64,000 bases of DNA from the human T2T-CHM13v2.0 reference genome, Homo sapiens, in assembly GCF_009914755.1 (NCBI RefSeq), contig NC_060927.1. One strand, written 5' to 3'. The position numbers and the translations under genes were made by a program. The notes below the pieces were generated by a model. The model was not told where the DNA came from, searched no databases, and saw only the letters and a list, made by a program, of their open reading frames with translations. Below are positions 1-64,000 of this stretch, piece after piece (position 1 is the stretch's first letter; the number at the start of each line of letters is the position of its first letter).

Positions 1-61
1 CTGTGAATGGGGCTATGTATGGTCTGTGTCTGTGTGCCTAAGTTTTGATAAATATTTATTT

Positions 62-950
<889 letters not shown>

Positions 951-1524
951 CTACATATGTTTTAGGCTACATGACATACCTTTTTCTTTTTGTTTTTTAA
1001 TGTTTTCATGTTTCTAGGCTACATAGCTTGTCAGTTTTTTCAAATTAACACAAATCACCAAAACATTTTCTAATATATTATGTATTGAAAAAAAATCCAC
1101 ATATAAATGAACGCACGCAATTCAAACCCATGTCATTCAGGGTCAACTTATACATATGTATGTATGTGTGTATGATTCTTTTCAGAGTTACACATTCCTT
1201 TGGAAATATAAAGAAAGATATGGTTACTTTCCCCAAAGAAATGTCTACATGTGAAGTTTTGCATCCAATTTAGGGGCTCCAAAGATCAAACTCTTAAAGC
1301 CCATGGATCCCTGATAAAGAACTATAGTATATACCCAGTATTCTAAAAATCTAAAGCTGATTAGTCTAAGCATGTGTGTGTATACATAGTCTATACTAGG
1401 GACGGAATATTATTAGAATCGCAAAAGCACAGTTTGGTAAAAAGGATACCACCTAGTGGGCAGGCAGTGACAATGATGAACAAAAGCCATGTTTTTGCTA
1501 ATATAATCACTACCATTACTTTCA

Positions 1525-1719
<195 letters not shown>

Positions 1720-2048
1720 CTAAAACAGAAAGATAAATAACCACTTTAGTGGTCCTTTCAAAAGATTCTCACATCAGTTTAAAAGCACTCATTTTCCTTT
1801 CTGGGGAAGCTTTTTCTTCTTTAAGGCATAATGAAAATCAGTTACAAAGTCAATAACAAAAGAAAGGAAAAAAAGAAGAAAAAATAAACTCCTAATGATG
1901 AAAGGTGAAAGAAATACTTACTATTCATTCAACTAATATTTACTGAGCTCCAACCCTCAGGCAATGGGAATACAATATTGAGTAAAAAGAAAGTCAAGAT
2001 CCTAATAGTCAAGGGGTTTATAGTCTCACCAAGAGACACATTAAAATA

Positions 2049-2398
2049 CAGATATCCTCAACTTAAAATGATTGGACTTTATGATTTTTTTTTATTTTAC
2101 AGTGGTGCAAAAGCAGTATGCACTCAATAGAAACCATACTTTGGGTGCCCATACAACTCTTCTATTTTTCACTCTCAGCACAGTATTCGTTAAATTATAA
2201 GATATTAAACACTTTATTATAAAACAGGCTTTGTGCTAAATGATTTTGCCCAACTATAGGCTGATGTAAATGTTCTGAGAACATTTAAGGTAGGCTAGGC
2301 TAAGCTATGATATTCAGTAGGTTAAATGTATTAAAGGCATTTTCAACTTACAATGAGTTTATCAGGATATAACCCTATCATAAGTCGAAGAGCATCTG
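2049..2398 (-). mobile_element. MER47A/Tigger5-type non-autonomous DNA transposon
   Basis: Terminal inverted repeats CAGAT.TCCTCAACTT / AAGTCGAAGAGCATCTG flanked by TA TSDs. Confidence 0.8.
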
Positions 2399-2950
2399 TA
2401 CTAAATAAATAAATATAAAATACAACAATAATATATACCATTAAAAGAGAGTTTTACGGTGTTTTGAGGCCTCATATTTGACAGAAAGATCTGAAAGAAA
2501 AATTGTCCTGAGAAAACAATTTAGCTGAGATGTGAAGGTGGGGAAACATTATCTCAATGAAAGGCAACACATTTCAAATGAACAAAAGGGCACGTGTGAA
2601 TCCACTGTGGTGGCCCTGCAAGTTCTCCATACTGGAAGTATGTCAATGTATGTATTAAAAACTGGATTAATGCATCCATCTATTCACTCATTAAACAAAT
2701 ATTTACTATTTGTCAAATATTGTTCTAGGTACTGGGGATGGAGCTGCGAACAAAGCAGAAAAAAAGCTCTACCCTCATAATGTTTCTACTCCAGTAGGAA
2801 GAGATAGATAATTACAAATATGAGGTAAGTAAAATACATAAGGGACAGGGCGCAGTGGCTCACTCCTGTAATCCCAGCACTTTGGGAGGCCGAGGCCTGA
2901 GGTCAGGAGCTCGAGACCAGCCTGACCAACATGGAGAAGCTCCGCCTCTA

Positions 2951-3405
<455 letters not shown>

Positions 3406-4862
3406 CTAAGAGGGGTGGGGGATGTAGATCATGTAGGACCTTATAGACTACTAAGAAGACACTGGCTTTTATTCTAAATGAAACAGAAAGCCACTGCAAG
3501 TTTCTGAGAAGAAGGGTAACATGATCTGATGTTCATTTTAAATAGATCACTAGCTCCTGTAAGCACAGACTGAAAGGGACAAGGTCAGAAGCAGAGAGAA
3601 CAATTAGGAAATATTTCAATAATCCAGGTAAGAAATATAAGTGGTTCAAAAGGGTGGAGGCACAGACATGGTAAAAGAAGAAAAAAATTAACAGGAGAGC
3701 AAATGAATGTGTTCACACATAAATGTATTGAAGTAACCAAGGCATAGCCAGGCGAAATATGGGGCACAGAGCAAAGCAAGCAAGATTCCATACCAAGTAT
3801 GCAGAAACTACAAATGCATACCTAGGTAGTTAGTGAAACACATGAATTTCCAATTCTATTTCCAATTCTAAAATGACCCTTAGCTGTTTTAGTACTCAGA
3901 GGCACAACTCTGCACAAAAACAGCAGATGCCTCACTCCACCAATGTACATGAGTCAGTTCTTTAACCTCAGGATTAAAGTGTATTTGGGAGTATGGGAGG
4001 GTACTTATTTATCAAGTAACTTTCTAGATGCCAGATAATTTTTAAAAATCATATTTAATTCTTACAATATTCAAGATAGGGATTATAATATCCTATTTAA
4101 TAGGTGAAGATATGAGGTTCAGATAGGTTTTGTGATTCAACTACTATCTCAGCCATATCAAGTATCTCTATTAAGTATCAGAGGTAGATCTATCAGACTA
4201 CAAAAATAATATTCTTTTCACTCTACTATATATTATACCTACCATTTAACAAAAAAGTTAATCTTGCACACTAGCAGTTAGTGTAAACTAAACCATAAGA
4301 AAATCTTTTCCCAGTAAAAAGAAAACGCTACAAGATCAGTTATTTTTTTTAAATGTTTATATTATATATCAGGAAACAACTATTTATTTAAATTAAAGGT
4401 ACAACTACATTTCCTCTCTCACCATCACCGCTAATATTTTTTTTGGTGGGGGATGGAGTCTTACTCTGTTGCCCAGGCTGGAGTGCAGTGGCATGATCTC
4501 GGCTCACTGCAGCCTCTGCCTCCCATGTTCAAGCAATTCTCCTGCCTCAGCCTCCCATGTTCAAGCAATTCTCCTGCCTCAGCCTCCCGAGTAGCTGGGA
4601 TTACAGGCGCCCACCACCACACCCAGCTAATTTTTGTATTTTTAGTAGCGACAGGGTTTCACATGTTGGCCATGATGGTCTCTAACTCTTGACCTCAAGT
4701 GATCCACCCGCCTTGGCCTCCCAACATGTTGGGATTACAGACGTCAGCCACCACACCCAGCTCACCACCAATTCTTTAAGAGGAAACCAGTTAGCTTAAT
4801 ATTAATCCTAATGTATATGTAACTCCCAATTACATCATTCAGAATTTGTTAGCAATTTGCTA

Positions 4863-5165
<303 letters not shown>

Positions 5166-5449
5166 TTAAAAGATATATAATACATTAATAATTAGTGTTG
5201 CTAACAATATTCTTGGTTATGCCCTTTGGTACACACATGCATACATTTCTTTAGGATATATACCTAAGAATAAAATTACTGAGCCACAGATTACTGAGTC
5301 ACAGAATATCTTCAATTTTAGTAGATAATCCCACATTGTTTTCCAAAGTAACACCTCCACAATCTGTGTTTTCTATTGTTCCATAATCTTGTCACCACTT
5401 GGTATTGTCAATCTTTTTAATGTTGGCAGTTATAGACAGTACGTGGTAG

Positions 5450-5680
<231 letters not shown>

Positions 5681-8600
5681 TGATTTACCCACCTCGGCCT
5701 CCCGAAGTGCTGGGATTACAGGTGTGAGCCACTGTGCCCAGCCAGTATTTCTTTGAAGAAGTAATTTACAGTTCCCTGATAACCAATGAGACTACTGAGC
5801 ATCACTTCATGTGTATGAACCATGTGGATACCCTTTTTTTTTTTTTTTTTTTGAGACGGAGTCTTGCTCTGTTGCCCACTCACTGCAAGCTCCGTCTCCT
5901 GGGTTCCTGCCATTCTCCTGCCTCAGCCTCCCGAGTAGCTGGGACTACAGGCGCCCACCACCACGCCTGGCTAATTTTTTGTATTTTTAGTAGAGATGGG
6001 TTTTCACCATGTTAGCCAGGATGGTCTCGATCTCCTGACCTCGTGATCCACCCACCTCAGCCTCCCAAAGTGTTGGAATTACAGGCGTGAGCCACCACGC
6101 CCAGCCGATACTGTTTCAAAAGCCTGTTTTTTTGTCCATTGATATAGTGGGTTGTGTTTTTCTTATTCATTTGTAGAATTTTTAAATGTCTGGATAGTGA
6201 ATTTCCTCTTTCATTTTTTGCTCTGTTTTTATTAGTTTATCAAGCTTTCTGTTGCATTATTTTACTTTTTTTTTTTTTGAGACAGGGTCTAGCTCTGTCA
6301 CCCAGGCTGGAGTGCAAAGGCACGATCTTGGCTCATGGCAACCTCTACCTCCAGGGTTCAAGTGATTCTTATGCCACCTGAGTAGCTGGGATTGCAGGTA
6401 TGCATCACCACGCCCAGCCAAATTTTGTATTTTTAGTAGAGACAGGGTTTTGCCATGTTGGGCAGGCTCATCTAGAACTGGCCTCAAGTGATCTGCCTGC
6501 CTTGGCCTCCCAAAGTGCTGGGATTACAGGCATGAGCCACCATGCTTGGCCTTTTTTCTAAGTTATTGGGATGGATAATTAAATAATTGATTCTCAGTCT
6601 CTCTTCCTTAATAATATATACACTTTATGCTATCAATTTCCTTTTAAAAACAACTTTTGCTGCCCTTCACAAGTTTTGTTAAGAGATATTTTTATTATAC
6701 TTTCAGTTCAAACTATTTTCTAACTTCTGTTGTGATTACTTTTTTGATCTAAAAGTGTGTCAAAAATGTGTTTATTTCTAGTCATGTAGACATGTCCTAG
6801 TTATGCTTTTCTTATAGCTAAATTCACTGTTGTTAGAAAATAAATGATATGAATCCATTAAAATATGTTAAGACTTGCTTTATGGTCCAGTATATGGAAA
6901 ACTTTTTGATAAATGTTCCATGTGTAACTCAAATGCACAGGTACTCTGCTGTTTTGAGGTAATTGTTCAATATATATCCATTAGGTCAAATTTGCTGATT
7001 ATATTAATCAGATTTTCTATATCCCTAGTGATTTGGGATATAGATGGTTATCTGCTTGTTCTATCACAAGAGAGATGTGTTCAATTCTCCCTTAACTGAA
7101 AAGAATCTATTGAGTACCCAGCACAATGATTAAAAATAGACCAACACCAACACACATCAGTATGAAATTTCACAGCACTGTGGAAAAAGAGGAGTGCCTA
7201 AAAATTCCCAGACAGAATTTAAAAAATTGTTTACAAAGGATGAAAAACCAGCATAGCACTGAATTTCTCAATAGCAATGAGAAAATGAAGTAATGCCTTG
7301 ACAACTCTGAAGGAAAAGTATTTCTAATCTTGACTTTTATACCTGGACAGTCCATAATTATGGAGGCTGGGCACAGTGGCTCATGCCTATAAACCTAGCA
7401 CTTTGGGAGGCCGAGGTGGGTAGATCACCTGAGGTCAGGCATTCGAGACCAGCCTGGCCAACATGGTGAAACCCTGTCTCTACTAAAAATACACAAATTA
7501 GCTGGGTGTGGTGGCAGGCGCCTATAATCCCAGCTACTCAGGAGGCTCAGGCAGGAGAATCGCTTGAACCTGGGAGATGGAGGTTGCAGTGAGCCGAGAT
7601 CACGCCACTTCACTCCAGCCTGGGCAAAAGAGCGGAACTCCATCTCAAAAAAAAAAAAAAAAAAAGAAAGAATTATGAGGCATTTTCAGACATGCAAGTT
7701 CTCAAAAAGTTTATACCTATGTGTGTTCACTGAAATAAAGTAGAAGTTCCTGGAAGATATTCCCACCAAAATGAGATGGTAAATCAAGACAGACATATGG
7801 TCAAAAAATTGGTAGGGGGAAGGGAATCCCAAGATGATTGCTATATAGCACATATATAGATTAACCACCTATCTAGATTGGAACAACTTGAAGGGCTTCA
7901 GGAAAATCTTCAAGAAGATGACTGGCAGAATAGCAAATGTGGTAGAATACACAACTGGGGAGGAGGCTAGGGATAAATTAGCAGTAAGTATCTGGAAAAC
8001 CAAGCCATCAAACAAAAAAGACAGTTATTAATTTCAGAGAAAACAAAAAGTTGTTTAGAAAAGCAGAAGTAATCATATTACACTATAGCCCAGTTACCAA
8101 TGTCATTTATATAGTCATAATAGTGTAACACTGAATAATGATCTAAGCAAAATCATAACATAACTATATTTGAAGAATAGGAAGATAATGAGAGGATAAG
8201 GAGAGACTGCAGAGAAGGGAGAAGATTGGGTAGTGGTTAGTAAAAAATTTAAAAGAAAGCTAGATCTTCATCTTTCATAGTAAAAGTCAAGATATAAGGT
8301 CTGAAATTTAAAAAATTAAGTAGCCACAATTAGAGATGCTGCTGTAAATATTTTTAAAAAGCTAGAAGAGTTGAAAGGTAGTTGCCTCTGAGAAGTGAGG
8401 GCTAAAAAAATAATATTTTTTTCAAAATTAGCCTGACTACTTATATATATATAGATGACAAATACAGAAACTAGATTTTTAAAAATCTATAATAAAAATG
8501 TATACATTGAAAGGTGAGCAGTCAGAAAATTAAGAATGTTTACACAGTAATCTAAAATCAGTTGCAACCTGAAATACTTTTTCTGTTGTTGTTAGAGACA

Positions 8601-9030
8601 TGGTCTTGCTCTGTTGCCCAGGCTAGAGTAAAGTGGCACAATCATACCTCATTGCAGCCTGGAACTCTTGGGCTTAAGTAATCCTCCTGCCTCAGCCTAC
8701 TGAGAAGCTGGGACTACAGGTGTGTGCCACCATGCCCAGCTAATTTTTTTTATTATTTATAGAAATGGGGTCTCACTGTGTTGCCCAGGCTGGTCTGGAA
8801 CTCAGGCTCAAGTGATCCTCCCACATCAGCCTTCCAAAGTGCTGGGATTACAGGTGTCAGCCACCATGCCTGGACTGACTTCTGGAACAAAAACAAACTA
8901 CTATACATAAGTTTTCTCAATAAGAAAAATATTACACTCCCTTAATTTATTTAACTCATACTTATGCATTTTTCAGACACTTCCTCAACATTGTTTGAAA
9001 TCTCAGGAACTCAGTTATTTCACGTACTTA

Positions 9031-9168
<138 letters not shown>

Positions 9169-9227
9169 TTACAGAATGTCACATCCATGAAGAATTTTTT
9201 TCCAACCTTTATTTCACTCTATTTAAT

Positions 9228-9585
9228 TTCCTTTATATCAACTTTTATTTTAGATTTGGGGGTACATGTGAAGGTCTGTTACCTGGGTATATTGTGTAAT
9301 GCTGAGGTTTGGATACAAATGATCCCATCACCCAGGTACTTAGCAATAGTACCCTATTATTAAATAGTTAGTTTTTCAACCCTTGTTCCCTTCTAGTAGT
9401 CCCCAGTTTCTGTTGTCGCTATCTTTATGTCCATGAGTACTCAAAGGTTAATTCCCACTTACGAGTGAGAACATGTGGTACTTGGTTTTCTGTTCCTGCG
9501 TTAACTGGCTTAGGATAATGGCTCCAGCTGCATCCATGTGGCTTTGCTACAAAGGACATGATTTCATTCTTTTTATGACTGCGCC
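9228..9585 (-). mobile_element. L1 (L1PA/L1PB-type) 3' end fragment
   Basis: ACTTTTATTTTAGATT.GGGGGTACATGTG...CCCACTTA.GAGTGAGAACATG.GGTA is typical of an L1 3' UTR. Confidence 0.75.
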
Positions 9586-9629
9586 AAGAAGACATTTAAA
9601 AGACTCAATATCTTTGAAATAAGATATTG

Positions 9630-11565
<1,936 letters not shown>

Positions 11566-12888
11566 TCAAGAGTTATAAACTGGTTCTATCCCAGAACATA
11601 GACATAAGTATCTAAAGACATCTACCAGATTACTGTCATCAGTTGTTTCTGGCCAGGACACACTGGTTCTTTTTAGATCATATACTAAAAATATAAAGTT
11701 TAGAACTGACAAAACTGTTAAGAGTCAAATAAAATTATGCCATTTTAATGACAGCATAATAATCTAAAAACTTCTAAGAGCTATTTAGAGGAATTAAAAT
11801 TGGAGAAAAACTACCTTAAGCACTAACATTTTTAATCTAATAAATAGCAAGAAACTAGCTATAACACTTAAAGAAACAAATTTATACTTCATGAGGAAAA
11901 TAGTCTCATTATCCTACTAATGACCAATTTTTTAATGTAATTGGAAGAAAAGTTTTTAAAAGTCAAATTCAGTGGGACTTTAATAATAATTTTTTTTTTT
12001 TTAGTTTAACTTTTAACTAACATACCTTTCAATAAAAAGGATCCTTTCATCATTTCGTTACTTTGGGTCTAAGTTGAGTGATGTTACCATGTATGACCAG
12101 CTTTGTTGGCTACTGTGCCTCTGAAATAACTATTAAAAAGATTTATAGAACCATAGAAATTTAGAGCTATTCATTCAATAAAATTTTCCTGAGTGTTTAC
12201 TAAGTTAACCCACAGGGCTAAGGGTTAACATCCTAATTTTACAAATAAAAAAACTGAGGCCCAGCCAGTTATATGCCCGGCCTAAAGACATAGTTAGTGG
12301 CAAAACTGGGACTAGAACCCACATTTCTTTAACAATCAGTATAACAATCTTTCCATTTCAAAAGCACATATTTTTCACTGCAGAAATCACAACAGTAAAT
12401 TTATTCCATTTAATAAAATATTGTATTTGTGAAAATGCCCTAAAAACTGTGAGCATCATATTGATGTAAACTACTATTAGTCATTTTTGCAGAACAGAGG
12501 AACAGATCACATACCTGGAGCTTTACCTAAGCACCAATGGATCTTGACCTTCATCCCCTAAATATTCCTAAATAGTCCTCAATTAGGGCAGGATACACTT
12601 CCTTAAACACTCTTTCCTTTCTATGCTTCAGTCTAGTCCTACTGTTCAGTTAAATGCTGATTCTTAATGTGCGTGTTTATATGCTAGTTTAAATATTCTG
12701 TTTATTTCCTAAGAAAAGGTTTACAAATTTTTACACAATTTTCACCAATTATTCTTTTGATTTGATGGCCCCTTCTCCTTAATGCAATAATAATTTTCTT
12801 TTAATTTCCTTCTGTAAATTTTTTTAATTTTTTTTTTTTTTGAGACAGAGTCTTACTCTGTTGCCCAGGCTGGAGTGCAATAGCGTGA

Positions 12889-13128
<240 letters not shown>

Positions 13129-13214
13129 TAATGCTTTTGGCAGTAGCCTCTTAAAGCTACATAGGGCACAATGAAGAAACTTTGTTTTCCACTTGCTTTT
13201 ATAATTCTATTTCA

Positions 13215-13520
<306 letters not shown>

Positions 13521-13961
13521 TCACTAAGGGCCCAATAGCACTTAAAATCTTTATACCCTGAAATGCCCTTTACTTTAAACCACCTGTCTTAATAGTCTCA
13601 ACTAAAAACAGAGTAAATAAATCTTTATATCAGCAATATGATGAATACTACTGAGTACCTAGTTTATACCTAAAGATCCTTTCCTTTAAGTACCAAATGG
13701 GTAAAAGGCCTGCTTTGAGGAAGTAGATGAACAATTTTATTATGATAGGAGCTATGATCGAAGTTGAAGAAAAGGGCTGGGCATGGTGGCTCATGCCTGT
13801 AATCCCAGCATTTTAGGAGGCCAAGGCCGGGGGATCACTTGAGGTCAGGAGTTTGAAACCATCCTGGACAACATGGTAAAACCCCATCTCTATTACTATA
13901 AAAATAACAAAAAAAAAAATAGCTGGGCGTGGTGGCGGGCACCTGTAATCCCAGTTACTCA

Positions 13962-14138
<177 letters not shown>

Positions 14139-14752
14139 TTATGAGAAGGTAAGGAAGAAAGCAAGAGGAGGCCACGATGGGCAAGGTGTTGTATGTCTGT
14201 AATCCCAGCATCTTGGGAGGCTGAGGCCTGAGAATCACATGAACCCAGGAAGAGGAGGCTGCAGTGAGTTGCAGTCACGCCATTGCACTCTAGCATGGGT
14301 GATACAGTGAGACTCTGTTCCAAAAAAAGAAAAAAGAAAGGAAGAGGAAAGGAATGCCATGCCTAAGAAACAGCATATGGTACAAAGGCCTAGAAGAAAG
14401 CCTGGCATGTTCAGATGACACAGAAGGTAATTTAGTAAGCATGGAGTATAAAGTACCCCAGGGGTATAAAAGAAGAGATATGAAAGTGCCACAAGAAAGG
14501 TTTATAATCCCACCATTTAAGGAGTTTAAACCTTGTCCTGAAAGCAATGCAGTGTGACTGATGAGTTTTATGAAAAGGAGTGACAAGATCATATTTGTAC
14601 TTTATAAAGATCACTTTGGACTGGGCACAGTGAATCATGCCTGTAATCTCAAAACTTTGGGAGAATCACTTGAGCCCAGGAGTTCAAGACCAGCCTGGAC
14701 AACACAGTGCCACCCCCATCTCTACAAAAAATTTAAACAAAAATTTTTTTTA

Positions 14753-15148
<396 letters not shown>

Positions 15149-15482
15149 TCAGTTTCAAGCAATTGAAATGGTCAAGCAATTATGCCACTGCCACTAACTA
15201 TGACTTCTTAGCATTTACAAGTATTTTATTTTTTGTAATGCCTTTTCACAATACAAGTACTTTCTATGTGCCAAAAACTGTTCTGAGCTTTTATATATGA
15301 AATAATTTAATCAACTCTAAGTACTACCGAGGCACACATACTCACAAACACATATACACTCTCTCACTCTTCCTAAGTAATCTGTGAGGCTGCATAGCCA
15401 GTAAGTGATAGTTTTCAAATCCAACCAGTCTAATTCCACTGCCTGAACTTATATCTGCTGATAATTATTTAATTCGTCCTTA

Positions 15483-15797
<315 letters not shown>

Positions 15798-15808
15798 CTA
15801 GGTACTCA

Positions 15809-15943
<135 letters not shown>

Positions 15944-16082
15944 TTATATAAAGTATATTACTTGTTGTTTGTATATACAACCCTGTACAAACAGGTCAAT
16001 CTATAGCTGGGCACGGTGACTCACACCTATAATCCCAGCACTTTGGGAGGCTAAGGTAGGCAGATCACTTGTCAGAAGCTCA

Positions 16083-16385
<303 letters not shown>

Positions 16386-16638
16386 TCACTGGGATATATG
16401 TTTGTTGAGAATAATGGCAGGCAGAATTGCCCACTCTTTAAATTGTCATTTTTCTTGCTTCCCTCCACCCCAGTCAAACAATAAAACTTTTGTAATTTAA
16501 ATATAAATAAAACTCCACTTTTCACACATATTGTACGATTTTCTCTAGTTATAAAGCACTGCCTCATTCACCTTTTAAACGAACCACAACTACCTCAATA
16601 GAGTATTCTTTACATTCATATCTTAAAAATAGTAATTA

Positions 16639-16890
<252 letters not shown>

Positions 16891-17479
16891 TTACAGTTAG
16901 CCCTTCACCGTGTGTTGGAATTCCTATGTGTTGAAATGAAGCTCTTTAAAGCACATCCTGACTTCAAGAATCTTATGAGAAATTGACCATGTATAGAAAA
17001 GTAATAAATTGTTATTTACTGCATATAATAAAAATTCCTTAAAAGCCTCAAACGAACAAAAAAGCGTGCAATACACAGTAGATAAAGAGTGTTGGAATTA
17101 CGGGTGTAGTTGGGGGAGGAGGGCAATATGCAAGCATTACAAAGCTAAGTTAGGTGAGTTTCTATTTATAGTAAGTTTTAGTTCCATGACGACTGCACAA
17201 CTAACGATTTTAAAAAACTGGGTCGACATCCACGGGACACCCAACCAATCTCATTACGAATCCCTTCCAGCCTTCCCCTGGACGCCGAACAGCCTGTGCC
17301 GTACTCCAGGCCCAACAATCCTGTCTTAAGGGTCTGTAAGGAGTACTGGGTACTACCAGGAACGAGCCGCCCAACAGATGATGGGATGAAGCTAACTAGG
17401 AAGTTGTTTCTCTAAAGGTCGAAAGATCCAGAAGCCACGTGAACATTAATACCAGGCGATCACTGAAAACACGCGTATG

Positions 17480-18040
17480 TCTGAACAGAAAGTGACCTGC
17501 CACACCAGGCCCCAGTCACAGAGAAGGGGAGTAGAAGCCCAATGGGGTATGCAACGAAGCAAGTCCCGTGGGGTGAGGACACCTCCCGACCCATGGCCCG
17601 GCGGAGCTGCCCCCGTTGCCCGCGGCCTCCCGGGTTCCTGGAGCACCTGCAGCTGCGGCCTTCAGGCAGCGACCAAGGCCGGGCGGCGGGCTCAGCACGG
17701 ACCCGGAGAGGAACTGGGGGCTGGCACTGCTGTCACCGCCGCTTCCCGAGAACGAATCTGAGCCTGATTCTGAACGCCGCCGTTTCCCACTCCGACGCAG
17801 AAGATTCATGGCAAACTCTTCTCGGCCGATCAGGGCAAGCCACAGTCCCAGCGTCCTCCCTCTCGGGAGAACCCTGGCCTGGCAACAGCTGCGGACATCT
17901 TCCCGCCAGTCTTCAAACTCAAACCTCCCGGCCCGCCCCGGAACCATAGAGTTCTCCGTGGCTTAAGTAACCCGAAAGCCATAGACTCGTGGGGAAGGAG
18001 CGGCTCTCGCTGGCGTCTAAGACTTCCGGCCTCCAACCTC
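17480..18040 (-). promoter_or_regulatory. POLQ: POLQ CpG-island promoter with E2F-like site (GGCGGGAA, 17900-17907), CHR (TTTGAA, 17912-17917), GC box (17931-17940) and ETS motif (CCGGAAGT, 18022-18029)
   Basis: High GC/CpG density around exon 1; motifs read directly on the minus strand; consistent with cell-cycle (E2F/DREAM) control. Confidence 0.8.
17647..17809 (-). CDS. POLQ: DNA polymerase theta, coding exon 1 (MNLLRRSGKRRRSESGSDSFSGSGGDSSASPQFLSGSVLSPPPGLGRCLKAAAAG)
   Basis: Recognised POLQ N-terminus. ATG at 17809 in GCCATGA context; 163 nt to donor G|GTGCTC; lies in a CpG island. Confidence 0.97.
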
Positions 18041-18947
18041 CTGGTTGGTTAATATGAGAGATAGATTAAAGAGGAAGAATACAGAATCTACAGTTATAAC
18101 CATACTGACCTAAAAGCCTTCCTTCTCTTTTTGTCCATTTCTGGTTTGAATAGGAAGGCCATGCTAACTTCATAAAATGGGCTGCCCATAATAGGTAGAT
18201 CAGGGAAGTAGCTCTTCTTAACGTATTGGTATTCTGTAAAAAATTATTTCAGATTGAGAAACATTATGCAAGATAGCCTAGGGTTTCTAATAGAGCATAA
18301 TTTCCTCCTTTCTCCTAGTATATGATGGTAGGGCAGGGCTATTTCTGAACACAATTTCCATTTTAGCCAGCATGCATTGTGAGGAATATGTAATGAGGAA
18401 TTGGGGATTGCTGGCTGACAGACCCCTGAGACACTATATGAACGCCGCGAGGAAGGGGCTCTGAATATACCCCAGGGATCGTTATGAGCCAAGAGCTTAG
18501 TAATGCATCTGTGTTGTCCCTTTTGTAAAGGTAGAAGCGAACGAGTTCTGAACGTAAAACGGTGACCATTCATTACCTAGTTGCATAATTCATTTCACCA
18601 AGCAAACCTAGTAGGCCCTAAGCCTGACCTGAAGAGGCTGTGCAGTTCTAGAGCACTAAAAATCTCAAAAGGTCCAGTCCAATTAAAAAAAAAAAAAAAC
18701 ACTCGAATACAATCTGGAAAATAGCATTCGAACCATCAATTCCTTCCGTGAAAACATTTTTTTGATTTAAATGACAATATTCTAAAGTTCCACGAGATGG
18801 CGACATTACTCCGTGAATGAAACATTTTTCTCTTGGCCTTTTACGCAATCAACAACTATTTACTGAGTATCTACTGTAAGCTAGCCACTGGGTAAATGGC
18901 AGTGAAATGGCATAAAATGGTTCCTGCTCTCAAAGAGAAAGAGTCTA

Positions 18948-19403
<456 letters not shown>

Positions 19404-19486
19404 TTAAGGGTTAACAGTGCAACTCTGGAGTCAGTCAGTCTAGGTTTGAAACTTAGTAGCTGTGAGATCTTGGGCAACTTGCTTAA

Positions 19487-19777
<291 letters not shown>

Positions 19778-20565
19778 TAACCCTTTTGTGCCTCCATGTC
19801 CTCATCTGTATGATAGAGATAATAATTGTAACAACCTATTTGGTTATTTTGAGGACTGAGTAAGTCAATATGTGTAAAGTACTTAGAATAGTGCCGGCAC
19901 ATAATAAATACTATTCAGAGAAAATATTTAGATGTTCTAATATAGCCCCCAATTTAAATTCAGCATTTTGCTGGGAAAAGGCTAAACTAGAAAAATCTCT
20001 TACAAAGCTATTCTGTTTTTATTATTAGGTGAACTATGATCAAATCAGAAAAATAATTAGAAAGGAATTGAAAGTTTTATGTCATCCTACCAAAAGCCTA
20101 GAGAATATTTTAAAATATATAATTTATTTTAAATGTTCAACATTTCTAATTTTTTCAGAAAAACTCTGAAAATGGAGAATAGAAGGCTATTTCTCAAAAA
20201 TATTAAAGATGTTTATGCTAACAGTTATCATAATAACTAATATTAAAATACCAGAAGCATTTTCCATCTGTATTGTGTCTAAACTCGTGTTCCTTGGAAT
20301 TTTGTCTGTGATAATTCCTCAAGGAGGCAGGGTGCAGTGGCTCACACCTGTAATCCCAGCACTTTGGGAGGCCAAGGCAGGCCGAATCATTTGAGGTTAG
20401 GAGTTCGAGACCAGCCTGGCCAACATGGTGAAACCCCATCTCTACTAAAAATACAAAAATTAGCCAGGCCTAGTGGTGCACCTGTGGTCCCAGCTACTTG
20501 GAAGGCTAAGGCAGGAGAATGGCTTGAATCTAGGAGGTAGAGGTTGCAGTGAGCCAGGATCACAC

Positions 20566-21079
20566 TGAGGGAAGAGAGAGACCCTCTCATATTGGGAAGA
20601 GAGAGACCCTCTCATATTGTTTTATATTGTATTATACTCAGTACTTGTTTTTTTTTTAAAAAAAAAAAAACAAGGAAGTAAAACCAAAGACCAGCAGCCC
20701 GGCGCCACGCCCGAAACCAGGCCTGGGCCTGCCAGGCCTCAACCCAGTAGTTAAAAATCAACTCATAACTTAGAAACTGATGTTATTCATAGATTCCACA
20801 CATTGTATAGAAGAACATTGTGAAACTCCTTGCCCTGTTCTGTTTCTTTCTGAATACCAGTGCATGAAACCCCTGTTACGTATCCCCTAGACTGCTCAGT
20901 CAACCACGATCCTTTCGTACGAAAACTTTAGTGTCGTGAGCCCTTAAAAAGGACAGAAACTGTGCATTTGGGGAGCTTGGATTTTGAGATAGTAGCTCAC
21001 TGATACTCCCAGCTGAATAAAGCCCTTCCTTCTACAACTCGGTGTCTGAGAAGTTTTGTCTGCAGCTCATCCTGCTACA
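20566..21079 (+). mobile_element. ERV1 solo LTR (LTR15/LTR6-like) inserted in the right arm of an Alu
   Basis: TG...CA ends, 4-bp TSD ACAC (20562-20565 / 21080-21083), internal AATAAA; the Alu resumes exactly after the TSD. Subfamily from memory. Confidence 0.85.
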
Positions 21080-21280
21080 ACACCATTGCACTCCAGCCTG
21101 GGTGATAGAGCAAGACTCAGTCTCAAAAAAAAAAAAAAATTCTTCAAGGTCTGAGCAAACCCCTCCAAATAAAATTTACACATACTTCTGCCAGTTACCT
21201 GGGAGACATACCAATTGTGGATCACTTTAAATTTAATCTTTGGCTTTTTAAAAAATATGTAAGTAGTAGAATTATGCTAG

Positions 21281-21614
<334 letters not shown>

Positions 21615-23172
21615 TAGTCTTGAACTCCTGACCTCAAGTGATCCACCCCTCTTGGCCTCCCAAAGTGCTGTGATTACAGGTGTGAGCCACCACACCTGGC
21701 CTATGCAAAGAATTTTAGATCTTACTTCTCACCCTGCTGGGAACAACAGATTCCTATCCCCCAGAGCCCATAATCCATGCTCTAGACTCCAGGGGGAACA
21801 GCAGGCATCACTATGGAAAACTTTGGGTCTAGTGCTTTTCTTAATCCTCTAGAATATGTTTGACATTTCTGTCCTACAAAGGATTCCCTGATTTTAATCA
21901 ACTTAGTTATGAATTTTAAAAGTTTTTAAAATATAATATTTAGAATTTTAAGGAAGATGTGCCATACTCGAAGTGGTTTTTTTTTTCAGTTTAATATTGC
22001 TAAAAACAGAAGAAAAAAAGCCCCCAAATAACAATAATTGATGTACATTCAAAAACATCATCTGATTTTTTTTAACTTTACATAAATTATCAAGAGTGAT
22101 TTCCCATGGAAATTTCAGAAGTTATATGGAAAAATAAAATTTTACCCAAATTAGGCCAGGCACAGTGGCTGACACCTATAAACCTAGCACTTTGGGAGGC
22201 CAAGGCGGGAAGATCACTTGAGCCCAGGAGTTTGAGCCTAGCCTGCACAACATAGTGAAACCCTATTTCTACAAAAAATTTAAAAATCAGCCAGGAGTGG
22301 TGGCCCATGCCTGTAGCCCCAGCTACTAGGGAGGTTGAGGAGAGAGGATTGCTTGAACCCAGGAGATTGAGGCTGCAGTGAGTTGTGATGGCACCACTGC
22401 AATCCCCCGAGTGACCCGGTTTCAAAAATAAAAATAAAAACAAAAACAAAAATTACTCAAACTACATTTGTGAATTGACTAAAACAGAATTATCTACCCA
22501 GACTGAAAACTCTGTTTCTCATGTGATGTGAGTGGAAGTGATTTACAAAAAGGCAAAGAAAGAAAGGAGCTGGAAAATAAACAACGAACGTGGAATAAGG
22601 GTAGTACTGATTAGGTCTGAGGTACTCAGAACAAAGGAGATGCTAATTAAGGAGATTTTGTGTTTGAAATCCAGTGACTCTCAGCTAAAACAAGTCCAGT
22701 GGTACACATTAGAATCCCTAGGGAGCTTTTAAAATATTATAATACCCCTGGAGATTCTGAGTTAATTGATCTGGGATGGAGTGCAGGCACTGACATGTCT
22801 TAAAAGCTCCCCAGGTATTCTGACATGCTGGAATTGAAAACTACCAGTGCGGCCGGGGGCGATGGCTCACACCTGTAATCCCAGCACTTTGGGAGGCCGA
22901 GGCGGGCGGATCACGTGAGGTTGTCGAGAGTTCGAGACCAGCCTGACCAACATGGAGAAACCCTGTCTCTACTAAAAAAAAAGAAAAGAAGAAAAGAAAG
23001 GCCGGGCATGGTGTCTCATGCCTGTAACCCCAGCACTTTGGGAGGCCGAGGCGGGTGGATCACGAGGTCAGGAGATCAAGACCATCCTGGCTAACACAGT
23101 GAAACCCTGTCTCTACTAAAAATACAAAAAAAATTAGCCAGGCCTGGTGGCGCGCACCTGTAATACCAGCTA

Positions 23173-23280
<108 letters not shown>

Positions 23281-23668
23281 TCAAAAAAAAAGAAAAGAAA
23301 AGAAAACCACCAGTGCACACAAGGGATGAGGCTGACTTGAATTCAGGTGGCTTCAGTGAGAAAGTTTTAATAAGAGGCTTAAATTAACAAGGAACTCTGA
23401 CAAAGACCTATTTTTCCACAATGCCTCAAAGAACTAGTTGAAATAGCTTACTTGTAGATGCAGATGAAAGCACAACTGAAATAACTTCAAAAGTCTAAGT
23501 TAAAACATCAGAAAGCCAACTTGAAGGTAGTAAAACTAAAGAATGAATCCCAATAAAAAGACTAAATTACTTGAACATGTAAGAACACAAACCCATAACT
23601 TCCAGATTCATACATAGTCCTGTCTTAGTTTGGCTGCTATAGTAAAATTCCTTTGACTGCATAATTTA

Positions 23669-23884
<216 letters not shown>

Positions 23885-26816
23885 TCACTTGAACTCAGGA
23901 GGCAGAGGTTGCAGTGGGGAAAATCGCACCACTGCACTCCAGCGTGGGTGACACAGTGAGACTCCATCTTAAAAAAAAAAAAAAATATGTTTTCTGTCTT
24001 GTCTCTCTTGCTTGGCTGACCTTCCTTTGTCCCTGGACTAGAGAAAACTAGGATTTTCTTGTGACTTCTTGTTGTTGTTGTTGTTGTTTTGTTTTGTTTT
24101 GGTTTTGGTTTTGGTTTGTGTTCATTGGCATTTCCAGGTTGCTGGCCTCTCCAGTGTCCCGTTTAGAATATATAAAACAAAAAAACAAAACCCAAGCAAT
24201 TCACAAAAGTTTAGTTTTTTGGTTCCGCAGGTCCTTGCCTGGTCTGCCTTCAGAATCTTCATATGTTTGTTTACATATAATGGTCAGGGCTTTTAGTTCC
24301 ACTTCTCAGGAGGAACGGGGGAAAGCATATCTACTTCATCGTCCCAGAAGCAGAATTCCCACCTTTTAGTCTTTTAACCATCTTTTTACAAACAGACATT
24401 TACAGTTTATGATACTGCCCTTCCCAGATCCCTTTTACTGGTTGTTTGACCCGACCCCTGGCTGCCGTGTTGGTTGATAACTCACAGCTGCCCCCTCCTC
24501 GGAGGAATATCTCAGGGACAAACAGAAGCTGTCTTTGTGTGGCCTATGCACCACCATCTACACTTTCGGCCAGGGCCTGACTGCTATCAATGCTGCAGAT
24601 TCGTGCTACAGAGCTTCCTCCTGAAATGAGACTGAAGCTAGTCTGCAGCTGAGACCATGTTCTTGATACTTATGGTGCTGAATTTATCCATCTTTTCTCT
24701 TATGGTTAATGCTATTTATGCATTTGTTATCTACCATCCCTCCTCCAACTTCCCTGCTACCTTTTCCCCTTTGACCATCTCTGGTTCTCCTCTTTTACTC
24801 CTTCCATTTTTCTAAATGTGTTTCTGTGATATCAAGGTGGACAAAGCTAATCTCAACTCACTTCAGCTCTCTAAGCTTCGATTATCTCATCAGCAAAGTG
24901 GGAGTAATGTACCAACCTCGCACACTCCATAAGATCATGCACTTGCAGGCACTTGCACAGGGTTTGCAACACAATGAGAGAGAATAGACAGAAGCAATTT
25001 GTATCGTAATTCCATTGCCTCAGACTCTTTTATGTTACCTACTCTATTTTATACTTTAATTTGTAAAAGAAATATATTATTTTCTCTGTGTAAAATTCAC
25101 AGCAAAGGTGGGCATCTTCTGCTTTCCTTTGGTACCTCAGCCCTTCCATCTTATTGTGCTCCTCCCCTGTTGCTCAGACCAGAACACATCTCACTCCTCC
25201 CAACTATCTTCTGCCATTCTCACTGTTCTCTGCCACACCCTGTGCTCCCTCTTGCCAGTAGCTTTCTGTCCCTGTCCTGGTCTTCTGTAGAAAAATGCTC
25301 AAGTTCTCCTGTCCACAGCATTCTTAGAGACCCAGTCTAAATCAGAGAAATTGGAGGGAGAGTTGAGTGGGACATGCAGAGAATAATGAAAGCTCCTCTT
25401 CTTGTCTCTATATTAAAAAAAAAAAAAAATTAAGGCTGAGAGCAGTGACTTAGCACTTTGGGAGGCTGAGGCAGGTGGATCACTTGAGTTCAGGAGTTCA
25501 AGACCAGCCTGGCCAACATGGTGAAACTCCATCTCTACTAAAAATACAAAAATTAACTGGCCATGGTTGCTGCGCGCCTGTAGCCCCAGCTACTCAAGAG
25601 GCTGAGGCACAAGAATCGATTGAACCCAGGCGACAGAGGTTGCAGTGAACCCAGATGGCGACATTGCACTCCAGTTTGGGCGACAGAGCAAGACTCTGTC
25701 AAAAAAAAAAAAAAAAAAAACCGCCAAGAGTGGTGGCTCACGCCTGTAATCCTAGCACTTTGGGAGGCTGAGGTGGGTGGATCACAAGATCAGGAGTTCA
25801 AGAACAGCCTGTCAAGATGGTGAAACCCTGTCTCTACTAAAAATACAAAAAAAAAAAAAAAATTGCCGGGTGTGGTGGTGGGTGCCTGTGATCCCAGCTA
25901 CTCAGTAGGCAGAGGCAGGAGAATCACTTGAATCCAGGAGGTGGAGGTTGCAGTGAGCCACAGCACTCCAGCCTGGGCAACAGAGCGAGACTCCATCTCA
26001 AAAAAAAAAAAAGAAATGAGTTAGAAGATGAGGGGACAGTTGGAGCTAAGCGAATTAGCAATTAATTTCAAAAAGCAAAATTGTTCATATTGATATTTAA
26101 GAGAAAAAGTGGCTTGCAAAATTTAATAGGAAGCATGATACAAATATTTTGGAAAAATATAAACACATAGACACACTCAATAGAAATAAGTAGATTATAC
26201 CAGGCACAGTGACTCATGCCTATAATCCCAGCACTTCAGGAGGCCAAGGCAGGCAGATACCTGTGGTCAGGAGTTTGAGATTAGCTTGGCTAACATGGTG
26301 AAACCCCATCTCTACCAAAAAATACAGAAATGAGCTGGGCGTGGTGGTGTATGCCTGTGATCTCAGCTACTCGGGAGGCTGAGACAAGAGAATCGCTTGA
26401 AGCCAGGGGGCAGAGGTTGCAGTGAGCCGAGATCACGCCACTGCACTCCAGCCAAGCCAAGATCGTGCCACTGCACTCCAGCCTGGCCAATAGAGAAAGA
26501 CTCCATCTAAAAAACAAACAAACAAACAAAACAAGGCCGGATGCGGTGGCTCACGCCTGTAATCCCAGCACTTTGGGAGGCTGAGGTGGGTGGATCGCTA
26601 AGGGTCAGGAGTTCCAGACGAGCCTGACCAACATGGCGAAACCCCATCTCTACTAAAAATACAAAAATTTGCTGGGCATGGTGGCACATGCCTGTAATTC
26701 CAGCTACTCGGGAGACTGAGGCAGAAGAATCTCTTGAACCCTGGGGTGGAGGTTGCAGTGAGCGGAGATCTTGCCACTTCACTCCAGCCTGGGCAAAAGA
26801 GTGAATGAAACTCCAT

Positions 26817-26954
26817 GAAAGAAAGAAAGAAGAGAGAGAGAGAGAGAGAGACAGAAAGAAAGACAGACAGACAGACAGACAGACAGAAAGAAAGAAATAA
26901 AGAAAAGAAAGAAAGAAAAAAGAAGGAAAGAAAGAAAGATGAAAGAAGGAAGGA

Positions 26955-26998
<44 letters not shown>

Positions 26999-27070
26999 GA
27001 AAAGAAAAGAAAGAAAGAAAGAAAAAGAGGAAGGAAGGGAGGGAGGGAGGGAAGGAAGGACGGAAAGGGA
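26817..27070 (+). repeat. Compound polypurine STR (GAAA/GA/GACA/GGAA) grown from an Alu tail
   Basis: Direct reading. Confidence 0.95.
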
Positions 27071-27474
27071 GACCTGAGACTGAGTAATTTATAAAAGAAA
27101 GAAGTTTAATTGGCTCACAGTTCTGCAGGCTTTACAAGAAGCATAGTGCTAGCATCTACTCAACTTCTAGGGAGGCCTCAGAAAGCTTATAATCATAGTA
27201 GAAGGCAAAGGGGGAGCAAGCACTTCACATGGAGAAAGGAGCAAACAAGAGAGAGAGTGCATGGGTGGTGGGTGGGGGTGTGACACACTTTTAAACGATC
27301 AGGTCTTGTATAAACTCAGAGTCTGGGAGCTCACTTATCACCAAGAGGATGGCCCAAGCCATTCATGAAGTATCCGCCCCCATGATCCAAACCTCCCACC
27401 AGACCCCACCTCCAACACTGGGGATTACAATTCAACATGAGGTCTGGGTGGGGACAAATATCCAAACTGTATCA
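27070..27474 (-). mobile_element. MaLR LTR (MSTB-like)
   Basis: GTTTAATTGGCTCACAGTTCTGCAGGC...GGGGATTACAATTCAACATGAG...ATCCAAACTGTATCA. Confidence 0.8.
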
Positions 27475-27869
27475 CTGCTCAAATATATTGTCTCTCTCTT
27501 CCAGATTTCTTTTTTTTTTTTTTTTGAGACGGAGTCTTGCTGTCGCCCAGGCTGGAGTGCAGCTGCACGATCTCGGCTCACTGCAGGCTCCGCCCCCTGG
27601 GGTTCACGCCATTCTCCTGCCTCAGCCTCCCGAGTAGCTGGGACTACAGGCGACCGCCACCTCGCCCGGCTAATTTTTTGTATTTTTAGTAGAGACGGGG
27701 TTTCACCGTGTTAGCCAGGATGTTCTCAATCTCCTGACCTCATGATCCGCCAGCCTCGGCCTCCCAAAGTGCTGGGATTACAGGCGTGAGCCACCGCGCC
27801 TGGCCCAGATTTCTAATTAGAAATACATTAGACTTTCCTACTCTATTATCCCCACCCATTTCCTAATTT

Positions 27870-27909
27870 CTTTCTCTCTCTCTCTCTCTCTCTCCCTCCC
27901 TCCCTCCCT

Positions 27910-27949
<40 letters not shown>

Positions 27950-27960
27950 TCTTTTTTTTT
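27870..27960 (+). repeat. (CT)n/(CCCT)n polypyrimidine STR
   Basis: Direct reading. Confidence 0.95.
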
Positions 27961-28773
27961 GAGACAGAGTCCTGCTCTGTTGCCCAGGCTAGAGTGCAGT
28001 GGTGTTATCTTGGCTCAGTGCAACCTCTGACTCCTGGGTTCAAGCAATTATCTTACCTCAGCCTCCCCAGTAGCTGGGATTACAGGTACCCACCACCACG
28101 CCCAGCTAATTTTTTTTTGTATTTTTTAGTAGAGACGGGGTTTCACCATGTTGGCCAGGCTGGCCTCGATCTCCTGACCTCAGGTGATTTCCCTATCTTG
28201 GTCTCCCAAAGTGCTGAGATTACAGGCGTGAGCCACCTTGCCTGGCCCCATTACTTAATTTCTTCCTCCTTGGGAAAAGGATATTCCCAGCAGCCGGGAT
28301 CTTGGCATTTCCTCTTCCCATGAACTATCTTGTGCCCTTTAAGAAAAACTTTCAGGAGACTGTTTGGACTTATGGGTTTCTGCTCACTTAGTTATGGAAG
28401 ATCAACTTTAAACATTGATTTTAGGGTTTTCCTAAAATATTTTGTCACAATCAAAATTGTAGTTGATCAAGGCCCACCCATTTCTTTTACAAATGAGAAA
28501 GAAAAAAAGAAAAAGATTACATTAATTCATGCAATTATTCCACAGATATTCTGCTTTAAAAGTTATCTTCTCAGTGAGGCCTTCCTTGACCACCCTTTCT
28601 AAATATCCCCCATTGGCTCAGCTCTCTTTTCTCTTCTTCTGCTTTATATTCTTCATAACACTTATAAGTCTCTGTAATGTATTATTTGTTTACATTTTTA
28701 ACTTTTTTTTTTTTTTGAGACAGAATCTTTCTCTGTCACCCAGGCTGGAGTAAAGTAGCATAGTCTCTGCTAA

Positions 28774-28902
<129 letters not shown>

Positions 28903-29514
28903 TGACCTAGCTGGTCTTGAACTCCTGGCCTCAAGCAGTCCACCTGCCTGGGCCTTCCAAAGTGCTGGGATTACAGGCATGAGCCACCACACCTGGCCGT
29001 TTGCATTTATTTACATTTTTATAGACTTCCTCACCAGAAAGTAAGTTCCATGAAGGCAGGAACTTTGCCTTCTATGTCTTATCTCCAGCACTTAGTACAA
29101 TGTATGACACATAGCAGACACTCACAGACATTTGGAATGAGTGAGTGACCACTATGTCAGACACATTGCTGGGCTCTGGGATACAGTGATGAATGAATGG
29201 GACCCAGTCTCCCCTTTTGTGAATCTCAATTTCAAACCATCTGACTACGTTTTCTAAAGTTTTTCACTTTTGTTCTTTGACTTGGAAAAAGAGAGGTTTA
29301 GTTTGAGGAAGGCTTTACTGAGTGTGCTATGTTCCCTGAGACATAAATATTAACCGCTCATATTAGAGACAAGAGTTGTGAGCATTTGAGAATGACTCCT
29401 AAACTTTGACTCTCTTGGAGTTTGATATCTGTGCCCTGATTTCCTTAGTCTGATTTGTCCTTTTTCTTCCTCCTGGAATGAGAGAGGGAATAGCTATGAA
29501 AACCTTGAAGAAGA

Positions 29515-29685
29515 CTTTTTTTTTTTTTTTTTTGAGACAAAGCCTCGCTGTGTTCTCCAGGCTGGACTGCAGTGGATTTTCACAGGCACAATCAGCACAC
29601 TGTAGCCTGTAATGCCCAGGCTCCAGTGATCTTCCTGCCTCATCCTCTCAAGTAGCTGGACTACAGGCATGCACCACCACACCCT
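29515..29685 (-). mobile_element. FAM (fossil Alu monomer)
   Basis: Monomer retaining the 7SL-derived GTGCAGTGG.T.TTCACAGGC.C.ATC segment, with poly(T) tail. Confidence 0.65.
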
Positions 29686-29729
29686 TGAAAGAGGCTTTCA
29701 CCAATGAAGGAAGAATGAGGCAAAGGTCA

Positions 29730-30107
<378 letters not shown>

Positions 30108-30399
30108 TTAGGAGGTCAAGGCTGCAGTGAGCTATGATCATGCCACTACACTGCAGCCTGGGCAACAGAGTGAGACCCTGTCTCCAAAAAATAAATATAA
30201 AAAAGATTCCAGTCATGTGCTTTCTTTTTCTGTCTAATCTTGTCTCCATCTTTGTCAACTCTGCCTCTGTCTCTTTTCCAGATGTTTTTAAAAATCTCTT
30301 TCTTGGGCCGGGCGCGGTGGCTCACGCCTGTAATCCCAGGACTTCCGGAGGCTGAGGCGGATGGATCACGAGGTCAGGAGATTGAGACCATCCTGGCTA

Positions 30400-30681
<282 letters not shown>

Positions 30682-30715
30682 TCACGAGGTCAGGAGATCA
30701 AGACCATCCTGGCTA

Positions 30716-31104
<389 letters not shown>

Positions 31105-31334
31105 CTATCTCTGAATCTCATTGAATTTTTTCCTTCTTTCACACTTCTAATTTTTGTGACTCATCTCTATATATAGAGTGGGGGTTGTGTACAAAGTCTT
31201 TGGAGTCAGATAAGTCTTGAATTAGAACCCGGCTCTGCCACCTCCTGAGTCTAACCTTGGGCACACTGTCATATCCATATAAGCCCCACTTTTCTTACTG
31301 ATAAGAACATAATCTGGCCGGGCGCGGTGGCTCA

Positions 31335-31632
<298 letters not shown>

Positions 31633-31639
31633 TCACCAA

Positions 31640-32720
31640 AATGTATGTGGGGATTTCTCCCCAGCAGCAACCAATTCTGCAGCAGATTCTCCAGTGGGCA
31701 CCAGCTAAGTGTCCTCTAATTGAGTTCAATTCCGACACTACCTGCCTGGAAATAGCATCTGATCCAGCAGGTCAAGAGCTCAGTCCCACAAGGCTGTCCC
31801 CACTTCAGATGCCTGTTGCAAGCACAGGTTATGGTCTATGCTTTGACCCACTGGCTATAAATTTGGGTTCCCACAACCCCGTCTTTGGGTATAATTAATT
31901 TGCTTGAGTGGCTCACAGAACTCAGAGAAACATGGTTTTGTTTTGTTTTTGAGACAGGGTTCATTCTGTTGCCTAGTCTGGAGTGCAGTGGTGCAATCCT
32001 AGCTCACTGCAGCCTGGACCTCCTGGGCTCAAGGGATCCTCCCACCTCAGCTCCTGAGTAACTGGCACTGCAGGCATGTGCCACCTTGCCCAGCTAATTT
32101 TTTTTATTTTTTTGTAGAGATGGAGTCTCACTATGTTATCCAGACTGGGCTCAAACCTCTGGCTTCAAGTGATCCTCCCACCTCGGTCTGTCAAAGTGTT
32201 GGGATTACAGGCATGCACCACTGCACCTGGTAAACACTTTACTTATGTTTACTGGTTTATTAATAAAGGATATAATAAAAGATACTGAAGAGCCAGATGA
32301 AGGGATACCTATGGCAAGGTTTGTGGGAAGGGGTGCAGAGCTTCCATGCCTGCTCTGGGCTCACCACCCTTCAGGAACTTCATCATGTTCAGCTATCCAG
32401 ACACTCTTCTAAACCCTGTCCTCTTGGGTTTTTATGGAGGTTTCATTATGTAAGCATGATTGACTGGATTATTGGCCATTAGTGACCATCTTAACCTTTA
32501 GCCTTCTGTCGTCTCCTTGAAGATTGGAGGGTGGGGCTGAAAGCCCCAATCCTCTAATCATGCCTTGGTCTTTCTGGTGACCAGCCCCACACTGAAGCTA
32601 CCTAGGGCTGCCAGCTACCAGTCATTGTGTTGACATACAAAACACACGATTATCACTCCAGAGATTCTGACTTTGCGGAGCTCTGTGCCAGGAAATATAC
32701 ATGTGCATATACATTTTACT
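31640..32720. mobile_element. MER21-family LTR interrupted by an antisense AluJ-like element (about 31940-32230)
   Basis: Characteristic GACACTACCTGCCTGGAAATAGCATCTGATCC...CAGTCCCACAAG and later GGGGCTGAAAG..CCAATCCTCTAATCATG segments. Confidence 0.65.
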
Positions 32721-32786
32721 GTAAATCACAGTATTACAGATGATTTAATGTTCTGATTGCTCCAGTGATATTAATCGCTTTAACCT

Positions 32787-33247
32787 TGTGAAAGTAATCA
32801 GAACTAAAATGGTGTCATTAATGTTAAAAACAAAAACAAAAATCCTGACGAAAAGAGCTGGGGAAGGCCATGAATAGAAGGTCCTCATGCTTATATGCCT
32901 GATAACAAAAACTATCACAAAAGATTCTGCCAAAAATACAACCTTGCACAGTGGCCATCGCGATCTTACACAAAAGATACTTCTGGAAGGACATCTGCCT
33001 AGCAACTGCCTGTCCAACCTCAGACTGGCATCATCCTTGTTATTGATTTTTGTAGCCGGGGATAATTGTTTCAAAATAATTATGTAATTCTCTTCGTTTC
33101 TTCCTTTAAACATCTTTGTCTTCCTCTACCTCCCTGAATATGCCCATAATTTATTATGGCATGTGTATTCCCTTTGCAATGCTCTATTCCCAGATTTATA
33201 TCTTTTCCTTTTAGAGGGCCTCTTTCCATTTGTTACTTGGGTTGACA
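32787..33247 (+). mobile_element. Solo LTR (LTR47-like)
   Basis: TGTGAAAG...GGTTGACA with 4-bp TSD ACCT on both sides; subfamily from memory. Confidence 0.75.
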
Positions 33248-34734
33248 ACCTCAGAACCACCCCAAAAGGTTAGGTAACATGCCCAGGGTTGGCCGGGCGT
33301 GGTGGCTCACGCCTGTAATCCCAGCACTTTGGGATTCCGAGACAGGCGGATCACGAGGTCAGGAGATTGAGACCATCCTGGCTAACATGGTGAAACCCCA
33401 TCTCTACTAAAAATGCAAAACATTAGCCGGGCGCGGTGGCGGGCGCTAGTCCCAGCTACTCGGGAGGGTAAGGCAGGAGAATGGCGTGAAGCCAGGAGGC
33501 GGAGCTTGCAGTGAGCCGAGATTGTGCTACTGCACTCCAGCCTGGGAGACAGAGCGAGACTCTGTCTGAAAAAAAAAAAAAAAAATGCCCAAGGCCACAC
33601 ATCTAGTAAATAGTGGAGCCTAGATGCATATATTCTGGCTCCAGGGCCCATTCTCACTGTTTTCTACATTTTCTCACTCTCCTTATCCTTCCTTTTCTGT
33701 CCTTCTCCTCATCTTGCAGATACTTTTACTTCTGGGGAAACTGCCAAAGTTTTATTTACATCTTTGCCTTCTTTTAGCTCTTCACGTTTGAACAAGGACA
33801 CTGGCAGGCAGGAGTTAGGGAGGAGTCTTAGGCCCTGCCAAGCTCAGAGGAGGGCGAGCTGGAGAAGAAGCAACCTGGGGATAAGGAAGAATGAGCCAAT
33901 CAGACTTTCAGAAACAAGACCAGCTCCTGGAATAAGGGTCTTGTCCCAAGGGCACTAGTCTTTTAGGATGAATAAATGGGTTTACTGGAATGAAGACACA
34001 ATATCCCCAACAACCATAATCTATGCCACATAGCTGCACAGGATCTTCCCTCAGGGTGGGAGTGGAGATTAAGGGCAGGCCCCTAAGGCTCCTTCCAGAC
34101 AATTTCCCTCCCTTTCAACACAAGCCATGGGCTTCTACCTCTGCTGACAGTTCTCTCCTGGCTCATTGCTGAAGCTGGGAATCTTTGCTGTCTTCTGGGG
34201 TGCTCTCACCTAGGACATTCTCTCCCCTTTGTGCTACAGGGCACTCCTACAGTCTTACCTCTTCACACACTGGCTTCTATCTGCAAGAAAGGAATCTGCA
34301 TTTCCCACTAGTTAGGAAAACAGAAGGGTAGAGAAAAGAAAGGAGGAGCTGCCTGAGGGCAAAGCTGGGCTTGTCCCTACCCTAGGTCCACTCAAGGTAA
34401 AGCTCAGCACATAAACAGGCTGAAAATGGGGAAGAGATGCAGAAAGAGTTCAGCAAATCTGATTTATTTTAAATTTTCATTTTTTTCTCATTAAAAAATA
34501 ATTAAATAGAGACAGGGTCTGGCTATGTTGCACAGGCTAGTCTCAAATTACTGGGCTCAAGTGATTCTCCTGCCTCGGACTCCCAAAGTGTTGGGATTAT
34601 AGGCGTGAGCCACTGCGCGCAGTCTTTTTCTCATTCTTATAAAAAAAAATGACAATAATGAACTATGCGTCTGTTCAAGGGAATCCCAATCCCTTAAGAA
34701 CCCCTGTTAATAGTTTGCTTCCTTCTCTCTTTAA

Positions 34735-34935
<201 letters not shown>

Positions 34936-35019
34936 TAGCTAATTTTTATATTTTTAGTAGAGACGGAGTTTCAACATGTTGGCCAGGCTTCTCTGGAACT
35001 CCTGACTTCAAGTGATTCA

Positions 35020-35436
<417 letters not shown>

Positions 35437-35448
35437 TCATGCCTATAA

Positions 35449-35770
<322 letters not shown>

Positions 35771-36082
35771 TGAGCCACCGTGCCCAGCCTGGGAGTATCT
35801 CTTGAAGCCAAGCCTAAGCAACATAGGGAAATCCCATCTCTACAAAATAATAATAATAATAATAATAATAATAGGTGTGGTGTCATGCATCTGTAGTCCC
35901 AGCTACTCAAGAGGCTTACTTGAGGATTACTTGAGCACTGGAGTTTGAGGCTGCAGTGAGCTATGATCACACCAGCAGTGTCTTCAGGGGAGACCTGTCT
36001 CTTAAAAAAAAAAAAAAGGAGTGAGATACTGCTGAAAAGAATAAGATAGAGATTTTGAGACAGATATTGGGTTAAATTGTGA

Positions 36083-36408
<326 letters not shown>

Positions 36409-36424
36409 TGATCTGCCCGCCTCA

Positions 36425-36739
<315 letters not shown>

Positions 36740-37639
36740 TCACGCTATTGCACTCCAGCCTGGGCAACAAGAGTGAATCTTCTTTCTTTGGTAGGATGCA
36801 GATCAACAGCTTTCATGTTTTGTTTCTAGATCTGATACATTAGTCTAAGACTTGTGCCCTCTGGGCCAGCTGGCAGAGCAGCAGGAAGGATCAAGGGTCA
36901 GAGCCCCCTCCCTGGTCCAGAGAAGTGTAGGCTAGCAAGCTGATAGTACTACCAAAGTGGGAAGCAAGAGACAACTGTGTTATAGTCATAATTGGAGACC
37001 CCTTCCACTCTGCTTAGTCCCAGAATAGTGCTTGTTACCAGTAGGTGCTCAATTAATAAGTCATCAATGAATGAATAAATTTAAAAAACAAATAAACAGA
37101 TGAATAAGTAAGACCAGTCATTTTGAGGGAGATGGTGGCAGGGCTGAGTGGGCACAGTACTACAGAAAAAACAAAATTTAACGTCAAGAAAAAGTATCAG
37201 CCACAGTGATAAAAGATACATATCAGACTCTGGCATTATGGCTAAACAAGCTGCAGCTCTGAAAGTTCAGGAGAGGCTGGGCATGGTGGCTCACGCCTGT
37301 AATTCCAACACTTTGGGAGGCCAAGATGGGAGGATCACTTGAGGTCAGGAGTTTGAGACCAGCCTGACCAATATGCTGAAACCCTGTCTCTACTAAAAAT
37401 ACTAAAATTAGCTGGGCACGGTGGCGGGCGCCTGTATGCCTCCCAGCTATTCGGGAGGCTGAGACACTCTGGACAAAGCGCACATCTTTTAAAAGCAACT
37501 AGAGGCCAGGCACAGTGGCTCATGCCTATAATCTCAGCACTTTAGGAGGCCGTGGCAGGCGGATCACGAGATCAGTAGTTTGAGGCCAGCCTGGCCAACA
37601 TGGTAAAACCCCGTCTCTACTAAAAAAATACAAAAAATA

Positions 37640-37640
37640 C

Positions 37641-37673
<33 letters not shown>

Positions 37674-37775
37674 TATATATGTGTGTATATATATATGTAT
37701 TTTTTGTATTTTGTGTATATATATATACACACACATATATATATATATGTGTATATATATGTGTGTATATATATA
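37640..37775. repeat. (TA)n/(CA)n/(TG)n compound array inside an Alu A-rich linker
   Basis: Direct reading. Confidence 0.95.
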
Positions 37776-37812
37776 GCTGGGACATGGTGGCTAGCGCCTG
37801 TAATCTCAGCTA

Positions 37813-38077
<265 letters not shown>

Positions 38078-38723
38078 TTAGACAAAGAAAGTTTGAAAAT
38101 GTTTACAATTAAAAGAACTATTTTTGATTCTACATCAGAAAAAATAAAACTGTGCCCAAAAGAAAGAGGATGAAAGAAGCAATGATGATCAAAGTACTTG
38201 ATAAACATATGGTTAAATCTAAATAAATATTTATGACAAAAATAATAATGACCACTTTTAGGAACATAAAAGCAAACTTAGGCTGGACGTAGTGATTCAT
38301 GCCTGTAATCCCAGCATTTTGGGGGGCCAAGGCAGGAGGATCACTTGGGCCCAGGAGTTCTAGACCAGCCTGGGCAACCTAGCAACACCCCATCTTTACA
38401 AAAAAAAATTTTTTTTAATTAGCTGGGGGTGGTGGTGCATATCTGTAGTCCCAGCTACTGGGGAGGCTGAAGTGAGAGAATCATTCTAGCCCAGGAGGTC
38501 AAGGCTGCAGTGAGCCATGATGGCACCACTGCAGTCCAGCTTGGGTGACAGAGTGAATACCATCTCTAAACAAAGAATAAAGAAATAAAAATAATGTAAC
38601 TTTAAATCTTGCATATAACTTACATACCATTTGAGAGGGGGAGAAAATAAAAGGCAACCATTCTAACAGAAGGCTGGAAAAGTTAAAAACACACAAAGAT
38701 TGTAAGAAATTAGGTAGAAATAA

Positions 38724-39309
<586 letters not shown>

Positions 39310-39761
39310 TTCTTATCCTATCAAACATAAATGGATTATTCCATATGAAAATTCTTAGATCAGATCACTATTTTAAAGATACACTCCTAAAACTTTACTT
39401 TTATTTTTTTGAGATAGGGTCTTGCTGTCTCGCTCTGTTGCCCAGACTGGAGTAGACTGGTGCAATTAGGGCTCACTGCAGCCTCAACCTCCCAGGCCCA
39501 AGTGATCCTTCCACCTCAGCCTCCCGAATAACTCAGACCACAGGCGTGTGTTACCACGCCTAGAGGAATTTTACACCTAAAACTTTGAACAACGCAAGTG
39601 TAAAAGTAAAAAGGTGGTTGCATCAAAAAGCACAGGAGTCGCCTTGAAGGGTTGTCAAAGGTAGGAAGTTTGAGTATAAAAAAAGAATAATTACTATTTT
39701 CAGCAACAGTTACACTATGCTCTAAGCATACTTATATTGAATGAACAAATGAATGAATGAA

Positions 39762-39823
39762 GGGTGGGACATCAGGGTGTGTCTGGGTGGTGCAGGGGCA
39801 GGAGGAGGTCTGATTGTATAAAA
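39762..39823 (+). promoter_or_regulatory. ARGFX: Putative ARGFX core promoter: GGGTG (KLF/SP CACCC-box) cluster followed by TATAAAA (39817-39823)
   Basis: TATA box about 115 nt upstream of a strong CAG|GTAAGC donor, in unique sequence 2.7 kb upstream of the first coding exon. Confidence 0.55.
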
Positions 39824-39844
39824 ATTACATTTAAATACAGGGTC

Positions 39845-39937
39845 TTCTGCATGAGGACACACTAAGGAAACTGCATTTCCAGAGAGAGACACACCACGTA
39901 GGACTGAAAATGGTTACTCTAAGGGGATTCGTGACAG
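39845..39937 (+). other. ARGFX: ARGFX exon 1 (5' leader; start approximate), contains ATG at 39910
   Basis: Near-consensus donor GACAG|GTAAGC at 39937/39938 downstream of the TATA box; TSS inferred. Confidence 0.65.
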
Positions 39938-40814
39938 GTAAGCATGGGGGAGCGGGGAGGGTAGCCAGAATGTGGGGCTTTAAGTGCTCAAAGAGGATTT
40001 GAAAAATCAAAGGAGCAATATTAAAGGATGCAAACCACTCAGCCCATTCACATTAGAGGGACATGATATAGATGGTTGGGGACAGAAGGAAGGTCAGAAA
40101 GACTGACTGTTCACCTCATGAAAATCAGGGAGTGAATGTGAGACTCCTTACTTACTGAGTGTGGTTGTCAGTTCTGCAGGGCTCCCAAACTTTCTCCATC
40201 TGTGTTAGCCAGGCCTTTGGAAATCCTTAATTAGAATGTAAACTCCATCATAGCAACTATTTTTGTGTACTTCGTTCATTGCAGAATCCACAGACCTATG
40301 TAAGTGCCCATTTGTAGGAGGAAGGCAATAAAAAATTGCTGAGTAAATGTGGTTCTGCTAGTGGCAATTCTGCCTTATGCTCTTGATAGCCTCGATCAGG
40401 GAAAGCACTGTAGACCAGTTGAATCGTTTGCTTCTTTGTTTCTTTAATATGCTAGTTTAAGCTACAGACTCTCAATGCCCATCCCAGGAAAGTGGGCCAG
40501 GGTTTAGACTGTGTGTACAAGAGTCAGTAAGACCTGATTCATTCCCAGCTATGCTTCTTCTCTACCTGGCCAAACTTTTAGATCTCATGTCTCTTCATCT
40601 TTAAGAGGTTGATAATAATTGTCCATTACCCCATGTGTTTGTCGAGGATCACATGAATCATGTATATGAAGCACTTGGATGTCTGACGGTATCCTAATGT
40701 TGCTACTGAATGTTACTGCATCATTTATTTACTCTTAGGATTGTACTGAAGAACAGATGCTTAGTGAAGTTTAATTTCTTTTCAATTAAATGCTAAGCCT
40801 TAGGCCATCTGTTG

Positions 40815-41770
<956 letters not shown>

Positions 41771-42637
41771 GTACATTTGTTATAGAATAAGAGTGAAAAA
41801 GTAAAATAACATGCAAGATGTCACCATTGAGGGAGGCTAGCTGAAGTGTGTGCAGCACCTTAACCATATATATTATTTTGCAATTTCTTGTGAATCTGAA
41901 ATTAGTTCAAAATTAAAAGTAAACAAAACAAAACCAGTAAACAACATGGTAATTTTTGCTTTCAATATTCATATATATTCCAAATAGCTTTTAAACATTT
42001 AAGACCTATTATATGTAAGCAGATATTTACCATATGTGTGGCTTTTCCTTTATTCTTGAAGTTCCAATTTTCCCTCTTAGGAAGAATTTTCTTTAATACT
42101 CCACAGAACAGGACTACTGGCCACAGATTCTCATAGTTCAGAGAATGTCTTCATTTCACCTTCTTTCCTGAAAGATATTTTCCCTGGATACGGAATCTGA
42201 GTTGATTGGGAGTGATGGCAAGTGGTGTAAAAAACAATCTAAGTTGACAGTGGTACAAAATCTTTGAAGTGCTAAAAGAACTGTCTTTGTTTCTGATGAG
42301 AAATCTGTGGTCATTTGATCTCTATCTTTTCGTGTATAGATTGCACTTTAACAATCTCATCAAAGAAATATCCCTCTACTTTGAGTCACAAAGATATTGA
42401 CACAGGATTTCTTTTGTTATTTCTAAAGTTTCATTTTTGACAAGTACAGCTAGAGTATTTCTCTATGGTATAAAATATGAATCATTTTCCAGCTGAGGTA
42501 GAGGAATTGGGGGTTAACCTCACTTGCCAGAGGTCATACATCAAGCCCAGGCTCCTTGAAAACATTGCTATCCAGTGAATGAATTCCTCATCAGCATTCC
42601 CTATCTCATAGGCCTTCCATCTCAGATTTCAGAAACC

Positions 42638-42740
42638 ATGAGGAACAGAATGGCCCCAGAGAATCCCCAGCCAGACCCTTTCATCAATAGGAATTATTCC
42701 AACATGAAGGTGATACCACCACAGGATCCAGCTAGTCCCA
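42638..42740 (+). CDS. ARGFX: ARGFX exon 2 coding part (MRNRMAPENPQPDPFINRNYSNMKVIPPQDPASP)
   Basis: Recognised ARGFX N-terminus; ACCATGA start; acceptors CTCAG|42626 and TTCAG|42633; donor CCA|GTGAGT (phase 1). Confidence 0.93.
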
Positions 42741-43249
42741 GTGAGTATCATCCTTCTTTGTCCTCTTTCCTTTTCTACTGCCCCATTCTCATGCAGCCCT
42801 ACAATTGCATTTTGCATTTGTTTTAAGGCAGCTATTGATTGTTTTAAAAAATCTATTCAAAAAGTCTTCCCATCATAAAAGGAGAAATACATTTCAAATC
42901 AAATGTGCCTTTGGCCCATGGTTGATTCAAATTATGAGAGATAAGCTAAGAATATAATATATAGAGCAAGTGAGCATGTTTTTCTAGGAGAAAAGATCTG
43001 AAACATAGACAGATAGAAACTGAGAAATCTCCTTTTCCAAGGCAGGTATATTGTGGCCCAATATGGAAGGAAAATGAAAACAAACAAACAAACAAAAGCT
43101 CATTATTCAGAGTAGTATTGTATACATGTATAAGAAGATTCATTTATATAAGGTGGATCTTAGTGAATTGTTCTGAAATATATATTTGTTATTTGATATT
43201 TTATCCTGGAGATTTCCCAAACATTGTTTGTATACAATGTTTACCTTTA

Positions 43250-46050
<2,801 letters not shown>

Positions 46051-46148
46051 AGTTCAAGACCAGCCTAGGCAATATAGTGAGACCCCATCTTATAAAATAA
46101 ATATATTTACTGAAAGGTATGAAAAGCTCTTTCCAGAAGCATTCAGGG

Positions 46149-46675
46149 CAGCAGTCTCCAACCTTTTTGGCACCAGGGACTGGTTTGTGGAAGACAGTTT
46201 TTCCACGGACTGGTTGGGGGGCTGATTTTGGGATGATCCAAGGACATTACATTTATTGCACATTTTATTTCTATTATTATTACATTGTAATATATAATGA
46301 AATAATTATGCAACTCACCATAATGTAGAATCAGTAGGAGACCTGAGCTTGTTTTCCTGTAACAAGATGCTCCCATCTGTGGCTGATGGGAGACAGTGAC
46401 AGATCACCAGGCATTAGATTCTCATAATGAGCATGCAACTTAGATCCCTCACCTGTGCAGTGCACAATAGGATTCATGCTCCTATGAGAATCTAATGCTA
46501 CCAGCTGATCTGACAGGAGGCGGAGCTCTGGCAATAATGTGAGCTATGGGGAGCGACTGTAAATACAGATAAAGCTTCGCTGACTCATTCGCTGCTCACC
46601 TCCTGCTGTGCGGACCAGTTCCTAACAGGCCATGGACCCATACCAGTTTGTGACCCAGGGGATTAGGGACCCCGG
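46149..46675 (+). mobile_element. MER1A (hAT-Charlie) element
   Basis: CAG..GTC.CCAACCTTTTTGGCACCAGGGAC...GGGACCCC.G; degenerate 8-bp TSD ATTCAGGG/ATTTAGGA. Confidence 0.8.
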
Positions 46676-47134
46676 ATTTAGGAGATGTGGAAGAATATGT
46701 TACACACCAAATAGAATTGTTATTTCTTACATCTCACACAGTACATGGCTAAGAATTTTGCAGAAAATCCCCAGCAGAATGGTAATGTGGAAATAGAGGC
46801 TGCAGGAACATGGTGAGAACTGAGAGAACAGAAGAAAGTTCAGAAAATTGATATGTTTGAAGACCAAATGTATGTACAAATTAGTCATTGCTGTTTCACA
46901 CAATTTCAGTGGTTTTAAAAAAATAAGTATTTGTTGTTGTTTATCAATCTACAAGCCAGGCCAGGTGCAGTAGCTCACGCCTGTAATCTCGGCACTTTGG
47001 GAGGCCGAGGCAGGCGGATCACAGGGTCAAGAGATCGAGATCATCCTGGCCAACATGGTGAGACCCCCCATCTCTACTAAAAATACAAAAATTAGCTGAG
47101 CGTGGTGGCGTGTGCCTGTAGTCCCAGCTACTCA

Positions 47135-47344
<210 letters not shown>

Positions 47345-47688
47345 TTAAAGTAGCCTATGTTGCAGAATATGAGCTCTTTTCGCTATAGTCTCTCATCCTC
47401 TAGAAGGCTAGTCCAGGCTTGGAGGGAGAGAGTGGGTGAGACAGAGAGAGGGCAGGCATGAGAGCGAGCACAGAAGCATGCACGGCCTCTTGAGTGGGGG
47501 GCATCATCACTTCAGAGTGTCACTCTCTGGCTCAATTAAGAAGGTGTGGCTAGGTTGGGCACAGTGCCTCATGCCTGTAATCCCAGCACTTTGGGAGACC
47601 GAGGTGGGTGGATCATTTGAGGGCAGGAGTTTGAGACCAGTGTGGCTGATATGGTGAAACCCCATCTCTAATAAAAGTAAAAAAATTA

Positions 47689-47838
<150 letters not shown>

Positions 47839-48234
47839 TTAAAAAAAAAAGTGTGGTTGGAAATAAATGAAATAAATGTAGGACAAAGAGAAAAGGAAGA
47901 GGAAAATAAGGTCTCATTGTACATAATCTGTGAAGTGACTCAATAAAATAAAGCTATTCTTTTTTATTTTATAAATGTGAAAACTGAGACCCTCCACGTA
48001 AACAGACATTTATGTTTTGCCAAATTTTCTCCTTTTTTTTTTCCTTTTTGTGGAGAATGGGGGTCTCACTATGTTGTCCAGGCTGGTCTTGACTCCCAAG
48101 GTCAAGCAGAATGCTTTGCCTCCCTAAATGCTGAAATTACTGATGTCATCAACAGTGCCCAAACCAAATTTTCTAATAATAATGGACATGTGTGTTCCCT
48201 GAGATTATGGTGGTTTGGATGGTCCAGTGGCTAA

Positions 48235-48495
<261 letters not shown>

Positions 48496-48498
48496 TGA

Positions 48499-48930
<432 letters not shown>

Positions 48931-49059
48931 TAAGATAATGGAGATAAAACAAAAGTACTTGATGACCATTTCTATCAGTTCCATTCTATCTCCTCTCTGA
49001 GGTTGTCATTACAATAGGTTTCTCATAATTTTTGTAGTCTACTCTCTATATATTCATAA

Positions 49060-49352
<293 letters not shown>

Positions 49353-51321
49353 TGACCAGGCTGGTCTTGAACTCGTGACCTCAAGTGATCCGCCCGCCTG
49401 CCTTGGCCTCCCAAAGTGCTGGGATTACAAGCATGAGCCACCACACCTGGCCAGAAAAGTATATTTTACATGTCACATTACCCTGCTGAAAAGACTTCAT
49501 TTTCAGTGACATACTCTAAACTAAAATAAAATTAATTTACAAAAGAGAGGTATGTTGTGCATACAATGTGCCACACATTATTGTAGTGTATTAATGCCTT
49601 TACATTAATAAATCAATATAATTAGTGCCTTACATTAATACATTCATGTAATAAATTTACAAACCCTATTATAAAGTAGGTATTCATTTTTGTGTGTGTG
49701 GCAAGGTCTCATTCTGTTGCCCAGGCTGGAGTGCACTGGCATAATCTCAGCTCACTGCAACTTCTGCCTCCTGGGGTTCAAGCGATTCTCCTACCTCAGC
49801 CTTTTGAGTAGCTGGGATTACAGGTGCTTGCCACCATATCTGGCTAATTTTTGTATTTTTGGTAGAGACAGGGTTTCACCATGTTGGCCAGGCTGGTCTC
49901 AAACTTCTGACTTCAAGCGATCCGCTCGCCTTGGCCTCCCAAAGTGCTGGGAATACAGGCGTGAGCCACCACACCTGGCCAAAAGTACGTACTCTTAACA
50001 TTCCCCCTACCCCACTTTTTTTTTTTTTTTTTTTTTTTTGAGACAGAGTTTCACTCTTGTTGCCCAGGCTGGAGTGCAATGGCGCAATCTTGGCTCACTG
50101 CAACCTCCTGCCTCCCAGGTTCAAGTGATTCTCCTGCCTCAGCCTCCAGAGTAGCTGGGATTACAGGCATGCGCCACCATACCTGGCTAATTTTGTATTT
50201 TTAGTAGAGATGGGGTTTCTCCATGTTCGTCAGGCTGATCTCGAACTCCTGACCTCAGGTGATCCACCCACCTCAGCCTCCCGAAGTGCTGGGATTACAG
50301 GTGTGAGCCACCACATCTGGCCACATTCCCCTTTTATGCTTGATGAAACTGAGGTGGGCTGGGTGTGGTGGCTTCCACCTATAATTCTAGCACTTTGGGA
50401 GGCTGAGGTGCGGAGGATCACTTGAGCCAAGGAGTTTGAGATTAGCCTTAGCAACATAGCAAGACCCCATCTGTATTTAAAAAATTAAAAAATTTTAAAA
50501 AAGAAATTGAGGTGAAGAGTTTGGGTAATAGGTTCATAATCACATTCCTAGAAAAGTATAGTTTTATCTTTTTTTTTTTTTTTTTAAACAGAGTCTCGCT
50601 CTGTTGCCCAGGCTGGAGGGCAGGGGCGCGATCTCGGCTCACTGCAAGTTCTGCCTCCCAGGTTCAGGCCATTCTCCTGCCTCAGCCTCCTGAGTAGCTG
50701 GGACTGCAGGCACCCGCCACCACACCCAGCTATTTTTTTTTTTTTTGTATTTTTAGTAGATATGGGGTTTCACCATGTTAGACAGGATGGTCTTGTTCTC
50801 CTGACCTCGTGATCCACCTGCCTTGGCCTCCCAAAGTGCTGGAATTAAAGGCGTGAGCCACCGTGCCCGGCCTGAAAAGTACTGTTTTAAAAGCAAAATT
50901 TCTACTGTTGAACATATATCAAGATTACTGCTTAAAACTTTTCCACAGTGCAACTTGCATATTATGGACTCCTTGAGCTAATTGAATAAGAAATAGATCA
51001 AAGTTTTCAGAAGACAGCATGTATACATTTAAATTTCTGGAAGAAATGCGCCCCACATGGATGTGAGTTTTCCTGGGATATTATTGGTAGTTGTCCATAT
51101 ATGATGTTTCCTTGACTTAATCTTCCTTATCACATTGCCCTAAAAAATAACTTAGGTCTGCATTTATAATTATTGAAGTATTTGTAACACAAAGTATATC
51201 CTGGTTCCAGGCTTTTTATTTTTCCTTATCTGATACCAAACTGATCTATAGTTTCTTTAATTTTCATTTTAGCCAAGGCTGACTGAAAATACTTTCAAGT
51301 ATATAATGTTTATTTCCACAG

Positions 51322-51425
51322 TACTCTGATGAATAGGGTATCCTTTGTGACTCCTCAGCCACATATTTTAATCAGCATCAGTGATTCCAGCGTGTCCTTG
51401 ATACCACAGGACCAAGCCAGTTCCA
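51322..51425 (+). pseudogene. Diverged intronic paralog of ARGFX exon 2 (MNRVSFVTPQPHILISISDSSVSLIPQDQASS), cryptic or pseudo-exon
   Basis: Hand alignment to exon 2 gives 66/100 nt with a single 3-nt gap; strong TTTCCACAG acceptor; donor is A|GCAAGC. Confidence 0.7.
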
Positions 51426-51710
51426 GCAAGCTCTGTTCCCCTGTGCCCTCTCTGTAGTCTGTATCTCTTCTCAGGGAGCCCACTTGTCCTTCCCTAAGAG
51501 GGTAGTTACCAGGTGTGAATATAACCTAAATCTAGGACTAAATATCTTGTATGTTGGTCATATTTGATTGAGATGGGTTTTCCTGGAATAGAATCAGGAG
51601 GCTGATGAGCTGGGTATGGTGGTGCACATTTAGTCCCAGCTACTGTGAAGGCTGAGGCAGGAGGATCCCTTGAGCCCAGGTGTTAGACACCAGCCTGGGC
51701 AACATAGCGA

Positions 51711-52690
<980 letters not shown>

Positions 52691-53179
52691 TCCTATTTCA
52701 AGGGACATTTTGAATAAATACAGAAGCAAGCTAATGATTCAAAAGTATGTAAAAAGCTAAAAACACACACAAAAACCCACTGCTTCCTTTACTGTATCAT
52801 CTATATGTTTTTTATTTAATTTACTTTTATTATATGTTGTGTTTAGATACACACAAATAGATAGCAAGTTTATTATTATTATTTCTTTTTTGAGGCCGAG
52901 TCTCGCTCTGTTGCCCAGGAGTGCAATGGCATGATCTCAGCTCACTGCAACCTCTGCCTCCCGGGTTCAAGCGACTCTCGTGCCTCAAGTAGCTGGGCTT
53001 ACAGGCACACATCACCACTCCAGGCTAATTTTTGTATTTTTAGTAAAGATGGGGTTTCGCCATGTTGGCTAGGCTGGTCTCAAACTCCTGACCTCAAGTG
53101 GTCTGCCCAAAGTGCTGGGATTACAGGTGTGAGCCACCATGCCTGGCCAAAATAGTAAGTTTAAAGCTTCTAACTTTAC

Positions 53180-53895
<716 letters not shown>

Positions 53896-54771
53896 GAGAG
53901 TAATTGGGTGGTTGGGGAACAGGGATGGTTTCAATTTTGTACTATTTGTACATATTGCTTTTCCAAATAAATGAATAAATCAAGTTCTTATTTTTAAACA
54001 ATTTACAGTTTGTAAATTGTTATTTTTAAACAATTTACAGTAAGTAGTTAGGTTATGGAAGTCACAAATGCACCCCTATGGGATGAGTGTGGGGGGAAAG
54101 TGGTTATCTTAATATTATATAAATAAGTTTCCTGTGGCTTAGAACAAAATTCCCAGTAACAGTATTCCACAGACACATTCCAGAAATATTGTATCACAAA
54201 CTACTTATTTGAAAGTAAAGAATTAGTGCCTGGTAAAACGATGTTATTTAATTAAAAGAACAGGCTCAGAATATTTAAGATATGGCTATCTAAGGTAAAT
54301 ACAGTTTGAGTAGAATAATTTTATTAAATGTGAGCAGAAAAAAATCAATATTTCTAAGTATATTGGATTTCACATATATATATGAACTGAAAAAATAAGA
54401 TATTATAAGTTTAGAAATATGTACATTTAAAGTGGGATTAAATATGTTTTATATAGGTTATTTTCATCTACGTTCGTAAGTGGCATTGCCTATAGTTTTA
54501 TCTATAGTGTTTATTTTTGCCTGATTTTAGTATTGGTATTATGGACTTTTAAGTACAAGAAGGGAGGTCCAAGTGAGGACCTTTCCTCCTTTTACTTTTA
54601 TTTTATTTATTTTTCTAGAGCCAGGGTCTCTCTCTGTTGCCCATGCTGGAGTGCAGTGACATGATAGTAGCTCACAATAGCCTTGATCTCCTGGGTTAAA
54701 GTGATCCTCCCACCTCAGCCTCCCATAGCTGGGACCACAGGCATGTGCTACCATGCCCACCTAATTTTTAA

Positions 54772-55348
<577 letters not shown>

Positions 55349-56108
55349 TGAGACAGGGTCTCACTCTGTCACCCAGGCTGACACATGATTGTGCAGTGAC
55401 ACAATTATGGTTCACTGCAGCCTCAACCTCCCAGGCTCAGGCAATTCTCCCACCTCAGCCTCAAGAATAGTTATTATGCGGTGACAATCATGGTTCACTA
55501 CAGCCTCAACCTCCTGGCTCAAGCAATCCTCCCACCTCAGCCTCAAGAATAGTTGGGACCACAGGTACATGCAACCATGCCCAGCTAATTTTTTAATTTT
55601 TCATAGAGACAGGGTCTCCCTACACTCCCCAGGCTGGTCTCCAACTCCTCCAGTCATGTGATGCTCTTACCTTGGCCTCCCATAAGTGCTGGGATTACAG
55701 GTGTGAGCACATTGTGCTGACCACGTTTGATTTCTTTTCCCCAAAGTAGTGAATAGAGCCTCAGAAATCCCATAAAAGAAAAAGCTCTACCAGGCACGGT
55801 GGTTCACATCTGTAATCCCAACACTTTGGGAGGCCAAGGCAGGAGGATCACTTGAGCCCAGGAGTTCAACATCAGCCTGAGCAATGTAAGGAAACCCCAT
55901 CTCTGTGAAAGAAAAAGTTTTTTAATTAGCCAGGAGGGGTGATAGTGCCTGTAGTCCTAGCTACTCAGGAGGATGAAGCCAGAGGATTGCAGGAGCACAA
56001 GAGTTCAAGGTTACAATGAACTATGATCGTGCCACAGCATTCAGCCTGGGCAATAGAGCAAGACCCCGTCTCTAAAAAAAGAGAGAGAGACAGAGAGAGA
56101 GGAAGCAA

Positions 56109-56172
56109 GGAAGGAAGGAAGGAAGGAAGGAAGGAAGGAAGGAAGGAAGGAAGGAAGGAAGGAAGGAAGGAA
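56109..56172 (+). repeat. (GGAA)16 perfect microsatellite in ARGFX intron 3
   Basis: Counted directly: 64 nt. Confidence 0.95.
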
Positions 56173-56819
56173 AGAAAAGAAGAGCAAAGCAAAGCAAAGC
56201 AAAGAAAAGAGCCTATTTGCCAGATGAGATGGACTGGATTCCTGAACAAATAAATGAAGAGAGGAAACCCATTTAGAAGAGTGGGTTATATTCAGTTGCA
56301 AAGACATGGGGTTTATTCCTAGTTTTTTCTATTTCATAATTAAAAAAATTTTTGGCTAGCTCTTGCACAGAATATTCCTAGTTTCTAGAATAACAAAAGT
56401 GTGAAAAAGATGAGAAGACAGAAGCTACTATCCACTGTCCTGAGGTTAGGTAGGGTAGAAAGACTGAGTACCAGAGAATAAAAGTAAAACAGAAAACTTT
56501 TCAGTGCAGTCAGGGCAGACTGAAACTCAAGGGAGCCAGTTTCCAGAGTGAACAGACTGAGTACACAGAAAATTGAAGAGGTAACTCATGTCCTATCAGA
56601 GACAAAATCTCAGAAAGCGGAGGACAGAGCATTGTTACACAGGGCTCAGCCATTCAGACTCAAGACCTGGGATCTGCATTTTCTGGATCCTAAGCCTGGT
56701 TGGAGGAAAGGCATGAGAGATTCACCATGGTGATTTGTTTTTTGGTTTTTGTTTTTTTGGTTGGGGGGAGAGATTGGTAATGTAAATGTAACCACCCCTT
56801 CTTTATCTCTGCCCTGAAG

Positions 56820-56968
56820 CAATACGGAGAAGGCATAAAGAACGTACTTCTTTCACCCACCAACAGTATGAGGAGCTAGAAGCTCTGTTTAGCCAGACCA
56901 TGTTCCCAGATAGAAATCTTCAGGAGAAACTAGCTTTGAGACTCGACCTACCGGAGTCAACAGTAAAG
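56820..56968 (+). CDS. ARGFX: ARGFX exon 4, homeodomain N-terminal part (AIRRRHKERTSFTHQQYEELEALFSQTMFPDRNLQEKLALRLDLPESTVK)
   Basis: 149 nt; GAAG| acceptor and AAG|GTCTGA donor; PRD-class homeodomain with the intron between homeodomain codons 46 and 47. Confidence 0.95.
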
Positions 56969-57924
56969 GTCTGATCCCCTGTGGTGTGCTTGGTACCCCC
57001 ATCCAAGCCACATTCACCTATCCAGCCTGGAAATTCCCCACCCTCTACCCCTGCCCCACAATAATATTTCATTAATTGAGTACCTACTGAAACGGTATCA
57101 AACTGGGGACATCGCAAATACTGGCCTCACTCTCATGCAGTTTGAAAAATGAGAAAAAATGAGGTTCAGAGGCAAAGTGACTGGGCCACAGAGATAAGAA
57201 ATAGTGTTGCTAGAACTAAAACCCCAGAAATCTTATTTTTAATACTTGTACTATAGAGTTCAAATAGCGGAAAGGTGCTCATCCAGACAGACTCCTCGCT
57301 TAGAGTCTTTTTAAGCAAAGCCCTGCAATCTGTTTATTCATAATGCTACCAACAGACAAATAATACTCCCTCTAACCTCTGAGTCTGCTAAAGCCCATGA
57401 CGTTTTTCTTTTTTCTCTTTTTTTCAGAGATGGGGTCTCACTATGTTGCCCAGGCTGGTCTCAAACTCCTGAGCTCAAGTGATCCTCTCACCTCAGACTC
57501 TCAAAGTGCTGGGATTACAGGTGTGAGCCACCGTGACTGGCCATACATTTTTACTGGAGTATTCCTTATAGGAGAGGCCTCCTAAAATAATCCTTAAAAA
57601 TCCTTCAGTTCAAATTCTTCACCTCTCCCTAGATCCTAGATCCCTAAACTAGCCTCTCTTCTCTAGAGTTCAGGACCCTATCTCTGAACACCCAGCACAA
57701 ACCCTGAAACACACCCGCTTCCTTCCTTTCTGGGGTCCCAGACCTGATCTTCATCATCCCTCCTATTGACTCCAGTCATGCCCATCTCTGCTTTTGCAGA
57801 GCCCAGTGTCATGGTGAATTAGAGAGGACATGAAGATTATAACCTGGCTGTTTTCACTCAGGAGAATCCTCCAATGCCTCCTCCAATAACAGACCACAAT
57901 CTCCCCCTCTTCCCCTACTCCCAG

Positions 57925-58503
57925 GTTTGGTTCAGGAACCGGCGATTCAAATTGAAGAAGCAGCAGCAGCAGCAATCAGCAAAGCAACAAAACCAGATCC
58001 TTCCATCCAAGAAGAATGTGCCCACCTCCCCCAGAACATCCCCCAGTCCTTATGCTTTTTCTCCTGTGATTTCAGATTTCTACAGCTCCCTTCCATCTCA
58101 GCCCTTAGACCCTTCCAATTGGGCATGGAACTCTACCTTCACTGAGAGTTCTACCAGTGACTTCCAAATGCAAGATACTCAGTGGGAGAGGCTGGTGGCC
58201 TCGGTTCCTGCTTTGTACTCTGATGCCTATGACATATTCCAAATCATAGAACTGTACAATCTTCCTGATGAGAATGAGATATCCAGCTCTTCTTTCCACT
58301 GTCTGTATCAGTATCTCTCACCCACAAAGTACCAGGTAGGAGGACAGGGTTCCTCTCTCAGCATCTTTGCTGGTCCAGCTGTAGGCCTATCTCCTGCACA
58401 AACCTGGCCCAATATGACAAGCCAAGCCTTTGAAGCCTACAGTCTAACAGATAGCCTGGAATTCCAGAAAACCTCCAATATGGTAGACTTGGGATTTCTC
58501 TGA
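57925..58503 (+). CDS. ARGFX: ARGFX exon 5 coding part (VWFRNRR...MVDLGFL*): recognition helix with Arg50 and Ser/Pro/acidic C-terminal region
   Basis: CCCAG|GTT TGG TTC AGG AAC CGG; WFRNRR gives the Arg at position 50 that defines ARGFX; ORF 57874..58503. Confidence 0.96.
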   Translation, partial: VWFRNRRFKLKKQQQQQSAKQQNQILPSKKNVPTSPRTSPSPYAFSPVISDFYSSLPSQPLDPSNWAWNSTFTESSTSDFQMQDTQWERLVASVPALYSDAYDIFQIIELYNLPDENEISSSSFHCLYQYLSPTKYQVGGQGSSLSIFAGPAVGLSPAQTWPNMTSQAFEAYSLTDSLEFQKTSNMVDLGFL

Positions 58504-58513
58504 CCAGAGTACT

Positions 58514-58519
58514 AATAAA
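58514..58519 (+). terminator. ARGFX: Proximal AATAAA poly(A) signal starting 11 nt after the ARGFX stop codon
   Basis: AATAAA followed by a GT/T-rich downstream element (GTGGTCTTCTTG...). Confidence 0.55.
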
Positions 58520-59081
58520 TATAGATCATTTAGAAAAGTGGTCTTCTTGCCTCTTGTACATGACTGTTTTTTTCCTTTGTCTCATTTTAACCCAACATCT
58601 GGGTCTGTGTCTCTGATTTCCATGTAAATGTTGCAAAAAGAGTTTTCCAAGTAGAGCTGGGCACTACGTAATCAGCCCCACAAGTCTCCCTGAGAAGCCT
58701 GCCTAGTCCCTTTCATGGCCAATGAGACTCCAAAATTCCCTTCCCAAAACTATCTTGGATTTTCTAAAAGTAGGACAGTGGTTTTGGGGGTTATCCACTT
58801 TTATTTTTTTGAAACTAGCTCTCATTCTGTCACCCAGGCTGGAATACAGTGGTACAGTCACGGCTCACAAAAGCCTTGACCTCCTGGGCTCAGGTGATCC
58901 TCCCACCTCAGCCTCCTGAGTAGCTAGGACTACAGATGCTCGCCACCACACCTGGCTAATTTTTTTTTTTTGAGACTGAGTCTCGCACTGTCACCCAGGG
59001 TGGAGTGCAGTGGCGGGATCTCAGCTCAGTGCAACCTCCACCTCCTGGGGTTCAAGTGATTCTCCTGTGTCAGCCTCCTGA

Positions 59082-59357
<276 letters not shown>

Positions 59358-59495
59358 TAGGAATACAGGAGTGCACCATCGCACCCGGCTGGGTTATCTA
59401 GTTTAAAAACACTTTTTTTCAAGGAAACCGAAGAAACCATCATCCACTTTTCTCTCTGTATCATTCTGATTTTAGTATATGTGTTGTGGAAGTGA

Positions 59496-59693
<198 letters not shown>

Positions 59694-60151
59694 TGAGACT
59701 ACAGACATGCGCCACCATGTCTGGCTAATTTTTGTATTTTTAGTGGAGATGGGGTTTCGCCTTGTTGCCCAGGCTGAATTTGGGTTTTTTTAAAATGAGA
59801 CTTTCAGTCCTAATTTGAGGGGAAATTACTGTCACCACTAGTTTTAATATAGTACAATGAAAAAATAATATATATATATATAGTACAATGGTCCAGACAT
59901 AATAAGAGGTGTAAAAACTATCACAGGAAGAAATAAAAACAGATTTTTGAAGGTGAGATGATAAACTTGCAAAACTCACAAAATAAAGAGTCAAACTTTT
60001 AGAATGACAAGTTAGCATATTTTCCAGCCACATGATCAACCTACAAAATTAATACCATTTCTGAACACCAGTAATAAAGAAACATAAGGGCTGGGGGTGG
60101 TGGCTCATGCCTGTAATCCCAGCACTTTGGGAGGCCGAGGCGGGCGGATCA

Positions 60152-60478
<327 letters not shown>

Positions 60479-60822
60479 TTAATACCTCTGTGGAGAAAAC
60501 TTCAAAACTTAAAAAAGGACATAGAAAATGTTTTGAATAGGCCAGGCGCAGTGGCTCACACCTGTAATCCCAGCACGTTGGGAGGCCAAGGCGGGCAGAT
60601 CACGAGGTCAAGAGATCAAGACCATCCTGGCCAACATGGTGAAATCCTGCCTCTACTAAAAATACAAAAAAAAAAAAAAATTAGCTGGGCATGGTGGCAC
60701 ACACCTGTAGTCCCAGCTACTTGGGAGGCTGAGGCAGGAGAATCACAAGGATTGAAACTATGCAGTGTGTTCTCCAAACATGATGGAACGAAATTAGAAA
60801 TCAATAAAATTTGGGAAATTCA

Positions 60823-61098
<276 letters not shown>

Positions 61099-62144
61099 TC
61101 ATGAGTAAAATTGGAAAACACTTTTAACTGAAAAAAACAAAAGCACAACAAACCAAAACATGGGATGAAGCTAAATCAATGCTTAGAAGGAAATTTATAG
61201 CTTCAAATACTTATATACATATTTTTTAAAAGTAGCTTTACATAGGAAGGAAGTGGCATAGTTTTATCAATATCTGTCAAATTAAACTTCAAGGCAAAAC
61301 TTTTTTATTGAGATGGAGTCTTGCTCTGTCACCCAGGCCGTGCAATCTCGGCTCACTGCAACCTCCGCCTCCTGGGTCAAATGATTCTCCTGCTTTAGCC
61401 TCCCAAGTAGCTGGGACTACAGGTGTACGCCACCACACCCAGCTAATTTTTGTATTTTTAGTAGGGACAGGTTTTGCCATGTTGCCCAGGCTGGCCTCAA
61501 ACTCCTGAGCTCAAGTGATCCTCCCGTCTCAGCCTCCCAAAGGGCTGAGATTACAGGTGTGAGCTACCTCACCTGGCCAAAACAGTTTTTTTAGAAATGA
61601 AGTATATTAGACAACAACAAAAGGAACAACTAACCTGAAATATATAATAACTTTGAACTTAAATATACTTAACAACATATACCAAAAATATATGAGGCAA
61701 ATTTTAGCAAAAATTAAAATTCTTAAGAAAACTTCACTAATATATAGTCATAATGTGGTATATTCATAGAACATTCTCAATAATTGATAATAACAGTCCA
61801 AAGAAAGCAGAAAGAAGGAAAGCCTAGAACAGAAATAAATGAAATAGAGAATAGAAAAGCAATACAGAAAAAAAATTATGAAATCAAAAGCTGGTTCTTT
61901 GAAAAGATCTACAAAATGGCAAACATTTAGCTAGATTGACCACCCCCTCAAAAGACTCAAATTACTAGAATCAGAAACAAAAGTCAAGATTTTATTACCA
62001 AACTTATAGAAATAAAAATTATTAGAAAGAAATACTATGAACAATTGAATGCCAACAAATTAGATAAATGAAATGGACAAATTCCTAGGAAGACACAGAA
62101 TACCAAATCTGACTCCACAAGAAATAGATGTTGTGAATAGAGCT

Positions 62145-62578
62145 TGCTATGGTATGAATGTGTCCCCCACAGCTCATGCGTTGGAAACTTAATCCCCAAA
62201 GCAACAGCTTTGAGAGGTGAGACCTTTAAGGGTTACTAGGCAGAGCCCCCATGAATGGATTAATGCCATTATTGTGGGAGTGGGTTAGTTATCTCAGAAG
62301 TGGGTTCCTGATAAAAGGATGAGTTCGGCCTTCTTCTTCCCCAAAATCTTTATCCCCACCCCCACCTCTATCTTTCTCTCTCTCTCTTACCTCCTCCTCT
62401 CCCTTCCTTCTGCCATGGGAGGATGAAACATGAAGGCCCTGGCCAGGTGTGGCCCCTCCATCTTCCGTCTGAGACTGGAAGACTTCCCAGCCTTCAGAAC
62501 TGTAAGAAATAAATCTCTCTTCATAAATTACCCAGTCTCAGGTATTCTGTTATAACAACACAAAAACAGACTGAGACA
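62145..62578 (+). mobile_element. MaLR LTR (MST-type) inserted in L1; carries AATAAA at 62508-62513
   Basis: TGCTATGG...GACTGAGACA with 5-bp TSD GAGCT/GAGTT. Confidence 0.8.
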
Positions 62579-62810
62579 GAGTTATAACAAGCACAGAGAT
62601 TGAGTTAACAATTGAAAACTTCCCACAAAGAAAAGCCCAGTCCCAGATGGCTTCACTGCTAAATTCTACCAAAATGTTTAAAGAAGAATTAACACCAATC
62701 CTTCATAAACTTTTCCAAAAAAAACAAAAGAGGAGGGAACTCATTTTATGAGATCGATATTATCTGGATACCAAAGCTGAACAAAGACGCCATAAGGGAA
62801 CTACAGACTA

Positions 62811-63155
62811 TAGTGAGTATCCCCTATTGGAAATGCTTGGAACCAGAAGCGTTTCAGATTTGGAGTTTTTGGAATATTTGCACATACATAATGAGATATC
62901 TTGGGGATGGGACACCAGCCTAAACACAACTCATTTATGTTTCATATACACCTTATATACATAGCCTGAAGGTAATTGCACAATATTTTAAGTAACTCTG
63001 TGGATGAAACAAAGTTTCGAGTGCGTTTTGACTATGACCCACCATATGAGGCCAAGTGTGGAACTTTCCTCTTGTGGTGTCACATCAGCACTCAAATAAT
63101 TTTGGATTTTAAAGCATTTTGGAATTCAGATTTCAGATTGGGGATACTCAACCTG
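62811..63155. mobile_element. Tigger4/MER46-type DNA transposon fossil inside L1
   Basis: TGAGTATCCC...GGGATACTCAACCTG terminal inverted repeats followed by TA. Confidence 0.75.
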
Positions 63156-63196
63156 TAATACCTCTTCTGAATATAGACGCAAAAATCCTCAATAAG

Positions 63197-63297
63197 ATCC
63201 TTTTGTAGTTCATGAATGTGATGATTGGGCATTCACGTGGATGTGTGAGTGCTACCCTCGAAGCTTGTTTCAACATTGGCACATTATGCATCTGACT
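63197..63297 (+). pseudogene. Retroposed U13 snoRNA (SNORD13-like) copy
   Basis: ATCCTTTTGTAGTTCATGA..GTGATGATTGGG...GGCACATTA..TCTGAC matches U13; short A tail; TSD AAAT(C/T)CTCAATAA on both sides; inserted in L1. Confidence 0.85.
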
Positions 63298-64000
63298 TGA
63301 AAAAACAAATTCTCAATAAAATACTAACAAACTAAATTTAGCAACATATAAAAAGGATAGATACCATGACCAAGTAGGGTTTATTCAGGAATGGAAGATT
63401 GATTCAACATAAAAAAATTCATCAATGTAATACACGATATTAATAGAATAAAGGACAAAAACCACATGATCATCTTGCTGGGCACAGAAAAAGCATTTGA
63501 TGAAGATCCACACTCTTTCTTGATTCACTCAACAAACTAGAACAAACTATCAAACTCCTCTCCTTCAACTTGATAAAGGCCATCTACAAAAATCCACAGG
63601 TAACATTGTACTTATTGGTGGAAGACTGAATGCTTCCCCCCTAAGATCAGGAACAAGTGAAGTGTGGCCACTCTCACCACTCTTGTTAAACATAGTGCTG
63701 GAAGTTCTAGGCAGGGAAAAACAGCAAGAAAAGGAAGTTAAAGGCATCCAAATCGCAAAGAAAGAAGTTAAAATATTTTTGTTAACAGATGGCATGGTCT
63801 TGAAAATCCTAAGGAATCCACAAGAAAACTATTAGAACTAATAAACCAGTTCAGCAAAGTTTCAAGATACAAGATCAGTGTAGAAATTTTTTACAATTTT
63901 CAACTGCTATTTGCTCATTCCAAATAAGTTTACCTCCAAGGACATATATGTATGAAGAATCCAGGGGAAAGGTTAATTCGATGGCTGTTAATCACAGCCA

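What the first reader, a model, noticed from the sequence alone, without database searches (positions are those of the whole stretch)
51322..51431. Hidden ancient paralog of ARGFX coding exon 2 inside intron 3: possible alternative first coding exon or poison exon with a GC donor
Seen: from 51326 the sequence aligns codon-for-codon to exon 2 (42638-42740) at 66/100 nt with one codon-sized gap. The peptides are MNRVSFVTPQPHILISISDSSVSLIP-QDQASS and RNRMAPENPQPDPFINRNYSNMKVIPPQDPASP. Five changes are synonymous (AAC/AAT, AGA/AGG, CCC/CCT, GAT/GAC, GCT/GCC), and there is no stop or frameshift. It has its own ATG (51329) and a strong acceptor TTTATTTCCACAG, and it ends in the same phase 1 at A|GCAAGC, where exon 2 has A|GTGAGT. 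Inference: an old exon duplication that stayed under coding constraint for some time. Splicing exon1>exon2' would give an alternative N-terminus in frame with the homeodomain exon; the exon-1 uORF would then end at a TGATG stop/start overlap (51327-51331). Inclusion after exon 2 or 3 would create an immediate stop (xTA CTC TGA), i.e. a poison exon. It is absent from the ORF track and I do not recognise it as annotated.
Basis: partly seen in the sequence, partly recalled or inferred. Interest (0 to 1): 0.8.

Follow-up and report, generated by a model that had tools for sequence, protein, structure and literature searches.

The report
Decayed duplicate of ARGFX first coding exon
An old, previously unreported copy of the first coding exon of the human embryo gene ARGFX sits in the intron before the homeobox exon, but its splice donor is dead and it looks like a neutral relic, not a working exon.

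Summary
51326-51425 aligns to the coding part of ARGFX exon 2 (42638-42740) at 66/100 nt with one 3-nt gap. This is far above chance: score 31 against at most 18 in the other 629 tiles, and against at most 15 in 500 shuffles. The segment is unique in the window and in the whole CHM13 genome.

It keeps ancestral states that human exon 2 has lost. Non-primate ARGFX first exons match it better than human exon 2 does. So it is an ancient DNA-level exon duplicate.

The functional reading is not supported:
- Mismatches fall 11/11/12 over the three codon positions.
- dN/dS is 0.65, and the synonymous count, amino-acid identity and open frame all lie within neutral simulation.
- The GC "donor" pairs with U1 at -1.5 kcal/mol, against -4.3 to -11.0 for the used donors, no better than the typical GT or GC site in the gene.
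- Two processed pseudogenes carry exons 1-2-3-4-5 with no exon 2'.
- No predicted protein contains the peptide.

Embryo junction data and other mammalian genomes could not be checked.

Side finding: a 96%-identical twin of Alu exon 3, with intact splice sites, lies 446 nt downstream.

The parts
51322..51425 (+). Exon 2' body, the paralogue of ARGFX exon 2. From 51326 it is collinear with the exon 2 coding sequence and ends in phase 1.
   Evidence: 66/100 nt identity with one 3-nt gap. Score 31 against at most 18 in the other tiles. E 6e-4 window against window. Unique in the CHM13 genome by DNA and by peptide. tblastn with rhinoceros ARGFX first exon gives 17/31 identical, E 1.9e-7.
51329..51331 (+). 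ATG of exon 2'. It is homologous to the second ATG of the older ATG-ATG start of exon 2. The preceding CTG matches the L-M start seen in the rhinoceros, deer and whale models. The Kozak context is weak (C at -3, A at +4).
   Evidence: Both retrocopies read ATGATGAAC where human exon 2 reads ATGAGGAAC, and 2' has CTGATGAAT. Peptide alignment. Sequence.
51301..51321 (+). Acceptor-like signal: 13 pyrimidines in the 20 nt before the AG. A CTGAC branch-point-like motif lies at 51279-51283.
   Evidence: Read. No evidence of use.
51426..51431 (+). Disabled donor GCAAGC, homologous to exon 2's GTGAGT. All three differences are transitions, including +2 T>C and +6 T>C.
   Evidence: U1 duplex -1.5 kcal/mol against -7.6 for exon 2 and -4.3 to -11.0 for all five used donors. 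640/875 GT and 412/769 GC sites in the gene pair as well or better.
42626..42740 (+). ARGFX exon 2 (coding from 42638), the functional paralogue.
   Evidence: Hub annotation; translation. It is orthologous to the first coding exon of all eutherian ARGFX proteins fetched.
51271..51289 (+). Weak upstream flank block, 15/19 identical to 42544-42562. The offset differs by 39 nt from that of the exon.
   Evidence: score 11, reached by 7-13 of 300 shuffles. Suggestive only.
51468..51481 (+). Weak downstream flank block, 12/14 identical to 42786-42799 and nearly collinear.
   Evidence: score 10, reached by 37-45 of 300 shuffles, so not significant alone. The local alignment runs through it.

Best explanation
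51322-51425 is a decayed relic (pseudoexon) of an ancient intragenic DNA duplication of ARGFX's first coding exon.

- Origin: the copy arose before the changes that mark primate exon 2, probably near the base of placental mammals. It landed between the first coding exon and the homeobox exon. The only exon now lying between the two copies is the primate-specific Alu exon 3.
- Evolution since: it has changed at about the neutral rate.
- Splicing: its 5' splice site has lost the GT (now GC) and the +6 T, while already lacking the exonic AG. U1 should not recognise it, so the spliceosome skips it and it stays part of intron 3.
- Open frame and ATG: these are survivals expected fairly often by chance in 33 codons.

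Shown: homology, uniqueness, ancestral character states, lack of a codon-level selection signal, weak donor, and absence from two fossil mRNAs.

Inferred: the age, the neutrality throughout its history, and non-use in embryos.
For: Homology:
- 66/100 nt with one codon-sized gap.
- Score 31 against at most 18 in the other 629 tiles and at most 15 in 500 shuffles.
- E 6e-4, with a single partner on each side.

Not a repeat:
- Only a self-hit in the 3.1-Gb genome, by DNA and by peptide.
- The exon 2 peptide finds only itself and two retrocopies.

Genomic duplication, not a cDNA insert:
- The donor hexamers are homologous (GTGAGT / GCAAGC).
- There is no exon 1 or exon 4 sequence next to it.

Ancient:
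- 2' has the ancestral base at 3 of 3 sites where human exon 2 differs from both retrocopies.
- It lacks the extra codon shared by all 9 primate exon 2 sequences in the alignment.
- It keeps the CTG-ATG start. It is 17/33 identical to the rhinoceros first exon against 13/33 to human exon 2.
- 6 of 9 ARGFX proteins used as tblastn queries hit it.

Neutral pattern:
- Codon-position mismatches are 11/11/12, and transitions to transversions 17:17.
- dN/dS is 0.65; synonymous count P 0.24; amino-acid identity P 0.53; P(no stop) 0.47.
- 2' is less like the non-primate first exons than human exon 2 is: 17 against 21 of 33 for rhinoceros, 12 against 19 of 32 for manatee.

Not spliced:
- U1 duplex -1.5 kcal/mol.
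- The chr5 and chr17 processed pseudogenes have exons 1-2-3-4-5 abutting, with no 2'.
- One RefSeq transcript without it (hub table).
- Testis RT-PCR from exon 1 to exon 5 confirmed the four annotated introns (PMC2894831 passages).
- 0 of 43 candidate proteins of 99-2000 aa matched the 56-aa open frame at E<=10.
Against: - The 2' side shows no indel in 100 nt and no stop, while the flanks are no longer significantly alignable. With a recalled indel-to-substitution ratio of about 1:8, roughly 2-3 indels would be expected on a neutral branch of this length (P of none about 0.05-0.1). A period of coding constraint after the duplication therefore cannot be excluded. Selection on exon 2 alone, plus ascertainment, explains part of this contrast.
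- The acceptor side looks usable, and a decent GT donor (CAG|GTGTGA, -6.7 kcal/mol) lies at 51512/51513.
- Six ARGFX splice variants were cloned from 8-cell embryos, four of them off the gene model. Their structures are only in a figure I could not see (PMC4944136).
- Tests on 33 codons have little power. ARGFX's N-terminal part has dN/dS above 1 among great apes (Table 1 passage of PMC2894831).
- The protein database is clustered at 90% identity, so an isoform could be hidden inside a cluster.
Confidence: 0.72

Rival explanations
1. A live but rare alternative exon. Either exon 1 splices to 2' and then, through the GC donor, to exon 4 or to the Alu twin at 51871, giving an ARGFX isoform with a different 32-residue N-terminus. 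Or the exon is included after exon 2 or 3, where it puts a stop in the third codon and sends the mRNA to nonsense-mediated decay (a poison exon).
For: - All the frames work in silico: 1-2'-4 is open, and inclusion after exon 2 or 3 gives an immediate stop.
- The acceptor-like tract and branch-like motif are present.
- Four embryo splice variants have unseen structure (PMC4944136).
- The frame has stayed intact over a long time.
Against: - The donor pairs with U1 at -1.5 kcal/mol, at or below the typical random GT or GC site of the gene. From recalled literature, GC donors that work normally have a near-perfect match at the other positions; here -2, -1 and +6 also mismatch.
- The start context is weak.
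- It is absent from 2 of 2 retrocopies, from RefSeq, and from the predicted proteins searched.
- There is no selection signal.
Confidence: 0.1
2. A formerly functional, mutually exclusive partner of exon 2. It would have been used in early placental mammals, perhaps still in some lineages, and was silenced in the human lineage by the donor mutations.
For: - Similarity is confined to the exon, with an indel-free open frame while the flanks have decayed.
- One rhinoceros gene model (P0034) carries two tandem copies of this exon in frame. Its extra copy is most similar to human 2' among the 18 other sequences compared (14/33) and shares 4 states with it that the usual exon lacks.
Against: - In the rhinoceros model the extra copy lies upstream of the normal exon. 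In human it lies downstream, so orthology needs a rearrangement or a third copy.
- The model is a lone 'hypothetical protein, partial', and its extra exon found only itself in the database (1 of 1 candidates).
- The tree of the 19 exon peptides is unresolved: 12 of 16 inner branches are open.
- The 4 shared states are each one nucleotide step from the usual residue. My hand estimate for that many arising by chance is about 0.05.
Confidence: 0.13
3. Chance similarity, or both segments derive from an interspersed repeat.
For: Only 100 nt at 66% identity.
Against: - The score is far outside both controls, and E is 6e-4.
- Independent support comes from non-human proteins, E down to 1.9e-7.
- 3 of 3 ancestral states are kept.
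- Each side has a single partner in the window and no other copy in the genome.
Confidence: 0.02

Closest known systems
Tandem exon duplication within a gene (the source of many mutually exclusive exon pairs; literature recalled, not read here)
   Same: Two homologous exons lie on the same strand of one gene. They have the same end phase and near-equal length (103 against 100 nt from the start-codon position). No ancestral exon lies between them.
   Different: Only one copy has a working donor, there is no transcript evidence for the second, and there is no purifying-selection signal in the pair.
Pseudoexon or exon relic silenced by a 5' splice-site mutation
   Same: It is homologous to a real exon, the GT has been lost, and it is skipped in all transcripts and fossil transcripts examined.
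   Different: The frame and an ATG are still intact after an estimated 100 million years or so, which is less usual.
Poison (NMD-inducing) cassette exons
   Same: If included after exon 2 or 3, it would place a stop codon three codons in.
   Different: Known poison exons are spliced and usually highly conserved. Here splicing is unsupported, the donor is very weak, and conservation could not be tested.
ARGFX exon 3, an exonised antisense Alu right arm (Booth and Holland 2007, cited in PMC2894831; Li and Holland 2010)
   Same: Another example of remodelling of the region between the first coding exon and the homeobox exon of this gene.
   Different: Exon 3 is primate-specific, derived from a transposable element and constitutively used. 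Exon 2' is ancient, derived from the gene itself and apparently unused.

Membership tests
Intragenic tandem exon duplicate | Statistically significant similarity to another exon of the same gene on the same strand | tested here: met
   66/100 nt, score 31 against at most 18 elsewhere, E 6e-4.
Intragenic tandem exon duplicate | Same reading phase, with a length difference that is a multiple of 3 | tested here: met
   Both end in phase 1, and the only gap is 3 nt.
Intragenic tandem exon duplicate | Adjacent in the ancestral gene, with no older exon in between | tested here: met
   Only exon 3 lies between them. It is an Alu right arm absent outside primates (PMC2894831 passages; the Alu-type peptide is seen).
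Mutually exclusive or alternative coding exon | Functional splice sites on both sides | tested here: not met
   The acceptor-like signal is present, but the donor is GC with a U1 duplex of -1.5 kcal/mol. 640/875 GT and 412/769 GC sites pair as well or better.
Mutually exclusive or alternative coding exon | Transcript evidence of inclusion | not testable with these tools
   No RNA-seq was available. It is absent from RefSeq, from 2 of 2 retrocopies and from the predicted proteins searched. The embryo clone structures of PMC4944136 were not visible.
Mutually exclusive or alternative coding exon | Purifying selection on the coding sequence | tested here: inconclusive
   11/11/12 by codon position; dN/dS 0.65; all statistics within neutral simulation. 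Only 33 codons, and no orthologous DNA.
Poison exon | Inclusion introduces a premature stop | tested here: met
   In silico, a stop in the third codon after exon 2 or exon 3.
Poison exon | Regulated inclusion and strong sequence conservation | not testable with these tools
   No expression data and no other mammalian genomes.
Interspersed repeat | Many dispersed copies in the genome | tested here: not met
   Only self-hits, and a single partner in the window. No Dfam-type library was available.
Processed (cDNA-derived) insert | Abutting exon sequences without intron signals | tested here: not met
   No exon 1, 3 or 4 sequence is adjacent, and the homologous donor hexamer is retained. Compare the true retrocopies.

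The most novel reading that the evidence does not exclude
ARGFX's first coding exon was duplicated in stem placental mammals into an alternative pair, and the human copy is not dead. Together with the recently duplicated twin of Alu exon 3, which lies 446 nt downstream at 51871-51987 with intact splice sites, it would form a shadow 5' module (2' then 3'). In cleavage-stage embryos this module would be spliced either to give an ARGFX isoform with a different N-terminus or to act as an NMD off-switch for this embryonic genome activation factor.
Probability: 0.07. Interest if true: 0.6.

Novelty: new member of a known kind. Interest (0 to 1): 0.3.

Why it matters
ARGFX is one of the fast-evolving homeobox genes switched on at human embryonic genome activation, and its N-terminal region is its least understood part.

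The relic shows that the region between the first coding exon and the homeobox exon has been rebuilt repeatedly:
- an ancient exon duplication;
- Alu exonisation;
- a recent roughly 420-bp duplication that copied the Alu exon.

It also preserves ancestral states of exon 2 (the CTG-ATG start, and no extra codon), which help to polarise changes in the primate protein.

If it were spliced in embryos it would alter the protein or its dosage, but the evidence here points to an inert relic. So the practical value is mainly evolutionary and for annotation: it should not be called as a coding exon from its open frame alone.

Tried and rejected
1. Repeat origin. Genome-wide DNA and peptide searches found only the segment itself.
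2. A larger duplicated unit. The flanks alone are not significant at 100, 300 or 600 nt.
3. A second relic of the homeobox exon or the C-terminal exon. tblastn with 9 ARGFX proteins found none in the window: outside the known exons and 2' there were only Alu hits and weak matches with E of 0.02 or more.
4. Predicted isoforms containing 2'. 0 of 43 candidates matched at E<=10. Two earlier tries failed on parameter limits.
5. Relatives of the rhinoceros extra exon. It found only itself.
6. A tree to place 2' and the rhinoceros extra copy. Unresolved: 12 of 16 inner branches open, with long branches for both.
7. The idea that human 2' is the orthologue of the normal rhinoceros exon and human exon 2 of the extra one. 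Rejected, because human exon 2 is 21/33 identical to the normal rhinoceros exon against 9/33 to the extra one, and it shares the upstream in-frame PSQISE stretch.
8. Literature.
   - 'ARGFX' with 'exon duplication': 0 papers.
   - 'ARGFX' with 'splice variants': 4 papers, none describing this exon in the passages read.
   - A 10-residue peptide word: 0 papers.
   - Embryo long-read papers PMC10616205 and PMC12057663: no ARGFX in the main text.
   - Supplements of PMC10616205: ARGFX appears only in a marker-gene list.
   - Supplementary Data 6 of PMC4569847: only primers and accession numbers.
Earlier scan findings were not open.
10. Not done: comparison with the first exons of CRX, OTX1 and OTX2. 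A resemblance recalled from memory was not tested, and it would not reach significance at this length.

Full report
**What is there**

The window holds human ARGFX: exons at 39873-39937, 42626-42740, 48698-48814, 56820-56968 and 57925 onward (hub table). I read both places.

- 51326-51425 aligns to the coding part of exon 2 (42638-42740) at 66 of 100 nt, with one 3-nt gap and no stop or frameshift.
- Translation gives LMNRVSFVTPQPHILISISDSSVSLIPQDQASS, against MRNRMAPENPQPDPFINRNYSNMKVIPPQDPASP for exon 2.
- An AG preceded by a pyrimidine-rich tract ends at 51321. The ATG is at 51329. The segment ends A|GCAAGC where exon 2 ends A|GTGAGT.
Exon 1 joined to 51322 ends the exon-1 uORF at a TGA overlapping the ATG. 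The path 1-2'-4 is in frame. Inclusion after exon 2 or 3 gives a stop in the third codon.

**Is it more than chance?**

Yes.

- With 42600-42780 as query, the 400-nt tile holding the segment scores 31.
- The other 629 of 630 tiles (both strands) reach at most 18, in the two tiles overlapping the same locus, and otherwise 16. Tile mean is 10.3, sd 1.8.
- 500 shuffles reach at most 15.
- It is not a repeat. In the 3.1-Gb CHM13 genome the DNA and the peptide find only themselves. The exon 2 peptide finds only itself and two processed pseudogenes, on chr5 and chr17.

**Independent confirmation of homology, and age**

- Both retrocopies preserve an older state of exon 2. At the 3 sites where human exon 2 differs from both of them, 2' carries the retrocopy (ancestral) base in 3 of 3. 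This includes the T that made the older start ATG-ATG. So the ATG of 2' is the homologue of that second ATG.
- I fetched ARGFX proteins of other mammals: 48 hits at E<=0.001 among 112 candidates, of which 37 were fetched.
- Their first-exon peptides show that 2' keeps the L-M start seen in the rhinoceros, deer and whale models. 2' also lacks the extra residue present in all 9 primate sequences aligned.
- 2' is 17/33 identical to the rhinoceros exon but 13/33 to human exon 2.
- tblastn of the rhinoceros N-terminus hits 2' at E 1.9e-7. 6 of 9 ARGFX proteins used as queries hit it at E<=5.
- 34% difference corresponds to about 0.45 substitutions per site (Jukes-Cantor, my arithmetic). With recalled human-lineage neutral rates this places the duplication around or before the placental radiation. 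This date is an inference.
- A tree of the 19 exon peptides does not resolve the position of 2' (12 of 16 inner branches open), although 2' does not join the primate exon 2 group.
- The homologous donor hexamers, and the absence of neighbouring exon 1 or exon 4 sequence, show a genomic duplication rather than a cDNA insert. Compare the true retrocopies.

**Was it, or is it, under coding constraint?**

No signal was found.

- Mismatches are spread 11, 11 and 12 over codon positions 1, 2 and 3. Transitions equal transversions, 17:17.
- Nei-Gojobori gives dS 0.64, dN 0.42 and a ratio of 0.65 on 33 codons.
- I simulated 34 random changes on exon 2, 5000 times. The frame stayed open in 47% of runs. 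The mean number of synonymous-different codons was 3.4 (observed 5, P 0.24). Mean amino-acid identity was 12.6 (observed 13, P 0.53).
- 2' is further from the non-primate first exons than human exon 2 is: 17 against 21 of 33 for rhinoceros, 12 against 19 of 32 for manatee. That is what a neutral copy beside a mildly constrained one would give.

Evidence the other way:

- The flanks alone are not significantly alignable at 100, 300 or 600 nt. The observed score was reached by 7 to 52 of 300 shuffles, depending on flank and length. Yet the exon has no indel on the 2' side.
- With a recalled indel-to-substitution ratio near 1:8, 2-3 indels would be expected on a neutral branch of this length.
- Selection on exon 2 alone explains part of the contrast, and a reader aligning codons would only spot intact relics. 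Still, a period of use after the duplication cannot be excluded.
- Power is low. ARGFX's N-terminal part has dN/dS above 1 among great apes (Table 1 passage of PMC2894831).

**Can it be spliced?**

- The acceptor side looks usable: 13 of 20 pyrimidines before the AG, and a CTGAC 39 nt upstream.
- The donor does not. It matches the recalled consensus CAG|GTAAGT at 5 of 9 positions.
- Its predicted duplex with the recalled 5' end of U1 is -1.5 kcal/mol. The five used ARGFX donors give -11.0, -7.6, -8.9, -4.3 and, for the twin of exon 3, -8.9.
- 640 of 875 GT sites and 412 of 769 GC sites in 40000-57000 pair as well or better.
- A better donor, CAG|GTGTGA at -6.7 kcal/mol, lies at 51512/51513. 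It would give a 191-nt exon with an in-frame stop.

**Transcript evidence**

- RefSeq lists one transcript, without the segment (hub table).
- The chr5 and chr17 processed pseudogenes are fossil mRNAs. In both, exons 1, 2, 3, 4 and 5 abut exactly and 2' is absent.
- Li and Holland amplified exon 1 to exon 5 from testis and confirmed the four annotated introns (passages).
- No predicted protein of 99-2000 aa matches the 56-aa open frame: 0 of 43 candidates at E<=10. The database is clustered at 90% identity, so this is weak.
- Madissoon et al. cloned six ARGFX variants from 8-cell embryos, two fitting the gene model and four not. This is the main gap.
- I found no mention of an ARGFX exon duplicate in print (searches; passages of PMC2894831, PMC4944136, PMC4569847 and PMC11542365).

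**The rhinoceros model**

- One black-rhinoceros protein (P0034, 'hypothetical protein, partial') has two copies of this exon in frame: an extra one upstream of the normal one.
- The extra copy is most similar to human 2' among the 18 other sequences compared, at 14/33. It shares four states with 2' that the usual exon lacks.
- However, it lies upstream, whereas human 2' lies downstream of the normal exon.
- Human exon 2 is clearly the orthologue of the normal rhinoceros exon: 21/33 identical, plus the shared upstream PSQISE stretch.
- The extra exon has no relative in the protein database.
- Whether this reflects one old duplication with rearrangement, a third copy, or independent events stays open.

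**Verdict**

The best reading is a neutral relic of an ancient tandem duplication of the first coding exon, silenced at its donor (confidence about 0.72). Rare use in embryos (about 0.1) and former use as an alternative exon (about 0.13) remain possible. This is a new member of a known kind, the exon-duplication relic, and of modest interest.

Noticed in passing
window 51871-51987 (+); block 51711-52107 against 48489-48907: A twin of the Alu-derived exon 3.
- It is 112/117 nt identical, with the same acceptor (ttttgagacag|GTTTCA) and the same donor (ACAG|gtgcgtgcc; U1 duplex -8.9 kcal/mol, as for exon 3).
- It is open in the same phase.
- It belongs to a duplicated block of about 420 bp that also contains a non-Alu junction and a (TTTC)n tract.
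- Exon 3 and the twin share 3 derived bases against both retrocopies, so the block was copied or converted after those retrotranspositions.
- It lies 446 nt downstream of exon 2' and is not in the RefSeq transcript.
- Inclusion would add 39 residues in frame.

   Followed up: partly
window 39873-39937 (exon 1), with 42626-42740: Exon 1 carries an ATG in a strong context (GAAAATGG). In the annotated mRNA its reading frame runs 31 codons and overlaps the main ATG out of frame, which should damp ARGFX translation.
   Followed up: no
proteins P0040 and P0042 (muntjac and white-tailed deer ARGFX models): Ruminant models carry an extra coding stretch between the first exon and the homeobox exon. By eye it looks SINE-derived, a possible parallel to the primate Alu exon. 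The bovine cDNA paper reports two 5' coding exons (PMC11542365 passages). This was judged by eye only.
   Followed up: no
loci L004 (chr5) and L005 (chr17) of the window's genome: Two processed ARGFX pseudogenes, 88-95% identical per exon to the parent, contain the Alu exon. The chr17 copy has an in-frame TAG in exon 2. Their existence is known from the literature (PMC2894831 passages).
   Followed up: partly
window 51299-51305: A TATATAA motif lies about 25 nt upstream of the exon 2' ATG. It is probably just AT-rich intron sequence, and there is no evidence of a start site.
   Followed up: no
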